A stretch of DNA of 64,000 bases, taken from positions 38,989-102,988 of the forward strand of contig CAZGJD010000005.1 in assembly GCA_964526385.1 (NCBI GenBank), given 5' to 3'. Of the stretch, positions 1 through 64,000 are shown piece by piece (the stretch's first letter is position 1; each line of letters starts with the position of its first letter). A program made the position numbers and the translations under genes. The stretch comes from an uncultured Candidatus Poseidoniales archaeon. GTDB lineage: Archaea; Thermoplasmatota; Poseidoniia; Poseidoniales; Poseidoniaceae. The notes under the pieces are model-generated. The model was not told the origin of the DNA, made no database searches, and was given only the letters and a program-made list of their open reading frames with translations.

Positions 1-89
1 ATTGCTCTAACTGGGATATTGCGTGATAGCAATTCCATGACAACATGTGCGCCAATAAACCCCGTAGCCCCAGTAACCAAAACGGTCAT
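1..89 (-). CDS. NAD-dependent epimerase/dehydratase (SDR family), N-terminal fragment cut by the window edge
   Basis: Reading the minus strand from the ATG at 89-87 gives MTVLVTGATGFIGAHVVMELLSRNIPVRA. This is a GxxGxxG Rossmann N-terminus typical of extended SDR epimerases/dehydratases. It is too short to appear in the ORF track. Confidence 0.5.
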   Translation of the reverse strand, partial: MTVLVTGATGFIGAHVVMELLSRNIPVRA

Positions 90-146
90 GCACCCCCGAA
101 CCAGTCCACCGTCATTTTATTGTCGCAATCTGTGTGGGCGTATTTG

Positions 147-1940
147 ATGCGAGCGGCAATCTTGATGACATTACTGTTCGTTTTGGTTCCACTCTCTGGT
201 TGTCTAGGTAGTGAAAAAACCGAGGACGAGCCTATTGAATCATCATACTATCCTGATATTTATGATAGAAAGGACCTGAAATGGGAATGGAATGGGACCT
301 ATTCTATGGTACTTAGCCCGGGGCCATATGACGCACTCCCTGTTCAAGAGGCGCTTATTGAGGTGGACACGTCAGATATCTGGGAGACCGGACCAGAAAC
401 TTCAGAAGTGCACCTATCCTATTGGCTTCCATCCAACACCGAATTGGGAGAGAAAGTTCCGGTAATTGGTATAGTGAGCCCGTATTATTCCTATGGACAG
501 CCAGGTTCAGAATCCGGTGCTACAAATGTCGTAGCCGCAGGTAGAGGCGAATTTATCTACGACAATTACGTTCCCCACGGTTATGCATTAGCACAAGTAT
601 CAGTCTTCGGGACAGAAGAATCTAGCGGTTGTTTCGATTACAGAGGCGCTGGAGAAGGGCTTGGCATTCACGCCGCTGTTGAATGGCTGGGCCAGCAAAA
701 TTGGTCAAACGGACACGTAGGACTCTATGGAAAATCGTACGAGGGAGCTACACAATGGGAAGCGGCTGCAATGGGAAGTGAATATCTGAAAACTATTGTC
801 CCAATCTCTGGAACAACCGCATTACACCCATTACTATACAAAAACGGAAGTGCGGAAGCTCGCAGTCAAGTGATGCACATGAATTATTTTAGTAGCACTG
901 TTGATTACAACGGTGACGATTTAGACAATATTTGCCCGGATATCGTTGAGGGCTTGTTTGCTGGGCCTGTTACTTATGGATTAGGAGAACTAGATCCATA
1001 CATGGAAAATTATTACGATGAGAGAAGCCATATCGATAAGGCATTCATGAATTGGAACGGGTCCATTTATTGGGTTCAAGGGATGCAAGATTGGAATGTA
1101 GACCCCCACCAAGTTTTTGGCGGACCGGCCGGAACAAATTGGTATCTTGATTACACAAATGCGGGGTATAATGTCAGAGGCATGCTCGGACAGTGGGAAC
1201 ACAATTATCCAGACCAATGGACAAAACACAACAATCAAGCAAGCGGTTATGGTGGGGAGGCGATTGAAAACATGACGCGATGGGATTGGGGGCAAGACTT
1301 GTTTGAGTGGTTCGAATATTATCTCAAAGGAGTAGGTCCTAAACCAGACAATCATGCTCAAATCCAGCGAAATGACGGGCAGTGGAGGATAGAGGAAGTT
1401 TGGCCACCGGAAGACGCATCATGGCAAAAAATCAGTCTTTCTGACTGTGATAAATCGGGAACAAGAGTCGGGGGAGCTTCCGTAATTGGGGGAGGGATTT
1501 CTACAGTCGAGTTTAATTGTCAAGGCTTTTCTGAAGAATTGCACATTTCAGGACTTCCAACATTACACTTGGATGTAACCCCCTCGTACAACGGAGGTCA
1601 AATTTTTGCAGAGTTACAGGACGCAGAAACCGGCTTACGCCTTGGACATGCAACTATGGACGTTCGATACTATGCTGGTGGATACGAACCTCAAACGGTA
1701 GTCCCAGGTCAAAATTTAGTGATGTTGATGGAATTCCAAGGCCTTGACGTAGTTCTTCCTGCAGGACATGGCATCAAACTCGTTCTTACCGAATCTGGTG
1801 AGGATTATCTCGCCCCTGCGTGCGGGACGGCCTGTCCAGTGACAGTGAGTGGGGGAGAATTTTCGATCCCAACGATTATTCGTGATGCAAATCGAGTTCT
1901 GGAGACCCCACAATCCGAAGAAGCTGCCAATAATTTATGA
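147..1940 (+). CDS. Secreted CocE/NonD-family hydrolase (peptidase S15, X-Pro dipeptidyl-peptidase-like), probable lipoprotein
   Basis: Taken from ORF 45..1940. The internal ATG at 147 starts MRAAILMTLLFVLVPLSGC, a signal peptide with a lipobox-like LSGC, and avoids overlap with the divergent gene at 1..89. GLYGKSYEG is a GxSxG nucleophile elbow, and the size and layout fit the CocE/NonD family. Confidence 0.7.
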   Translation: MRAAILMTLLFVLVPLSGCLGSEKTEDEPIESSYYPDIYDRKDLKWEWNGTYSMVLSPGPYDALPVQEALIEVDTSDIWETGPETSEVHLSYWLPSNTELGEKVPVIGIVSPYYSYGQPGSESGATNVVAAGRGEFIYDNYVPHGYALAQVSVFGTEESSGCFDYRGAGEGLGIHAAVEWLGQQNWSNGHVGLYGKSYEGATQWEAAAMGSEYLKTIVPISGTTALHPLLYKNGSAEARSQVMHMNYFSSTVDYNGDDLDNICPDIVEGLFAGPVTYGLGELDPYMENYYDERSHIDKAFMNWNGSIYWVQGMQDWNVDPHQVFGGPAGTNWYLDYTNAGYNVRGMLGQWEHNYPDQWTKHNNQASGYGGEAIENMTRWDWGQDLFEWFEYYLKGVGPKPDNHAQIQRNDGQWRIEEVWPPEDASWQKISLSDCDKSGTRVGGASVIGGGISTVEFNCQGFSEELHISGLPTLHLDVTPSYNGGQIFAELQDAETGLRLGHATMDVRYYAGGYEPQTVVPGQNLVMLMEFQGLDVVLPAGHGIKLVLTESGEDYLAPACGTACPVTVSGGEFSIPTIIRDANRVLETPQSEEAANNL

Positions 1941-2088
1941 GTTAGGCATTTGCTCAGAGCGCGTTAATATTTCATTAAAAACGAACAAAATAAAAACATT
2001 TAATTTCGAATTAGTTAATCATTTGATTATAAATTTAGAATATATCTGAATGAATAAGCATAATATTCGCACAATGTTTGGGCGATTG

Positions 2089-2097
2089 TATAATATA
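2089..2097 (+). promoter_or_regulatory. Putative archaeal TATA box upstream of glutamine synthetase
   Basis: TATAATATA lies about 30 nt upstream of the ATG at 2127 in an AT-rich intergenic region. The spacing implies a very short or absent leader. Confidence 0.35.
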
Positions 2098-2126
2098 CCG
2101 TATTGGCTACGCACCGTCTGATACCC

Positions 2127-3137
2127 ATGATGGATAAAGCAAAACTTGAGTATATTTGGCTCGATGGTTACGAGCCAACGCAAAACATGAGAAGTAAAAC
2201 AATGGTTCGCAATAATTTTGGCGGAACAATAGAAGAATGCCCTATGTGGATGTTTGACGGATCTTCAACCAGACAAGCCGACGGTAGCGCATCTGATTGT
2301 CTATTGAAACCAGTTAATATATTCCCAGACCCTCAAAGGATAAACGGCTACTTGGTCATGTGCGAAGTAATGAATCCAGATGGCTCACCTCACCCAAGTA
2401 ATGGGAGAGCGACAATCGATGACGATGATGATGATTTTTGGTTTGGATTTGAACAAGAATACTTCATCATGGACGTAGAAACACAACTCCCTCTAGGATT
2501 CCCCGTAGGGGGCTATCCTGGCCCACAAGGCCTCTACTATTGTTCGGTTGGCGGAAAGAATACTCACGGAAGAGCACTCGTTGAAGAACACGCAGACCTT
2601 TGCTTAGAGGCCGGACTAAACTTCGAAGGAATCAACCAAGAGGTGGCCTGCGGACAATGGGAATTCCAGATTTTCGCTAAGGGTGCAAAACAAGCAGGTG
2701 ACGAATTATGGGTTGCAAGATATTTACTCGACAGATTAACCGAAAGCTATGGATATTACATCGAGTACCACCCTAAGCCAATCAAAGGTGATTGGAACGG
2801 CTCTGGAATGCACGCAAACTTCTCCAATACCGCAATGCGTGAAACCGGCGGTAAGGAATTATTCGACAGTATCTGTGAAGCCTTCGGGCAAAATATCGAA
2901 AAGCACATGTCTGTTTATGGAGCTCACAACGAAGAGAGATTGACAGGACTGCACGAAACCCAATCAATAGACCAATTCTCATATGGTGTGTCAGATAGAG
3001 GCGCTTCGATAAGAGTTCCAGCATCCGTACCTACTGATGGTTGGGTTGGAAGATTAGAAGATCGCAGACCAGCGTCAAATGGAGACCCATATAAGATTGG
3101 AGCAGTAATTATTGAGACTACAAAATCAGTTTGTTGA
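2127..3137 (+). CDS. glnA: Glutamine synthetase, type II (eukaryote-like GSII)
   Basis: The protein is collinear with eukaryotic/GSII enzymes. Matching blocks are EYIWLDG, WMFDGSST, WFGFEQEYF, GPQGLYYC, GINQEVACGQWEFQI, KPIKGDWNGSGMHANFS, NEERLTGLHETQSIDQFSYGVSDRGASIRVP and LEDRRPASNGDPY. The track ORF begins at a TTG at 2103, but the ATG at 2127 is more likely the start. Confidence 0.9.
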   Translation: MMDKAKLEYIWLDGYEPTQNMRSKTMVRNNFGGTIEECPMWMFDGSSTRQADGSASDCLLKPVNIFPDPQRINGYLVMCEVMNPDGSPHPSNGRATIDDDDDDFWFGFEQEYFIMDVETQLPLGFPVGGYPGPQGLYYCSVGGKNTHGRALVEEHADLCLEAGLNFEGINQEVACGQWEFQIFAKGAKQAGDELWVARYLLDRLTESYGYYIEYHPKPIKGDWNGSGMHANFSNTAMRETGGKELFDSICEAFGQNIEKHMSVYGAHNEERLTGLHETQSIDQFSYGVSDRGASIRVPASVPTDGWVGRLEDRRPASNGDPYKIGAVIIETTKSVC

Positions 3138-3407
3138 AGCCTCAATTCTACGAATCCGAATGACGCCAATTAGTACAGATGCTATGGCTGCCAGCGTTAC
3201 CACGTTAGCGATAATCATAGCAATAGAATCGATTAGTATGCCATAGACTAACCATAAAAACAACGCAATTGTAACAATTGAAAACGTGGGGATCGAAATT
3301 CCTTCATGCTTTTTCAAGACCCACACTTCTCTGATTTGTGGTAACCAGGCCACTATTCCAAGTAGGCCTGCAAACAAACCAATCGCTTCAATCCAAATTT
3401 CAGCCAT
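3126..3407 (-). CDS. SemiSWEET (PQ-loop/MtN3 half-transporter)
   Basis: A 93-aa protein with three TM helices. AWLPQIREV carries the PQ motif in TM1, and LWLVYGIL...IIANVVTL aligns with bacterial SemiSWEETs as I recall them. Start taken at the Met at 3407. Confidence 0.75.
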   Translation of the reverse strand: MAEIWIEAIGLFAGLLGIVAWLPQIREVWVLKKHEGISIPTFSIVTIALFLWLVYGILIDSIAMIIANVVTLAAIASVLIGVIRIRRIEASTN

Positions 3408-3494
3408 ACACCTCGGAATCAAATCATCCGTTTCAATACTTGCAAAAATTAAGTTTAGGGAAACTGTTTTTTGATTACGGGTTTAGCAGAACTC

Positions 3495-3761
3495 ATGGCA
3501 AGCGGAGACCAAGCAGTGAAAGACGCTCTAGCGAAACTATCGGATGCAATGAAAGATAGTGGACAAACCGTCAAAGAATTATTTAACGAACTAGATTTAG
3601 ACGGAGACGGAACAATAAACGGGCCTGAATTATACAAAGGAATACAGGCAAAGGTTGGAGAAAGACTCACTCCAGACCAAATCTCATCGATAATTTCTGC
3701 GTTTGATACCGATGGCGACAATAGGATAGATGTCTCAGAATTGCGAGTTGCATTAGGGTAA
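3495..3761 (+). CDS. EF-hand calcium-binding protein (two EF-hand loops)
   Basis: Two canonical 12-residue loops are present: DLDGDGTINGPE and DTDGDNRIDVSE. The ATG at 3495 is preferred over the TTG at 3471. Confidence 0.7.
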   Translation: MASGDQAVKDALAKLSDAMKDSGQTVKELFNELDLDGDGTINGPELYKGIQAKVGERLTPDQISSIISAFDTDGDNRIDVSELRVALG

Positions 3762-3816
3762 ATTCATAATGCATAAAAATTAAACTACTCTTTAATTTTC
3801 AAGGAAATTCGACATC

Positions 3817-4638
3817 TTAACCCCATCCTTTTCTAGGGTTGCTAAATTCTATCTTTGAAATATTTGCAAACGGTATTACTCTTGGACTATCCTCTCCAAC
3901 TACTGCTATTAATGGACCAGATTGGTCAGTGATAGTTTGCCCTGTTGACATCAAACTTTTCGGCCCTGTTATCAATCCCAACAAGCCTGTGTGAGTGATA
4001 ATACAGTCACTACGTGGGTATGGGTATTCGAGTATATCTCCATGGACGGTTCTTCCGCCGTTCAAATGAATGGTATCCCAGGTTCCAAAACCGAGGAGAG
4101 TTTCGGCTAAGCTCTCATCAGGTTTTGATAGATCCATGCCCTCAACCATGTCTATGAATCCCATTTCGTCAAAAGCCACAGCATTCGAATTTTCGGGCAA
4201 CTGCGACCACTCAAGGTTTTTATTTGAGAACACAAGAACCACTTCAGGAGAAAAATTATGCGGACCGCATCGTGAAAAATGCAGGTCGACTAATATCCTG
4301 CCTTTTCTCGCCGTCCATTCTATGATGTCTTTGTGTAAGAGTGTGGAACCGTTTTTTCTTGTTTGTAAGAATCTACCATCATCTTGAATATTGAAAGACC
4401 CAGACCAATGCTTTTGCTCTATTATTAACAATCTATCTTTTGTTGCAATAACCATATCGATCTCTCTCCGGCCACCTTCATCAGGGTCGGGTATTCGAAT
4501 TCCCTCGAGGACCAAAGCATCTTTTGCCACCGCTCTAGTTAATTTCATCAGTCTAAATTCTGCTAGTCTTCCTGAAACGACATGTCCGAAGGGCTCAAAC
4601 GTCATTCTTCGGGAAAAAAATTCAGACAGCCTCCCCAA
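3817..4638 (-). CDS. NERD domain-containing protein (nuclease-related domain)
   Basis: EIDMVIATKDRLLIIEQKHWSG matches the NERD core, where the D..hhh..E.K motif is followed by an aromatic residue and SG. Confidence 0.5.
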   Translation of the reverse strand: MGRLSEFFSRRMTFEPFGHVVSGRLAEFRLMKLTRAVAKDALVLEGIRIPDPDEGGRREIDMVIATKDRLLIIEQKHWSGSFNIQDDGRFLQTRKNGSTLLHKDIIEWTARKGRILVDLHFSRCGPHNFSPEVVLVFSNKNLEWSQLPENSNAVAFDEMGFIDMVEGMDLSKPDESLAETLLGFGTWDTIHLNGGRTVHGDILEYPYPRSDCIITHTGLLGLITGPKSLMSTGQTITDQSGPLIAVVGEDSPRVIPFANISKIEFSNPRKGWG

Positions 4639-4642
4639 GAAT

Positions 4643-5419
4643 TCACCTCAGTAACGAGTCAACCGAATCGATTACTACATCGACATCTACTTCAGATTTT
4701 TGTAAATCTTCCAGCGTTGCCTCTCCAGATAGTACGAGAATTGAAACACATCCCGCTCTGTTTGCCATTTCCATATCGGTGTACAATCTATCTCCAACCA
4801 TTGCACACTCTTCTGGCGAGTAGCCCAACTCCTCTATTTTGTGCATTATCATACCTGGGTTTGGCTTCCCTGTTATGTGCACTGGGTCAACCCCAGTAGT
4901 AACTTTCAACATCGCAAGATATGCACCAACGTCTGGTAAGCCCCCATCTGGGGAAGGGCAAACCATGTCTGGATGGCTTGCCACCAAAGGAACTCCTTTG
5001 TGGAGATGTACTGACGCTACTGAAATTTTGTCATAATTTATTTCAGTATCATATCCAAGAACAACGTATTGTGGGTTATCATCACGCGTAGTTATTCCTT
5101 CAGATTCCATCATTTCGCACATGCCCTTTGTTGCGATTGCATATGTTCTATCCACATTATTTTTCTTTAGCCATGAGAGTAAGTCATGCGTGGATAGTAG
5201 GACATCATCTGCCGTACAAGGGATGTCAAGCTTGTGCAATTTTTCCACATATTGCGAGACAGATCGAGATGAATTATTAGATAGAAAATATCGCCTAACA
5301 CCCTTTTCATCACACCTTTTTAGAAATTCAAGGGCTCCCTCAATTAACGATGAACCCAAGTATATTGTTCCATCAAGGTCAAGGAATACAGCCTTGATAT
5401 TTTCTAAACCTGAATTCAA
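4643..5419 (-). CDS. HAD-superfamily hydrolase, subfamily IIA (NagD/PNPase-like phosphatase)
   Basis: Contains the HAD motifs: DLDGTIY (motif I), GKPNPGM, and VGDRLYTDMEMA (motif IV). Confidence 0.75.
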   Translation of the reverse strand: MNSGLENIKAVFLDLDGTIYLGSSLIEGALEFLKRCDEKGVRRYFLSNNSSRSVSQYVEKLHKLDIPCTADDVLLSTHDLLSWLKKNNVDRTYAIATKGMCEMMESEGITTRDDNPQYVVLGYDTEINYDKISVASVHLHKGVPLVASHPDMVCPSPDGGLPDVGAYLAMLKVTTGVDPVHITGKPNPGMIMHKIEELGYSPEECAMVGDRLYTDMEMANRAGCVSILVLSGEATLEDLQKSEVDVDVVIDSVDSLLR

Positions 5420-5428
5420 TAACTCACC

Positions 5429-6751
5429 TCAAAATAGTAATGTCTTTACTAAAAACCATTTGGAATGAAGGTTTTCTTGCGCTTCTTTACTGGCTATCAT
5501 GTCAGTCATCATGTGCTGAATTTCTGGTTTTCTGCCAGCCTTTCCTACAAACCAGTTCAAAAGCCATTTTTTACGACTCATCTTCTGCATTTTGAAAGAA
5601 TTTGTCAACTCAGGACCAAGTGTTGCCCACAACTCATCCTGGTATTCTTTCATACCTCTATTTTCTATAACGTGGCGAGCCGCCATTTCACCACTAACAA
5701 GAGCATTACCAACACCCTCGCCAGAGAAAGGGTCTACTAAACTTGCAGAATCTCCAATTAGCAATGCGCCTGGTGCGTATGCCCTTCGAGGCTGATTTAC
5801 CTCTCCTTTACGCGGGCTTCCGAAGGGCAGTTGCCACCCCTTGCCTGTTCCAGGGATCATTTCCGCATCTGCAAATCTGTCCTTGAATAGGGGGTGATTT
5901 TTAATGACGTCTGCCTGCAAAGCCTTCAATTTCTTCTTCTGCTTATCGAGTAAACCGAGAACCATGCCAATTCCGACATTCACCTTGCCTTCCCCAAGTG
6001 GGAATAGCCAGAAGTAACCTGGTATTACGTCGTCAACAAAATGGATTTCGATATTTCCAGAATCTCCTTCACAACCCTTGACGCCAGACCAATACTCTCG
6101 ATATCCTCCACAGTAATGCATTCTGTCAATCAATTCTTCCTTTGCAAGATCTTTGACAATCTTTCGTGCTACAGGGCATTGGTAACCACCTGCACCTATC
6201 GTCCACGGGGCGTGATAATTTCTCATCTCACCCTTTTTACCACCAATTCCGACAGCGACTCCGGTAATTACTCCATCATTATCGAAAACCTCCGTAACGG
6301 TTGCACCTTGTATTACGGCGCCATTATTCTCTAGTACTAATTCAGTAGCTCTTTCGAAAAGTAACCAGTCGAATTGTTGTCTCGGCAGTGAGTATCCCGC
6401 CTCTAATTTTTCAACCTCTTCTTCCGGCAGAGGGACCGTAACGTCATTTCCATTGGGAGATGAAAATACGATTCCAGTAACGCGAAAATGAGGAGTGGAT
6501 TCTAGTTTAGCCTTTACCCCAAGAGCTTTCACATGACTCAAAGATTTTCCACCCACAGCATCTCCACAAATTTTGTCACGAGGCCACACCCCCTTTTCCA
6601 CTAAGAGAACAGATTTCCCTTCCATAGCAAGATATGATGCGGCAGCGGCTCCTCCAGGCCCGCCACCAACGATAATACAGTCGAACGACTCACCATCCTG
6701 TGGGATTTCTCCGGTTTCAATAGGCAAGTCCCAAAACCTATCCTCCGCCAT
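5429..6751 (-). CDS. Geranylgeranyl reductase family flavoprotein (archaeal lipid/prenyl reductase)
   Basis: FDCIIVGGGPGGAAAASYLA is an FAD-binding GxGxxG motif. KICGDAVG is the conserved GGR cysteine motif. At 440 aa the length is typical of the family. Confidence 0.75.
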   Translation of the reverse strand: MAEDRFWDLPIETGEIPQDGESFDCIIVGGGPGGAAAASYLAMEGKSVLLVEKGVWPRDKICGDAVGGKSLSHVKALGVKAKLESTPHFRVTGIVFSSPNGNDVTVPLPEEEVEKLEAGYSLPRQQFDWLLFERATELVLENNGAVIQGATVTEVFDNDGVITGVAVGIGGKKGEMRNYHAPWTIGAGGYQCPVARKIVKDLAKEELIDRMHYCGGYREYWSGVKGCEGDSGNIEIHFVDDVIPGYFWLFPLGEGKVNVGIGMVLGLLDKQKKKLKALQADVIKNHPLFKDRFADAEMIPGTGKGWQLPFGSPRKGEVNQPRRAYAPGALLIGDSASLVDPFSGEGVGNALVSGEMAARHVIENRGMKEYQDELWATLGPELTNSFKMQKMSRKKWLLNWFVGKAGRKPEIQHMMTDMIASKEAQENLHSKWFLVKTLLF

Positions 6752-6857
6752 GATTAGCCATACGTCATTAGGCTCAAGAGCATATTCACTAAAATCGTAT
6801 TCAAAAAAATTAGGAAATTACCGAGATTATCAATAACTTTGCAGAACATCATGTGAT

Positions 6858-7793
6858 ATGCCAACCAAGAGACAGGCAGTCCTCGGCCTTCTCGTGGTTA
6901 CTATTTTTTGGGGAGGTACCTTTGTTTGGATGAAACAAATTATGTCTGCCTTAACTCAAGAAATTGAGATTTACGGCAAGTCAGGAGTCGTTTCTACAGT
7001 AGTTGCATCTAGATTTTTACTCGCTTTAGTTGTTCTACTAGCGATTTCAGCACGGGCAAGAAGCGGACTTAAATCAATGGAGGACTGGAAAGGAGGCCTT
7101 CTTCTTGGGTCATTAATGTTGGGCGGTTTCGTATTACAGATGATAGGGATAGCTTCAGTATCTCCTGCAGTGTCAGCTTTTCTAACATCACTTTACGTGG
7201 TATGTACGGCATGTTTCTCAATTTTTATCTCGGATAGGAAACCGACGAGAATGATGATTTTTGGAGTAATTTTGGCCACTATTGGAGCCGGATTCATCGA
7301 TGGGCCACCGCATATTGTTTGGGGTGTTGGTGAATTATTGACCGTTATTAGCGCCGTATTTTTTGCAATCCACATAATCTATACGGATTCTGTTACTCGT
7401 CAGAGGGACCCGATTGCAATTACAGCAACATCATTTGTGGTCCTTGTCTTTGGGGCGATATTGATGATGTTGGCATTCACTGGAGGTTTTACTGTAGTCG
7501 AATCAACTTGGCAAGATGGAGTGATTCTCCCTTTGCTTTGTCTTGGCCTTCTCGGCTCATTGGTTTGCATTCTCGTCATGAATCTAATGCAGAAATATCT
7601 CAACCCAACTCACGCCGCTATTATCTACTCGTTTGAACCGGTTTGGGCAACATTGTACGGGTGGTCTGTTGGCCTCGTTGAAATCAAGATTTGGTTGGTT
7701 ATGGGATTACTATTGTTGATCGGTAACATAATTGTAGAACTTGATGAAAACAAAGAGGAAACTCATCTGAGTGATGATGCCTTGCCTGAGTAA
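6858..7793 (+). CDS. EamA/DMT-family transporter
   Basis: About 10 TM helices arranged as two EamA-like halves, with a size typical of the DMT superfamily. Confidence 0.6.
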   Translation: MPTKRQAVLGLLVVTIFWGGTFVWMKQIMSALTQEIEIYGKSGVVSTVVASRFLLALVVLLAISARARSGLKSMEDWKGGLLLGSLMLGGFVLQMIGIASVSPAVSAFLTSLYVVCTACFSIFISDRKPTRMMIFGVILATIGAGFIDGPPHIVWGVGELLTVISAVFFAIHIIYTDSVTRQRDPIAITATSFVVLVFGAILMMLAFTGGFTVVESTWQDGVILPLLCLGLLGSLVCILVMNLMQKYLNPTHAAIIYSFEPVWATLYGWSVGLVEIKIWLVMGLLLLIGNIIVELDENKEETHLSDDALPE

Positions 7794-8218
7794 TCATAGA
7801 ACGAAACCATGGTCTGCGTATTGGAAACACCACCTACCTTTGATAATCCGTCGAGAATAGCATCGCCAAGCGTATCCATTGATGGGCTTACAACTTCGAT
7901 TAGTAAGTCCCAATCTCCGGCAATTACATTACACCTAACGACGTAGGGAAATTGACAAATTTTTTGAGCTACTGAGCGCCTGTCTACATTTCCCCTCTCA
8001 CACCGAGCAAAAATGAATGCTCTGAGGTCATACCCCCACGCTTTAGCATCTATGTCAACCGTGAATCTTTGAATCACACCTTCACTCTTGAGTTTGACCA
8101 TCCTATCGTGTGTTGTAACTCTCGCCAAACCAAGAGTCTCTGCAATTGAGGTTACGGATGCTCTGGAATCCTGTTTTAACAATTCAATTATCTTCAAATC
8201 GTTAGAATCTAGCTTCAT
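7763..8218 (-). CDS. Lrp/AsnC-family transcriptional regulator
   Basis: MKLDSNDLKIIELLKQDSRASVTSIAETLGLARVTTHDRMVKLKSEGVI is an Lrp-type HTH, followed by a RAM-like C-terminal domain. The start at the Met at 8218 gives a typical length of about 151 aa. It is divergent from the PLP enzyme gene. Confidence 0.8.
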   Translation of the reverse strand: MKLDSNDLKIIELLKQDSRASVTSIAETLGLARVTTHDRMVKLKSEGVIQRFTVDIDAKAWGYDLRAFIFARCERGNVDRRSVAQKICQFPYVVRCNVIAGDWDLLIEVVSPSMDTLGDAILDGLSKVGGVSNTQTMVSFYDYSGKASSLR

Positions 8219-8366
8219 ATTTGATACGAATAGATTTCTAATTATCAAATATTCCGTCATAATGTCGGGAAAACTATCGAAAAGAGAGGTATTTTCCGAC
8301 ATTAGAAAGTAAATTGTTGCGAATTGTTCAAGAGCGAGTTAGTACAAACACAAATTGGGAACGCCT

Positions 8367-9536
8367 ATGTCCGACAAAAAGAGATTCGCATCGAAAGCGG
8401 TGCATTCGGGAACGCAGCACATCGAAGGAGCGGTAAATACACCAATTTTCCAATCTTCGACATACCAACTTACGGACGAGCGCTATCAAGGATGGGCTAA
8501 TGGAGCACAACATACGTTACTTTATGCAAGACTATCAAGCGTTAACTCAGAAGCTGTTGTCCAGAAATTATGCGCCCTTGAAGGAGCAGAAGATGGTGAA
8601 TTATTTGCAAGTGGCATGGCCGCCATTTCGACCACTCTTATGGGGCTCCTTTCTCACGGAGACCACATTGTCGCAAGCTCTGACGTATACGGAGGAACAT
8701 ATGGTTTGATGACAGAAGAACTCCCTAGATTTGGGATATCCACGACTATGGCGGATATGCAAGATCCTTCTTCGTATGAATCTGCTATTCAGGAAAATAC
8801 GAAGATGCTGTACATAGAAACAATAACAAATCCAGTAATCAAAATATGTGATATAGAAGCCATGGCAGATATCGCAAAAAGGCATAACCTACTCTTAGTC
8901 ATCGATAATACATTTGCATCCCCCTGGGCATGTAGGCCAATATCTATGGGTGCTGATTTAGTGATTCACTCCACAACAAAGTACCTCGGGGGGCACTCTG
9001 ATATTATTGGGGGAGCAATAGTCGGCAGGGCGGATTTAATCGCACAACTGTTCCCCAAAAAAGTTCATTTTGGGGGCTCCCCAGATCCTCATAATTGTTA
9101 CCTTCTAGAAAGAGGAATGCGTACACTTGCAGCTCGAATGCCAATCCACTGCTCAAACGCAGCAGAAATCGCCAAGAGATTACAATCACATGAGTTAGTA
9201 GACGTAGTTCATCACCCAAGCCTCAATACCCACAGAGATTATGAAATTGCGAAACGAATAATTCCTAAAGGTACTGGAATGATTGCATTTACGTTAAAGG
9301 GAGGAGACGACATGGCTCTGAAATTTATGCGAGGATTGGATATGATTTTTGAGGCTACAAGCCTTGGTGGAGTGGAGAGTTTAGTAGAGTGTCCATTCAA
9401 CTCTAGTCACATGTTTATTCCTGAAGAAGTAAGAATAGCAGCAGGATTGGGCCCAGGATTTGTACGTATGTCGATTGGAATTGAAGATGTTGAAGACTTG
9501 TGGGACGACATCTCCACGGCACTTTCTAAGGTATAA
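8367..9536 (+). CDS. Cys/Met-metabolism PLP-dependent enzyme (cystathionine gamma-synthase/lyase or methionine gamma-lyase family)
   Basis: HSTTKYLGGHSD carries the PLP-binding lysine motif. The length and overall pattern fit the family. The ATG at 8367 is preferred. Confidence 0.8.
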   Translation: MSDKKRFASKAVHSGTQHIEGAVNTPIFQSSTYQLTDERYQGWANGAQHTLLYARLSSVNSEAVVQKLCALEGAEDGELFASGMAAISTTLMGLLSHGDHIVASSDVYGGTYGLMTEELPRFGISTTMADMQDPSSYESAIQENTKMLYIETITNPVIKICDIEAMADIAKRHNLLLVIDNTFASPWACRPISMGADLVIHSTTKYLGGHSDIIGGAIVGRADLIAQLFPKKVHFGGSPDPHNCYLLERGMRTLAARMPIHCSNAAEIAKRLQSHELVDVVHHPSLNTHRDYEIAKRIIPKGTGMIAFTLKGGDDMALKFMRGLDMIFEATSLGGVESLVECPFNSSHMFIPEEVRIAAGLGPGFVRMSIGIEDVEDLWDDISTALSKV

Positions 9537-9537
9537 T

Positions 9538-11211
9538 CTAAGGCAGAGGCTCTATCTGGCCAGTAGCTTTCCTCAATTCTTCTAATGAATTTTTGAAATC
9601 AATATCTTCATCGTTTACCACGGAGTTACCGCAATTCCAGACGGTTGTTGCCGCGGCACGCCAGGCTCCACCCCTTTCTCTTGCATTTGGTGAAAAATGC
9701 CAATCTTGACCAGTCGATTTGTTACAAGCAAGAAGCCACGCCCAAGCAGCGGATTCGCTATCGATATCCTTGTGTTTTGACATAGCAATTTTCTCTGCTT
9801 TGCCCATTCCATCAACAAGCCCGATTATTGTAAGGTCGTAAATTACACCTACTGGTCCAGATATTTCTCCCTGTCTGTATGGGAATTTATCTAAAATATC
9901 AGATTTCGAGATTTTGTCTTGTATGTCTTTCAGGAATTTACCGAAAGCCCGCTTTTTCGTGTTTTGCATAGCCCATAACTCGGAAGCCATCTCTTCAGAA
10001 ATTCCTATGCTTACTAGACCCTCTTTCCCATAATCTTTCCACAAGGCAGACAATACGTCATTACAAGAATTGGCTGCGATTTCTAACGCATCACCTTCTC
10101 GCTCATCGGTTTTACCCCCCTGTCCAATTCTAATACCTGAATTATTCGCTAACTGCATCATCTTTGTAGCCAACTTTTTCTCTAACTCAGATCCGTTTAG
10201 TTCAGAAGAAACATCTTCCACATTTTCAAACCATTTTTCTCCGACTATGTAACCACTCGGGATGTGGTGAATTACGGTTAATTTAACTCTCTTGCCGATG
10301 GACCCCTCATCTAATGTCAAGCCCATCCAAGCGTCTAGAATTCTGTCAATGGCTTCCTTTGCTTCATCTTGTCCTGCCCCTTCCGGATACCAAACAGCAT
10401 CAGGCGTCATTACATTTGACAAGTTGGGAGGGAGCATCGATAAGGCTAAGTCATGTATAAACGAGGTTTTGCCTTTATTTTTCGCCAATTCCTCGAAACC
10501 GATTGCAACCTTGTTGCCGTTTATGAAATTTAGTAGGAGATATCCCTCTCCTGCCATCTCACTATTTGATACAGATTCCAAATCCAGTCCCTTTGTAGCC
10601 CATATTCCATCTTTACTATTGAAATCGAATCGCGACCTTGAAAGCACATCAGCAAGCCACCCCTCTGGTAATTTAGGCTCTGGACCCGAACAAACAAAAC
10701 CCCCCTGCCATGAGAAAAAGAAGTAACCTCGCTTTGCATGCTCTTCCCAAGGAAGCATTCGCATTGTAGGGAGGTGGTGATTTTGTATTCCTGCAAGATA
10801 CATGATTTTTCCATCACCCTTTCTCACAAATGATGCACTTCCAAAGGACTGATGTTTGTAATCACCGACAATTGAAATCTCTTTTTCATGCGCTGCCACT
10901 AAAGAACCAGCCATAGCTTTTCCAACAGGGTCACCACGTTTCGCCATCATTCTTTTTGATAGGAATTTTACATCATTTCGCTTTTGCATAATTTTCCTCA
11001 ACTCTGCGAGAGTTTTGGTAACTGGGTCAACCCTTCCCCATTTGAGCTTGCCAGTCCAAGTCATGGCCGGAAGTAATGTCTCACCCTCTTCCAACAACTT
11101 GTCAAGATTTTTCCTTAACCGCTTTTGCGTATCGAGGTTTGCCTGTTTTGTTCCACGCATCCTCATGCGTTGTTTTTGGCCAGGAAACTCGACCTTACTC
11201 GGTTGCGCCAT
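9538..11211 (-). CDS. Hypothetical cytoplasmic protein (about 557 aa), no recognisable domain
   Basis: A long ORF with a balanced composition, lying directly downstream of dphB on the same strand. Start placed at the Met at 11211 (MAQPSKVEF) to avoid overlapping the dphB 3' end. I recognise no motif in it. Confidence 0.5.
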   Translation of the reverse strand: MAQPSKVEFPGQKQRMRMRGTKQANLDTQKRLRKNLDKLLEEGETLLPAMTWTGKLKWGRVDPVTKTLAELRKIMQKRNDVKFLSKRMMAKRGDPVGKAMAGSLVAAHEKEISIVGDYKHQSFGSASFVRKGDGKIMYLAGIQNHHLPTMRMLPWEEHAKRGYFFFSWQGGFVCSGPEPKLPEGWLADVLSRSRFDFNSKDGIWATKGLDLESVSNSEMAGEGYLLLNFINGNKVAIGFEELAKNKGKTSFIHDLALSMLPPNLSNVMTPDAVWYPEGAGQDEAKEAIDRILDAWMGLTLDEGSIGKRVKLTVIHHIPSGYIVGEKWFENVEDVSSELNGSELEKKLATKMMQLANNSGIRIGQGGKTDEREGDALEIAANSCNDVLSALWKDYGKEGLVSIGISEEMASELWAMQNTKKRAFGKFLKDIQDKISKSDILDKFPYRQGEISGPVGVIYDLTIIGLVDGMGKAEKIAMSKHKDIDSESAAWAWLLACNKSTGQDWHFSPNARERGGAWRAAATTVWNCGNSVVNDEDIDFKNSLEELRKATGQIEPLP

Positions 11212-11236
11212 AAACTCTCCACCAACACTCCCATGT

Positions 11237-12085
11237 TCATTCCTTCGACCATCTGTAAAGGGCCTTTTCTTCAGTATCACTCAATTCTGCAGGAATTATT
11301 AGACAATGCAGTCTACCGTATTCGAAGTTACCTAAATTTTCGACATCGGTATAAGCAATTACTTGGTCGTCCGTTCCCATATCGCTACATAGGACTACAG
11401 GTAAACTTCCAATTTCTGAACAAATTGTTTTACAGGCATCAATTTTCATGAGTTGATATTTTGTATCTTGCGGAAAATCATCAACCGATTTTTTCAATTT
11501 TTTCGACATTAGGAGAAGGGAATTACTCGCATTTACTGGACTCATGGGTATTTGCTTTCCAACCCCTTCTCCGGTTGGGTCTAAATCGAGTAAGACAAGA
11601 GTGTGTAAATTCTGTATTCTGTTAGTAGCAATGACTTCTAGCGGGGATGTTGCGACCCAGCCGTTGTAAGGGTATGTCAGAGTGGTTTGCCTTCCAAATT
11701 TGTAGTTTGATAAGCCAACCGCACCGGTCACTAAACCGGTAATCGACGTTCCATGAATTACTCTACACGTCACGCCATTTTCCATCGCTTGCAATTGCAG
11801 ATCAACATGAGTTGTTGCTTGAAGCGGGTCTCCAACTACCAAAATGGCGACTGCAGAACTCTTCGCTAGTTCAAGGATCTCGATCGGATTTTCAATTTCA
11901 GGGCGCATTACGGTGGTAACTTCTCCAATTTCTTCTTCTAATTCCTTGATGTTTTTCTCACTCCACAATGCAGTGTAAGATTCGTAGAATCGGTGGTCTG
12001 CATTTTTCGAGGCCTCAATTGCCTCTAACGTCATTCCTTTGATTCCACCAAGGCCTATGCCAATAAGAATCAATTCCGCCGTCAT
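11237..12085 (-). CDS. dphB: Diphthine synthase
   Basis: ELILIGIGLGG..MTLEAIEA....YESYT and VAILVVGDPLQATTHVDLQLQA....VIHGTSI are typical of the tetrapyrrole-methylase-fold Dph5/DphB. Confidence 0.8.
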   Translation of the reverse strand: MTAELILIGIGLGGIKGMTLEAIEASKNADHRFYESYTALWSEKNIKELEEEIGEVTTVMRPEIENPIEILELAKSSAVAILVVGDPLQATTHVDLQLQAMENGVTCRVIHGTSITGLVTGAVGLSNYKFGRQTTLTYPYNGWVATSPLEVIATNRIQNLHTLVLLDLDPTGEGVGKQIPMSPVNASNSLLLMSKKLKKSVDDFPQDTKYQLMKIDACKTICSEIGSLPVVLCSDMGTDDQVIAYTDVENLGNFEYGRLHCLIIPAELSDTEEKALYRWSKE

Positions 12086-12122
12086 CCTCAAACACAACCT
12101 TCGCTTGGACTTAGCGAAGACA

Positions 12123-13148
12123 ATGCGTCATTTGAGCGTGCCGAGCAAAAAAACCGCCTATTGGCGAGAGGAATTGATCAATCAAAATTGGTTTGCTCAT
12201 GGTTATGCAATACACAACCTCGGAGATAGGAGAGGATTACCTTTGAACAGCGATGCCCCAAACGAAATCGAGGGGCTACCTGTCGTTGACCTTGACCCAA
12301 TAACTAGTGGGCCAAAGCACTGGGTACAACGTTTAGAATCAGAATTGTATGAAAAGTATAGAGAATTTTGGCCGATGAGTCATGACCAAATTGGAGATGT
12401 AGTCATAATTAAGATTCCTGACGAGATTAACTCCTATGGAAAAGTGATCGCAGAAGCAATAATTGCTCAACAGCCAAATGTAAGAATTGTGTGCGCGGAT
12501 AATGGAGTAAAGGGTAAATTCCGCGTTAGGGATTTAGAGATTTTATCTTACACAACCTCAAATTCAACTAAGACTAAAGTCAAAGAAAACGGCAATGAAT
12601 TTTTCACTGATCCCGGAAGAGTTTACTATTCACCAAGGCTTGCTACTGAAAGGCAGAAAACAATCGATACGGCCAAGAAACTATCACAAAAACTCGGACG
12701 TGAAATATCGGTTTGCGACCCATATGCAGGCGTAGGCCCGGCACTGGTACCACTTTCGAAAATGGATGAAGTTGGAGAACTATATGCTTCTGATTTAAAC
12801 CCGGAAGCTTACAAACTACTACAAGAAAATCTTCCCGGAGCGTGGGTTAATTGTGAAGACGCAAGAAACCTATCAAACCAAATCCCAAACTGCTGTGATT
12901 TACTCCTCGTCAACCTCCCTCATTCTACACTAGACCATCTCAAACACTTAGTTGGATTACTAAAAACAGGGCACAATGTGGTAATCAAGGGGTGGACAAT
13001 AATTGATGAATCGGGCATTTCGACAATTGAAAATAGAATAAACGAGATATTCTTGCCAGAACAAATTCAAAGGCTTAAAATCGATACTCAGAAATCATAT
13101 TCACCATCTGAGGTTTATGCCAACTTCGAGCTAGAAATAATAATCTGA
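12123..13148 (+). CDS. trm5: tRNA (guanine37-N1)-methyltransferase Trm5 / Taw22-like (Met-10+ family)
   Basis: Matching blocks are GDVVIIKIP, FRVRDLEIL, FFTDPGRVYYSPRLATER, VCDPYAGVGPA (SAM motif I) and LLVNLPHS (the NLP motif). Confidence 0.65.
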   Translation: MRHLSVPSKKTAYWREELINQNWFAHGYAIHNLGDRRGLPLNSDAPNEIEGLPVVDLDPITSGPKHWVQRLESELYEKYREFWPMSHDQIGDVVIIKIPDEINSYGKVIAEAIIAQQPNVRIVCADNGVKGKFRVRDLEILSYTTSNSTKTKVKENGNEFFTDPGRVYYSPRLATERQKTIDTAKKLSQKLGREISVCDPYAGVGPALVPLSKMDEVGELYASDLNPEAYKLLQENLPGAWVNCEDARNLSNQIPNCCDLLLVNLPHSTLDHLKHLVGLLKTGHNVVIKGWTIIDESGISTIENRINEIFLPEQIQRLKIDTQKSYSPSEVYANFELEIII

Positions 13149-13162
13149 CAGCCGTTTATTTG

Positions 13163-13315
13163 ATGAACATCCTCAATATCGTAGGTAACATGCAGACCAA
13201 AGTTAGGTGCCAGTGCGGTGCTGAAAGCGATATCTCAGGAGTAAGCCCGAGACTGAATGGTATCGATGTTTACTGCACGGTTTGTGGGACAGTGACCAAT
13301 CACGACATTTCATGA
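13163..13315 (+). CDS. Small zinc-ribbon protein (50 aa), not in the ORF track
   Basis: ATG at 13163 to TGA at 13313-15 gives MNILNIVGNMQTKVRCQCGAESDISGVSPRLNGIDVYCTVCGTVTNHDIS. It has a CxC...CxxC metal-binding pattern. There is no other support. Confidence 0.3.
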   Translation: MNILNIVGNMQTKVRCQCGAESDISGVSPRLNGIDVYCTVCGTVTNHDIS

Positions 13316-13363
13316 AAATGTTCGGTTACAAGTTCGATTACGCTTCATCATGAAGTGGACGAT

Positions 13364-14419
13364 TCATTCTAAATCATCACGCTTTATTGCGACAATAATG
13401 GCGATCAGAACAAAGACTTCCACAAATCCAACTGGGTAAGGGAGGTAGGACGAGTCGTCCTCGCCGCTCTTTGTGTCAATTAGGGATGTAGGAGTATAAT
13501 CATCTAAAGTAATCATCGCCCACTCTAGATCTCGTGGCAAATCTGCGGTTAGAAATTCGTGACCGTCACTGTTAATCAGGAAATCATCTTCAATCCTAAT
13601 TCCAAACCAACCATCATGGTATATCCCTGGCTCTACCGTCAATGCATCCCAAATCATCAATGGTTGCTCATTGTAATTCAATCCAAATAATGGGTCAGAG
13701 CGAGTGCTTGATAGAAGGGGGGGTTCGTGAACACATACGCCAAAACCATGCCCTAAACTGTGGATGAACAAATCGCCGAACCCCTGGTCTTCAATATGTG
13801 TTCTTGCGATATCATCAGGAACCCATGCTGGAGTCCCGGCTTCTAATACTGGGAAGGTTAGGTTTTGTGCATCATAGACAGCCATGTATGAATCGATAAT
13901 TGTTTGATTTGTAGTCCCTCCTACGATGTATGTTCGCGTTACATCGCTTACCCAATCGTTGACTCTTGCACCTAAATCAACAACCACAACATCTCCAATT
14001 TCAACAATTTTGGGCCCGGCGCCGTTATTTTCTGGGTCACCATGAGGTATTGCGCCATTGGGACCAGAAGCAACAATTGTGTCAAATGAAGGCCAATTTG
14101 GATTAGACCCGTTTTCTTCCATTGCACGATCTATTTCGTCGGCGATTTGTCGTTCTGAAAGTTCATCACCATTCAGAACTCTCCACAGTTGATATCTTGC
14201 AACCTCCTGCCCTATTGACGCCAACCTAACAGATTCTCTAATCGATTCGTCCTTGTCAGGTGAAATACCGGTTGGGGATGGAAACCAACCGTTCAGGGCA
14301 CGCTCTACCTCCGTCTCGCATGCTACCGCTAATGGACTCATTAAAATGAGAATCAACAGATAAGCAATAACTCGCACAAAGTTAGCGTGTTCACAATCAT
14401 TCAAGAACGATTCGGACAT
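13364..14419 (-). CDS. Membrane-anchored M24-family metallopeptidase (Xaa-Pro peptidase-like catalytic domain)
   Basis: Pita-bread fold motifs are present: VVVDLGARVNDWVSDVTRT, HSLGHGFGVCVHEPP and PGIY....GIRIEDD. The N-terminus has a hydrophobic signal ending AVAC, and the C-terminus has a TM helix (FVEVFVLIAIIVAI). Start at the Met at 14419, because the longer track ORF runs through the tRNA-Asp gene. Confidence 0.7.
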   Translation of the reverse strand: MSESFLNDCEHANFVRVIAYLLILILMSPLAVACETEVERALNGWFPSPTGISPDKDESIRESVRLASIGQEVARYQLWRVLNGDELSERQIADEIDRAMEENGSNPNWPSFDTIVASGPNGAIPHGDPENNGAGPKIVEIGDVVVVDLGARVNDWVSDVTRTYIVGGTTNQTIIDSYMAVYDAQNLTFPVLEAGTPAWVPDDIARTHIEDQGFGDLFIHSLGHGFGVCVHEPPLLSSTRSDPLFGLNYNEQPLMIWDALTVEPGIYHDGWFGIRIEDDFLINSDGHEFLTADLPRDLEWAMITLDDYTPTSLIDTKSGEDDSSYLPYPVGFVEVFVLIAIIVAIKRDDLE

Positions 14420-14445
14420 CCACAAATGGCTATCGGTGTAGCATT

Positions 14446-14520
14446 TGGCGCCCGTGCCGGGAATCGAACCCGGGTCGAGGCATCGACAACGCCTCATGAT
14501 AACCGCTACACCACACGGGC
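14446..14520 (-). tRNA. tRNA-Asp (GUC), 3' CCA encoded
   Basis: The reverse complement is GCCCGTGTGGTGTAGCGGTTATCATGAGGCGTTGTCGATGCCTCGACCCGGGTTCGATTCCCGGCACGGGCGCCA. It folds by hand with a 7-bp acceptor stem, anticodon loop TTGTCGA (GTC), T-arm CCGGG/TTCGATT/CCCGG, discriminator G and CCA. Confidence 0.9.
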
Positions 14521-14570
14521 AACACTTTGCCGAGCGGCAACCGCTATTTAAGCCCCGCTCTGTGCCCTAC

Positions 14571-16028
14571 ATGGTGGGGGACATGGCCGACAAAAAAACA
14601 TCAGCAGAAAAAAATAGAGAAGATGAGCAAAACGCTGCAGCAGATGATATGTTTGGTGGCGCGTTTGGAGGTTTAGACCAGATGGAAAACCCTCCCGAAC
14701 CAGAACAAATGCAAGAAAACGTAGACAAATCAGGGAATGAACCCGAAGAACCCCATGAAACTCCACCGAGTGGGACGCCATCCGGACCACTTTCAGGCCC
14801 TCCAAGTGGACCACCATCCGGACCGCCAAGCGGACCGCCGTCAGGCCCACCATCAGGCCCTCCAAGTGGACCACCATCAAGCCCTCCAAGTGGACCACCA
14901 TCCGGCCCACCATCAGGCCCTCCAAGTGGACCACCATCCGGCCCACCATCAGGCCCTCCAAGTGGGCCACCATCCGGCCCACCATCAGGGCCACCATCAG
15001 GGCCACCAACTGAATTAGATACTCAAGCACCGGCAGAAGAGCCACAAGAAGAAGTCGAGGAACTTACAGTAGTTGAAGAACCATCTGGTGACGAATCCAT
15101 TGAAGAAATTGTTGAAGACTCACTAGAAGAAGAACAACCAGAAACTGTAGAATCCGTGCATGAGGAAGAAGTTTCTACTGACGTGGAGGAAATACAAGAG
15201 GACGCAATCGAACAGATACCTGAGAAAGAGGTTGAAATTAAACAACCTTTGGAGGCCAACCAACCATCAACACCAGACGTGTCCAATCGCGCTAAAGCCG
15301 CAGAAAAGGAGGTCGTTAGATTATCCACCGAAGTTAGCAGTTTGAGAAAATCACTTTCTGGAGCCGCGCAGGTGATAGAGGAATTAGAAATGGAGCCAAT
15401 GCCACCTGCAGTTTTGGCAGCAGATATTGTGGTTCCCGACCATTTAGTTGCAGACATAGCGCGCTTGTCAAGGCAATTAGATAGAGAGCAGTTAGTAAGA
15501 GCAAATATGGGCTCAATCGCAATGCTACATCCCGGCATGCCCGGAGTTATGATCACAACAAGGCAGGGAGCAGTTCTCCCACGTCTAAATGAAAGAGGTA
15601 TAGTTGGAGCCAGATTAGGTCAAGGCGCACCAGACGGTGCACCTTCAGATTGGCGAGTTTTGGAGGTTCTGTTAGCTTCAACATCGCTCGTTACAGGAGG
15701 CCCTGCCGCCTGCATTCACATGACCGGTGCTTACACAACTGCTGTTAGTTGCGAGAAAGACCTAATTTTGTGTTCACCTATCGATGAAGTTGGAAAGAAG
15801 TCCTTAGGGAAAATTGTAATTGTAGACCCAGATGATGCGAATCCTGAAGATTTCTTGAGACAAACCGCTGAAGCCTTACAGCAAGGTGGAAACAAGTGCG
15901 TTGTAATCAGAGGTCACGGCGCTTATTGCGTTGGTGGAGATTTAGATGATGCCTGGGCAAACGCCGCTGTTCTTGAGCACAGCATGAAAATAGTACTACT
16001 AGCAAGGCAAGCAAATCTAAAGGTTTGA
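14571..16028 (+). CDS. Repeat-containing protein: acidic N-terminus, (PPSG)n tract, E-rich/coiled-coil region, C-terminal class II aldolase/adducin-like domain
   Basis: The C-terminal region (about 190 aa) contains CIHMTGAYTTAVS and VVIRGHGAYCVGGDLDDAWANAAVLEHSMKI, which resemble class II aldolase/adducin-head domains. The usual HxH metal site reads HMT. Start at the ATG at 14571 or 14583, because the track ORF start overlaps the tRNA. Confidence 0.6.
   Translation: MVGDMADKKTSAEKNREDEQNAAADDMFGGAFGGLDQMENPPEPEQMQENVDKSGNEPEEPHETPPSGTPSGPLSGPPSGPPSGPPSGPPSGPPSGPPSGPPSSPPSGPPSGPPSGPPSGPPSGPPSGPPSGPPSGPPSGPPSGPPTELDTQAPAEEPQEEVEELTVVEEPSGDESIEEIVEDSLEEEQPETVESVHEEEVSTDVEEIQEDAIEQIPEKEVEIKQPLEANQPSTPDVSNRAKAAEKEVVRLSTEVSSLRKSLSGAAQVIEELEMEPMPPAVLAADIVVPDHLVADIARLSRQLDREQLVRANMGSIAMLHPGMPGVMITTRQGAVLPRLNERGIVGARLGQGAPDGAPSDWRVLEVLLASTSLVTGGPAACIHMTGAYTTAVSCEKDLILCSPIDEVGKKSLGKIVIVDPDDANPEDFLRQTAEALQQGGNKCVVIRGHGAYCVGGDLDDAWANAAVLEHSMKIVLLARQANLKV
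14764..15009 (+). repeat. In-frame 12-nt tandem repeat (about 20 copies) encoding (P-P-S-G)n
   Basis: Imperfect repeats of ccaccatc(a/c)gg(a/c)cc / cctccaagtgga, with a higher-order 36-nt unit. The translation is SGPPSGPPSG.... The repeat also creates a spurious antisense ORF at 14548..15045. Confidence 0.9.
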
Positions 16029-16036
16029 ATGCAAAA

Positions 16037-16333
16037 TCATAGGTTTCGCCAAGAGCCTGCATTGTAAGCTTCGATTCCGTTCGCATTCAATATTCTGACC
16101 GCCTTTCCGCTCCTCATTCCACTTGCGCAACAAGCAATGATTGGGACTGATTTTTTCTTGAGTGAATTTAACTTAGATTCTATATTTTGTAGTGGAATAT
16201 TTTGCGAACCCTTGAAATGTCCTGATTTAAATTCAGAAGGAGACCTAACATCTATCACTACAGCTCCATTTTGTAACAATTCATCGATATTTACATTATT
16301 TCTAGAAAATATTGATTTTAAAAAATTCAACAT
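16037..16333 (-). CDS. Single-domain rhodanese (sulfurtransferase)
   Basis: VIDVRSPSEFKSGHFKGSQNIP is followed by the active-site loop CCASGMRS. At 98 aa the size is typical. Confidence 0.8.
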   Translation of the reverse strand: MLNFLKSIFSRNNVNIDELLQNGAVVIDVRSPSEFKSGHFKGSQNIPLQNIESKLNSLKKKSVPIIACCASGMRSGKAVRILNANGIEAYNAGSWRNL

Positions 16334-16342
16334 AAAATCACC

Positions 16343-16735
16343 TCATGGGTATACGACATCATTCCCACTTTCTTTCCAACCGGTTATTCCAACTTCTAGT
16401 TCAACAATATTGGTATAACCTAGGTCAATCAAGCTTTGTGCAGCGTCTTGAGACCGATTTCCACTTCTGCAATATAACATTATCAAATCGTCCATATCGC
16501 TTGGAAGCTCATCTTGGCGGTCTACAATTTCTGAGTGGGGTATTAGTGTAGCGCCCTCAATATAACCATCAGAATTCCATTCACTTGTAGTCCTAACATC
16601 TAGCAAAAACCCATCGGGATTTTCTTTAATTGTAGTTTCAAATTCATCTACCCCAACTCTATCCCACTGAGGATCAACTGTACAACCTGCTAATGATATT
16701 GTCAATACCATCAGCAAGGGTAGAATTTTATTCAT
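16343..16735 (-). CDS. Rhodanese-domain lipoprotein (exported)
   Basis: Starting at the Met at 16735 gives MNKILPLLMVLTISLAGC, a lipobox-like signal. LDVRTTSEW and the active-site loop CRSGNRS follow. Confidence 0.75.
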   Translation of the reverse strand: MNKILPLLMVLTISLAGCTVDPQWDRVGVDEFETTIKENPDGFLLDVRTTSEWNSDGYIEGATLIPHSEIVDRQDELPSDMDDLIMLYCRSGNRSQDAAQSLIDLGYTNIVELEVGITGWKESGNDVVYP

Positions 16736-16800
16736 AAATTTTCTATCGAAAATTAGTATATTAATGTGCTTTGAGAATACCCACAAACCCCATTCCAATT

Positions 16801-17391
16801 TCAAATCGCTCTATTTGCCGCACAAATTTTCACGAAGTTGTCAAACATTTCTTTGCCAAATTCAGAGTCATTTACTTCGGGGTGAAATTGTAATCCGAAC
16901 CTGTCCCCTTTTTCATTTTCCATTCCTTGAACTACGCATGAATCACTGGAGGCTGTAATGAAAAATCCCTCCGGCACTTCGTGAACTTCATCGTTGTGAC
17001 TCTCCCAAACGATTTGCGTTTCATTTGTACCTGCAAAGATTTTACCTCCTCCATTTTGTAATTTTATTTCCATGGCGCCATATTCAGGCTCTGGGGCCTC
17101 TCTTGCATCTCCTCCGTAATGTCTTGCCATAAATTGATGACCAGCACAGATTCCGAGTATTGGAATATCCAACTCCAAAAACGCAGCGCAATTACCCAAT
17201 TCGCCAGTAAGGCCAATTCTTGCAGCGCCTCCTGATAGAATCAACCCGTCTAATTCTCTCAATTCGGAAATGGGCGTTGTATTTTCGATGATTTGGGTAT
17301 CTACGCCAAGGTACCTAAGCATCCTCCATTCTCTATGAGTCCACTGCCCACCATTGTCAACAACATCGATTACAAGAGGCGTTTCGACCAT
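16801..17391 (-). CDS. guaA: GMP synthase (glutamine-hydrolysing) subunit A, class I glutamine amidotransferase
   Basis: DNGGQWTHREWRMLRYLGV, ILGICAGHQ (catalytic Cys) and LQFHPEV are collinear with the archaeal split GuaA-A proteins of about 190 aa. Confidence 0.8.
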   Translation of the reverse strand: MVETPLVIDVVDNGGQWTHREWRMLRYLGVDTQIIENTTPISELRELDGLILSGGAARIGLTGELGNCAAFLELDIPILGICAGHQFMARHYGGDAREAPEPEYGAMEIKLQNGGGKIFAGTNETQIVWESHNDEVHEVPEGFFITASSDSCVVQGMENEKGDRFGLQFHPEVNDSEFGKEMFDNFVKICAANRAI

Positions 17392-17470
17392 GTTGTCTGC
17401 CTACCGCGCGCCATCTTTGAACATTCTTACAGTAAAGGACACCTTCAAAGAGGGGAGGCCGGTCGGGGGA

Positions 17471-17653
17471 ATGAGCGTGAGTGTAATGGCTGAACTAACA
17501 GTTGACTACAAATGCCAAAACTGCGGTACAATTCAAAGTTTCACACGTGACCGTGATGGAAAGTGGCACCCAACAATGACTTGCAAGCATTGTGGTAACA
17601 GAATCTTCGTGAAATTACGTAGAACAGGGCACAAAATCCTACAGGCAGAATGA
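17471..17653 (+). CDS. rpoP: DNA-directed RNA polymerase subunit P (Rpo12/RPABC4-like zinc ribbon)
   Basis: YKCQNCG....CKHCGNRIFVKLRR matches the RpoP/Rpb12 pattern CxxC...CxxCGxRIxxKxR. The start could be the ATG at 17471 or at 17486. Confidence 0.55.
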   Translation: MSVSVMAELTVDYKCQNCGTIQSFTRDRDGKWHPTMTCKHCGNRIFVKLRRTGHKILQAE

Positions 17654-17701
17654 ATGATTCTATCGAGGGGTTGAAAGACCCATTTCATTGTAGCGTTACT
17701 C

Positions 17702-18838
17702 ATGGCGTCGTGGCTTGAGACATATGCGCCACGAAGGTTCGCAGATTTAGCAATGGAAGAAACCGTCAAAAATAATCTTCGAAAAGTTTCGATTCAAGCA
17801 AATCCGCCACATCTAATCATAGCTGGCCCAGAAGGGGTTGGAAAAACAATTGCGTGGCGTTTAGTAGCAAGACAAGTCCTCGGCCCCTCATGGAAATCAA
17901 CGACTCACATACTACAGGCAAGAGACCTTGCTAAGTCAGCGGGGGCCATGAGTAAATTTGAGGAATTTTTACGTCCCGAGGGCGGACAATCCTCTGATAC
18001 ATTAGCGGGGCGCTCATCATTGGACTCATTTTTCGATGATCTTACCGTGGCTGTAGATGGAGACATCGCTCCTGCTGGTGCAGAGAATAGCGAATTAAAT
18101 TCTAACATTGAAAGAAGGGTTTCTAGAATAATCGTCATTGAAGATGCAGACTATCTTGGACCCATCAGGCAACCGTATCTAAGGCGAATGATGGAAGCAA
18201 CATCATCCACCTCGAGATTTATCTTTACGGCCAGGTCCCCCTCGAGAATTATCGATGCCTTGAGGTCGAGAACTCAGCAAATAAGAATCTCACAAACATC
18301 TAAGGAAATCATTACCGATAGACTTCAAGAGATAGCATCATCTGAAAATCTCGAACCCGTGAGGGGAATTCTTGGGGATGTCGCCCACGTAGCGAACGGA
18401 AATCTAAGAAGAGCGGTATTCCTTTTGGAATTATTAGCTAAAAGTAATCAATTAGGCGATAGAAAGAATCTGCAAAACGTTGTCGCCGCAACAACTCTAG
18501 TCGGAGTGCAACAAGTTATCGAAGAAGCATTGCGGGGAAGAATACACGACTGGGAATGGAAGAAAGAAGGCGGAAGAAACAAGAGAGTGTTGAAGGGTGC
18601 TTTGGGCTATCTTGACCAAGTGATGAATGAGCACTCTTTGGATGCAGAAGATGTAGTTCTACACATACACAAGTTACTAACCACTGGAAGATTATTACTA
18701 GAAGAAAATATGCTTTGCAGGCTACTAGACGCTCTATCCAAATGCGATGTAAAATTACAATCATCGACCTACGGTAGGATTCAGTTAGAGGAATTTCTTC
18801 ATCAGGTCAAAGAAATTTCTATGACATCTTCGAATTAA
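17702..18838 (+). CDS. rfcS: Replication factor C small-subunit-like AAA+ clamp loader
   Basis: The N-terminus WLETYAPRRFADL matches the RFC box II consensus (W.EKYRP). Also present are Walker A GPEGVGKT, Walker B IIVIEDAD, and sensor-1/SRC region FIFTARSPSRIIDALRSRT. There is an insertion between Walker A and Walker B. Confidence 0.65.
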   Translation: MASWLETYAPRRFADLAMEETVKNNLRKVSIQANPPHLIIAGPEGVGKTIAWRLVARQVLGPSWKSTTHILQARDLAKSAGAMSKFEEFLRPEGGQSSDTLAGRSSLDSFFDDLTVAVDGDIAPAGAENSELNSNIERRVSRIIVIEDADYLGPIRQPYLRRMMEATSSTSRFIFTARSPSRIIDALRSRTQQIRISQTSKEIITDRLQEIASSENLEPVRGILGDVAHVANGNLRRAVFLLELLAKSNQLGDRKNLQNVVAATTLVGVQQVIEEALRGRIHDWEWKKEGGRNKRVLKGALGYLDQVMNEHSLDAEDVVLHIHKLLTTGRLLLEENMLCRLLDALSKCDVKLQSSTYGRIQLEEFLHQVKEISMTSSN

Positions 18839-18843
18839 ATAAG

Positions 18844-18917
18844 CGGACACGGCAGGATTCGAACCCGCGATCTGTGGCTTAGGAGGCCACCGCCTTATCC
18901 AGCTGGGCCACGTGTCC
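18844..18917 (-). tRNA. tRNA-Arg (CCU), no encoded CCA
   Basis: The reverse complement is GGACACGTGGCCCAGCTGGATAAGGCGGTGGCCTCCTAAGCCACAGATCGCGGGTTCGAATCCTGCCGTGTCCG. It has a 7-bp acceptor stem, anticodon stem GTGGC/GCCAC with loop CTCCTAA (CCT), and a TTCGAAT T-loop. Confidence 0.9.
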
Positions 18918-19005
18918 ATGCTCGCGGTGAAGTCACCCTTTGAACAACCTATCGCTAGCAAAAATTACCAAAATCCACATACATGTCTCCGATTTCGAAG
19001 GCATC

Positions 19006-20556
19006 ATGGCTGATGACTCGATGACCGACAGGGTCGCAGCAAACGGGGCATCAACACTTCCTAATCCCTACAGCCTCGACTTCAACAGGATTGACGATAC
19101 TATTTCTAAGTCAAAAGCAGATTATGAATCCGCCGACAGGCACAGACTAAAATTTGGAAGAATTGCAAGAAACCCAACTATTATGATAACGAGGAGAGTA
19201 GTTGGTCTCTTGATGGCGATTACTGCTTTGGCTGGCGTGGTTGCGCCCTACCATCCATTGGCCCGGCCAACTTTGATGATAGTCGTATGGATCCCTTTGC
19301 TTGCAATAACAATAGCTCCGTCTGTTGTCGCTGGAGAAAGAGCGATGACTGCATTGGTACTTAGGTCATCTTTATGGAAAGAAGAGGCGTTTATTGATGG
19401 CGTTCGCAGAGACATGATGGCGGAACCCGGTATGGATAGAATCAAGGCGGGTCTAAACGACATCAGAATACATAATGCAACGGCTATTGGTTTAGCAGCA
19501 ACATCAGTGTTTTTACTGATTATTGCCGCAGGGCTTGAACCAGACAGCCTCGCCTACAATTTATTGCTCCTAATTTCATTAACATCCAGTTTAGCACTAT
19601 CTTATCACGCAATTTTCACTGCAGATTATATCAACAAACTGGGTGATGAAGTTCCCTATCTAGTGTATCATTCGCCTACCCATCATCCGATGCAACTTGA
19701 CACTATCCTTGGGGACCTAGTATTCGCCCATTTGGATCCCGACCACTCTTTACTGTGGAATCAGTGGGAAAAAGAATTAGGAAATTCAGTTCTGAAAGGT
19801 GTCGACAAAAGGCAAGCAAGAGAAAGACTACTCTATCTTTTACATCTTAATGCAAGAGGTGATTTAAGCCATGAAGAGACGCTTAATGAGCTAAAAGAAT
19901 TCATAAAACCGATGTCCTTAGATGGGTTGTTATTGAGAGAGGACTCGAAGTTTAATTGGGTAAGACTCCAGAGATTAATTGGGCATGCTAGAGCATGGCA
20001 AAAAGAACTATTCGACCTCCTAGATAGGTTACAAAACGATCTATTGGTAGGAAACTCAACAATTACAAAAGATGAATGGAGGATGGACGTAGCTTTAGCA
20101 GAGGTTTGCGATAACGGAATGGGCCATCTTTTCATTGGTTTGAATAATCAAACAAAGACCGACACACACTACAAAGTGGAAGTGATTTTACCTGGAGGTA
20201 TTCCAGAATCCCAAGTCCATAGACTTGAGTTGGCATCCTGCGTTGGCCCAAAGGGCCCAGTAAACATCACAGATTCTCTTGTAGAAGATGCTCTCGATTG
20301 GATGCCCAAATATCTCGAAAAGGGCGTGATATTGTGGATAGGACTTGCTTGGAATGAGGGTGTAAAAGGTGATAGAAATGTGCAGGTTATCTTACGGGAC
20401 GATGATAATTCCGTATTGGATTCAAGAATTATTTCAACAAAAGTTGTACAAGGTGGAACTAAGATTTCAAACTTAAGGCTGAAGCGAATGCTGAAAGCAA
20501 GACGGATGGGAGAAAAGTCACTTCCTATTGCGGACGCAGCAGTTGCAAACTCCTGA
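19006..20556 (+). CDS. Hypothetical integral membrane protein with a large soluble C-terminal domain
   Basis: About 4 TM helices lie in the first 230 aa, followed by a region of about 290 aa with no recognisable motif. The ATG at 19006 is preferred over the TTG at 18940. Confidence 0.5.
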   Translation: MADDSMTDRVAANGASTLPNPYSLDFNRIDDTISKSKADYESADRHRLKFGRIARNPTIMITRRVVGLLMAITALAGVVAPYHPLARPTLMIVVWIPLLAITIAPSVVAGERAMTALVLRSSLWKEEAFIDGVRRDMMAEPGMDRIKAGLNDIRIHNATAIGLAATSVFLLIIAAGLEPDSLAYNLLLLISLTSSLALSYHAIFTADYINKLGDEVPYLVYHSPTHHPMQLDTILGDLVFAHLDPDHSLLWNQWEKELGNSVLKGVDKRQARERLLYLLHLNARGDLSHEETLNELKEFIKPMSLDGLLLREDSKFNWVRLQRLIGHARAWQKELFDLLDRLQNDLLVGNSTITKDEWRMDVALAEVCDNGMGHLFIGLNNQTKTDTHYKVEVILPGGIPESQVHRLELASCVGPKGPVNITDSLVEDALDWMPKYLEKGVILWIGLAWNEGVKGDRNVQVILRDDDNSVLDSRIISTKVVQGGTKISNLRLKRMLKARRMGEKSLPIADAAVANS

Positions 20557-20590
20557 TATTTTATGCGCTTTGCTTATGACATGAATACGC

Positions 20591-22246
20591 TTGGAGAAGA
20601 TTGTCGGAGGAATTACTGTGGAAGCGTGGGATGTCATTGTTCTTGGAGACGGGCCAGCGGCACTTCGAGCAGCCGCATCATCAGCAGAAGCTGGAGCATC
20701 TACCCTGATGATGTCATCCGACAGTTTAGGAGCAGGTATAGCCGCATCAACCGATGGCTTAGCAGCGCCTCTGAAAGAAAGCACAATGAAATCTCACAGC
20801 GACGATACGATTAGAGCGGGAAATTTCTTGTGCGACCAAGACATTGTGTCCCAGAGGATTTCAATGGCGAGCAGACAAGTAGACCTTCTCGAAAGATGGG
20901 GAGTTATATTCAGAAGAGACTCAGACGGTATTCCATTGGTTAGAAGAGCCGCAGGGCACAGTTTACCCAGACTCACATCCGCCGGAGACGCCCTCTCCAA
21001 AGAGGTTCAACAAGTTCTAGAAGAACAGTGTATGAGGCACGGAGTTATTCGAAGAGGCGACCAAATTCCTTTGAATTTGGTTCACACAAACCAAGAAATC
21101 CACGGCTTGATATCTCTTGACCTATCAACCGGACTAGTAAATGCGCTACAAGCAAAGTGCGTAATTATCGCAGATGGCGGTTACGAGGGAATTTGGCAAG
21201 GAACCAATGTGGGCTTTGGGATAGATTTAGCAATGCAAACGGGACTTACAGCCCGAAATATGGAATTCACAGCTTGGACTCCACTCTCTATCTCAGGCAC
21301 CAATGTTACTTTGCCAATAGGCATGCTCGCAGACGGCGCGACAATTCATGAAACAAATGGAAACCCGATCGCTGTAGAAGATTTTGCAGATCCTTGTGAA
21401 CTAGCGATGGCGGTAGGAAATAACGGGTATGTGTTGGACGCAAGAAGTATGGGCGATTCGGACGTTTGGTGGAGCCAAACTATGGAAATCGTGTCAACGA
21501 GGCTCGGAATCGACATGAAGAAACAGACTGTGCCAATCAGCGCACAAGTTTCATCAACATTAGGAGGAATCGTCACCGATGAATACGGACGAGCGATATC
21601 TGGAAAATGGTCCAGGTGGTTCACCGGATTGTATGCTGCAGGTTCTGCAGCATGTTCAGGTGTTCACGGAGCTGGGATTGTCGCTGGAAATCATCTATTG
21701 GACTCGATGGTTGGCGGTTATGCCGCCGGCATTCACGCAGCAGAACATTCAAAGAAATCTAAGTTTACGGGAAAATCTCAACTTGAAACATACTTAGGGG
21801 TCGCAGAAGCAGATTTGGATTTGGAAATGGAATCAGCAGAATCAGGCCCAGTTCAACGAACAGGCCCACTATTTGCGAAACTGAATGAAATAATGAACTC
21901 TAACGCAGGACTTCAAAGGAACGAAGAAAATCTGACTTCTGCGTTAGAAATGCTTGAAGCGCTAAGTATCGATGCTGAAAAAGTTCACCTCGATGATAAA
22001 AGCCGATTATTTAACACAAATTTGCTTGAGTCTCTTAGGCTAAAAGCGGGAATTAGATTGGCAATCGCTACAATCCAAAGCGCCCTATCAAGGAAGGAAA
22101 GTAGAGGAACTCATCAAAGAACCGACTTTGTTGAGCCTGATTCTGAATTATTGCATCACACATTAGTTGATAGAGAAGGCAACACCTCTACTTTAGCAAT
22201 CAGAAAGGGTAGTTCCGGCACTTGGATATTGCCCCCTGAAGCATAA
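20591..22246 (+). CDS. FAD-dependent flavoprotein of the succinate dehydrogenase/fumarate reductase/L-aspartate oxidase family (divergent)
   Basis: WDVIVLGDGPAALRAA is the dinucleotide-binding motif. GLYAAGSAACSGVHGAGIVAGNHLLD and the C-terminal SRKESRGTHQRTDF are family signatures. There is no in-frame ATG near the 5' end, so the start is either TTG at 20591 or GTG at 20618. Confidence 0.6.
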   Translation: MEKIVGGITVEAWDVIVLGDGPAALRAAASSAEAGASTLMMSSDSLGAGIAASTDGLAAPLKESTMKSHSDDTIRAGNFLCDQDIVSQRISMASRQVDLLERWGVIFRRDSDGIPLVRRAAGHSLPRLTSAGDALSKEVQQVLEEQCMRHGVIRRGDQIPLNLVHTNQEIHGLISLDLSTGLVNALQAKCVIIADGGYEGIWQGTNVGFGIDLAMQTGLTARNMEFTAWTPLSISGTNVTLPIGMLADGATIHETNGNPIAVEDFADPCELAMAVGNNGYVLDARSMGDSDVWWSQTMEIVSTRLGIDMKKQTVPISAQVSSTLGGIVTDEYGRAISGKWSRWFTGLYAAGSAACSGVHGAGIVAGNHLLDSMVGGYAAGIHAAEHSKKSKFTGKSQLETYLGVAEADLDLEMESAESGPVQRTGPLFAKLNEIMNSNAGLQRNEENLTSALEMLEALSIDAEKVHLDDKSRLFNTNLLESLRLKAGIRLAIATIQSALSRKESRGTHQRTDFVEPDSELLHHTLVDREGNTSTLAIRKGSSGTWILPPEA

Positions 22247-22289
22247 TCTCAACCCTCATGATTTTGAGGTGGTTACCCTTCCCACAAAC

Positions 22290-22721
22290 ATGGCTGAAAA
22301 TACACTTTTCGAAAAAATTCTTTCGGGAGAAGTCCCGGGGAATTTTATTTGCCGAGGGGAAAATTGGGCCTCCTTTCTCGATGTTTTTCCAAGAGCGGAA
22401 GGCCATACTTTGGTAGTGCCAGCAAATCCAGTTCAACGAATAGCAGACCTATCAAAAGATGATCTGGCAGACCTATTTTCAGGTGTAAAAGAAACTCAGA
22501 AAAAACTCTCGGCATATTTCAAAACCACAGATTTCACCGTTGTCGTACACGATGGACCACTAGCTGGGCAAGAGATTCCGCATGTACACATACATGTGAT
22601 TCCAAGACTTCGAGGAGATGGCGGAAAGGCACTTCCTGCATTATTTCCTAATGCAAGTCCTCCAAACCCACCTAATTTCCAGGCGCTATCTGAACTTTGT
22701 AGACATATTACGGAGGGCTGA
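22290..22721 (+). CDS. HIT-family (histidine triad) nucleotide hydrolase/transferase
   Basis: The N-terminus FEKILSGEVPG and the histidine triad HVHIHVIPR are both present. Confidence 0.85.
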   Translation: MAENTLFEKILSGEVPGNFICRGENWASFLDVFPRAEGHTLVVPANPVQRIADLSKDDLADLFSGVKETQKKLSAYFKTTDFTVVVHDGPLAGQEIPHVHIHVIPRLRGDGGKALPALFPNASPPNPPNFQALSELCRHITEG

Positions 22722-22723
22722 TT

Positions 22724-24262
22724 ATGGAAAGTGGAGAAGATGGAGCAAGAGACCACCATGGGGAATTGCTACCCGTGCTCTCCCAATCAGCGACTAAGAT
22801 GAAGTTTGATAGATTGATGAATACGCCACTTCCGAAATTTGGCACCAATTATCCCGGCTCTCCCTTTTTCATGGAAATAGGGTATTTCTGCCTAAGGAGG
22901 GTGAATTCGGTTATCTTCAGAAACCATGAAATTTCAGGTGTTGAAAACGTTCCACGAGATAGGGGTTCAATGTGTGTCGCATGGCACACTAACGGTTTGC
23001 TAGACCCGATTAGCATCTTCTTATCCCATCCCAAAAAATTCGTTGTAGGAGGCCGTCATGATTTGGTTACAAGGCCTATTTTGGGATTTTGGGCGAGAAA
23101 ATTCGCCGTCCAACCCGTCGTCAGAAAGGCAGAACTTTTGCGCGGAGGATGTTCTGAAGAAGACGCTAATTACATGAATGGGCGGTCACTATTGAATCTC
23201 GCAACTGGAATTTCATACGGCTACGGCTGTGCATTATTCCCAGAAGGAACGAGTCACTCAGAAAGCCATCTTATTCGTCTAAAAACAGGCCCGATAAGGA
23301 CAGTTTTAGCCGCTGCGGCTCACGCAAAGGCGAACGACCATAGCATACCTGCAATCATTCCAATCGGGCTTCATTTCAGGATGAGGCACCTGTTTAGAAC
23401 AGATGCTTGGATAGAATACGGAGAACCTATTGAATTGCCAGCCGAAGAACTACCTGATGATTTGATTCAAACAGTTGGAAAGGGTGATTGGAGCGAACCT
23501 CCTGCCAAGGTTGTCAACGATCTTAGAGACGAATTGAGAATAAGATTAGCGCCAATGACGCCTAATCGGGACACGTACAGCGAAGTATTTTCCGACGGAG
23601 TTATTGCCCATGTTAAGAATAATCTTTCTGGCAAACCAACCCTTACTTGGCGAGAAGAGGTACTCGCAGTTAGAGAGCTAAAGACTAACCCCGAATCAGA
23701 AGACATCAAACGATTAGCCACTGTTATTGGCGATAAACTACACGAATCCAGACTTGATGGGCGAGATATAAACAAAACCTGCGACTCACTCCGTTCGTTC
23801 TCATTGCCTGGTACTGTTGCAAATTTGTTGAAGGTAGTTCCTATGCTCGCATTATTGCCGATTATTGCGATATGCATGGGTCCACAGATAGCACTTGGCA
23901 GACTATTAGGTGACAACACTGACGAGGGCCTGGATGCAAGAACTTCGTATCAATTCTTAGCAGGAATGTTTGGTTCCTTGCTGTGGTGGCCTATTATATC
24001 CGTCATTCTGATAGCGTTATACCTAATTTTTGATATCGATATTGGGTTTGATGCGATTGGAATTCTGGGGCCTTCAATAATTTCAAAGTTATTTGCAACT
24101 GCGATAATTTTTGTTACCTTGCACATAGTCTTCTATATTTCAGGCATATTTTTTGCACTGGGCTGGGACGCATTTTCGGATACCGCAAGATGGGTTCGAA
24201 GAAGAAAAACCAGCAAATTTGTTGCCACAGATTTGAAGAAATTGAAAGAGATTCTAAACTGA
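22724..24262 (+). CDS. PlsC-like (LPLAT superfamily) glycerolipid acyltransferase with a C-terminal multi-TM region
   Basis: Acyltransferase motif I (AWHTNGLLDP) and motif III (LFPEGTSH) are present. The C-terminal region of about 130 aa contains 3-4 TM helices. Confidence 0.6.
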   Translation: MESGEDGARDHHGELLPVLSQSATKMKFDRLMNTPLPKFGTNYPGSPFFMEIGYFCLRRVNSVIFRNHEISGVENVPRDRGSMCVAWHTNGLLDPISIFLSHPKKFVVGGRHDLVTRPILGFWARKFAVQPVVRKAELLRGGCSEEDANYMNGRSLLNLATGISYGYGCALFPEGTSHSESHLIRLKTGPIRTVLAAAAHAKANDHSIPAIIPIGLHFRMRHLFRTDAWIEYGEPIELPAEELPDDLIQTVGKGDWSEPPAKVVNDLRDELRIRLAPMTPNRDTYSEVFSDGVIAHVKNNLSGKPTLTWREEVLAVRELKTNPESEDIKRLATVIGDKLHESRLDGRDINKTCDSLRSFSLPGTVANLLKVVPMLALLPIIAICMGPQIALGRLLGDNTDEGLDARTSYQFLAGMFGSLLWWPIISVILIALYLIFDIDIGFDAIGILGPSIISKLFATAIIFVTLHIVFYISGIFFALGWDAFSDTARWVRRRKTSKFVATDLKKLKEILN

Positions 24263-24290
24263 ATAGTTCAAATCATCCCTGTGGTTAGCC

Positions 24291-24929
24291 ATGCATATGG
24301 AACCCAAAGAGGTCGGGGATAAATTACGAGAATGGCTCGCTAGCGAGCGTATCGAATTCAAAGAACAAAACGACCCTAGAGCCGATATTCATTTCCTGAT
24401 CAAATATCCTATGGGTGATAACGGCCATAAGTTCGTAATCATTGTTCCAAAAGGTAGAGACTTAGTCGCTATATCTTCCATGACAAGAGTTGATGGGGGC
24501 CAACAGGAAGAAATGAAGAATTTAATGGTCGAAGACTCAGAAGAGTGGAAAAATTGGCTACATGAATGTAGAATGCAACTTATAGCATCAGGTGTGGATT
24601 GGGGTATCCACTTAGGCCATCAAAAAACTGGTAGAAATGGCCCTCTACAGGCGTTTAACGTAAGCGAACCAATTTGGTTCGACGCACTTACAAAAAACGA
24701 GATGATGCAAACAATCAGAAGATTATGGCTCTCAAAATTAGGATTAATTCACGAAATCAAGTTTGCCTATGGCAAAGGAACTGGTAAACCAGGCCCTGTA
24801 GATGATTGGGCAAACAAGAAGCAGGGCGGTCAAAGAATCGGTAAACCAAACCCCCCTCAACCCAAACAGGTAGATATTGATGACTCGATGTCATTTGGGG
24901 AAGGATTTGACCCAGAAGACTGGATTTGA
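24291..24929 (+). CDS. Hypothetical protein
   Basis: A coding-like ORF directly upstream of the giant surface-protein gene. It has a basic, G/P-rich C-terminal tail. I cannot support any domain assignment. Confidence 0.45.
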   Translation: MHMEPKEVGDKLREWLASERIEFKEQNDPRADIHFLIKYPMGDNGHKFVIIVPKGRDLVAISSMTRVDGGQQEEMKNLMVEDSEEWKNWLHECRMQLIASGVDWGIHLGHQKTGRNGPLQAFNVSEPIWFDALTKNEMMQTIRRLWLSKLGLIHEIKFAYGKGTGKPGPVDDWANKKQGGQRIGKPNPPQPKQVDIDDSMSFGEGFDPEDWI

Positions 24930-25008
24930 GCACACTAATCTGTGACCCGAAAGGGGCGCGGTTAAGTATGAGTAATATGACCAAAATCTTGTCGTTAGAG
25001 GTCTTTAC

Positions 25009-28000
25009 ATGGAACAGAAGATGAAATCAGTAAGTTTAGCATTGATAATGTTGCTTTCAACATTAACTGGAATTATGATGGCAGCGCCAGCAGCTGCAAC
25101 CCAAGTTGTGATTACAGAAGCAATACAAGTTGTTGATGGGGGAGGCTCATCAGACAGGATGGCTGCAGTAGCGGCAGATTCTGAAGGTAACGTACACGTC
25201 GTATGGAGTCGTTCCAACCAACACTTATTCTACTCGATGATTTCTCCAAGGGGTGAAACTTTAATCGATGCGACCCAAGTTACAAATTCTGGTTTGCATA
25301 AAATCAACCATCCTGATATGACAATAGATGACAACGACATAGTCCACATAGTGTGGGCGGACCATTCAGGCCAGCACAAAATCATGTACACTGCTTTGAG
25401 ACCGTTTGCAACAGCCATGGACGGATCATCTGCGCTTGACGGAGACCTATCCGCAATCGATGACTACATTGTAGCTCAACACATCAACGACAGAGATTGG
25501 CCAGCAATCGATGTAGATAGCCAAGGAAATGTACACATCGTTTGGCAAGACAATTATGACGAATTGGATATGTATTTCCAACAACCTCAAATCTACTATA
25601 AGATGCTACAACCAGATTACTCAATTCAAAACGCAGTAGTTCTATTTGACGACACGCTACTAACCCCTATCATTGGACACAAAGGCCACCCTGACATCGT
25701 AATTGATGCAAACGACATGGTTCAAATCGCCTGGGATGACACAAGAGGAGGAAAGGTAGAACTCGTATTCGTTGTAGATACATCAGGTTCTATGTACTCA
25801 GAATGGGCTGATGTTTGTACTGTAATTTACGGTGGAAACTTCGCATCTGGTGGATTCTTCAAGGGCATCAAACCAATGCTTGAAGAAGGTAACATGACCG
25901 TATTCGAGACAATTTATGGACTAAACAATCTACCTGGAGCGGCAAGTCAAGGTAACTGCGCTTCTCACAACCAAAACTCTGGACCAAGAAACACACCTCT
26001 TGGAATTATTCCGGGTGACGATTCAGGTGGACTAAGAACACTTCCAAACACAGTCTACAACGGAGCATCATACTCAGGGTATTCTGGTGAAGACTGGGGC
26101 CCGGGTACTAATTGGGCTTGCTTATCATGGAAGGACACAATTGGAAATGTTCCAGGAAACCCGCCTACATCAAGCGACCACAGATGGAACCCTAACGCAA
26201 CAAAGATTGTACTCCCAGTATCTGACGAAGGTCCAAAAGACGGAGATCCATCTACGGGTGCTGACGACACAGCTTCAATCCAAGAAGCACACGACAACTG
26301 TGTAAACGCAGGAGTAATTCCAGTTGGACTATACGGACAAACATACGGCGGCGCTCAGACAGTTCAGTCTCACATGAAGGACTTAGCACAGTGTCCAAAC
26401 GGAGTTGTTTCAACCAACCCAAGAAACTGCCCGGGAACATCTACCAGGTCAACTGATGCAGGCGGACAAACCTATGAATTCCCATCAGGAACCGGCGGTG
26501 CTAGCCAAATGCAGTTGCTTGTAGAAGCAATGGTTTACATCTCTACAAACAACTCACGTGAAATTTTCATGACCGTGCTTGACCCATATGGAAAGATGAA
26601 CAATGACCAACAATGGACCCCTGGTCAACCAGGTCACAAGGTAGTGGGCAATGGATATCAAGAAGACACAGGACGAGGGTCTGAAGGTCACTTAGTCGTT
26701 GTAAACGACACTAGAGTAACCATCGACGACGCATTTTCGTTCCACCCATCAATCGCAGTTGACTTGCAAGGTAACACACACATTGCTTGGATGGACGGAC
26801 GTGATTATGGATTTGAGAAGAACGTTCCTTACGAAATCTACTACACAAAACTAAGACTTCAAGGTGCAGGGGAATGGGACGGAGTACCTCAAGGATTGTC
26901 CACATATCAAATTAAGAGGATAGACGACACACCAATTTCAACCGTAGAGGGATGGCAACAAATGCCTCAAGGCAGTAGTCAAAACTCCGCTTACCCAGCA
27001 CTGTTGACAGATCCTCAGAATAACGTGCACATCGCATGGTTAGACTTTGGAAACGCAAGTGCATCCGAAGAGATTAGATACACGAGATTGAATGCTACAG
27101 AAAACACGGGTCCGGGAGAAACCGCACTCGATGCATGGAATTCAACACCGGTAACATCTTGGAAATCATTCAAACTTGGTCCTAACCAACTGTCTAAGCC
27201 AACTCTTGGACAGCCACCAGCATTCGCTAACGACTTGGGTAGCGGTGCCCACATTGCATGGTCAGACACAAACAAGTGTTCTGATGAAACCAACGGCGGA
27301 CCTTGGACAATCTGTTACTCGCATGTCCTAACTGGACAGGTAGACATCGAGTTCGATGATGGTGAAACATACTACCACGTAATCGAACCTGGCGAGCAAA
27401 CAATCTACAACATGACGATTAACAATACAACGCCGGGCCCGAAGGACCTTGTTGCAGACACTTACAATCTCAACATTACGGGGGTTCCTGAAAACTGGAC
27501 AGCAAACATATACTTCTCAAATAACCACACTGCGATATTCGAAGATACTCCTATCTTCCTCGAAGGTGGAGAAATGGCAAGGTTCTATCTGAGAGTCAAG
27601 GCTCCTTCAATCTATCAAGCAGACGAGGACCAATTAGCTGAAATCACGGTATCTGCAATTTCTAACAAGGACCCTGCGATTAGGTCCGACAGAGCTACGC
27701 TCACGCTAATGGACGTGGTTCACGGAATCGACCTCGATACAAGTCACAGAATGGCAGACGTCGAACAAGGACAGACTGCAATCTTCTCGATTACGATTAC
27801 CAATACTGGTAACGTGCACGACACTTACGCATTCTACGACCCTAATGGCCTTGAAGGAAGACAGGAATGGTTACTTCCGTTCGGTTGGCAGGTAACATTC
27901 CCAATGCAGGTCGCTTTGGACCCTGGCCAGTCGGTAACCAAGAATTTGGAAATCGCAGTGCCAACGGAGCAAGACCCGGGGACCTTCGTCGTATACGTCA

Positions 28001-30024
28001 AAGGTTGGTCAGAAGGCGAGCCGATTAAATCGATAGAGAAGGGGACATATGACGTACTCGAACTATGGATTAACGTCTCCATCCGTTCTATTGGAAACAT
28101 CGTCTTCGAAATATTCGATACGAGTGAAATGGTACTTCCTTCTCCGAGTTCAGGGGCTCCATCGTGTGCAACATACGATATCGGTGTAATCAAGAACTAT
28201 GAAGCAGGATATTTGGTATTCCAAACTCCGGGCGCGCCAGAAGCGAAACCAGACGAAGTTGACATCAATACGTGGAGACAAGATCACTGGACCGTTGAGT
28301 TAGACTTCTCTAATGCGCCGGGTCCAAGAGATGCAAACGATCCAAATAGTCCAAGATTATGGCCTGTGGGAACGACGTACAATGTTGGCGTTTCAGTATG
28401 TGCCCCAGTGAATGCGAATGCTGGTTTGGGTCCAGCGGTAACCGTGAAGGCTTACCTCGAAGGATACCCAAGAGTGGCTGACTCTGTAACATTATCAACT
28501 AACGTAGTTCACGTGTTCTCGTTACATACAGAAGCAGAATACACAGAAATTCAAACCAACCCCGGAGAATCATGGGCTATTCCAACTACCGTGACCAACA
28601 CAGGAAACGGACCAGACAGATATGATATGAGGCTCGGTAGAGTTACAGATTCAAAGGGAATCGATGTCTTGTGGGACGTAACCGTACCTCGAAGTATCTT
28701 GACTGAACTTTCAAGGGACACATCACAAACAGTGGACATTACCATCAATGTGCCAACACAAGTCCCTGCAGGCGATTACACAGTAGTCATACAAACATTC
28801 AGCGAAGAAGACTATCCTGATGCGAATGGACACAGGACAAGACTGCGTGGCGAAATCGTGTTTACTATCACTGTAAATGAGTTCTATGACATGCAAATTA
28901 CAATGGATCCAAGCGTTGATAACGATGTTAAGACTACTGCCCCAGGAAAGATAGTCGAGTTTGTTGTGAACATCACAAACGCAGGAAACGTTCCAGACAC
29001 TCCATCTCTACACAACCACACATCGGTGAAGGACGGCTCAACAGGAGCACTAATCTGGAACACTCTCCCAGGAATGGGGGCTCTAAGTGGCTGGAAGGTT
29101 GAGTGGAAAATGATCAACTATGTCGGAAGCGATTTAGTCGTTGAAACAGAATGTGTCGAGATGAAGCCTACCGATACTGAATTCCCTGACGATGTCTGTA
29201 TTCACATCCCAGAAACCAACGAATGGAGACTACCAGAAATGTTACCATACACAACTCACACAATGTCTGCGACAATACACATCGCAACAGGAGCTAAGTT
29301 GGAAACCCGACCAATTGGATTGAAGGTAACCAGTATGGCAGGAGGCATGGATGACGGTGGAGACCACGATGACAGCCCAGAATGGGCAGGAGAATTATTG
29401 GACACCAACGAAAAGATTGTCACACTAAGACTAAGGGCTCCAAACCTCGTAATTTCAGAGGTTTCAGTTTCTGAAACAAGCAATGACGTAGATAAGACAA
29501 TACCAGTAAGAGTTGTTCTACAAAACACTGGAAACGTTCACGCAACGAACATCGAAATTGTGCTTTGTGAATTCAGTGAAGCTGATGATGAAGTAATCAG
29601 TGACGTAAGGAAGAACGGTTGTCCAGAAGATAGCATTGTAATGAGGCAAACAGTCGGAGCTTTACTTGCTCCAGATGCTTCAGAGGAAGCTAACGAAGTT
29701 GAACTATACCTACTATACCCTGTTTCAGCAGGTTCACATGATGTGTTAGTGGTTGTAGATCCATCTAACTCAATTGTTGAAGTTACAGAATCTGACAACA
29801 TTAAGAAAATTGGAGATGAACTCACAAGCAATTCACCGTTCCTCGATGTTGCTGGCGAAGTCGTAAGCACATGGGCACTACCATTTGGTGTCCTAATGCT
29901 AACCTTCTCTCTATTCGGAGTGCTTTACTTGGTAGGAAAGGGCCGACGCTCTGAAGTTAAGGGAAGACTTGCTGAACAGAGCAGCTTAATTTCAGTTCTA
30001 CAAGATGACAAGTCAGATGCTTGA
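25009..30024 (+). CDS. Giant cell-surface protein (1671 aa): signal peptide, beta-propeller-like repeats with an inserted vWA domain, multiple CARDB/NEW3-like Ig-fold domains, C-terminal TM anchor
   Basis: The N-terminal signal is MKSVSLALIMLLSTLTGIMMAAPAAA. A strand motif recurs at least 7 times (GNVHVVWSR, IVHIVWAD, GNVHIVWQD, VQIAWDD, NTHIAWMD, NVHIAWLD, AHIAWSD). VFVVDTSGSM is a DxSxS vWA MIDAS motif at about 25756. Repeats of the type ITNTGNVHDTY, VTNTGNGPDRY, ITNAGNVPDT and LQNTGNVHATN are typical of CARDB-like domains. The TM helix LPFGVLMLTFSLFGVLYLV is followed by a basic tail. Confidence 0.8.
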   Translation: MEQKMKSVSLALIMLLSTLTGIMMAAPAAATQVVITEAIQVVDGGGSSDRMAAVAADSEGNVHVVWSRSNQHLFYSMISPRGETLIDATQVTNSGLHKINHPDMTIDDNDIVHIVWADHSGQHKIMYTALRPFATAMDGSSALDGDLSAIDDYIVAQHINDRDWPAIDVDSQGNVHIVWQDNYDELDMYFQQPQIYYKMLQPDYSIQNAVVLFDDTLLTPIIGHKGHPDIVIDANDMVQIAWDDTRGGKVELVFVVDTSGSMYSEWADVCTVIYGGNFASGGFFKGIKPMLEEGNMTVFETIYGLNNLPGAASQGNCASHNQNSGPRNTPLGIIPGDDSGGLRTLPNTVYNGASYSGYSGEDWGPGTNWACLSWKDTIGNVPGNPPTSSDHRWNPNATKIVLPVSDEGPKDGDPSTGADDTASIQEAHDNCVNAGVIPVGLYGQTYGGAQTVQSHMKDLAQCPNGVVSTNPRNCPGTSTRSTDAGGQTYEFPSGTGGASQMQLLVEAMVYISTNNSREIFMTVLDPYGKMNNDQQWTPGQPGHKVVGNGYQEDTGRGSEGHLVVVNDTRVTIDDAFSFHPSIAVDLQGNTHIAWMDGRDYGFEKNVPYEIYYTKLRLQGAGEWDGVPQGLSTYQIKRIDDTPISTVEGWQQMPQGSSQNSAYPALLTDPQNNVHIAWLDFGNASASEEIRYTRLNATENTGPGETALDAWNSTPVTSWKSFKLGPNQLSKPTLGQPPAFANDLGSGAHIAWSDTNKCSDETNGGPWTICYSHVLTGQVDIEFDDGETYYHVIEPGEQTIYNMTINNTTPGPKDLVADTYNLNITGVPENWTANIYFSNNHTAIFEDTPIFLEGGEMARFYLRVKAPSIYQADEDQLAEITVSAISNKDPAIRSDRATLTLMDVVHGIDLDTSHRMADVEQGQTAIFSITITNTGNVHDTYAFYDPNGLEGRQEWLLPFGWQVTFPMQVALDPGQSVTKNLEIAVPTEQDPGTFVVYVKGWSEGEPIKSIEKGTYDVLELWINVSIRSIGNIVFEIFDTSEMVLPSPSSGAPSCATYDIGVIKNYEAGYLVFQTPGAPEAKPDEVDINTWRQDHWTVELDFSNAPGPRDANDPNSPRLWPVGTTYNVGVSVCAPVNANAGLGPAVTVKAYLEGYPRVADSVTLSTNVVHVFSLHTEAEYTEIQTNPGESWAIPTTVTNTGNGPDRYDMRLGRVTDSKGIDVLWDVTVPRSILTELSRDTSQTVDITINVPTQVPAGDYTVVIQTFSEEDYPDANGHRTRLRGEIVFTITVNEFYDMQITMDPSVDNDVKTTAPGKIVEFVVNITNAGNVPDTPSLHNHTSVKDGSTGALIWNTLPGMGALSGWKVEWKMINYVGSDLVVETECVEMKPTDTEFPDDVCIHIPETNEWRLPEMLPYTTHTMSATIHIATGAKLETRPIGLKVTSMAGGMDDGGDHDDSPEWAGELLDTNEKIVTLRLRAPNLVISEVSVSETSNDVDKTIPVRVVLQNTGNVHATNIEIVLCEFSEADDEVISDVRKNGCPEDSIVMRQTVGALLAPDASEEANEVELYLLYPVSAGSHDVLVVVDPSNSIVEVTESDNIKKIGDELTSNSPFLDVAGEVVSTWALPFGVLMLTFSLFGVLYLVGKGRRSEVKGRLAEQSSLISVLQDDKSDA

Positions 30025-30031
30025 ATCTGAA

Positions 30032-30787
30032 TCAATCTTCGGAATCAATTCCAAGAGATGCCCACCAGGGCAATTCAGTAGTTTGCGAAGCTGAGATAAA
30101 TTGCCCAGAACGTTCAGCCATGTGCCTGACCATTCTGATTCGTAAGTCATCTAGCAGTTTTTCTGATGCTTCAGCACCAAGATTTAGTTCGCTTGCAAAA
30201 CTCTTGAAATTGAAATTGGATGCAGGGGATTCTAGTATATTGTGAATCATCAATCTTTGTTCGTATGAGTCAAAATCAGAATCAACCGTTGTAGACACTC
30301 GCTGTTTGATTTGTTGGTGGAGTGAAACTAAAGCATCTCTTTCTTTGTCTAACTTCTCTATACTCTCTGAGATTTTTGACAAATGATAAGCGCCTTCCCC
30401 TACACTTATCCGCTTCCTACCGCTTACCATCTCTGCGACAGCGTTCATCTCATTAGGCAGTTTACGGGATAATTTTAGTGGGCCTCCGGAAGGAAGTTTT
30501 CTCTGGGTACATTGGAACAAATCAGGGCCTAAATCAATTCTTATCGAGATCGATTCCTGAACAGAATAGATGTTTTTAGGAGGGCCACCTTTGTTGCTGG
30601 CTACTTGGTACCTCACAACAAATCCCTTATTCTCTAAAAATTTTAGATGTTTCATCACGGCCTGTTGAGAGATGCCTATCTGATTTGCAATTTGTAATGG
30701 ATAATGTGGTTCTCTCACTAACCGTTCCAATATGTCTCTACGTGCTTTGTTTTGAAAGACTGAAAGTGCGTCGTCTATATCGACCAT
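30032..30787 (-). CDS. ArsR-type winged-helix transcriptional regulator with a long helical C-terminal extension
   Basis: ARRDILERLVREPHYPLQIANQIGISQQAVMKHLKFLENKGFV is an ArsR/SmtB-type wHTH. About 170 further residues contain a coiled-coil-like segment. Start at the Met at 30787. Confidence 0.6.
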   Translation of the reverse strand: MVDIDDALSVFQNKARRDILERLVREPHYPLQIANQIGISQQAVMKHLKFLENKGFVVRYQVASNKGGPPKNIYSVQESISIRIDLGPDLFQCTQRKLPSGGPLKLSRKLPNEMNAVAEMVSGRKRISVGEGAYHLSKISESIEKLDKERDALVSLHQQIKQRVSTTVDSDFDSYEQRLMIHNILESPASNFNFKSFASELNLGAEASEKLLDDLRIRMVRHMAERSGQFISASQTTELPWWASLGIDSED

Positions 30788-30847
30788 AACTTCACAACCC
30801 AAGGTTACCTAATGATAGGTTACCTATGAACCTCACTATGGGATAAT

Positions 30848-31711
30848 TCAACCTTCATCCCAATTTTTCCATGAATCATCTGCGGGGAGGCTCTCGGGCG
30901 TGTAAGAGCTCGCCTTGTTAATTGAGCCTCCAGTTGCAGATTTTTTTGGTGTAGCAACTCTCGTGTCAGTATCTGAAAATGGTGACGGGACATCCGGAGT
31001 AACCGGCTGGTCATTGGGCAACTCTCCCCTCACCAACTTGTACAGGTCATCTGTGGTCAACATGTCTTGAGGTGTCTCCATCAATCCTTCATTATATTGT
31101 TCAGTGGTAATCGTAAGTGGGTCTTGAATCAACTGTACTGTTTGTTGTTGGCCTCTGTTGATTACGTTGATTAGCCAGCCGATCGGGATTAAGATTAATC
31201 CAGTCAAGCAAAATGTGCAAGTAATCAAGAAAGATTCGTCGGTAATCATGTCGAATACCACTTCATCACCATTTACGAAATACAATTCATTCTCGCAACC
31301 CCCCTGCTCTTCGCAGTTTATTGTAATGCTAACTTCTGATTTGGAATCAACATCAAGTTTCGAAATTACTGAAAAATCGGCATCGGACGCTTGTGCGGTA
31401 TAGTCCGTGTTACACTTTGTTGAGATTTCATCCCCGATAGTCCCATCTTCGACATAGTTGAATTCTACCTGATAATCACTACTATCTCCTTCAACTAGAA
31501 CAACCCAACATCCGCTTTCTAGCGTAAATGAATTGATTTCTCCTCGCTCAGCAGTATGCTCAGAAACTATTCTAGGGTCGTAATAATCAGTGAACCCAGA
31601 CATTGTGGTAAAAACCGAAATAATTCCAATCGTTACGAATACAAACCCTGCAATCATGATCCGCATTGGCCATGGAGACGGGCTCTTTGCGGATTCCATG
31701 TTAATAGCCAT
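30848..31711 (-). CDS. Hypothetical membrane protein (two TM helices flanking an extracytoplasmic Cys-containing domain)
   Basis: TM helices are at about residues 15-40 and 165-185. The C-terminal tail is rich in P, T and D. Confidence 0.45.
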   Translation of the reverse strand: MAINMESAKSPSPWPMRIMIAGFVFVTIGIISVFTTMSGFTDYYDPRIVSEHTAERGEINSFTLESGCWVVLVEGDSSDYQVEFNYVEDGTIGDEISTKCNTDYTAQASDADFSVISKLDVDSKSEVSITINCEEQGGCENELYFVNGDEVVFDMITDESFLITCTFCLTGLILIPIGWLINVINRGQQQTVQLIQDPLTITTEQYNEGLMETPQDMLTTDDLYKLVRGELPNDQPVTPDVPSPFSDTDTRVATPKKSATGGSINKASSYTPESLPADDSWKNWDEG

Positions 31712-31741
31712 TCATCAATCCGATTTGAATCAAACGCAATC

Positions 31742-32836
31742 TTACAGTCCTAACTCACCTAATTTTTCTGGTAAATAAGTGTCGGTCACGAAATCTAAAC
31801 CATACTTGGCGAGTGATTGCTGTTCAGCCTTTTTGCCTAAATCTAACATCATTTTGATCTGGTCTTGCCACCAACCATCTGCAAATCGTGGGTCTGACAA
31901 TTCAGCCTTGAGGGCCTCCTCATCTTTCTTCGAGAGATCATCGGAGGGTAGGTCATAAGCTACAATATCGTCAGCGGTTATACCTAGATATGTAGAAGTA
32001 GGGGTGGCTAAGTATTCAGAAATGTGTGCGGTTTTAATCGCACCGTATGCAATAGAAGCAAAAATTCTGAAAGACCAAGGATCACCGTCGAGAAATACTA
32101 CGACAGGTAAATCCCATTCTTCGCTCATTCTCTTCATTATTCTTCTTGTAGAGCGAGCAGGCTGGCCTTTCAGGTGCACCAAGGCGCATTTGTAATCTTC
32201 GTCAAATCCATTTTCAACCAATCTGTCAAACATACCACCGGTTTCAATCGCCATGATGAAATTAACATCGTGCTCTTTCAGCTCTATCTTTTCTATCTCG
32301 ACATTGTATGGGACGCCATAACCAGAATCGCCAACGTCATCTCTAGCATTGATTGTCATCCACTGCCCCCTTCTGTTCAATTCATTCACGGTAACATTTC
32401 CAATTATTCTGGCCCCATCCTCTTCAGGCCTGAGCTTGAAATCTTCTCTGAGGCAAGTAGTAACCACTTCCAAATCTTCAGCAAGATTGTTTGATTCGTT
32501 TTGACTTCCAAATTTACCAAGACCCCACGCTTCAGAAATGTAGTACATTTCTCTTAAGGTAGATGATTTTCCAGTCTCAATCATCTCCTCGATAAATTCC
32601 ACAATATGCAACGCCCTCAACAAATTCTTTGCAGAACCCAAACTTGTTGCATCTCTTGTGGATTTATTCTTTCCGTATTTGTACACACCTAATTTCTTAT
32701 CAAATCCTATGTTGTTCTTTGTTCGAACAGGCAAAGTCATGGTGGGGGGTTCCCCTTTGACGATTTTATCATACATTTCTTCTACAACAAGATGCAGCCT
32801 TTGCTTTGTCAATTCTGGGTCGTTTACTCTTGCCAT
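31742..32836 (-). CDS. top6A: DNA topoisomerase VI subunit A (Spo11-like)
   Basis: The Toprim region reads FIMAIETGGMF....VVVFLDGDPWSFRI. The size and position downstream of top6B fit. The ATG at 32836 overlaps the top6B stop as TGATG. Confidence 0.85.
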   Translation of the reverse strand: MARVNDPELTKQRLHLVVEEMYDKIVKGEPPTMTLPVRTKNNIGFDKKLGVYKYGKNKSTRDATSLGSAKNLLRALHIVEFIEEMIETGKSSTLREMYYISEAWGLGKFGSQNESNNLAEDLEVVTTCLREDFKLRPEEDGARIIGNVTVNELNRRGQWMTINARDDVGDSGYGVPYNVEIEKIELKEHDVNFIMAIETGGMFDRLVENGFDEDYKCALVHLKGQPARSTRRIMKRMSEEWDLPVVVFLDGDPWSFRIFASIAYGAIKTAHISEYLATPTSTYLGITADDIVAYDLPSDDLSKKDEEALKAELSDPRFADGWWQDQIKMMLDLGKKAEQQSLAKYGLDFVTDTYLPEKLGELGL

Positions 32837-34905
32837 CACGCATCACCTCCAAAGAGAGTTGTTTGTTTTGAAACGGAGGATGAAGAACTATCATCTACAT
32901 TTTCCTCAATTTTTACTGACGTTTCTTCTGAATCTTCTTCTTCATCATCTTCAGTTTCTGATAACGCCAATTCCTGACTCCTGATTTCCTTAAGCATCTT
33001 TTCATCAAGTTTTGTAGCACCTATCACGTCTTGTGTACCTCTGAAGAATACGTCAGTCTCAGTCCAATCGCCTTTCTCAAGATTGGATAAAGAATACTCA
33101 ATAACGGCCTTTTCACCTGGCTCTAGGGTCTCTAATTTCCATCCCCAAATTCCCATTGCTTCCTTTCTTCCGCCCCTTTCGTTTCCAACCATCTCCGAGT
33201 TTTCTTTTTCTGGCCAGTTAACCAGTAACGAGTAGCTCCGAGCTCTTGAGGTATAATTGAATAAGGTAATTTTCACATCGACCATTTTGCTTTCTTTATT
33301 CCAAGCAGTTGTCTCATTACAAATCACTGCGCTCATAATTTTTGTAATCGAACCAGATAGGTCTGGTACGGGCCTCTCTAGAATAGATGCTGATTTTTCA
33401 GCAATTGCGGGAAGAATATCATTGATTAGTTCGAATTTCTCTCTGGTTTTGGCCATCTTTTTCTTCTTTTCGAGGTGCTTTCTCAAACCTCTTCCCAATT
33501 CAAGCATCGCTTTCCTTGTCTCTTCAAAGACAAATCCATTATCGGCTAAAGCCTCTTTTGCTTCTGAGGTAAACTGTACATTCGTACTAGCTAAATGGAC
33601 AAGAATTGCGGCCGGGCCTTTTGGTACCCCTTTTCCACCGGCTTGTTCTAGACCATACTGCCTCCAGTCAACACTCTCAATCGCTTTTGTCAAAAGACAA
33701 CCACCCTGTTGATACATTAGAGGGACTCTGTTTGCAAATCTAAGAACTTCAACGTGTTTGTCTGAAGGTAAATCTTGACCAAATATTAGTCCGACTTCAA
33801 CTTGAAATGGATTGCCATGACTTACGGTGGGAGCCCTCGTCATCGTTGCAATGAACTTAGAATCAATAGTTTTGGACAATCCTTTCTTGATCAGCATTTC
33901 CTCTATTGGTGATAGACAGTTAGTCGGTGGAGACAGTAACTTGATCGGCTTCCCACCGAGCATTCTCTCGCCCTGAAATGTTTCCAATAATGCTCTAACA
34001 TCATCAGGTTTCAGGGTTGCAGGCTTCTTTGATACTTCTAACTCAGCAGCCTCACAAAGGTCCTTCGCTGCTCGCATTGAAACTCCTGAAAAATTCTGTC
34101 TAAGGAAAACAGTCATTCTAGAATCCTTTGATTCGCGACACATCCTTTGAAGTTGGCCGAGTTCTATACCGTGCGGATGTGGCTTGATTGCGTCTACCTT
34201 GCGCGGGAGTCTTTCAGTTACCCTTGGCCAATGATGTACTTCTCCATCGGGGTCAATAAATGTAATATCAGCATGCGGATTAACAATACTCGTCATTCGT
34301 AAATATTGGTATACAGACTGTTTCCCTCGTTGGTATTTACCCTTCATTCTTGTTGTAACTTTCAGCCCGTGTTCTTTCGGTAGTCCATCGTGTGCAATCC
34401 AAATTTCGCGGTCTTGGTCGGATTTTACGGCTTTGTTACGCCGAGTATCCAATCCTATTTTTACCGTAACCGCAGTATTTTCATTTGCGATTTTTGATAG
34501 TACATGAGTTGGTTTACCTGTAGTGAGTTGAGCGTACATAACAACTCCAGTAATTCCGATTCCCTGTTGTCCTCTACTTTGCCTAATCGCGTGGAATCTA
34601 GACCCGAATAAGAGTTGACCGAACACCTTCTCTATACTCTTTTGTGGAATTCCCGGGCCATTATCTTCAGTAATCAATTCGAGAATATCTCTCTTACTGT
34701 TCACTTTGTTAACTTGAACCCGAATTTCTGGAAGAATTCGCGCTTCTTCACATGCGTCAAGTGAATTGTCAACAGCTTCCTTAACTGCAGTTATTATAGA
34801 CCTTTGAAGTGAATCAAAACCGAGGAAATGTTTGTTTTTCTCAAAGAATTCTGATATTGCAATTTGCTTTTGGTTACTTGCCATTTTATCTGCTATACCA
34901 GCCAT
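32836..34905 (-). CDS. top6B: DNA topoisomerase VI subunit B (GHKL ATPase), with a C-terminal extension
   Basis: ISEFFEKNKHFLGFD, the Bergerat-fold motifs AVKEAVDNSLDA, EDNGPGIP and GQQGIG are present. An acidic/serine-rich tail follows (ETEDDEEEDSEE...DDSSSSS). Confidence 0.9.
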   Translation of the reverse strand: MAGIADKMASNQKQIAISEFFEKNKHFLGFDSLQRSIITAVKEAVDNSLDACEEARILPEIRVQVNKVNSKRDILELITEDNGPGIPQKSIEKVFGQLLFGSRFHAIRQSRGQQGIGITGVVMYAQLTTGKPTHVLSKIANENTAVTVKIGLDTRRNKAVKSDQDREIWIAHDGLPKEHGLKVTTRMKGKYQRGKQSVYQYLRMTSIVNPHADITFIDPDGEVHHWPRVTERLPRKVDAIKPHPHGIELGQLQRMCRESKDSRMTVFLRQNFSGVSMRAAKDLCEAAELEVSKKPATLKPDDVRALLETFQGERMLGGKPIKLLSPPTNCLSPIEEMLIKKGLSKTIDSKFIATMTRAPTVSHGNPFQVEVGLIFGQDLPSDKHVEVLRFANRVPLMYQQGGCLLTKAIESVDWRQYGLEQAGGKGVPKGPAAILVHLASTNVQFTSEAKEALADNGFVFEETRKAMLELGRGLRKHLEKKKKMAKTREKFELINDILPAIAEKSASILERPVPDLSGSITKIMSAVICNETTAWNKESKMVDVKITLFNYTSRARSYSLLVNWPEKENSEMVGNERGGRKEAMGIWGWKLETLEPGEKAVIEYSLSNLEKGDWTETDVFFRGTQDVIGATKLDEKMLKEIRSQELALSETEDDEEEDSEETSVKIEENVDDSSSSSVSKQTTLFGGDA

Positions 34906-34995
34906 TTTATCACAACCTAAGGTCCTCCTCCGTCCTAATGACGTTGGGCCTCGAGCATGGTTAGGCCGATGGCCGAGGTTATTGAATAATGGCGT

Positions 34996-35682
34996 TCATT
35001 CACTTCCCATAAGGTCAATATTAGACATGGTTAGGTTCCTCAAATAATAGATAATCCAAATTGTCAGAAGTAAAGATAGAGATAATGACGCCCAATATGT
35101 CCAATCTCTGGACCCTTCTATCGCGCCGGCAATGTCAGAAGATTTCGAACCCCAATAGGCATACAACAGTCCGGGAACAATCATTCCAGAGGAGCCAAGA
35201 AAGTAGTCTTTCCACTTCACATCAGTCACGCCGTAGCCATAATTCAAAAATGGATATGGAATCACCAGACTAATTCTAGTAAGGAATACGCACTTGAAGC
35301 CATTTTCTTTTACAGATTTTTGAATGCCCATGATTACTGGACTATTTTCTGTTTTTTTCTTAACGACGTGATGCAAATATTTTCTAGTAATCCAAAACGG
35401 TAAGATTGCTCCTAAAATCGCCCCAACGAATGCTACTATACATCCCATCCAGAATCCGAAAAGAACTCCCGAAACGAATTTGTGAAAACTCGCCGGAGCA
35501 ACAAGTAAGGCTAATATTACATATATTATTAACCAAAGAAAGATTCCAAGAATTCCATTTTCAGGAAACCATTCCGCCATTTCAATCAGGGGAGATAGTA
35601 GGGTTTCTGTCAAAGTTATTGAAACAGCAATTCCTAAGATCACTCCTATGATGCTCAACCAAGCAATCATCCTGTTCGACAT
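34996..35682 (-). CDS. TVP38/TMEM64 (DedA/SNARE-associated) family membrane protein
   Basis: A multi-TM protein with LTRISLVIPYPFLNYGYGVTDV, which resembles the conserved family motif. The ATG at 35682 overlaps the upstream gene's stop as TGATG. Confidence 0.55.
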   Translation of the reverse strand: MSNRMIAWLSIIGVILGIAVSITLTETLLSPLIEMAEWFPENGILGIFLWLIIYVILALLVAPASFHKFVSGVLFGFWMGCIVAFVGAILGAILPFWITRKYLHHVVKKKTENSPVIMGIQKSVKENGFKCVFLTRISLVIPYPFLNYGYGVTDVKWKDYFLGSSGMIVPGLLYAYWGSKSSDIAGAIEGSRDWTYWASLSLSLLLTIWIIYYLRNLTMSNIDLMGSE

Positions 35683-37676
35683 CAAACCACATCAGCAAAT
35701 AATCCGTCTTGCCATGCTGAAATTTTACCGGTAAAGGCACTTGTCGCTACTGTTAATGGGCTTGCTAAGTATAATTTGCCCGGGCCGGAACGCCCTTGGA
35801 AATTTCTGTTTATTGCAGAAACTGTAACTTGCTCAGGCGTGATAGAAACACCAGGGCCTGCTCCAATACATGCGCCGCACCCGGGGTCAATCAATTTCAC
35901 GCCGACCCTATTGAAAAGGTCGTGCCAACCTTTCTTAACAGCCAAATCCTTTACTTGGCCGCTTCCATATTGGATGTAAAAATCGACGCCGTTTTTAACC
36001 CTCAATCCAGCATCATCTGCTGCCTGACAAACCTGCGCATAATATGCAATATCGTCTTCTTTTCCAGCAGTACATGACCCGCCGTAAGCTATGTCGATAA
36101 CGACCGCACCAATATCTGAGACGTTTGCACCATTGGTCGGGTCGGAAGGAATTCCTTCGTCAGGATCTCCAGGATGAGCGACCATCGGAACAATCACGCT
36201 GAGGTCTATTGTGTGGATTCCGCCATCATATTTTGCGTTTGCATCAGGTGAAACTGACATTTTTTGCATTACTTCCCGTCCTAGGCCCTGCTCTTTTTCC
36301 ATCCAATCATACAGCAAATCGTCGGCCTCGCAGATACCAGTTCTAGCACTACACTCAGTCGCCATGTTGCACAAAGTCGCCCTCTCATCAATCGATAGTG
36401 AAGATAAGCCAGGGCCACCAAACTCCATTGAGCGGTTTAGAGTTAATTCCTTTCTGGCGTGGTCTGCAAGAATGAATAATATTACATCTTTAGCGGTGCA
36501 ACCCGGATTTAGGTTTCCAACCAATTCGAATCGAATCGATTCAGGGACTTTTGCAAATGTAAATCCTGAGTATACTAAACTTGCATATTCAGTCGCACCC
36601 ACTCCATATGTCAGAGCGTTTGTTGCCCCTCCCATGCATGTATGTGAATCAGTGGCTTGGATGAAATCTCCAACCTCTATGAACTCCTCTCTTGCGACTT
36701 GGTGACAGATTCCAGGTGAAATACCATCTTTAGCGGAATAGTCTCTAACTCCGGTGTGTTTCTGGAATTCTACCTGCAAATCTCTCAGAGTCTGGACTTT
36801 ATTCATGTGCGGAACGAACTTTGGATTATGCTCTGCATACAGCAAATGGTCTTCGAAGACCGCGAACTTATCTGGATTGGGTAATTTGTAATCTTCACCG
36901 TATTCCTCGGTTAAAAATGTGTGAACTTGAGCAGTGGTAAATTCATGGCTGTAGCCACCTTGAACCTGAGCTATAACCGGGTCATTTGGCTTTACACACT
37001 GCCCTTCTTCTTGACCTACTAAGTTTCTAGCAATTATTTTTTCAGCCATTGTCATAGGCCTATCGTCTGTATTGAGTGGAGGCAGTGAAATTTCCCCGTT
37101 ACTTAATTTCGAAGCGAAGGCAAACAATCCTCCGTTTTCGATTACTGTCTGAGTTACAGGGTCGTAACGCTCAGTGAATTCTGAAAGCGAAATGTCTTCA
37201 CCGTTTTGCAATCTTTTCAGGATATCGTAACCACCCATCAATTGGCCCAAGTTTAGGTTATTTCTTTCATGAATCGGCGCGAAAGATGAAGCTATTACAA
37301 TTCTGATTCCAGCCCACCTTTCACATTGAGCGGCTGTTTCCCTTGACGACCCAGTCCCCTTTCTTTGGCCTGAAACAATTACTTCAAAATTACCGTCGAT
37401 TAACGCGTTCTCTCTGAAAACTCTCATTCCTTCGTGCATCAGTCCAGCATACGCGTTTTTTGCAATTTCAGAAGGCTCATGGTCAAAGCATACCCAAGCA
37501 GGTGTCATCATGTCGGTATTGATGTCATCAAGCAAATCACTAGGATCTATATCCTCCATTTTTAGGTTCAATCCCTCATACAACTGTTTCTTGATTAGGG
37601 ACAAATCCTTTGTCAAGAATAGGACTCTCTTATCGGGATTTAGTCGAATCGATTCTGGCGGCCAAACTGCGCTCAT
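35682..37676 (-). CDS. Aconitase-family (Fe-S) hydro-lyase with the swivel domain at the N-terminus (AcnB-like domain order 4-1-2-3)
   Basis: The N-terminal swivel/LeuD-like motifs are DINTDMMTPAW and GTGSSRETAAQCERWAGIRIVIASSFAPIHERNNLNLGQL. Large-domain motifs follow: ATDSHTCMGG, the cluster-ligand cysteines YGGSCTAGK and DPGCGACIG, and INRNFQGRSG. Confidence 0.75.
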   Translation of the reverse strand: MSAVWPPESIRLNPDKRVLFLTKDLSLIKKQLYEGLNLKMEDIDPSDLLDDINTDMMTPAWVCFDHEPSEIAKNAYAGLMHEGMRVFRENALIDGNFEVIVSGQRKGTGSSRETAAQCERWAGIRIVIASSFAPIHERNNLNLGQLMGGYDILKRLQNGEDISLSEFTERYDPVTQTVIENGGLFAFASKLSNGEISLPPLNTDDRPMTMAEKIIARNLVGQEEGQCVKPNDPVIAQVQGGYSHEFTTAQVHTFLTEEYGEDYKLPNPDKFAVFEDHLLYAEHNPKFVPHMNKVQTLRDLQVEFQKHTGVRDYSAKDGISPGICHQVAREEFIEVGDFIQATDSHTCMGGATNALTYGVGATEYASLVYSGFTFAKVPESIRFELVGNLNPGCTAKDVILFILADHARKELTLNRSMEFGGPGLSSLSIDERATLCNMATECSARTGICEADDLLYDWMEKEQGLGREVMQKMSVSPDANAKYDGGIHTIDLSVIVPMVAHPGDPDEGIPSDPTNGANVSDIGAVVIDIAYGGSCTAGKEDDIAYYAQVCQAADDAGLRVKNGVDFYIQYGSGQVKDLAVKKGWHDLFNRVGVKLIDPGCGACIGAGPGVSITPEQVTVSAINRNFQGRSGPGKLYLASPLTVATSAFTGKISAWQDGLFADVV

Positions 37677-37878
37677 ATCCCTGCCTCGTGCCTTTCACGA
37701 AGGAGCACCGTATAACGGGTTCGGAAATCGTTTGTTTACACATTTTACTAGATTTATTTGTATTAGGAAAATTTGCTGTTTTGAAAGAATACTTTTAACA
37801 CATTTTTGATAAAATCGTAAAAACAAGTGACTACGGACATGTTGGCATAGAAAATATATTAATGGTGTCTAAAAAAGA

Positions 37879-37887
37879 TTTATATAT
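37879..37887 (+). promoter_or_regulatory. Putative BRE/TATA element upstream of tfb
   Basis: An A-rich BRE-like stretch (aaaaaaga) is followed by TTTATATAT in a 270-nt AT-rich divergent intergenic region. A GGGGGAG Shine-Dalgarno-like motif lies 7 nt before the ATG at 37948. Confidence 0.4.
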
Positions 37888-37947
37888 GCCCCGTTGGAGG
37901 GTTTCATACTTAATCAGTTACTTAGTGTAACTTGAGGGGGAGTTTAA

Positions 37948-38874
37948 ATGGATAACCAACAAGTGGAAGATATCGTAAAATGTAGCGATTGTGGGAGTAG
38001 GTCACTAACTCGTGACGAAACCCGTGGAGAAGTAGTCTGTGATGACTGTGGATTAGTATTAGAAGACAATGTAATCGACCAGGGTGCAGAATGGCGTGTG
38101 TTCTCTCCAGAACAAGGCGACCAAAGGGCAAGAACCGGTGCGCCAATGACTGTTATGTTACACGACAAAGGATTGTCGACAGATATCGATTGGCAGAACA
38201 AAGACTACTCTGGCAAAACAATCAACTCGAGATACAGATCACAATTCTATCGAATGAGAAAGTGGCAGAAGAGGTCTAGAGTCTCAAACGCGACAGAAAG
38301 AAACCTAGCAATGGCGTTGGCTGAACTCGACAGAATGGCGAGTAGGCTCGAACTGCCAAAATCAGTTAGAGAAGCAGCGGCTGTAAACTACAAAAAAGCT
38401 GTAGAAAAGAGACTCATTAGAGGTCGCTCAATCGAAGGAGTGGCTGCTGCGTCCCTATACGCTGCTTGCAGGCAATGTAACGTTCCTCGGACCCTTGATG
38501 AAATCGGTCAAGCAAGTAGAACCGGAAGAAAAGAAATCGGTAGAACCTACAGATTCATGGTTAGAGAATTGAAGATGAAGATTATGCCAACAGGCCCAGA
38601 AGATTATATCTCGAGATTCTGTTCTGGACTAGGGCTTGACGCTGAAGTCGAATCAAAGGCGCATGAATTAATCAAAGCCGCGCAAGAAAAAGAATTGACA
38701 AGCGGGAGAGGCCCAACAGGTATCGCAGCGTCAATCATATACATTGCAAGTGTGCTATGCGGAAAGAGAAGAACCCAGAGAGAAGTAGCAGAAGTGGCGG
38801 GAGTCACCGAAGTTACTATCAGAAATCGATACAAAGAACTGATTCAGAATCTGAACATCGAACTTGACATTTGA
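37948..38874 (+). CDS. tfb: Transcription initiation factor IIB (TFB)
   Basis: The N-terminal zinc ribbon is CSDCGS....[11 protein letters not shown], followed by a B-reader/linker and two cyclin-fold repeats. The family is typically about 300 aa. Confidence 0.9.
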
Positions 38875-38907
38875 GTTTGCAAATATTTCTCCTGAGAGGG
38901 GGCTCAA

Positions 38908-40374
38908 ATGAAAAGTCGAAGTAGGGTATCAGAAAGCGTTCTAGAGTCTTTGGCCGATAGGCTAGTTTCCGCTTTAGAAAATGGTGTTAAGTCATGGCCT
39001 TTGCCAGAACCGCCCTTGTTTGACCCAGATTTCCCACCAATTCATCCTAAAGAAAAGGGGGATTTGGCTGAAAAAGGACTTGCTTTATTGCATGCTGATA
39101 GAGGAATGTTTGACAGACATCTTGCGATAGTTGTCGACCTTATTGTACCACATAGAATGAATTTGTCGGATGACCCGTTTGAGATCCATGAAAAGTTCTT
39201 ACTAAAGCGAATAGACGCACTGAATGAAAGGTTACTATTTGCGATGGCAACAGAATGGTTCGCCCAAGCACTTGATAGAACCTCTCCAGATGCAGATAGA
39301 TGGTGGTTAGCAATTTGTTTACTCAATGGGTTGTGCGACGCCGCTCATGGACAGCCTGTTCATCAGGGGTATCACCTTGTTGAGTCAATCGCCCTTGCAG
39401 AGAGGCCAGGTACTTGGCATACTCAGCCCGAAGTAACCTCATCGAGCCTGGATTGGAATCCCCACGCAGTTGTGCCAAGAAATACAGCAGTTGTAGCCCA
39501 TGAAGCTGGTGCTAACGCAGCAAAATGGATGCTTGAGCAATTGGAGAACGGGAACGAAGAAAAAAGAAAATTATTGATTGAGTGGTGCAAATTACTCATA
39601 GAAAGGAAGGAGTTAATCGAACCCCTCGGTATTTCTAAGATTCTAATTCGACGAAGTTCCGATCCATCTGAAGAAGTATCGATTAGAGTCGTATCCTGCC
39701 TTGCCAAGTTCATTGAAGGAGACATAGATTCTGCAAAAGAATGCATAAGAATTCTCAACAATAGGGAAGACCTACTTACAAGGAGAGCAATGGCAGATGT
39801 TCTGACTAGGATGTTCAGAAGAATTACATTCGATGCAATTCCTTTGATGGATAAAATGCTCGAAGACGATGACGAAAGCGTATTAGCCGCTGCAAGCGCA
39901 ACGGTTGGTGATTTACGATTTTTAGATAAGGAAATGTGGGCTGACAAAATACTTGAATTGTGCAGTCATAAATCGGGAGTTGTGAGAAGAAATATCGTTC
40001 ACACAATTAGGGATTATCTCGAAGAATTCAAGGACGACGATAGAGAAATCATCCCTAAATTATGGAAAGATGGCGATGAAGTAGTGTTGACTAGGTTGAA
40101 GGAATTGCTAATTCGCATGGATCAAGTCGATGCAAAACGATTCTCGATCACGCTTAAGTCGATTAAGACATTTGACCTTGAACCACTCTGGGGCCCTATG
40201 AGAATAAAGGACGAATCAAGAGTTGAACAGTGGATTAAGTGGCTAGATGGCGCTACTGAAATGCCAGAAACTCCAGAAATAATTGAACGGCATGTCTCAG
40301 ATATGACAGAGGGTGAGTTACCACAGCTTGATGATGCACTGGACATTTTAGATGATATGGGATTCTTAGATTGA
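38908..40374 (+). CDS. Hypothetical HEAT/ARM-like repeat protein
   Basis: An all-helical protein with repeated segments of about 35-40 aa (VSIRVVSCLAKFI, RRAMADVLTRMF, AAASATVGDL, VVRRNIVHTIRDYL). It lies 33 nt downstream of tfb on the same strand. Confidence 0.45.
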   Translation: MKSRSRVSESVLESLADRLVSALENGVKSWPLPEPPLFDPDFPPIHPKEKGDLAEKGLALLHADRGMFDRHLAIVVDLIVPHRMNLSDDPFEIHEKFLLKRIDALNERLLFAMATEWFAQALDRTSPDADRWWLAICLLNGLCDAAHGQPVHQGYHLVESIALAERPGTWHTQPEVTSSSLDWNPHAVVPRNTAVVAHEAGANAAKWMLEQLENGNEEKRKLLIEWCKLLIERKELIEPLGISKILIRRSSDPSEEVSIRVVSCLAKFIEGDIDSAKECIRILNNREDLLTRRAMADVLTRMFRRITFDAIPLMDKMLEDDDESVLAAASATVGDLRFLDKEMWADKILELCSHKSGVVRRNIVHTIRDYLEEFKDDDREIIPKLWKDGDEVVLTRLKELLIRMDQVDAKRFSITLKSIKTFDLEPLWGPMRIKDESRVEQWIKWLDGATEMPETPEIIERHVSDMTEGELPQLDDALDILDDMGFLD

Positions 40375-40375
40375 A

Positions 40376-40792
40376 TCACTCAGATTCATCGTTCTTTTCA
40401 GCTAGTGGGCCCACGACTGAAAGCCAAACATAAACCCCATTTGTTAGAACAAGGGTTCCGACTAGCGTAAGTATTAATCCCGATGGTTCTGGGAAAAAAT
40501 CAATTCTGCCAAATGAAAACCCTAGAGCCAAAAATACAATGCCTGCGATAATAACCTGAATCGAAGATTTGTCAGGATTGCTCCAGAGGTCAATTGTTGG
40601 AATCAATCCTTTTCTGTTGAATGTAAACCTAAACCAAGCGAGGTAAATGCATACAATTCCTATTAATCCAATGGAACCAGAAGTAAAAGTTTCATCATTC
40701 CACGGTCCTTCAGGAGAAAGGTCGGTGAACGTAATTGCAACCATCGCAATTCCAACAATAGCGAATGGCTTCCATTCTGTTTTTCCTCCCAT
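40376..40792 (-). CDS. Small hypothetical membrane protein (4 TM helices)
   Basis: Start taken at the Met at 40792 (MGGKTEWKPFAIVGIAMVAI). The longer track ORF would overlap the divergent nucleotidyltransferase gene. Confidence 0.45.
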   Translation of the reverse strand: MGGKTEWKPFAIVGIAMVAITFTDLSPEGPWNDETFTSGSIGLIGIVCIYLAWFRFTFNRKGLIPTIDLWSNPDKSSIQVIIAGIVFLALGFSFGRIDFFPEPSGLILTLVGTLVLTNGVYVWLSVVGPLAEKNDESE

Positions 40793-40844
40793 GCCACTCC
40801 TACGAGGGGCGACCCTTGAAAGCGATGGCGTTCTCGAAGGTATA

Positions 40845-41693
40845 ATGGCGGGGATTGAAGATGCAATAATCGTCGCTGGGGGATTAGGTTCGAGAATGCT
40901 ACCAGCAAGCGGAATGGTTGCAAAAGAGAGTTTACCTCTCGTGGACATTCCGGCAATCACACATTTGGCGCGTGAAGCAGTTCATGCAGGAGTCAAAAAA
41001 ATACACATTATCACCTCGCCGAAAAAAGACTTTTCAAAAGTAATTGGAGACAATTCTTGGATATCGGAGAAAAGAGGAGACTTAGATCGAAATCTGATTT
41101 CCCCCTTCCATGATGTAGAGGTTGAAATGCATGTACAGAACGTGCCTAGAGGTTTGGGAGATGCGATAAACTGCGCATTGTCTTCAATCAAAGGCCCTTT
41201 TCTAGTACTCTTAGGAGATAATATTTTGTTGGATAATTATTCAACTCCTGATGATTATATTCCGTCAAACGCATCAAAACTTTTGGTGGATAAATACACT
41301 GAAACAAATCTTCCTTGCGTAGGTCTGATTCCTGTAAATGACCCTGAGAATTATGGCGTTGTAGCAATGAATGCTGAAAAAATAATCTCAATTGTAGAGA
41401 AACCAGAAAGAGAAAATTCCCCATCTAATTTAGTATTGTGTGGCAGATATTTGTTCACAGCTGATACTGCAGATTTACTTTCAAAATATAATTTCGAAAA
41501 ACATGGAGAACTGCAATCCATTGCAATACAGAAACACTGGATGGAAAACAATGGATTAATTGGAGTTGAATATCAAAATTTTAGATGGTATGATTCTGGC
41601 AATCCTACGTCTTGGTTGAAGGGTCAAATCGAATATGCACTAAATAGGAAAGACCTTTCCAAAGACATCAAAAAATGGCTAGATTATCTTTGA
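40845..41693 (+). CDS. galU: UTP--glucose-1-phosphate uridylyltransferase-like sugar nucleotidyltransferase
   Basis: Starting at the ATG at 40845 gives AIIVAGGLGSRMLPASGMVAKESLPLVDIP, which matches the GalU-type G-loop (GLGTRFLPATK..PKEMLPIVDKP). At 282 aa the length fits. Confidence 0.65.
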   Translation: MAGIEDAIIVAGGLGSRMLPASGMVAKESLPLVDIPAITHLAREAVHAGVKKIHIITSPKKDFSKVIGDNSWISEKRGDLDRNLISPFHDVEVEMHVQNVPRGLGDAINCALSSIKGPFLVLLGDNILLDNYSTPDDYIPSNASKLLVDKYTETNLPCVGLIPVNDPENYGVVAMNAEKIISIVEKPERENSPSNLVLCGRYLFTADTADLLSKYNFEKHGELQSIAIQKHWMENNGLIGVEYQNFRWYDSGNPTSWLKGQIEYALNRKDLSKDIKKWLDYL

Positions 41694-42208
41694 CCCGGCT
41701 TCCAAAATGAAAGAGATTCAGGAACCTCTCCCAACGCGGCTCTAATTGCCAAATGGTCAGCACGCTCGTTCCATCTGTGGCCACTGTGAGCTTTGACATG
41801 CTCCCAAGAAAGATTTCTCAATTCAGAGACCTCCTTCCATAAATTTTGTACCTTTTTGACAAGTACTTTGTTTGCCTTTGCCTTCCATTTTCCCGTAGCC
41901 TGATTTCCTGCATATTGAGAATCGGTCTTGATGATGATGTCTTCTTCACCTCCTTGAGTCAAACACCATCTAAGAGCTTCTGCAAATGCGGTTAATTCAG
42001 CCGTGTTATTGGAACCAACTTCTGCTCCGATGAATTTCTCATCGTTGCTGTCGGTGATTACTTTTCCATGGTATTCATGAAAAATTTCTCCATTGCCCCG
42101 ACCTAAGTCATTCGAATCTACCACGATTACTACACCCCAGCCTGCGGGAGTATTGTGGTCAACATTTTGATTGCCAATGCAAGAACCGTCTACATAGATG
42201 TAAAACAT
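41684..42208 (-). CDS. rnhA: Ribonuclease HI
   Basis: YVDGSC (Asp1), NNTAELTAFAEALRW (Glu), IKTDSQY (Asp) and WEHVKAHSGHRWNERADHLA (the His and Asp region) are all present. Confidence 0.85.
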   Translation of the reverse strand: MFYIYVDGSCIGNQNVDHNTPAGWGVVIVVDSNDLGRGNGEIFHEYHGKVITDSNDEKFIGAEVGSNNTAELTAFAEALRWCLTQGGEEDIIIKTDSQYAGNQATGKWKAKANKVLVKKVQNLWKEVSELRNLSWEHVKAHSGHRWNERADHLAIRAALGEVPESLSFWKPGQR

Positions 42209-42213
42209 CTATT

Positions 42214-42597
42214 TCACTCGCCAATCTCAGCTTTGTAGTCTGCAGGAGACATCAAACTAGAGACTGCGGAGGCATCATCCAACCTCATTTTTACAATCCA
42301 ACCCTCGCCATATGGGTCTTCATTCATCAATTCTGGAGTATCATCTAATGCATCATTTACTGCAGTAATTTCCCCGCCCAGCGGTGCGAAAATCGGAGAT
42401 GCAGATTTTACCGATTCAACAATAGCAAACTCCCCCATGTCGTCACAGGTTTCTCCGACCTCAGGTAATTCGATGTAAACGATATCCGTTAATGCGTTTT
42501 GAGCGTGGTCTGTTATGCCAATGATAACTTCTTCACCTTCAACTTTCAACCATTCGTGTTCTTTCGTGTAATATAATCCATCTGGGACGTCACTCAT
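42214..42597 (-). CDS. gcvH: Glycine cleavage system protein H (lipoyl carrier)
   Basis: YTKEHEWL is present, and ESVKSASPIFAPLGGEI is the lipoyl-lysine motif. Length is 127 aa. Confidence 0.9.
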   Translation of the reverse strand: MSDVPDGLYYTKEHEWLKVEGEEVIIGITDHAQNALTDIVYIELPEVGETCDDMGEFAIVESVKSASPIFAPLGGEITAVNDALDDTPELMNEDPYGEGWIVKMRLDDASAVSSLMSPADYKAEIGE

Positions 42598-42644
42598 GTC
42601 TCTCCCTCAAATCTTGGGAGATAGTCAAGGCAATCAAACCTTTC

Positions 42645-43427
42645 TCACAGAGGATTGGAACAGTTTGGACAAATACTCCATTCTAATTCACACTGGTTCC
42701 CACAATTAGTACAGGACTTTTTACCACCTTCAGCAATCATCACAGAGTCGTTTAGTACCGTATTGCCAACCTGTCCGATTTGAACCATCGGTTGATTTTT
42801 TTCCATGTGTTCTTGGCGAATTCTTCCCGCCTCAGCATATAGGCCTGCTTTTTCATACGCCCTAGCAGCCTCGTCCCAGTTTCTCGCCATCTCCAAATTC
42901 TTAGCCTTAGCCACCCAGTCAACAGAATTCTGCTCTTCTTTTACAGGAGGCCTCGATATTGCCTGCTGTTGAGGCTGTTGTATCTGGGGTTGAGTTTGTT
43001 GAACAGGGATTTGGTTCTGGATTGTAATTTGTTGTGGGACAACCATCGGTTGAGGATTTTGAATTATCATTACTCTTTGAGATGGTTTTACTGTAAGGGC
43101 GCTAACTCCAAAAATTATTGAAAGGCAACAACTCAATCCAGCACATACTGAAAATAATTCGTAATCTGCATCAGGTTCATCAGATCCATCCATACAGTCT
43201 TCGATTCCATCGTTTTCTACAAATGAACTGTACACTCGTTCACCATTCTCACAGAGGTAATATGTCCCGGAACTATCGCTTTCGTAATCACCTGTAGCGC
43301 CGGGGGAGCTTATAGAAATAGACATTAAGATAAGATAGCCGACAAATCCGATTATTGCAAATGTCCAATATTTTTTCTTTTTTTGTTTGGATGGATCAGG
43401 AATGTTTTGCTGATAAAACTGCATCAT
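42645..43427 (-). CDS. Membrane protein with an LDL-receptor class A-like module, a Q/P-rich linker and a C-terminal zinc ribbon
   Basis: The start ATG at 43427 overlaps the upstream stop (ATGA) and has GGAGGA 3 nt upstream. CENGERV....NDGIEDCMDGSDEPD resembles the LDLa signature (DGxxDCxDGSDE). The C-terminal ribbon is CTNCGNQCELEWSICPNC. Confidence 0.55.
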   Translation of the reverse strand: MMQFYQQNIPDPSKQKKKKYWTFAIIGFVGYLILMSISISSPGATGDYESDSSGTYYLCENGERVYSSFVENDGIEDCMDGSDEPDADYELFSVCAGLSCCLSIIFGVSALTVKPSQRVMIIQNPQPMVVPQQITIQNQIPVQQTQPQIQQPQQQAISRPPVKEEQNSVDWVAKAKNLEMARNWDEAARAYEKAGLYAEAGRIRQEHMEKNQPMVQIGQVGNTVLNDSVMIAEGGKKSCTNCGNQCELEWSICPNCSNPL

Positions 43428-43759
43428 TCTTCCTCCAGTTCTTTCGCAAGCATAGAGTGTTCCAATTTCGCCCACGCATCACCTAATTCTTCATCCTTTC
43501 TTGATTGAGTTAATTCATTCTCCACTTCCTCTGATAGTTGTGAATTATCCTGATTTGGGAAAAGAGATGAGAGAACCCCATTCTCTTGCTTGACCAAAAA
43601 AGAGCCGAAAATAAGAAATAATCCGAAGAAAGGAACTAGTAAATCAAAACCTACAGAATTAAGATTCGAAACACCTGAGATGAAACCAAATCCCGTTGCT
43701 AGTAACAATCCTAACCCCGTGCCTAACATTAAGCGTTGAGCGCTTGCGGCGGGGTTCAT
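43424..43759 (-). CDS. Small hypothetical membrane protein
   Basis: Two to three TM helices are followed by an acidic tail. The gene is translationally coupled to the downstream gene. Confidence 0.45.
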   Translation of the reverse strand: MNPAASAQRLMLGTGLGLLLATGFGFISGVSNLNSVGFDLLVPFFGLFLIFGSFLVKQENGVLSSLFPNQDNSQLSEEVENELTQSRKDEELGDAWAKLEHSMLAKELEEE

Positions 43760-43798
43760 ACACCGGCCAACAAGTAATAGACGAATAAACCACCGATG

Positions 43799-44383
43799 TC
43801 AGTAAGTTTCTCTCATTAGTTTGTGAACCTTGTACGGAAGGAGGGCACGGTTAACCGGGGTCACTTCCAAAATTCTTGCATCATCTCGTCTTCTGATGTC
43901 TTGCAACAAAGGATGACGACTCTTTTTGTGGAGAGCTAAAAGAGTAGGCTTATCCATTTCTAGGGCTGATCTAACTACTTTGACAAATTCTTCAGATTCA
44001 ACAGCAAATTTACCAATTTCGTCTATGACTATGACTTCTGAATAATCTCTTGCATGTTCAATTGCTGGAATTGCTACACTCTCTAATGCTTCAGTATCAA
44101 TTCCATACCCGAGCACTCGCATTCTACTATCGATTTCCTTGTGAGCCATTATGGCTTCTTCTCCGGTTTTAATGTTGATAACTTTGTAACCCACTCTTTC
44201 AGAATTTTCTGAAATAGGTTCTGTCCTCATGCCACCAATAATGTCAGTAGCATGGCCATCGCCCCCTCTTGCATTAATTTCTCTAATGCGTTCTTCCGTT
44301 AACATTTCGAGTACTTTTACAAGTACGGCAGACTTTCCAGACCTTGGTAAGCCAGTAATTCCAATTTTTGGATGTATTCCCAT
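43799..44383 (-). CDS. Nucleoside-triphosphatase, THEP1 (NTPase_1) family
   Basis: The P-loop is ITGLPRSGKS and the Walker B-like motif is VIVIDEIGKFAVES. The size is typical of the family, about 190 aa. Confidence 0.65.
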   Translation of the reverse strand: MGIHPKIGITGLPRSGKSAVLVKVLEMLTEERIREINARGGDGHATDIIGGMRTEPISENSERVGYKVINIKTGEEAIMAHKEIDSRMRVLGYGIDTEALESVAIPAIEHARDYSEVIVIDEIGKFAVESEEFVKVVRSALEMDKPTLLALHKKSRHPLLQDIRRRDDARILEVTPVNRALLPYKVHKLMRETY

Positions 44384-44517
44384 CTATTTCTCACCGTGCG
44401 CGAAAATAATCGATTCGCTGTTTCACTCGAGGTAGGTATCGATAATAAAATGTAGGGGTGAAATCCTATTTTTTCTTGATTCCGGAAATCAAAATCGGAA
44501 ATCCAGTACCAAAGAAA

Positions 44518-44916
44518 TTAATTTTTGATAATATCATCATCACCGAGCATCGGTGTTGAAATTATTCTTCGACCCTTGGCGCTTAATTTCCAGCTTTCAT
44601 CTACCCAATCGAGTAATTTTGATAGGTTGCTTTTGTTTATTCTCGCAATTTCAGCTATTTTTTTGAGCGATGCAAGCTCATTTTTATCGTAATCGCCGTC
44701 AACTGATGCTAATAAGGCCGAATCTCGGAGCGCAATTTTGATTGCAATTTCATCCATTCCGTCTGTGATTGATTCAAGTGTTGGCGGGTCAGATAGTAAT
44801 TGTCTGACCTCTTCTCTACTTTCGGGATGAAGCATCATAGAGCCCATAGCCGCCTCAATTGCAGAAATCTCCTCCCTAACCAACTCCCCGTCAGCAGCCG
44901 CTACCAAGATTAGCAC
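44518..44916 (-). CDS. TerB-like domain protein (paralogue 2; true 5' end uncertain, homology extends to about 44976)
   Basis: VAAADGELVREEISAIE and ASVDGDYDKNELASLKKIAE are the paired ADG/E-rich helices of TerB-like domains. The only canonical start is the GTG at 44916, which lies inside the domain. Confidence 0.5.
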   Translation of the reverse strand: MLILVAAADGELVREEISAIEAAMGSMMLHPESREEVRQLLSDPPTLESITDGMDEIAIKIALRDSALLASVDGDYDKNELASLKKIAEIARINKSNLSKLLDWVDESWKLSAKGRRIISTPMLGDDDIIKN

Positions 44917-44977
44917 ACAGGCAATTTTCCTTCGTTGCTCTTCTGGTAGAGAGAGCGCAGAGTCTGGAAGCAGAATA

Positions 44978-45439
44978 TCACCTGGATAGGTCGTTTAACA
45001 ACTCGTATCCCTTTTGCATCCATGCATACCCCTCTACAGTCCAGGCAAGGAGTTTGTTGATTGCATCTTCCTTCAAATCTAAATATTCTGCTATTTCTTC
45101 AAGAACTTCTCTTTCATCTTCGTCTACAGTTCCATCAGATGCGGCCATCAAAACAGCATCCCTAAGAGCGAGACGCCCGGCCTCTTCTCCTAAGCCTTCA
45201 AGGCACTCTTCCAAGGAAGGAGGCTTCTTGAGAGCCATTCGAATTTGGTCTCTTTGTTTAGGTGACAATAACGCCGTCCCAAGTCGCTGTTCAAACATCG
45301 ACATTTCCTCAACTGTTAGTTCGTTGTCAACTCTAGTCATGAAAGCAAGTAACTTAGCATATGCGAATCTTTCTGCTTGTGGTAGTTTGTGCACTGTGTC
45401 AGGCAGCATGGAATATGCGTGCAGGTTGTAACCTTTCAA
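44978..45439 (-). CDS. TerB-like domain protein (paralogue 1)
   Basis: LPQAERFAYAKLLAFMTRVDNELTVEEMSMFE and AASDGTVDEDEREVLEEIAE show the same architecture as the downstream gene. Confidence 0.5.
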   Translation of the reverse strand: MKGYNLHAYSMLPDTVHKLPQAERFAYAKLLAFMTRVDNELTVEEMSMFEQRLGTALLSPKQRDQIRMALKKPPSLEECLEGLGEEAGRLALRDAVLMAASDGTVDEDEREVLEEIAEYLDLKEDAINKLLAWTVEGYAWMQKGYELLNDLSR

Positions 45440-45489
45440 TGCCTCGCTAAATCGGCGGTTTCAAATGGTCAAATTATCCCGAATTAACT

Positions 45490-45810
45490 GTGGCCAAGGT
45501 TGAGATTTACACTAATCGCGGATGCCCTGCTTGTGTGAATGCAAAACAGTTTTTAGATAGGAAAGGAATAAAATATTCTGAGAAAAAATTGGGGAAATCA
45601 AAAATTGTAGATACGGAATTTACAATTAGATCAGGGGGGGCAAAATCAGTACCTCAAATTTTCATCGATGAATATCACGTCGGAGGTTTCGATGACTTAT
45701 TGAAACATGAATCTGCGAATGAATTAAACTGGAGGTTGGGATTAGAGCCAAGGCCCAAACTTACTATTTTTCAGAGAGTTATTCGCTTTCTGAAGGGCGA
45801 TCGGTACTGA
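45490..45810 (+). CDS. Glutaredoxin
   Basis: VEIYTNRGCPACVNAKQFL carries the CPxC active site, and VPQIFIDEYHVGGFDDL is also present. The gene uses a GTG start. Confidence 0.8.
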   Translation: MAKVEIYTNRGCPACVNAKQFLDRKGIKYSEKKLGKSKIVDTEFTIRSGGAKSVPQIFIDEYHVGGFDDLLKHESANELNWRLGLEPRPKLTIFQRVIRFLKGDRY

Positions 45811-46237
45811 CATCATTGAATGCTACATATTTCTGTCCGATGTAGTTCAAACCTCCCCAGATTGCGTAATTAGAAATCCAAACAATTCCTACTTGAAATA
45901 CAAGGCCAGCAACCTCGATTTGATTACTTAATGAAAGCGACAAAATTTCTGTTGCTACATAATATGTTGACATAGATCCAACTAAAGTAAAAGCATAGAC
46001 AGACATCGATGCAGGAATTGTCCACTTAATATCTCGTTGAGAATTAAAGGTAAGAATCCTATGTGTCCAATGTGCTATGTAGGAACTCATTATCCACGAG
46101 CCACCCCAAGAAATAGTTGGCCAAATACCGGAATTTGGTAAAACAAAAAAGAATATTTCCCAAAGAATCAGAAAAATTACTGTGTTGACTGTAGCGGTGA
46201 AAAGGTATCTTGGAAAAGAACCCTCATTCCCAATCAT
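45779..46237 (-). CDS. GtrA-like membrane protein
   Basis: A 152-aa protein with 4 TM helices. The N-terminus RYLFTATVNTVIFLILWEIF resembles the GtrA motif (RF..VG..N....). It is the last gene of the sugar-nucleotide operon. Confidence 0.45.
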   Translation of the reverse strand: MIGNEGSFPRYLFTATVNTVIFLILWEIFFFVLPNSGIWPTISWGGSWIMSSYIAHWTHRILTFNSQRDIKWTIPASMSVYAFTLVGSMSTYYVATEILSLSLSNQIEVAGLVFQVGIVWISNYAIWGGLNYIGQKYVAFNDVSTDRPSESE

Positions 46238-47067
46238 TAATCGTCCTCCGTTTCGACATCGGACGGTTTCCCAGTTACTATTTCTCTCAGTCTTGAGTTA
46301 TCATTCTGAATCGCAGTTAACAATTCGTAATCAATATCTAAATCGATTGCCAATTTCTGTAAGGCAAGAGTGTCTTTTGGCAAACATTTCCCCCCGAAAC
46401 CCCTTCTTAATCCCATGATTGGTTCTAGATGTGACTCTCCAATTATTTGGTCTTGGGGAGATGTGATTATCTGCTTTACAGTGTCATAATCCACATTTAA
46501 TTTCTGACAAATATCGTAAATTTGGTTAGCGAAAATAACCTTCATTGCATAGAAATTATTCTTTGTATATTTCACCATTTCAGCTTCTGTCGCCGAGGTA
46601 TGAAAGAATTGACCCGTCTTTAGAACTCCAGCACTTACGTGGTGTTCTTTAACTAGTTCAGCAACATCTTGGTGTGCAGTTCCAACGACTAGTATTTTCT
46701 GATTTTTGAAATCTTCAATCCTGTTTCTTTCAACTAAAAACTCTGGAGAATAAGCAATTTTTAAATTTGGAAATCGTTGTTGCAAATTTTCTGTAGTTCC
46801 TGGTATAACTGTACTTTTGATTACGGCTGTAAATCCTTCAGGTAATTGTTTGAGTACGTCTTCGACAATCGAAGTATCACATCTTCCTGATTCGTCTGAT
46901 GGAGTTGGTACGGCTATGTATGCCATCTCACAATTGCTAGTAACGTCAGTCATCGATGAATTTAGCACTGGGTCATGGACAAAAATTTCGTGAATATGGT
47001 CGAAACACTGCTTTATTGTGCCACCAACAATTCCCATTCCAATAATTCCAATTTTCATTTTGTCCAC
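46237..47067 (-). CDS. UDP-glucose/GDP-mannose dehydrogenase-family protein, short form lacking the C-terminal UDP-binding domain
   Basis: MKIGIIGMGIVGG is the Rossmann motif. AVPTP, STVIPGTT and PEFLVE are present, and the catalytic Cys motif is GFGGKCLPKD. The protein ends about 25 aa after this motif, at 276 aa. Confidence 0.65.
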   Translation of the reverse strand: MDKMKIGIIGMGIVGGTIKQCFDHIHEIFVHDPVLNSSMTDVTSNCEMAYIAVPTPSDESGRCDTSIVEDVLKQLPEGFTAVIKSTVIPGTTENLQQRFPNLKIAYSPEFLVERNRIEDFKNQKILVVGTAHQDVAELVKEHHVSAGVLKTGQFFHTSATEAEMVKYTKNNFYAMKVIFANQIYDICQKLNVDYDTVKQIITSPQDQIIGESHLEPIMGLRRGFGGKCLPKDTLALQKLAIDLDIDYELLTAIQNDNSRLREIVTGKPSDVETEDD

Positions 47068-47751
47068 CTAAAAGATTCCCTGGCTAACCAATTTTTCTGC
47101 AATCCGTAAATTTTCAGGAGTCCCACAATCTAACCAACTATTTTCACCTATTGAGGCGAATTTTGCACTTTTTTCCGAAACATATTGTCTTGTTACTTGT
47201 GAAATTGAAAAATCAACATTTTTTGATACAGAATCAAATTTATCCCAAAAGGTTTCATCAAACAGGTATATCCCTCCTATCGCGATATTAGTTTGAGGAT
47301 TGCTTGGCTTTTCTTCAATGTCTACGACCACATTATCTTTGATAGTTACAATACCAAAATCGCTAGGCTTCTCAACTTCTCTAGTCAGAAATAAAGCACC
47401 TTTTTTGAAATTTTCAACCTCCTTTACTAAGTCAATATTTGTTAAATTATCAGCAAACCAAAGCAGAATCGAACAATTTTCATTCCCATCTCTAGCTAAT
47501 TGAATCGCATTTGCAACTCCATCCGGCCTTTCTTCTCGTACAAATTTCGCTTTGTCTCCAACGTGACTCCTTATGTCGTCAATAAACTGGTTTGCTACAA
47601 TAGTTAATTCTGTTATTCCAGTTTCCCTTATCGAATTCAGAATGTAATCGATTATTGGCTTTCCACAAATTTCAACCATAGTCTTGTTTTTATTTTCCGT
47701 TAAAGGCAATAATCTGCTACCGTGACCACCGGCTAAGATTATTGCTTTCAT
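47068..47751 (-). CDS. Sugar-1-phosphate nucleotidylyltransferase (RfbA/GlmU-N-like)
   Basis: The G-loop reads MKAIILAGGHGSRLLPLTENKNKTMVEICGKPIIDY. Confidence 0.75.
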   Translation of the reverse strand: MKAIILAGGHGSRLLPLTENKNKTMVEICGKPIIDYILNSIRETGITELTIVANQFIDDIRSHVGDKAKFVREERPDGVANAIQLARDGNENCSILLWFADNLTNIDLVKEVENFKKGALFLTREVEKPSDFGIVTIKDNVVVDIEEKPSNPQTNIAIGGIYLFDETFWDKFDSVSKNVDFSISQVTRQYVSEKSAKFASIGENSWLDCGTPENLRIAEKLVSQGIF

Positions 47752-47781
47752 GACGGGGGCTCACTTCATTAGTATATGGAG

Positions 47782-48453
47782 TCAATGGGGTTCTTCATCC
47801 TTCTTTGTGGTTTTTTCGAATATGCCTTCTTCAGCATTTTTCTCAAAGTAATCGGTTCGCACTAAATCACCAAGCCTTTCAACTCCGTACTCAATCAGGT
47901 CTTCGTCTTCTGCTTCGCTTTTCTCCCAACGCTTTTGCGCATACACAGCGTAGTCCAAATTTGCTTCTTCGACCATTTTCTCGGTCATGGTAAGATCATC
48001 TTCCATACCATGATATTTCTGCCCTTCAACGATGGCGTCTCTTCTTTGTGGCTCTTTACCCATCTCATAGTCGGTTTTCCCCCAATCCGGGCCCGAAGGG
48101 TCCTCACCACGTGTTCGAATCGGATTTATTTCCTCCATGTCTGTAGCAATCCATTCAGATAAATGCTGTATATATGCCTCGAATCTTTCTTGTGTATCGT
48201 CAATATCAAGTAAATGAGTCATGTCATATTTTTGGGCAAAATCATCTTCTGATTTTCTAAAGAAAACCGCCATGAAAATATTGACAAGCCCTGCAAAGAA
48301 AATTAAAGAATGGTCATCGATGGATAGAATTTCATCTTGTCTTAACGCCAGAACTGCTCCAACAAAACATAGAACGCCCCCAAAAAGTATCCAAAATGGT
48401 GTAAAAAATCTGTACCTCTTTAATTGGTTTAATTCTTTAATTGAAGCGTGCAC
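47782..48453 (-). CDS. Hypothetical membrane protein (2 TM) with an acidic C-terminal domain
   Basis: A coding-like ORF. The antisense ORF at 48221..48832 is Ser-rich and was rejected. Confidence 0.45.
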   Translation of the reverse strand: MHASIKELNQLKRYRFFTPFWILFGGVLCFVGAVLALRQDEILSIDDHSLIFFAGLVNIFMAVFFRKSEDDFAQKYDMTHLLDIDDTQERFEAYIQHLSEWIATDMEEINPIRTRGEDPSGPDWGKTDYEMGKEPQRRDAIVEGQKYHGMEDDLTMTEKMVEEANLDYAVYAQKRWEKSEAEDEDLIEYGVERLGDLVRTDYFEKNAEEGIFEKTTKKDEEPH

Positions 48454-48462
48454 AGTATCACA

Positions 48463-49038
48463 TCAACCTAGTAGGGATATTATATCGTCACTCATGCTAG
48501 GTGTTGAATTATTCTCTTGTGTGAGTACTGAATCCTTCATATTGATATTCTGCCGGGGGGATAGAGCTAATTTCTCTAATACTGCAGATAGTACTTCCTG
48601 GACCCTTGCGGTTTGCTCACCTTGTGATATGATCATCCTTTCAAGAGATTCAAGGGTTTCAACCGACCTATTTGAGGAAAGGTCAATCGCCTTCTTTTGT
48701 GCTTTTACAGCTTCTTCCTGTCTGGCAAGTAATTCCCTTGCCGCAGGGCTTCCAATAGCGTCTCTGCGATGCAATTCGTCTAATGCATCACGTAGTTCAG
48801 AAGTTGTATTGTCAAGGGCTCTCTTCATGTGAGTTAATTCACCGATTGCGATGTTTAACTCATTTTGTAAATGTGAAGCTTTATGCTTCAGGGATGCTCT
48901 AGCGCTTGATTGGATAGTTGATTCAGTCAGGAAAGCGAAAAAAAATCCCATTGCAATTGAAAATTCTCTTTGGAAACCAATTGACATCATAATTATCCAT
49001 GTTGATACGCCTACGATTGCGGACCTTCCTATTGCCAT
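48463..49038 (-). CDS. Hypothetical membrane protein with a coiled-coil C-terminus
   Basis: Two N-terminal TM helices are followed by heptad-like helical sequence. A TATA-like element (taatataag on the minus strand, plus-strand coordinates 49062-49070) lies about 30 nt upstream. Confidence 0.45.
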   Translation of the reverse strand: MAIGRSAIVGVSTWIIMMSIGFQREFSIAMGFFFAFLTESTIQSSARASLKHKASHLQNELNIAIGELTHMKRALDNTTSELRDALDELHRRDAIGSPAARELLARQEEAVKAQKKAIDLSSNRSVETLESLERMIISQGEQTARVQEVLSAVLEKLALSPRQNINMKDSVLTQENNSTPSMSDDIISLLG

Positions 49039-49154
49039 CTACTTTGATATTGGTTGATGGACTTATATTACACACGGGGAGGGATGCCACGGGTTCCCTC
49101 TCTAAACCCGGTGATACCAACGCTACCCATCCGAATGCTCCCGTTCGCAAGTGG

Positions 49155-49769
49155 TCATTCATCTGGGATAAAACAATCATCGTCAATCTCGTGTAACTGA
49201 CCTGAAATCAAAAGGTGGTCAATAGCTTCATCACACTCTTCAATGCTGACGCCATTGTCAATCAATGGTTCATAAATCTCTGATAAGTCAACCCAGTTTG
49301 CGCCTTTGCCGATTTTCTCTTGAACAATAATTAGCACCATTTGAGCCGTTACTGCAAGCAGAGGGTCATCACACTCATCGTTTGGAAATAAGTTTGTAAA
49401 TGCACCAGCAGGGTGAGGCTCTTCATAATTTGAATCGTCTATTCTTTCGCTAATGTGTTTGAAAGGAGCAGGTATGTCAAAACAGTCGAATAGATTGGTT
49501 TGCCCTTTTGGGATTTCCCTAATATCTAACGGGTTCATGCTATTTGAGATATGTTCAAGGCGATACAACCTTTGCTCAAGCTGTATTTTTTCTCTCTCAA
49601 TATCAGACTTAATCAATTCTAAGTCCTCTTTTGCCTTTTCTTCCAACCACTCGAGAATACTAAATTTAGGGTCTATCGATAACATCGTATCTATTAGAGT
49701 TTGAACACTAGATGGCATTTTCTCGATCTCGACATTATTTTCACGATTGTCGTTAAACTCATCTGCCAT
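49155..49769 (-). CDS. Hypothetical acidic protein with a possible C-terminal winged-helix
   Basis: A coding-like ORF with a coiled-coil N-terminal half. No motif recognised. Confidence 0.4.
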   Translation of the reverse strand: MADEFNDNRENNVEIEKMPSSVQTLIDTMLSIDPKFSILEWLEEKAKEDLELIKSDIEREKIQLEQRLYRLEHISNSMNPLDIREIPKGQTNLFDCFDIPAPFKHISERIDDSNYEEPHPAGAFTNLFPNDECDDPLLAVTAQMVLIIVQEKIGKGANWVDLSEIYEPLIDNGVSIEECDEAIDHLLISGQLHEIDDDCFIPDE

Positions 49770-49954
49770 GCTAATACTCCTAGTTTTGGCACTCCATAAA
49801 GGTACACACGGTTATTGTACGTACATTTCATTTGGAATAAAAGCCAACTGCTATGATAATTTGAAAATATCAAGCTCCACTGGACAAAGCCCCCAACTGT
49901 TAGCGAAATTTCTCAAGGGGCGGATTCATTTAGGGGGGACTCTTCGATTGCCGT

Positions 49955-51139
49955 ATGAGCGACCACCGCATCGCAATTCTGCCTGGCGACGGAACTGGGA
50001 GAGAAGTAGCCGTCGAGGCGATGCGGATACTCGAAACAATCGAATCCAATACAAATTATGGCTTCGAGAAGGTAGTTATTCCCTGTGGAGGACAACATTA
50101 CCAAGAGACAGGAGAAGAATGGGCTGAAGGCTCATTTGAATTCTGTAGGGATGAAGCTGATGCAATTTTCCTAGGCGCAATAGGCCAGCCTGGTGCAAGG
50201 CTTCCAAATGGCGACCTTGCAGGAGGTTCAGTAATACTCGGGATGAGAGCAGGACTAGACCTCTATGCTAATGTTCGTCCGATCAAACTTTACGAAGGAG
50301 TTCCTCACAAAGTTCATGGTAAATTTACTCAGATTTGGGAGCCAGGAATGGTTGATATGACCATTCTCAGAGAAAATACCGAAGGCCTCTATCATTCACT
50401 TCTGAGAAGAAGTGCTGATAGAGCAATGGGAAGAGAAGAATATGTTCCTCCAGAGATGGATTTTCCCGGGCTTGAAGGAGAGGTTGCATACGACCCAAGA
50501 CCTATTTCTGCAAATGGTACAGAACGCCTAGTAAAAATGGGCTTCGATATCGCCATGAATCGTGATGGTGCGCCAATCGATGGGGTCAGCAGAGTATCTT
50601 GTATCGACAAGAGCAATGTTACAAGAGGTTGCCAGTTATTCCGTAGAGTATTCGATGAGGTAGGGCAAAACTACCCATCAATCGAGAAAGATTACGGATA
50701 CATCGATGCATTTATGCAGTGGCTCACAAGGTCTCCTGAGCACTATGATGTAGTAGTTTCATCCAATATGTTTGGAGATATCTCAACGGACTTAGGAGCA
50801 GTCCTTCAAGGTGGAATGGGAATGGCCGCTTCAGGGAATATCGGAGATAATCACGCATTCTTTGAACCAGTTCACGGCAGTGCTCCAAAACACGCAGGAC
50901 TAAACAAAGTAAATCCAATTGCAAGTATCAATTCAATTCAGATGATGATGGATTGGCTTGGTCGTAAAAACGACGACAATGGGCTTATTGAGATCGCAAA
51001 TTCAATCGATAAGTGCGTCGCTGACCATCTTAGAGATGGGAAAAATCTGACTTACGACCTAGGGGGAACTGCTTCATGCAGTCAAGTTGGCGAATCGATA
51101 GCCAAACTTTTGAATACAGAATTATCTGAAAATCACTGA
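49955..51139 (+). CDS. 3-isopropylmalate / tartrate / isocitrate dehydrogenase-family oxidative decarboxylase
   Basis: Matching blocks are IAILPGDGTGREV, RENTEGLY, NMFGDISTDLGAVLQGGMGMAASGNIG and FEPVHGSAPKHAG. Confidence 0.8.
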   Translation: MSDHRIAILPGDGTGREVAVEAMRILETIESNTNYGFEKVVIPCGGQHYQETGEEWAEGSFEFCRDEADAIFLGAIGQPGARLPNGDLAGGSVILGMRAGLDLYANVRPIKLYEGVPHKVHGKFTQIWEPGMVDMTILRENTEGLYHSLLRRSADRAMGREEYVPPEMDFPGLEGEVAYDPRPISANGTERLVKMGFDIAMNRDGAPIDGVSRVSCIDKSNVTRGCQLFRRVFDEVGQNYPSIEKDYGYIDAFMQWLTRSPEHYDVVVSSNMFGDISTDLGAVLQGGMGMAASGNIGDNHAFFEPVHGSAPKHAGLNKVNPIASINSIQMMMDWLGRKNDDNGLIEIANSIDKCVADHLRDGKNLTYDLGGTASCSQVGESIAKLLNTELSENH

Positions 51140-51885
51140 TTATAGTGATTTGACATAGTTCCAACGATGTGGTTTAGAGCATCCTGTAAAGCTTTTTCAT
51201 TGTCCCATTGTGTTTTAGTTGGGCGTTCAGCAATAAATTTGATGAGATTTTTTGCGACTCTTGTCACTTCATCAACAGCGGTCACGGAAGCGAATTTAGC
51301 GGACCTAGATAGTGGATTTAGGTCGACAACAAGAACATCCTTGCCCATTGCCTTCAGGGCTTGACACCTGTCACCATCTTCTAAGGGAACTAATACAACA
51401 TCTGCATTGAATATTCCATCTTGATGACAAGCCCCACGAGGGCCATCCAGGTTCGGAATTCTTGCATCAGGCATTCCTCCTAAGATTTCAACGTCTAATC
51501 CGAGGTTTTGCTTTGTTAATTTCAAATTAGCAATTAAAGCGCCCATCCTTTCAGGGGTTCTGTAAAAAATATTGATTTCAATTGGGCAGCCTAATTGACT
51601 GGCTATTTTTAAGAACTCAGGGCCTGCTAAAGCGATGGAGTTTCCGTTCAATGATAATACAGGCTTTTGTGCCGTAACCAATCTAGCAGCTATTTCTCTA
51701 GTAGCGTCCATTGCAGAGGGTATAGTCTGCTCACCGAGAAGGTAATCGAAAGCCTCTCCACGACCGTGAGCAATCATTGCCGATTCTGCAAGCATGCCTT
51801 TTTGTCCAGCATTTGAGATTTTCTTCCTCATCATAAGAGAATTGTATCGTGGGTGACTCTCATCGACATCTTCATCCATATCCAC
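51133..51885 (-). CDS. 4-phosphopantoate--beta-alanine ligase (archaeal phosphopantothenate synthetase, COG1701-like)
   Basis: HPRYNSLMMRKKI....IAHGRGEAFDYLLGE matches the archaeal PPS motif as I recall it. The size is typical, about 250 aa. Confidence 0.6.
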   Translation of the reverse strand: MDMDEDVDESHPRYNSLMMRKKISNAGQKGMLAESAMIAHGRGEAFDYLLGEQTIPSAMDATREIAARLVTAQKPVLSLNGNSIALAGPEFLKIASQLGCPIEINIFYRTPERMGALIANLKLTKQNLGLDVEILGGMPDARIPNLDGPRGACHQDGIFNADVVLVPLEDGDRCQALKAMGKDVLVVDLNPLSRSAKFASVTAVDEVTRVAKNLIKFIAERPTKTQWDNEKALQDALNHIVGTMSNHYNQ

Positions 51886-51890
51886 GCCAC

Positions 51891-52835
51891 CTAAATTTCA
51901 TTCATAATCATTGTCAAATCAAGTGGAGTTGTACCCCTGTTGATTGTGCTAGTCGAAAGGACGTCTAAACCGCATTCTCGCCAGTCTTCGAGGTCGCCCA
52001 AAACTATTCCTCCGCTCGCTTCTAAGAATACGTGTTCTCTCAGCCCCATTTCAGTCAATTCATCGGCAACAGATTTACATTTTTCAGGACTGAAGTTGTC
52101 TAGCATTATTACAATTCTATCCAAACCGTCAACCATTCGTCTCTCCGACCAAGAGAAAGCCGCCATTATTGCTTCTTTTTCTTCTCTAACTTCAATTTCA
52201 AGGAATGCTCCAACCTCGGTAAAATCTACCTCCTTGAGGAACATGGAGATGCGTGCGGCGTTGTTATCTAAATCAGGATACATTACTGCTAGGTCATTTT
52301 CTTTAACCATACGGGCATCGCTCCTCGAAAGTCTGTGCGTAAGTCCGCCTCCAAGATGAACCGCCCATTTGTCGAGTAAGCCCCATACGGTTTTTCTCGT
52401 ACAAGCGATTTGTCCGGGCGCTTTCGACGACCATTTTTTAGATTCAGTAGCAATTCCAGAGAGTTGTCCCAAGATATTGAGCATGGTTCTTTCGAGTGCC
52501 AAAACTGCTTCTTTATCTCCAGAAATAGATGCGATCTCATCACCTTTAACGACACTTCTACCTTCGCCATGCGACCAGGAAATCTGTAGACTACCTGCCC
52601 AAATCTGAATCATATGCTCCACCATAGAACAACCAGCTAATATGCCGTCACTCTTGGCAATAATCTTCGCTGTGACAGGATTTTGACTTCCCATAAAGGG
52701 CAAATCAATACCATCGTCTGCAAGAAGAGAAGTAGACCACCTATCAAAACTTGAGATGAGCATTCGAGTAGGTCCGGTCGAAGCATCCCACAATTTCGCG
52801 CCCCTATCATGAGGTGGTGGTGGATTGCCTGCCAT
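51891..52835 (-). CDS. nadC: Nicotinate-nucleotide (quinolinate) phosphoribosyltransferase
   Basis: TRKTVWGLLDKWAVHLGGGLTHRLSRSDARMVKENDL matches the NadC core (TRKT.PG.R...KYAV..GGG..HR..L.D..LIK.NH). The C-terminal motif SGGI is also present. Confidence 0.75.
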   Translation of the reverse strand: MAGNPPPPHDRGAKLWDASTGPTRMLISSFDRWSTSLLADDGIDLPFMGSQNPVTAKIIAKSDGILAGCSMVEHMIQIWAGSLQISWSHGEGRSVVKGDEIASISGDKEAVLALERTMLNILGQLSGIATESKKWSSKAPGQIACTRKTVWGLLDKWAVHLGGGLTHRLSRSDARMVKENDLAVMYPDLDNNAARISMFLKEVDFTEVGAFLEIEVREEKEAIMAAFSWSERRMVDGLDRIVIMLDNFSPEKCKSVADELTEMGLREHVFLEASGGIVLGDLEDWRECGLDVLSTSTINRGTTPLDLTMIMNEI

Positions 52836-52889
52836 GATTTATGCAAATCCTACGAGGACTTCATGGTTGTGGACTTTTTGGACTATAAC

Positions 52890-53807
52890 ATGAAGCGGGT
52901 TCTGGTCGTTGGTGCTGGAATCAAAGGCTTAGTAACGGCGATTAGAGAACACCTTGCAGGCAATCAGGTATTTGTTCTAGAAAAACGGAAACGTATTGGC
53001 GGTAGGGGGACTAGTCAAGAATCCCAAGGATATCAGTTAGAACACGGGCCTCATCTTCTTCACAAAGGAGGAGAGTTCCATACACTTTTGAAAAAAATAA
53101 GCAAAGTAAAACCATCACTGAGACCAATTCGACCTAGCAAAGTAATGGTTGTAGGCCACGGTGTTTTATATCCTGCAAATAATCCTAAGGAGTTACTCAA
53201 CCTGAAAATGGGGAATGACCCGATTAGAGATAGTGCTCTGAAACTAATTTCTGGCTGGGGTGCAGATTTACCAGATAGGAGAAAAGCACTCCTAAATGGT
53301 GATTTGTGCGTAGTTGGTGAAGGCTGGTCAGGCTTGGTGGGGCGACTCGCAGCAGCCCTTGAAGAAGTTGGAGTCCCCGTCCAATCAGGTAAAACTGTAG
53401 TGGACGTGGTCGAGCGCGGAGCGATACTATCTGACGGCATGCAAATCGAAGCCGACGAAATTAGAATGTGTGTCGGTAAATCCGAACTTGCACAAACCTA
53501 CGTATCTACTCTCGACCTTATTTTGGATAGTAAACCCATGAAAGGATTGCACGGTTACGTGAAGGGTAATGTCGCAATACTGAATATCTCAGAAATCCAC
53601 AAATTGAGAGGCAAAGACGTAACGCACCTATCATGCATAAATCTAAACTGTAATCTTGATGAAATCGAGGAACTTCTAGATGAGAGATTATCTGGATGGC
53701 GTTCCAACATAATTACAAAGTTAGAAAATAAAAAGATTCCAATTTATGATGAAAGTCAAAAATTATCTGATGGCACCATATCAAAAACCGCCGGTAATTC
53801 CCAATGA
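52890..53807 (+). CDS. NAD(P)/FAD-binding oxidoreductase (amine oxidase/phytoene desaturase-like, short)
   Basis: Starting at the ATG at 52890 gives MKRVLVVGAGIKGLVTA....VFVLEKRKRIGGR, the dinucleotide-binding beta-alpha-beta fold with the GG motif. Confidence 0.6.
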   Translation: MKRVLVVGAGIKGLVTAIREHLAGNQVFVLEKRKRIGGRGTSQESQGYQLEHGPHLLHKGGEFHTLLKKISKVKPSLRPIRPSKVMVVGHGVLYPANNPKELLNLKMGNDPIRDSALKLISGWGADLPDRRKALLNGDLCVVGEGWSGLVGRLAAALEEVGVPVQSGKTVVDVVERGAILSDGMQIEADEIRMCVGKSELAQTYVSTLDLILDSKPMKGLHGYVKGNVAILNISEIHKLRGKDVTHLSCINLNCNLDEIEELLDERLSGWRSNIITKLENKKIPIYDESQKLSDGTISKTAGNSQ

Positions 53808-54592
53808 TGATGCGAATAGTTTCTTGGAACGTCAATGGAATCCGAGCTGCGATTAGAAAGGGTCTTGACAAATTCATTTCATCTATTGATGCAGATGTTT
53901 GGATGCTACAAGAAGTGCGTTGCTTGGAAGAGCAATTGCCAAAGGATTGGTCAATTCCTGAAGGTTTTGAAATGATCCTTCACCCCGCCAAAAAGAAGGG
54001 TTACTCTGGAGTTTCAACAATTTCTAGAATCCAAATGAAAGAGATTGGCAGAGGCATCGAAGGCATTGTTGACCCGGGAGATTCCGAAGGGCGCGTTTTG
54101 GTTACAAAGCATGGAAATGTGACCTTAATCAATACATATTTACCAAGTGGTTCATCAAAAGAAGAGCGCCAATCATACAAGGAAAATTGGATGGAGGAAT
54201 GGCGAGGAACAATCAGACAGTACCTTAACAGTAGCAACCCAGTAATAGTTGCAGGTGATTTGAACATAGCTCACACAGAGCAAGATATTTGGAATCCAAA
54301 AGGGAACCAGAAAACAAGCGGTTTTCTTCCACATGAAAGAGAATGGTTTAGCCAATTATTGTCTGATGGATGGCATGATTTATTCCGAGAACATGTAGGT
54401 CCAGAACAAAAAATATTCTCTTGGTGGTCAAATCGTGGACAAGCCAGAGCAAAAGATAGAGGTTGGAGAATAGACTACTTTTTAGGGAACTCTGCAGCAA
54501 AAAATGTTGTAAAATCGGTTGAAATTATCAGGCAAGGTGGGCTGGAAGTAAGCGACCATGCGCCAGTTGTATTGGACATTCATTCATCTTGA
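53804..54592 (+). CDS. xth: Exodeoxyribonuclease III (AP endonuclease)
   Basis: Matching blocks are RIVSWNVNGIRA, MLQEV, GDLNIAH, WRIDYF and SDHAPV. The start overlaps the upstream stop as ATGA. Confidence 0.85.
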   Translation: MMMRIVSWNVNGIRAAIRKGLDKFISSIDADVWMLQEVRCLEEQLPKDWSIPEGFEMILHPAKKKGYSGVSTISRIQMKEIGRGIEGIVDPGDSEGRVLVTKHGNVTLINTYLPSGSSKEERQSYKENWMEEWRGTIRQYLNSSNPVIVAGDLNIAHTEQDIWNPKGNQKTSGFLPHEREWFSQLLSDGWHDLFREHVGPEQKIFSWWSNRGQARAKDRGWRIDYFLGNSAAKNVVKSVEIIRQGGLEVSDHAPVVLDIHSS

Positions 54593-54840
54593 TCAGAAAA
54601 ATCTGCGAGAAGGCCGTCTACAATATTTCTGAGATTCTCCAAAGAATCAGCCTTAACTTCGATTGTTAGGGTGCTAATAGACTCTTTATTTTCCACTGAA
54701 AATTCGATATCTTTGGGAATTAATTTCACTAAACGCTCACAAATATGGCTTTCTCCCTCCCATGTTAATTGGGTAGAATAGTTCTCAGCCATAATTAGGG
54801 CGAGGGGGTAAACAAATTCATATTTATCCATTACAATCAA
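54580..54840 (-). CDS. Small protein, possibly KEOPS subunit Pcc1-like
   Basis: An 86-aa protein. TLTIEVKADSLENLRNIVDGLL resembles the Pcc1/CTAG pattern (l.i.i.A.d...LRa..ns.l). The assignment is tentative. Confidence 0.35.
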   Translation of the reverse strand: MIVMDKYEFVYPLALIMAENYSTQLTWEGESHICERLVKLIPKDIEFSVENKESISTLTIEVKADSLENLRNIVDGLLADFSDQDE

Positions 54841-54868
54841 TTATTAAAATCGTTTAATTGGATTAAAC

Positions 54869-56194
54869 ATGGATGAGCCAATTCAAATCCTAGCCGGCAC
54901 AGGAGGTGTGGCGTTAGGAGAGGCTCGAACAAATCACGAGGGGCGAAAAGCAATCCTGCTTTATCGAGAGGGAAATCCTGCGGAGTTAATTGGTTTGGCT
55001 CACACTATGGGGGTCGAAATTCAAGATGTAATTCATCAAAAAGGAAGAGATGATGTGAAGACATACTTCGGAAAAGGAAGGTTGCAAGACGTTTCTGATG
55101 AGTTAGCGGGTATGGTCGAAGGGCACGTATGGAATGGCGTTGACCTAGTTTTACTACACACAAATGCAACACCGAGACAGTTGGTTAGTGTTCATGAAAC
55201 CCTCCAAGTTGAGGTCTGGGATAGAGTGAGATTACTCCTTTCTCTTTTCATCTCACATGCTAATAGTGTTGAGGCAAGGACACAAGTACGAATTGCTCAA
55301 CTACAGGCAGATAGAACAGTTTTGAGAGAACTTGTAAACCAACAAACTACTGGCGAGAGAGCAGGATTTGGAGGAGGAGGCAGACAAGCGGTTCAGGGTG
55401 TCTTAACAAATGTTTCAAGAGAGTTAACTCAATTGCGCAAACGACAGTCAAAACACTCAACTGCAAGAAAGGAGAGGCGACGTCAGCGGATTAGAGGTGG
55501 AGCAAAAACTGTAGGTTTAGCAGGCTATACAAATGCCGGTAAATCGTCGTTATTCCTTAACCTGTCTGGCAAGGAAGTTCTTGTTGAGGATAAACTATTC
55601 TCCACTTTAGAAACCACGGTTGGTAGGATGGAAATGAGTCCACGAATATTACTTGCTGATACGATTGGATTCATTGATGAATTACCTTCGGATCTTCTCG
55701 ATGCTTTTCATGCTACATTAGATGAATCATTGCAGTGTGAGCTACTTCTTTTGTTGGTTGATTGTAGTGATGAAATTTCAGAATTTAAGAGAAAACTTTC
55801 GACATCCCGCAGAGAAATTTTTGATAGAATTAGTGACGACCCTCCAATGATTAGATTGGTCCTTACAAAATCTGATTCGGCAAATAATCTAGATGAAGCG
55901 TTAGAATTTGTTTCTTCTATAGGAATGAAAGACCCAATTATCATATCATCTCACTCGAACCAAGGCATTGACGAATTAAGGGATTGTATTTTGAAATCTC
56001 TTTACGGTGGGGAATCTACCGTCGAAGTACTTGAAGATGAGAATTCTAAAATTAGTAATGAATCTCTAATAAGCAAAATCTACGACTTAGGAATCGTAAC
56101 TAATAGAGACAAGAACCAACTAACACTTTGGTGTGATAAAAGTGAATTAAATCGTCTAATCTCCAAATCATCAGGACGCATTTCAATCAAGTAG
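54869..56194 (+). CDS. hflX: GTPase HflX
   Basis: The HflX N-domain contains GKGRLQDV and RVRLLLSLFISHANSVEARTQVRIAQLQ. The G1 motif is GYTNAGKSS, and DTIGF (G3) and TKSD (G4) are also present. Confidence 0.8.
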   Translation: MDEPIQILAGTGGVALGEARTNHEGRKAILLYREGNPAELIGLAHTMGVEIQDVIHQKGRDDVKTYFGKGRLQDVSDELAGMVEGHVWNGVDLVLLHTNATPRQLVSVHETLQVEVWDRVRLLLSLFISHANSVEARTQVRIAQLQADRTVLRELVNQQTTGERAGFGGGGRQAVQGVLTNVSRELTQLRKRQSKHSTARKERRRQRIRGGAKTVGLAGYTNAGKSSLFLNLSGKEVLVEDKLFSTLETTVGRMEMSPRILLADTIGFIDELPSDLLDAFHATLDESLQCELLLLLVDCSDEISEFKRKLSTSRREIFDRISDDPPMIRLVLTKSDSANNLDEALEFVSSIGMKDPIIISSHSNQGIDELRDCILKSLYGGESTVEVLEDENSKISNESLISKIYDLGIVTNRDKNQLTLWCDKSELNRLISKSSGRISIK

Positions 56195-56208
56195 TTTCAG
56201 CCCTTGGC

Positions 56209-57084
56209 ATGGGCATGGCCGAAATTCTGGAAGGGCTAGAACAACTTCCTGAAGAGGAGCCGGTTTTCCAATCTAGCGGGGCGGTTTTTCAGATAAAAAC
56301 CGATGACGGCCATCCTATGTTGAAACCTATTGCGATTTTTGTATTTGTCATTTGTATGCTTGGTTTTGCCAATGGTTTGGATTTCATTAATCCAAAAGCG
56401 GGTTTGGTGAGGCCTCATGAATGGATACATGGTTTATCCCAAGGCGCCCCTATCGACTCTGCTGAATTTGAAGGATTTGTGACATCAGACGGTCAGCCTG
56501 TTGAAAATGCAACAGTTACTCTTGAGGTAAAGTTAGATGTTGATTTGAAATCTCAGATGATAACCCAAACCAATGCAGAAGGTAAATTTGAATTTTCTAA
56601 TGCAACACCTGGTCTTACACAAATTATGATAGTAAAATGGAATGAAAACCAAGAGCATCATTCAGTTCTGCACAGGATAATTTTGAATCCACCCACTCCT
56701 CTTGAACCTGTAGGTTTTACCAGAATTGATTTTGAATTACCTTCGGATTCAGAATTTTCAGGATATGAATGTGTAGATATTTACGGTAACGATTCCTGTG
56801 TAAGAGAAATAGATTATCAACCTCAAGAAATGGAATTTCCATTAATCGATGAATCTGCCGCCGGACTTTACATAATGGTAGGCTGGGGCATGATTGGGCT
56901 TTCACTAATAGCATCAGGGTTTACATTCTACGGCTTGAAAAATAAATCAAGAGGAATGATACAGACCGCCTGCGTCTTGGTTTTCTTCACAGGGGGCCAT
57001 TACTACAGCGCATGCTTCTTTTCTGTAATGGCATTCGCACTAACTTTTGCAGTTCCTAAAAACACCGTTATTATTGATGCTTAG
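56209..57084 (+). CDS. Hypothetical membrane protein with a carboxypeptidase-regulatory-like (Ig-fold) domain
   Basis: GFVTSDGQPVENATVTLE....TNAEGKFEFSNATPG is typical of CarboxypepD_reg-like domains. There is 1 N-terminal TM helix and 3-4 C-terminal ones. Confidence 0.45.
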   Translation: MGMAEILEGLEQLPEEEPVFQSSGAVFQIKTDDGHPMLKPIAIFVFVICMLGFANGLDFINPKAGLVRPHEWIHGLSQGAPIDSAEFEGFVTSDGQPVENATVTLEVKLDVDLKSQMITQTNAEGKFEFSNATPGLTQIMIVKWNENQEHHSVLHRIILNPPTPLEPVGFTRIDFELPSDSEFSGYECVDIYGNDSCVREIDYQPQEMEFPLIDESAAGLYIMVGWGMIGLSLIASGFTFYGLKNKSRGMIQTACVLVFFTGGHYYSACFFSVMAFALTFAVPKNTVIIDA

Positions 57085-57123
57085 GGGCGACATACTATTC
57101 ACCTGAGCACTACACGGTCATCC

Positions 57124-58146
57124 ATGGACTTGACCCAATCGACTTGGATGATTCGAGAATTGGGTCAGCCTGTAAGCGCTTTGTACATTGGAGCCGATTA
57201 CTCAATCACAGCAGGTGGGTGGGATGGAAAGTTATCCCATTGGGATTCAGAAGGTAAACACCTCTGGTCAGTCGATTGCATGGATAGAATCGAATCAATA
57301 TTACAAGTCGACGCCAGTTTCGTAATTACGTCAGGCTTGCATATAGTATGTATCGAGAACGGTGAACAAAAATGGTCTCACGCATTAGAAGGGTCTGCAG
57401 ACTTAATCGCATTTCACTCTGGCAAAATAGTAGTAACATCCAGTGTATATGATATCGAGCATGGTGATTTTATGGAAGGAGCGATCTGGAAATTTTCTTT
57501 ATCAGGAGATCTCGAAACTATTGATAGGATTGATGAGAAGCCCTGGTTTTTATCTGCAAGAGAGGAATTAATCATTGGTTTAGGAAGGCCGAGATGCGGA
57601 ATATTAGTTGATGGTGAGCATGCAAGCCTCGGAATAGATTCACCAATAACGTGCGGGGTAGAACTCTCTGGAAATATATTTCTTGGACACGCAAACGGTG
57701 TGATAAGCGACGTATCGGGAAGGGAAATATCTAGGGATGAAACCGGAGTCGAATCCATAATTTCTCATCAAAATGGCATTGTTACGGCCCTTGAAAATGG
57801 AAAATTGGTCTTCCGGACATCAGATGAAAAAGTTGAATGGTCCGTAAAAAAAGACCAAATTACAACCCAAAGCTCTGCTTTCTCATATCATTGGGCAGGA
57901 AATTGGAACGGTATGGAAGGTTTAATCGAAGTTAGAGACAAATCTGGTGAATTAGTTGTTTCATCTTCAGTTTCAAGGCCAAGGGTTTCTACCAGCAGAA
58001 AAAATCGCGTTGGTTTTGGTTTAGAGGATGGTAAAATTATGGTATGGGAAAAGGAACTTTTTGAGCGAAGAAAAGGACAGGAATTTTCTGCACAAAATGA
58101 ACAAAAATCTGCTCTGGCAGAGAGGCTAAGATCATTGAGAAAATAG
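57124..58146 (+). CDS. Beta-propeller repeat protein (WD40/PQQ-like)
   Basis: Repeated blades of about 40 aa are present (GGWDGKLSHWDSEGKHLWS, ...GEQKWSH, ...). The C-terminal tail is basic. Confidence 0.5.
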   Translation: MDLTQSTWMIRELGQPVSALYIGADYSITAGGWDGKLSHWDSEGKHLWSVDCMDRIESILQVDASFVITSGLHIVCIENGEQKWSHALEGSADLIAFHSGKIVVTSSVYDIEHGDFMEGAIWKFSLSGDLETIDRIDEKPWFLSAREELIIGLGRPRCGILVDGEHASLGIDSPITCGVELSGNIFLGHANGVISDVSGREISRDETGVESIISHQNGIVTALENGKLVFRTSDEKVEWSVKKDQITTQSSAFSYHWAGNWNGMEGLIEVRDKSGELVVSSSVSRPRVSTSRKNRVGFGLEDGKIMVWEKELFERRKGQEFSAQNEQKSALAERLRSLRK

Positions 58147-58165
58147 TGTTATTTTTTTGCTATTT

Positions 58166-59001
58166 TCTCCACCGGACCCAGTGGAAAACCTCCCCGCAGA
58201 CCCCCATTTCGCATGGAAAAAGCCCGATTTTTCCGAAAGGTTTATTTGCCTCCTCCCCACAAGAGGAAATTGCCGCTCCCAAGGAGTGGTGGAGAAGGGC
58301 CTCAAAACCCGACTCTGGGACCCTGCCAACCGGCCTGCTCAAACCGAGCAAAGAGTTGGTCACAAACTTTGGAGACAAAGTGTGTGAGATGGGCTCGAAG
58401 ATCTGCCTCTCCGGAGACAGAAGTTCACCCATCCGTAGGAAGATTAGAAGCTTCGGCAGATAATCACACGAAATCGCAAGAAATCGTGACAGGGAGGGCA
58501 CGACCTCGGTCGTGTGGTACCAGGCCTACGCATTTCGCCGGGAGGAGTAGCAGTAACAGTTCTTCGGGACAACCTCAGCTACAACAAACGGCATCAGGCT
58601 ACGATACCTCGGTATCAAAGCCACTGAGAAACCGGACCAGGTAACTGCCTCGGCAGAAATTTGGAAACGGGCTCAACGGACGGAAACCGCGCCACCCCTT
58701 TTCGGAGAAGGTGGAAACGAACCTCCATCGCTGAAGACGAAAAGCCTCGTGCTTTGAATTGGAAGCAAAAGCGATTTGTCGACTTCGGTTGATGAAAAGC
58801 CAAACTCGGCTGTTGAGAAGAAGGTCTTCTTGCAAAAGAAGATCAACGAACCAATAAGCGTTCTTCGGAATGCTTTGAGGAGACGGCGACTCAGCAGTCA
58901 CCAGCGGAGGCTGGCAGGGGGGCGGATATCCCACCCGGATGAAACCCCCCTGCCAGTTCTCCCATCCTGCTATCACAGGTGAATTGGTGCCGGTTCGTTT
59001 C
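58166..59001 (+). ncRNA. Candidate large structured non-coding RNA(s), class unknown
   Basis: There is no credible ORF: five overlapping short ORFs give R/S/P/G-rich translations. G+C is elevated. At least 12 plus-strand hairpins are capped by UNCG, YUCG or GNRA loops. These are 58215-34, 58402-21 (UCCG), 58499-514 (CUCG), 58603-16 (CUCG), 58645-56 (CUCG), 58692-714, 58779-92 (UUCG), 58823-44 (GCAA) and 58856-75 (UUCG), plus a 12-bp perfect stem 58911-22/58945-56. Long-range helices are 58179-84/58621-26, 58727-32/58770-75 and 58626-35/58990-59001. Confidence 0.6.
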
Positions 59002-59015
59002 GTTTATGATATTTG

Positions 59016-59047
59016 AGGGTGATTTTACCCTGTCCGTCCCGTTTTTT
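59016..59047 (+). terminator. Hairpin plus T6 tract, putative terminator of the candidate ncRNA
   Basis: The AGGGT/ACCCT stem (59016-20/59027-31) is followed by gtccgtcccg and TTTTTT (59042-47). Confidence 0.4.
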
Positions 59048-59054
59048 ACACCTT

Positions 59055-60620
59055 TTAATTTGGACCAATCATATCTTCTGGTCTAACCCACTTATCGAAT
59101 TCTTCATTCGTAAGATATCCAAGACCGATGGCGGATTCCCGTAGAGTAGTACCTTCTTGGTGCGCCTTTTTCGCAATCTTTGCGGCTTTGTCGTACCCAA
59201 TGTGATTGTTCAAAGCGGTAACTAACATTAGGGAGTTCTCAAGATGATCTTCTATCATGCCTAAATTTGGCTGGATTCCAATTACGCATTTTTCGGTGAA
59301 TGACCTCATAGAAGCAGATAAAATTTTACAACTATGCAAGAAATTATGAATCATCATAGGTTTGAACACGTTCAATTCAAAGTTTCCTTGACTTCCTCCA
59401 ATAGTAATAGCAGTATGATTTCCTATTACTTGGCAGCAAACCATTGTCATAGCTTCAGACTGCGTTGGGTTCACCTTTCCTGGCATAATCGAAGATCCAG
59501 GCTCATTTTCTGGTAATGACAATTCACCCAGTCCACACCTCGGTCCCGAACCGAGCCATCGAACATCATTTGCAATTTTCATCAAGGATGCGGCAAGTGT
59601 ATTGAGTGCGCCACTGGCAGCAACTATTGCATCGTGTGCCGCAAGTTGGGCGAATTTATTTGGAGCTGAAACGAAGGGAAGATTTGTTTTGAGGGCGATC
59701 GCTGAAGCGACCCTATTTGCAAACTCAGGATGAGTGTTTAACCCGGTGCCAACTGCAGTCCCACCCAATGCGAGTTCGTATAAATCCTCCAAGGCGAATT
59801 CAATTCTTTTGATATCAGAGTCTAACTGAGAAACCCATCCGCTTGCTTCTTGACCAAGAGTTAGAGGGACTGCATCCATCAAATGAGTTCGGCCAATTTT
59901 TACTATTTCGCCCCAGTCCTCTGATTTCTGTTTTAATGTATCTCTTAGGATTTTTAGATTTGGTAGAACTTCGTGGACAATTGATTCAGTAGCTGAAATG
60001 TGCATCGCAGTGGGAAAAGTGTCGTTTGATGATTGAGCTCTATTTACGTGGTCATTAGGATGGATGGGGTCTTTCGATCCTAGTACCCCACCAGCCATTT
60101 CAATTGCACGATTTGCAATGACCTCATTAGTATTCATGTTGGATTGAGTTCCCGAACCAGTTTGCCAAACCCTTAGAGGAAAATGCGCATCCAATTTTCC
60201 GTTGATAACTTCTTCAGCAGCAGCGATTATGCGCTTTGATATCTTTTTATCCAGTTGACCGAGGTCTGAATTAACTTTAGCAGCAGCTTGTTTTAGAATA
60301 CCGAATGCGCGAATGACGCGCCTGGGCATTTTGTCATCTCCAATATCGAAGTTAATCAGAGACCTTGCAGTTTGACAACCGTAGTACATATCGGCAGGGA
60401 CTTCCAACTCTCCCATGGTATCAGCTTCCATCCTGATGCCTTCTGGCCTTATTTTTGAGCCATCAGTATCCGCCAACCTTTTGTTTACGGCTTCTACAAT
60501 CCACTGGCTTCTGTTTTCAGCAATGCTCTCTATTTCCTCCATTTTTTCTAGTAATTCTGAAGGGAATGAGACGCTAACGATTCGCGCATCATGTGTTCTT
60601 GGTCTGCCCTTTGTTGGCAT
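59055..60620 (-). CDS. fumC: Class II fumarate hydratase with an N-terminal ribbon-helix-helix (CopG-like) extension
   Basis: [16 protein letters not shown] is the class II fumarase/aspartase signature. [26 protein letters not shown] matches the canonical FumC N-terminus, which here begins at about residue 62. Residues 12-50 ([39 protein letters not shown]) look like an RHH DNA-binding domain. Confidence 0.85.
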
Positions 60621-60721
60621 AACCTGTCCTATTATACATTATTAATAAATTTATTTTATATTTAATTAATTATTTTTCATAATACCGAAACTATGAAGTT
60701 AATACTTCCAATCCCCCAAAT

Positions 60722-61594
60722 GTGAACCTAGGTACCGGCGTGCATGCATTTTTGCTCGGTGCTCCAAAATGTGGCACTACATGGCTTTCTAGTGTGCTTG
60801 AGCAGCACCCAGAGCTATGTGTAAGCGACCCTAAAGAGCCAAACGAAATTGCGACTCACAAAGGAACGATGCTAAGAGATAACAGAGAGCCTGATTTGAA
60901 GAAATACATGAAATATTTCAAGGGCCCTGGGTTGAAAATCGATTGTTCAGTTCACGCCCTTGCATGTCCAGAGGCACCAATGCGAATACAGAAAAATTGG
61001 CCTGATGCTAAATTCATTATTTGCGTTAGAGAACCAGTCGCTAGGACTATTTCTCATTGGAAAATGATTCGTGAAACCGAGGAAGATATTCACTCAGGTG
61101 CAGATTGGTCAGACTTTGAAATCGCATGGCGAGATTACAGGCTACACAAGGACTCACTTTATGGCGAATGCCTCCAAAATTGGGTATCAAAATTTCCGCT
61201 GTCATCATTCTTGATAATAGATTCAAAAAAAATGCGCAAAGATCCCGTAAAAACGATGAAAGCAGTATGCGAACACCTGAATATTACTAATTTTGATTTT
61301 GATTTTGAAGCGAACTCAAATTCAAATAAAGCCGAGGATAGAAGGAAACCTACAGGATTCAATCGAAAGTTAATGAATCTCTCATCAAAAATCCCAAACT
61401 TTCTGAAAGTGCCAATAGTGCTACCTCTAAAGCTTCTAGGAATCAATATTTACAATACAAAAGCACTTACATCCATGCCAATAATTGCAGAAGTTGACCT
61501 AGAACAAGCAAAAGAAATCATGTCTGAAAAGTTACTCCGAGACATCGAATTATTCGAATCACTAACTGGGAATTCATATGAACATTGGCGATAA
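60722..61594 (+). CDS. Sulfotransferase (PAPS-dependent, Sulfotransfer_1-like)
   Basis: The 5'-PSB motif is LLGAPKCGTTWL and the 3'-PB region is ICVREPVARTISHW. The start is a GTG at 60722 (or 60740). Confidence 0.7.
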   Translation: MNLGTGVHAFLLGAPKCGTTWLSSVLEQHPELCVSDPKEPNEIATHKGTMLRDNREPDLKKYMKYFKGPGLKIDCSVHALACPEAPMRIQKNWPDAKFIICVREPVARTISHWKMIRETEEDIHSGADWSDFEIAWRDYRLHKDSLYGECLQNWVSKFPLSSFLIIDSKKMRKDPVKTMKAVCEHLNITNFDFDFEANSNSNKAEDRRKPTGFNRKLMNLSSKIPNFLKVPIVLPLKLLGINIYNTKALTSMPIIAEVDLEQAKEIMSEKLLRDIELFESLTGNSYEHWR

Positions 61595-62446
61595 TCATTC
61601 ATATCCTAATTCTTTGTGAACATCATTAAATTTCTTTGAATATTCATTTGCTACATTCTCAGAAAAAAATTCTTTCCATTTAGATATCTTACCTGTTGAA
61701 ATGTGTTTATTCTGTGAAATTTGGCCACTAGTCATGCGACCAATGTCATGTTGTTTTGCGATATTCATTGCCTTGGTTAAAGCTGATCCCTCAAATCCCA
61801 AATGTGTAAAAATCCTCATCCATATTTCATCGTAATCAATTGTAATGGCTTCGAATTTGACTTCGAGAATTTGATCTTGTGGCAACCACTCTCTCATACA
61901 GTCTATCGTTCTTCCAGCAAATCCATTCATTTCAAAGATTAACCCATCATCCTGGGATAGCGAACATATGTTCTCCTGATACGATTTTCCATTTAGCCAT
62001 TCAAGGTATTCTGCCTTCTTTTCATGTGGAAGGTGAACCTGTGAAAAGTCAACCTGTGGGTGGGCGATTTCTCCTGAAATTTTCAAATCTTTGTTAACAC
62101 ACCATGCTTCATCGGTTCTCTTGTGAAAAAGATATCCAGAGACAATCACGTCTCTGGGGTCGCGAATAAAATGAACACCGAGATGGTCGGAATTCAAGAT
62201 TTCAGAAGACGTTTGGGAATGCCAATAATGGATAATCTGAGAATTCTCTACTTCGTCGTGGTATCCGGGAGCATCTTTGAATGACAATCCGTAGTGAAGT
62301 GAAATTTCTCTGAATACTTTCGAAGTTAATGCAGTTGCAACTTTGTGATGAGTATAGATGTGAATCCGCTTCTTTGGGCTCCAACCCCCAAAGATATGAC
62401 GGCCTTTACCCAAGGCCCACAGAATAGCATGAGTGATACCAACCAC
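61595..62446 (-). CDS. Sulfotransferase-domain protein (cytosolic SULT-like, divergent 5'-PSB loop)
   Basis: VHFIRDPRDVIVSGYLFH is 3'-PB-like. The C-terminal GKISKWKEFFSENV resembles the SULT motif (RKG..GDWKN.F). The N-terminal P-loop is not canonical. Confidence 0.5.
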   Translation of the reverse strand: MVGITHAILWALGKGRHIFGGWSPKKRIHIYTHHKVATALTSKVFREISLHYGLSFKDAPGYHDEVENSQIIHYWHSQTSSEILNSDHLGVHFIRDPRDVIVSGYLFHKRTDEAWCVNKDLKISGEIAHPQVDFSQVHLPHEKKAEYLEWLNGKSYQENICSLSQDDGLIFEMNGFAGRTIDCMREWLPQDQILEVKFEAITIDYDEIWMRIFTHLGFEGSALTKAMNIAKQHDIGRMTSGQISQNKHISTGKISKWKEFFSENVANEYSKKFNDVHKELGYE

Positions 62447-62517
62447 GAATTTTCTAGAAGGTCAACATATTGAAACTGTCGCACCAAGAATAGAATAAAC
62501 TCACCAATGAAGATGTT

Positions 62518-63459
62518 TTATTGTAATTCTGGACCAATTCCTAGGCTGATATCTCCATCTACCCATGACCCTCTATACATTAACGTAGTTTGGAATGGCA
62601 TCACTAAATTACCTTCATTATCAATTGCGATAACACCACCCCTTCCACCAAGAGGGGCAACTTCGTCGAGTATATGTTCGCATGCTTCAGCAAGTGAATC
62701 TCCTAGTTTTAGCCGGGTCGATACTTCGTGAGCAGCACAGGTTCTGATGAACGCTTCTCCAACACCTGTGCAAGATACTGCTACAGTTTTGTCCGCCCAT
62801 GTTCCAGCACCGATTATTGGTGTGTCGCCGATTCTTCCATCGGGTTTTCCAGTCATCCCTCCGGTACTTGTAGCAGCGGCTAGATTTCCTTTGGAATCAA
62901 TCGCTACAGCGCCCACCGTGCCTAAACCCTCTCCGTCGTGGTCTAGAATTGCTTCATCATCTTCATCTGTGGAACCCGGTCGTGAATTGTTAGCCTTCCA
63001 CTTTTGCCATTGTGCTTTGCGTAAGTCTGTAATCAACCAGTCTTGTGATACCCTTTCGACTCCTTGTTGTATAGCAAAATTTTCAGCACCTTCGCTGTTT
63101 AACATTACTGGCCATCCTTTCTCAAGGATTTTTTTTGCAGCCCTTATTGGGTGGCGAATATTTGTTACATTAACAACAGAACCAGCAGCAGAATCAAGAC
63201 CGTGCATTATGCTAGCATCCATTGTTACACTGCCGTTTGCAGCCAGAACAGAACCGATTCCTGCGTTGAATAGAGGTTCATCTTCAAGCATCTCAACTGC
63301 AATGGTGACTGCTTCAAGTGCATCAATTCCGCTTTCTAGCATTGTGCCTACAGTCGATAAGACATTTTGCATGCAGGTAATTCTGTTAGGGTCTAAGTCA
63401 GTTGGGCCTTTCCATGGCCCATCTCCACCAGCTCCACCATGAATGGCGAGCCTAACCAT
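62518..63459 (-). CDS. Isoaspartyl peptidase / plant-type L-asparaginase (Ntn hydrolase)
   Basis: LAIHGGAG is present. The autoprocessing site is GLGTVGAVAID, and STGGMTGKPDGRIGDTPIIGAGTWAD follows. Confidence 0.85.
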   Translation of the reverse strand: MVRLAIHGGAGGDGPWKGPTDLDPNRITCMQNVLSTVGTMLESGIDALEAVTIAVEMLEDEPLFNAGIGSVLAANGSVTMDASIMHGLDSAAGSVVNVTNIRHPIRAAKKILEKGWPVMLNSEGAENFAIQQGVERVSQDWLITDLRKAQWQKWKANNSRPGSTDEDDEAILDHDGEGLGTVGAVAIDSKGNLAAATSTGGMTGKPDGRIGDTPIIGAGTWADKTVAVSCTGVGEAFIRTCAAHEVSTRLKLGDSLAEACEHILDEVAPLGGRGGVIAIDNEGNLVMPFQTTLMYRGSWVDGDISLGIGPELQ

Positions 63460-63469
63460 TTAGTACACC

Positions 63470-63952
63470 TCAAGCCCTTGTTACCGCAATAATTTGCTGT
63501 GGCTGTGCTGGCCTGTCGCCTGGTAGTTTCTGGCAACCCTCGATTGTTTGAACGACATCCATTCCTTCAACAACTTCGCCAAATACCGCATGATTACCAT
63601 TTAACCAAGGTGTAGCGACGGTGGTAAGGAAGAATTGAGATCCTCCAGTGTCCCTTCCAGCATTCGCCATAGACAGGATTCCAGGTCTATCATGTTGCAT
63701 TGAAAGAGCGCTTGTTTCACAAGGAATCTTCCAACCAGGGCCTCCTGTTCCAGCCATTCTGCTCATTGGATCTTTCGAATGCGGGCATCCACCTTGTATC
63801 ATAAATTGTTCGATTACCCTGTGAAAATGAAGTCCGTTGTAAAAACCATCATCGACCAATTTCAAGAAATTGCCAGTGGTTTCTGGTGCTTCTTCTGTGA
63901 AGAGGTGAATTCGAATATTTCCAGCGCTAGTTGACATTATTACATCGGTCAT
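63470..63952 (-). CDS. Peptidyl-prolyl cis-trans isomerase, cyclophilin type
   Basis: Matching blocks are GNFLKLVDDGFYNGLHFHRVIEQFMIQGG, SMANAGRDTGGSQFFLT and HAVFGEV. Confidence 0.9.
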   Translation of the reverse strand: MTDVIMSTSAGNIRIHLFTEEAPETTGNFLKLVDDGFYNGLHFHRVIEQFMIQGGCPHSKDPMSRMAGTGGPGWKIPCETSALSMQHDRPGILSMANAGRDTGGSQFFLTTVATPWLNGNHAVFGEVVEGMDVVQTIEGCQKLPGDRPAQPQQIIAVTRA

Positions 63953-64000
63953 GGTTAGTGCTAATCAAAAGCCATTGATGACCCTTGCGATGTAACCCTC

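Follow-up and report, generated by a model that had tools for sequence, protein, structure and literature searches.

A GC-rich, hairpin-dense stretch follows a beta-propeller gene

The window (the whole 64,000-nt stretch of DNA analysed here) contains, between a gene encoding a beta-propeller protein and the gene for fumarase C (fumC), an 885-nt stretch (58166–59050) that had been proposed from the sequence alone to specify a large structured RNA. The other neighbouring genes encode an HflX-type GTPase, a CarboxypepD_reg-like protein, sulfotransferases and an asparaginase. The open reading frames (ORFs) within the region are short, with several frames overlapping, and none has a Pfam match. 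The region is richer in G+C than its surroundings, as had been claimed (52–53% versus ~39–45% in the flanks).

The sequence-only reading had pointed to a series of extra-stable loops, and all of their coordinates were confirmed: CTTCGG occurs at 58451, 58562, 58783 and 58863, CCTCGG at 58504, 58607 and 58648, and CTCCGG at 58409, while GCAA loops lie at 58476 and 58832. The whole 64-kb window contains 12 copies of CTTCGG, 4 of which fall inside the 885-nt stretch, where ~0.18 copies are expected by arithmetic from the region's own base composition; the excess of UUCG loops is above chance. The reverse complement, CCGAAG, does not occur in the region. The plus strand folds with a free energy of −340.8 kcal/mol, compared to −286 ± 7.7 kcal/mol for dinucleotide shuffles (z = −7.1); the corresponding z for the minus strand is −5.2.

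Homologues are syntenic and patchily distributed

The candidate element recurs among relatives of the source organism: 31 species-level GTDB Poseidoniales genomes and 87 metagenome contigs carry it, giving >100 variants, of which 51 are non-redundant, after chance pattern matches in the homologue scan had been sorted out from true homologues. Homologues range from 478 to 884 nt in length, short flanks included. In every locus with enough flanking sequence, the element lies directly 3′ of the beta-propeller gene on the same strand, and it is found between the same two genes in lineages in which the propeller protein is only 44–65% identical. In one lineage (L014), the element stays with the propeller gene although the downstream neighbour differs.

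The element is single-copy within the 64-kb window, and viral contigs and phage genomes contained no match to it. A search for repeat arrays returned only two short 2-copy families at chance level and one 2.5-copy match of 10 nt, which is merely a hairpin. Three lineages with propeller orthologues labelled Poseidoniaceae (L015–L017) lack the element at the syntenic position as well as anywhere within 13 kb. Thus, the RNA is patchy within Poseidoniaceae and is not essential to the family, which makes a housekeeping role unlikely. We considered a partnership with the adjacent beta-propeller protein and rejected it, because the protein is acidic and its orthologues look much the same whether or not a lineage carries the RNA.

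More than 20 helices are maintained by compensatory substitutions

The stems claimed from the single sequence covary across relatives. The consensus structure that RNAalifold derives from 30 sequences (all alignments were MAFFT-based) has 21 helices with 115 pairs, 62 of which have changed on both sides. Paired cells are able to pair in 96.4% of cases, compared to 36.6–46.3% when partners are slid. The 62 double-change pairs compare with 15–31 in the slid-partner control and with 29.9 ± 3.0 in the shuffle control, in which none of 500 shuffles reached 62; the shuffle control ignores phylogeny, but the slid-partner control does not. Similar results are obtained from the number of double-change cells (302 versus 29–73 in controls) and from the covariation score (0.299 versus 0.05–0.09). 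With 46 aligned sequences, the number of helices rises to ~45, and most of these display several kinds of compensated pair. More than 20 helices are kept through compensatory substitutions.

The plus strand is the strand under selection, in agreement with the strand specificity first noted for the loops. In the 51 homologues, C(UUCG)G occurs 418 times on the plus strand and not once on the minus strand, and cells with G·U outnumber cells with A·C by 322 to 40. The covariance-model match at 58900–58983 scores 109.9 bits on the plus strand, but 20 bits on the minus strand.

The helices and domains of the RNA, all on the plus strand, are as follows.

58272–58290, plus strand: P1, the 5′-terminal hairpin GCCGCUCC-loop-GGAGUGGU, 8 bp with two fixed G·U pairs
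58291–58316, plus strand: P2 hairpin, with both-side changes in 5 of 8 pairs (30 sequences) and 7 of 10 pairs (46 sequences)
58324–58362, plus strand: P3 (UGCCAACC/GGUUGGCA) around hairpin P3a, GCUC-AAACC-GAGC, which has a conserved pentaloop
58367–58380, plus strand: P4 hairpin with a conserved GNRA (GAGA) tetraloop, 5 of 5 pairs compensatory (46 sequences) and 4 of 5 (30 sequences)
58388–58433, plus strand: P5 domain, closing helix 58388–91/58430–33 and hairpin 58395–405/58418–28 with a C(UCCG)G loop
58434–58530, plus strand: P6 three-hairpin domain, closed by 58434–38/58526–30
58441–66 (UUCG), 58467–87 (GCAA) and 58499–515 (CUCG), plus strand: the P6 hairpins, 5–8 covarying pairs each
58488–98, plus strand: conserved purine tract ACAGGGAGGGC of P6, in which GGGAGGGC is nearly invariant
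58537–58592, plus strand: P7 domain, with helices 58537–40/58589–92 and 58547–53/58576–82 and apical hairpin 58559–62/58567–70
58597–58807, plus strand: fast-evolving centre of UUCG- and CUCG-capped hairpins, mean identity 0.32, local helices covarying
58808–58899, plus strand: P10 domain, with a long closing helix 58808–20/58887–99
58823–44 (conserved GNRA loop, GCAA or GAAA) and 58858–73 (UUCG), plus strand: the P10 hairpins
58906–58962, plus strand: P11, a 17-bp stem with one bulged U and internal loop CGGA/AAA, which forms the core of the 3′ domain
58928–31/58937–40, plus strand: P11 apical 4-bp hairpin, loop CACCC, with an A-U to U-A swap
58966–58979, plus strand: P12, terminal hairpin CCUG-CUAUCA-CAGG, after an invariant single-stranded CCCAU; present in compact forms too
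58980–59047, plus strand: 3′ tail, moderately conserved to ~59012, followed by a hairpin at ~59016–59033 and T6 at 59042–59047

The kind of support differs from helix to helix. P1 is paired in 100% of the 46-sequence set, with five of its pairs showing no variation and three varying on one side only among the 30 sequences, compact forms included. Two lineages (L021 and L033) carry swaps in P3 and P3a, from A-U to G-C and from C-G to U-A. These true compensations led us to reject a long-range pairing of 58355–59 with 58901–05, which RNAalifold proposed from the 46 sequences and which involves only invariant bases. The compensatory pair types of P4 are CG, UA, AU and GC; all four pairs of the P5 closing helix covary; and helices 16–18 in the P10 domain have 5, 6 and 5 pairs changed on both sides. 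The CUUCGG loop at the apex of P7 is nearly invariant across all forms (T298, T299 and G302 are invariant, the others nearly so).

A 12-bp perfect stem described at 58911–22/58945–56 was present exactly as reported, and it extends across one bulge to the 17 bp of P11 (58906–22/58945–62). Twelve of these 17 pairs never vary and three covary, from G-C to A-U in 11 sequences, from U-A to A-U in two and from C-G to U-A in two. The first two of these swaps support the 17-bp stem over a competing small hairpin, CCAGC-GGAG-GCUGG, which was rejected. The sequence of P12 is invariant and thus provides no covariation evidence either way. By eye only, we also considered whether the 3′ domain could be of H/ACA, C/D-box or K-turn type and set these readings aside: it has no pseudouridylation pocket and no pair of C/D boxes, and its G·A positions misfit the standard K-turn.

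As regards the global fold, good support is limited to the hairpins and to four helices that close domains. A covariation scan of all positions against all others, aimed at pseudoknots, returned 844 candidates, swamped by phylogenetic correlation, and a stricter stack filter yielded nothing new.

The ends are conserved and the middle is replaced

Conservation is concentrated at the two ends of the RNA. Mean identity is 0.87 in the 3′ domain, 0.67 in P1 and 0.32 in the centre in an unbiased set, which comprises the six lineages found by synteny; in sequences derived from the scan, the invariance of the 3′ domain is partly imposed by the search pattern, and the synteny-found lineages serve as the check. 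Compact forms of 478 and 641 nt retain only P1, P2 and the 3′ domain, and their middle is unalignable with that of the long forms. The hairpin at ~58597–58620 exists in only some lineages, and other lineages bear extra hairpins absent from the window. The core therefore consists of both ends, P1 and P2 together with a near-invariant 3′ domain of ~85 nt (P11–P12), while the middle consists of UUCG- and GNRA-capped hairpins that are gained, lost and replaced among lineages.

This contrast between ends and middle is also what would be seen if the long transcript were a precursor, from which a ~90–110-nt 3′ RNA (P11–P12), and perhaps a second RNA from the 5′ hairpins, is released and in which the middle is a spacer. 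The identity values and the unalignable middles of compact and long forms both fit such a precursor. However, the middle hairpins are individually kept by many compensatory changes and bear UUCG and GNRA caps, which is not expected of a discarded spacer, and we identified no processing motif. We consider processing of this kind unlikely, although it is the best of the alternatives to an RNA that acts at full length.

Predicted transcript and promoter

The DNA upstream of P1 is organized differently from the RNA, and the predicted transcript follows a predicted promoter.

58147–58159, plus strand: T-rich tract TGTTATTTTTTTG, directly 3′ of the propeller stop codon
58166–58188, no strand assigned: box A, TCTCCACCGGA CCCAGTGGAAAA, with TCCAGTGGA and CAGTGGAAA in most homologues
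58206–58221, no strand assigned: box B, ATTTCGCATGGAAAAA, TTTCC-N3-GGAAA in most homologues
58233–58247, plus strand: BRE-like CCGAAAGG and TATA-like TTTATTT (58241–58247), predicted archaeal promoter of the RNA
58272–59047, plus strand: predicted transcript, ~0.72–0.78 kb, from promoter geometry, helix span and the T-run

The distance from the first T of the TATA box to the downstream T of TGCCGC is exactly 30 nt in 42 of the 51 homologues, and the other nine have TTTATGG or TTTTTAG variants upstream at the corresponding position. A tRNA gene in the window (14449–14520) has the same geometry, its TTAAATA preceding the mature 5′ end by 31 nt. Since the BRE/TATA element is placed exactly 30 nt upstream of the invariant 5′ hairpin, the RNA would start at ~58272, that is at about G58272 and from its own promoter, rather than at 58166. 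The interval originally taken as RNA, 58166–59050, thus stands from ~58272 onward, whereas 58166–58271 would be promoter and other upstream DNA.

Neither covariation nor structure of an RNA kind is seen in the upstream 120 nt (alifold −3.0 kcal/mol, with a covariation term of −0.1). Variation in one arm of box B is uncompensated in the other arm, so box B is not an RNA helix. Box A may be a DNA-level regulatory site, and the presence of conserved DNA boxes 5′ of the promoter suggests that the RNA gene is regulated. Archaeal RNA polymerase terminates at oligo-T, and the T-rich tract at 58147–58159, in which TGTTATTTT is kept in 30 of 30 homologues, is thus probably the oligo-T terminator of the propeller mRNA.

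The 3′ end is less certain and would fall between ~58985 and the T6 run at 59042–59047. Helices supported by covariation span 58272–58979 (~710 nt). The hairpin plus T6 at 59016–59047 had been read as the end of the locus, and this reading holds in part: a T-run is found in most of the aligned homologues, and T6 is a probable oligo-T terminator, from which we place the end of transcription near 59045. However, the hairpin at ~59016–59033 is specific to the window, and its stem is separated from the T-run by 8 nt, a spacing that departs from the pattern of an intrinsic terminator. The ends of JGI metagenome contigs, used as a proxy for transcript ends, fell at random positions and carried no transcript signal.

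The upstream features also weigh on whether the element is instead a giant structured 3′ UTR of the propeller mRNA, acting in cis on its stability or termination. That it invariably follows the propeller gene directly, in the same orientation, would be accounted for in this way, as would its retention beside that gene in L014 despite the changed downstream neighbour. Against a 3′ UTR are the conserved oligo-T tract after the propeller stop codon, the BRE/TATA at a fixed 30 nt from P1, the 105 nt without RNA structure between the oligo-T and P1, and the propeller orthologues in other lineages, which lack the element but are otherwise alike. Transcription as part of the propeller mRNA thus appears improbable.

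The RNA matches no known family

We find only chance-level matches among all 4227 models of Rfam 15, of which the best is HIV-1 SL3 (17.9 bits, E = 0.31), produced by the small hairpin rejected above in favour of P11. No family matched at the gathering score in the window, or at E ≤ 10 in 58000–59200 and in the compact L014 homologue (7000–7700). The assignment to an unknown class is therefore sustained by a cmsearch-type comparison that includes a compact form, as is the reported misfit to RNase P RNA, SRP RNA and group II introns at E ≤ 10.

A divergent, expanded version of a universal RNA, either RNase P or SRP RNA, would share the size class, the strong promoter and the core-plus-expansion architecture of stable housekeeping RNAs. 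Archaeal RNase P and SRP RNAs similarly combine a conserved core with lineage-specific expansion hairpins and have strong BRE/TATA promoters, but they are ~300 nt and universal, whereas the RNA described here is ~750 nt, patchy within its family and missing at the locus in some Poseidoniaceae lineages. The RNaseP_arch model (RF00373) had no match at the gathering score in the window or at E ≤ 10 in the region and L014, and Archaea_SRP (RF01857) had none at E ≤ 10 in the region and the compact L014 form. The CR-I/P4 core of RNase P RNA (GAGGAAAGUCC-like) is universal; with up to two mismatches it occurs 19 times in the window (18.8 expected) and never inside the RNA body, although one 2-mismatch CR-I match straddles the RNA start (58263–73). 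Moreover, Marine Group II (MG-II) archaea express a canonical RNase P RNA of 292–306 nt that is recognized by Rfam, and their SRP RNAs are separate, 305–315 nt long and match RF01857 (PMC5069720). We rejected this identification, which is very improbable.

Equally improbable is a DNA-level element (an origin, a recombination site or a protein-binding array) or the decaying RNA of a mobile element (for instance, a group II intron without an ORF, or an omega-RNA). The conserved DNA boxes upstream and the invariant stem sequences of the 3′ domain would be compatible with it. However, both the compensatory changes and the strand asymmetry, in UUCG loops and in G·U versus A·C, are RNA-level signatures; the element is single-copy and strictly syntenic, without repeats or matches in phage or viral collections; and no transposase, reverse transcriptase or nuclease gene is found nearby. 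The group II intron models (domain V/VI, D1–D4) had no match at E ≤ 10, and intron-like mobility is not apparent, since the element occurs once in 64 kb, at a fixed position and with no conserved ORF. Models for OLE, GOLLD, ROOL, HEARO/omega-RNA and raiA likewise gave no match in the Rfam 15 search, and the neighbours include no oap genes, no IscB, IsrB or TnpB and no phage or tRNA context. ARAGORN found no tmRNA gene or tRNA-like domain in 58100–59100.

The weakest alternative, that the locus encodes a protein or small peptides partly captured by gene callers, is prompted by the ORFs of 125–251 aa that gene callers place there, but these calls are inconsistent among close relatives in strand, frame and extent and have no Pfam family, the substitutions are compensatory at the RNA level, and we regard even its small-peptide form as the least probable of all. 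Nor do the homologues agree in the strand, frame or position of their longest open frame. Column entropy shows no 3-nt periodicity (.623,.623 and.636 by position modulo 3), so the homologues lack a coding-type substitution pattern, and 89% of indels are not multiples of three (648 with remainder 1, 408 with remainder 2 and 124 with remainder 0). These coding tests refute the long-ORF version; the region's RNA is non-coding, and the original claim of no credible coding sequence between the propeller gene and fumC survives them. The inconsistent ‘hypothetical proteins’ called at the locus pollute protein databases.

Comparison with large RNAs and with Tan1

The RNA has two marks of the operational class of large ornate structured non-coding RNAs: it is non-coding and exceeds ~400 nt, and it has many helices with covariation above controls. 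Promoter geometry and strand asymmetry are the features that bear on its predicted transcription as a discrete RNA. OLE (ornate large extremophilic RNA) acts as an RNP scaffold, and the RNA resembles it in being several hundred nucleotides long, non-coding, lineage-restricted and single-copy with many covarying helices, as well as in having been found as a conserved GC-rich, structured region with no functional clue from sequence. However, OLE is bacterial (Firmicutes) and lies in an operon with genes for its partner proteins, whereas the RNA here is archaeal, has its own predicted promoter and no evident partner gene adjoining it, and shows no homology to OLE (Rfam, E ≤ 10). GOLLD and ROOL are often found in phages or prophages near tRNA genes. 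They too are large (~0.6–0.8 kb), ornate RNAs with many hairpins and conserved tertiary-contact loops, but the present RNA is chromosomal, strictly syntenic, away from tRNAs and absent from viral and phage collections. GOLLD and ROOL have recently been reported to form RNA-only multimeric assemblies (PMC12286853).

Marine Group II archaea have one further structured ncRNA on record that lacks an explanation, Tan1 (Thalassoarchaea ncRNA 1), which is 229 nt long and highly expressed in situ, and for which BLASTN homologues have been reported only in Ca. Thalassoarchaea (MGIIb) (PMC5069720). If Tan1 shared the near-invariant 3′ domain, it should have had BLASTN matches in MGIIa; thus, Tan1 is probably unrelated to the RNA examined here. 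It had been remarked that large ornate RNAs are essentially undescribed in archaea, and our literature and Rfam searches agree, in that neither found a lineage-specific archaeal RNA of comparable size and complexity.

Discussion

Taken together, the sequence evidence makes it very likely that the locus specifies, in single copy, a highly structured, plus-strand non-coding RNA of ~0.72–0.78 kb, predicted to be transcribed independently and vertically inherited in a subset of Poseidoniaceae (Marine Group IIa, MGIIa). The likeliest mode of action, put forward tentatively and by analogy, is that it works in trans as a ribonucleoprotein scaffold. A partner, either a protein or a nucleic acid, would recognize the invariant 5′ hairpin and 3′ domain, while the variable middle with its many hairpins would serve as a rigid, nuclease-resistant body; such logic would be shared with OLE, RNase P or 7SK-type RNAs, and not with a riboswitch or an antisense regulator. 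Somewhat more speculatively, it could be the first ornate large RNA of Archaea with its own biochemistry in the MGIIa clade, possibly acting as a ribozyme or as a machine that assembles itself, from RNA alone or as an RNP, in the way recently observed for GOLLD, ROOL and OLE. In that case, the active or binding centre might lie in the invariant 5′ hairpin and 3′ domain.

Few large RNAs adopt folds that are both complex and conserved, and to our knowledge almost every one whose function has been solved has proved fundamental or unexpected, from ribosomal RNA, RNase P, group I and II introns and tmRNA to OLE and the GOLLD/ROOL cages. Among the natural variants, which number >100 (51 non-redundant) and constitute a ready comparative set, the compact 478-nt forms point to a minimal core, and the RNA is testable without culture. 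In the surface ocean, MGIIa rank with the most abundant planktonic archaea, and Marine Group II is a dominant group of ocean plankton. The RNA described here, which matches no known family, thus stands as a rare archaeal candidate for a new class of large functional RNA.

A hairpin-rich locus and its homologues

The interval is bordered by the stop codons of two convergent genes:

57124-58146, plus strand: beta-propeller gene, 340 aa (5′ border, at its stop codon)
59055-60620, minus strand: fumarase C gene, fumC (3′ border, at its stop codon)

The sequence-only reading had placed CTTCGG four times, CCTCGG three times, CTCCGG once, two GCAA loops and a perfect 12-bp stem (58911-22/58945-56) in this interval, and each was found at its position. 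Four of the 12 CTTCGG motifs in the 64-kb window fall inside the 885 nt, and the reverse complement of CTTCGG is absent from the region, in agreement with the plus-strand specificity proposed. As that reading also held, G+C content is higher than in the neighbours (52-53%, with about 39-45% in both flanks). The predicted folding energy of the plus strand is -340.8 kcal/mol, whereas dinucleotide shuffles give -286 ± 7.7 (z = -7.1); z for the minus strand is -5.2. The observation of a hairpin-rich, GC-rich locus is confirmed, and its signal exceeds chance by far.

The named homologues of the propeller protein belong to marine MAGs labelled Poseidoniaceae, Poseidoniales, Thermoplasmatota or "Euryarchaeota archaeon". 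Gene order is the same in all five contigs whose propeller proteins are 65, 61, 55, 49 and 44% identical, and in each the propeller gene is followed by a 0.6-1.0 kb gap. The gap sequences are alignable end to end (they share 82, 80, 70 and 59% identity with the window), and their 3′ part is nearly unchanged even where propeller identity drops to 49%. We scanned three collections with a signature from this 3′ part, GCGGAGGC-N35-65-TCTCCCATCCTGC. The GTDB one-genome-per-species scan gave 41 matches, of which 31 are Poseidoniales-type MAGs fitting the full-length profile; the other 10, from scattered bacteria or Methanobrevibacter, do not fit it and are attributed to chance, consistent with an estimated ~8 chance matches. 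Metagenomes gave 105 matches (87 true) and viral contigs 0. This true/chance split is confirmed by scores of the 3′-domain covariance model, 79-110 bits for true copies and ≤19 bits for chance loci. The initial reading had suggested searching Poseidoniales MAGs and marine metagenomes; homologues occur in 31 species genomes and on 87 metagenome contigs.

At all loci with enough flanking sequence, the RNA element follows the propeller gene directly and shares its strand. A convergent fumarase C gene comes next at every locus covered downstream, except in L014, a related locus in which other genes follow. The element was not found at three more distantly related loci, where propeller identity is 39-43%, nor is there a copy within the 13 kb examined at each; there, the next gene begins almost immediately after the propeller gene, and in L017 the propeller gene directly adjoins the fumarase gene:

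L015, 7078-7094: RNA-less junction
L016, 7054-7102: RNA-less junction
L017, 7080-7082: RNA-less junction

NCBI records likewise label propeller orthologues from two of these RNA-less locus types as Poseidoniaceae. The RNA is thus patchily distributed in MGIIa, which implies a single gain or repeated losses there.

Conserved structure and coding potential

Covariation of the stems was examined in A1, a 30-sequence MAFFT alignment, in which RNAalifold predicts 21 helices with 115 pairs. In 62 pairs, at least one sequence has changed on both sides with pairing retained, compared to 15-31 when the 3′ partners were slid by 1-3 columns and 29.9 ± 3.0 when columns were shuffled (none of 500 shuffles attained 62). 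Similarly, standard pairs form in 96.4% of cells (36.6-46.3% with slid partners), double-change cells number 302 (controls 29-73) and the covariation score is 0.299 (controls 0.05-0.09). A 46-sequence alignment of long forms contains ~45 helices, most with 3-4 compensated pair types at several positions. Covariation extends to the helices closing multi-hairpin domains: 58388-91/58430-33, 58434-38/58526-30, 58547-53/58576-82 and 58808-20/58887-99. Two predicted alternatives, the pairing 58355-59/58901-05 and a small hairpin with a GGAG loop, were rejected in favour of competing helices that show true compensatory changes, and a search of the covariation data for additional long-range or pseudoknot pairings established none. 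The conservation of two GNRA loops as such (GAGA at 58372-75; GCAA/GAAA at 58832-35) suggests that they may make tertiary contacts.

The claim that the interval holds no credible CDS was upheld. The longest open frames of the 51 non-redundant homologues vary in strand, frame and position, 3-nt periodicity is absent (column variability 0.623, 0.623 and 0.636) and 1056 of 1180 pairwise indels are not divisible by three; no Pfam family was found in the window ORFs of the interval. On homologous contigs, gene callers place ORFs of varying strand and size, or none, in the gap after the propeller gene. Public 'hypothetical protein' calls over the RNA are:

58213-58644, plus strand: 143 aa (window)
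58599-58976, minus strand: 125 aa (window)
L007, 1829-2278: 149 aa
L008, 7106-7861: 251 aa
L009, 7264-7902: 212 aa

These calls contradict one another and occur on either strand; they are spurious protein-database entries.

Strand, promoter and ends

On the plus strand, the 51 homologues have 418 copies of C(UUCG)G, or 8.2 per RNA; the minus strand has none. G·U cells outnumber A·C cells in the A1 paired columns (322 versus 40), and the 3′-domain covariance model scores 109.9 bits on the plus strand and 20 bits on the minus. The features bearing on transcription are:

58166-58188: upstream box A, TCC-N3-GGA / (C)AGTGGAAA motif, from sequence conservation
58206-58221: upstream box B, TTTCC-N3-GGAAA motif, from sequence conservation
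58241-47, plus strand: TATA-like box TTTATTT with a BRE-like CCGAAAGG ahead, from spacing across homologues
14449-14520 and 18844-18917, minus strand: two tRNA genes, the sole Rfam gathering-score matches in the 64-kb window

In 42 of the 51 homologues, the TATA-like box lies exactly 30 nt ahead of the T in the invariant TGCCGCUCC, and the remaining nine have TTTATGG or TTTTTAG variants at the matching position. Because this fixed spacing is comparable to that of a tRNA gene in the window (TTAAATA box 31 nt ahead of the mature 5′ end), the 5′ end of the RNA is most likely at ~G58272, where hairpin P1 begins. The preceding 105-120 nt include an oligo-T tract, which follows the stop codon of the propeller gene, and the two conserved boxes with their TCC-N3-GGA / TGGAAA motifs. 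This stretch has no RNA-type structure (alifold energy -3.0 kcal/mol with a covariation term of -0.1), and changes in one arm of a box are not compensated in the other. We read the boxes as DNA-level regulatory sites, candidates for transcription-factor binding; the RNA would then be regulated. We infer that transcription is independent and probably regulated.

On the 3′ side, supported structure extends to 58979 and sequence conservation fades by ~59012. Archaeal termination requires oligo-T only. The sequence-only interpretation, a structured plus-strand ncRNA of unknown class, stands without its 5′ boundary at 58166 and its terminator: the T-run at 59042-47 is present in most homologues, and together with the hairpin it does not form a canonical intrinsic terminator.

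Conserved core and variable middle

Two compact types of homologue, one of 478 nt (L014) and one of ~640 nt (L021), have retained P1, P2, the 3′ domain with its 17-bp stem and the final CCUG...CAGG hairpin. Their middles carry differing UUCG-capped hairpins and are effectively unalignable: identity is 48-52% between the two types and between either of them and L012, which is the shortest of the long forms and was used for comparison. Conservation was measured only in six lineages found by synteny, which avoids search-pattern bias; mean identity is 0.87 in the 3′ domain, 0.67 in P1-P2 and 0.32 in the central region. Pairing is not the only constraint implied for the 3′ domain, since 12 of the 17 stem pairs are invariant. 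The hairpin at ~58597-58620 occurs in the clade of the window but not in many other lineages, and most lineages carry two hairpin insertions that the window lacks (A1 columns ~520-700; loci L010, L019 and L028-L058). This gain and loss of whole hairpins between lineages resembles expansion segments of rRNA and RNase P RNA.

Comparison with known RNAs

The lack of fit to known architectures was borne out: no Rfam 15 family matched the window or a compact form at gathering score or at E ≤ 10. ARAGORN found no gene in the RNA region, the locus has no repeat array, a CR-I-like RNase P core was not above chance and phage genomes gave no match to the element. In a Red Sea metatranscriptome, MG-II archaea express canonical, Rfam-recognised RNase P RNA (292-306 nt) and SRP RNA (305-315 nt), and an unexplained 229-nt RNA, Tan1, was reported from Thalassoarchaea only (PMC5069720). 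We consider homology to Tan1 unlikely. No large MGIIa RNA turned up in full-text searches of the literature. Among known RNAs, the bacterial ornate RNAs OLE, GOLLD and ROOL come closest; they are similar in kind but not homologous, and their genomic contexts differ. The predicted RNA is a new family without detectable relation to any described RNA.

Neighbouring genes and possible function

Genes for an HflX-type GTPase (GTP-bdg_N + MMR_HSR1), a CarboxypepD_reg-like protein (291 aa in the window) and the 340-aa beta-propeller form a string at 54869-58146. This string is kept in the related loci L001-L017, with and without the RNA (L016 lacks a GTPase gene call). The propeller protein matches no Pfam family at E ≤ 0.01 and has a conserved C-terminal tail, KSALAxKLRSLRK. 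The fumC protein is 521 aa in the window, and its Lyase_1 domain begins at residue 70:

60414-60620, minus strand: fumC N-terminal extension, ~69 aa

By eye, this extension resembles a DNA-binding motif of the ribbon-helix-helix type, but Pfam gave no match to it at E ≤ 0.01. It is alignable in some homologues, and in others the gene call is 463-464 aa.

The comparisons show a non-coding, plus-strand element that is structurally constrained at the RNA level, with a core conserved at its two ends. There is no support for the neighbouring propeller protein as a partner: the protein is acidic, and its orthologues do not differ visibly in lineages that lack the RNA. The most credible rival to a function of the whole RNA is that the mature product is the 3′ domain only, but the middle is heavily maintained by compensatory change, contrary to a mere spacer. 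Our best guess at the mode of action, a tentative one, is that the RNA is a trans-acting RNP scaffold, in which the P1 hairpin, with its invariant sequence and two fixed G·U pairs, would be one recognition site and the 3′ domain the other.
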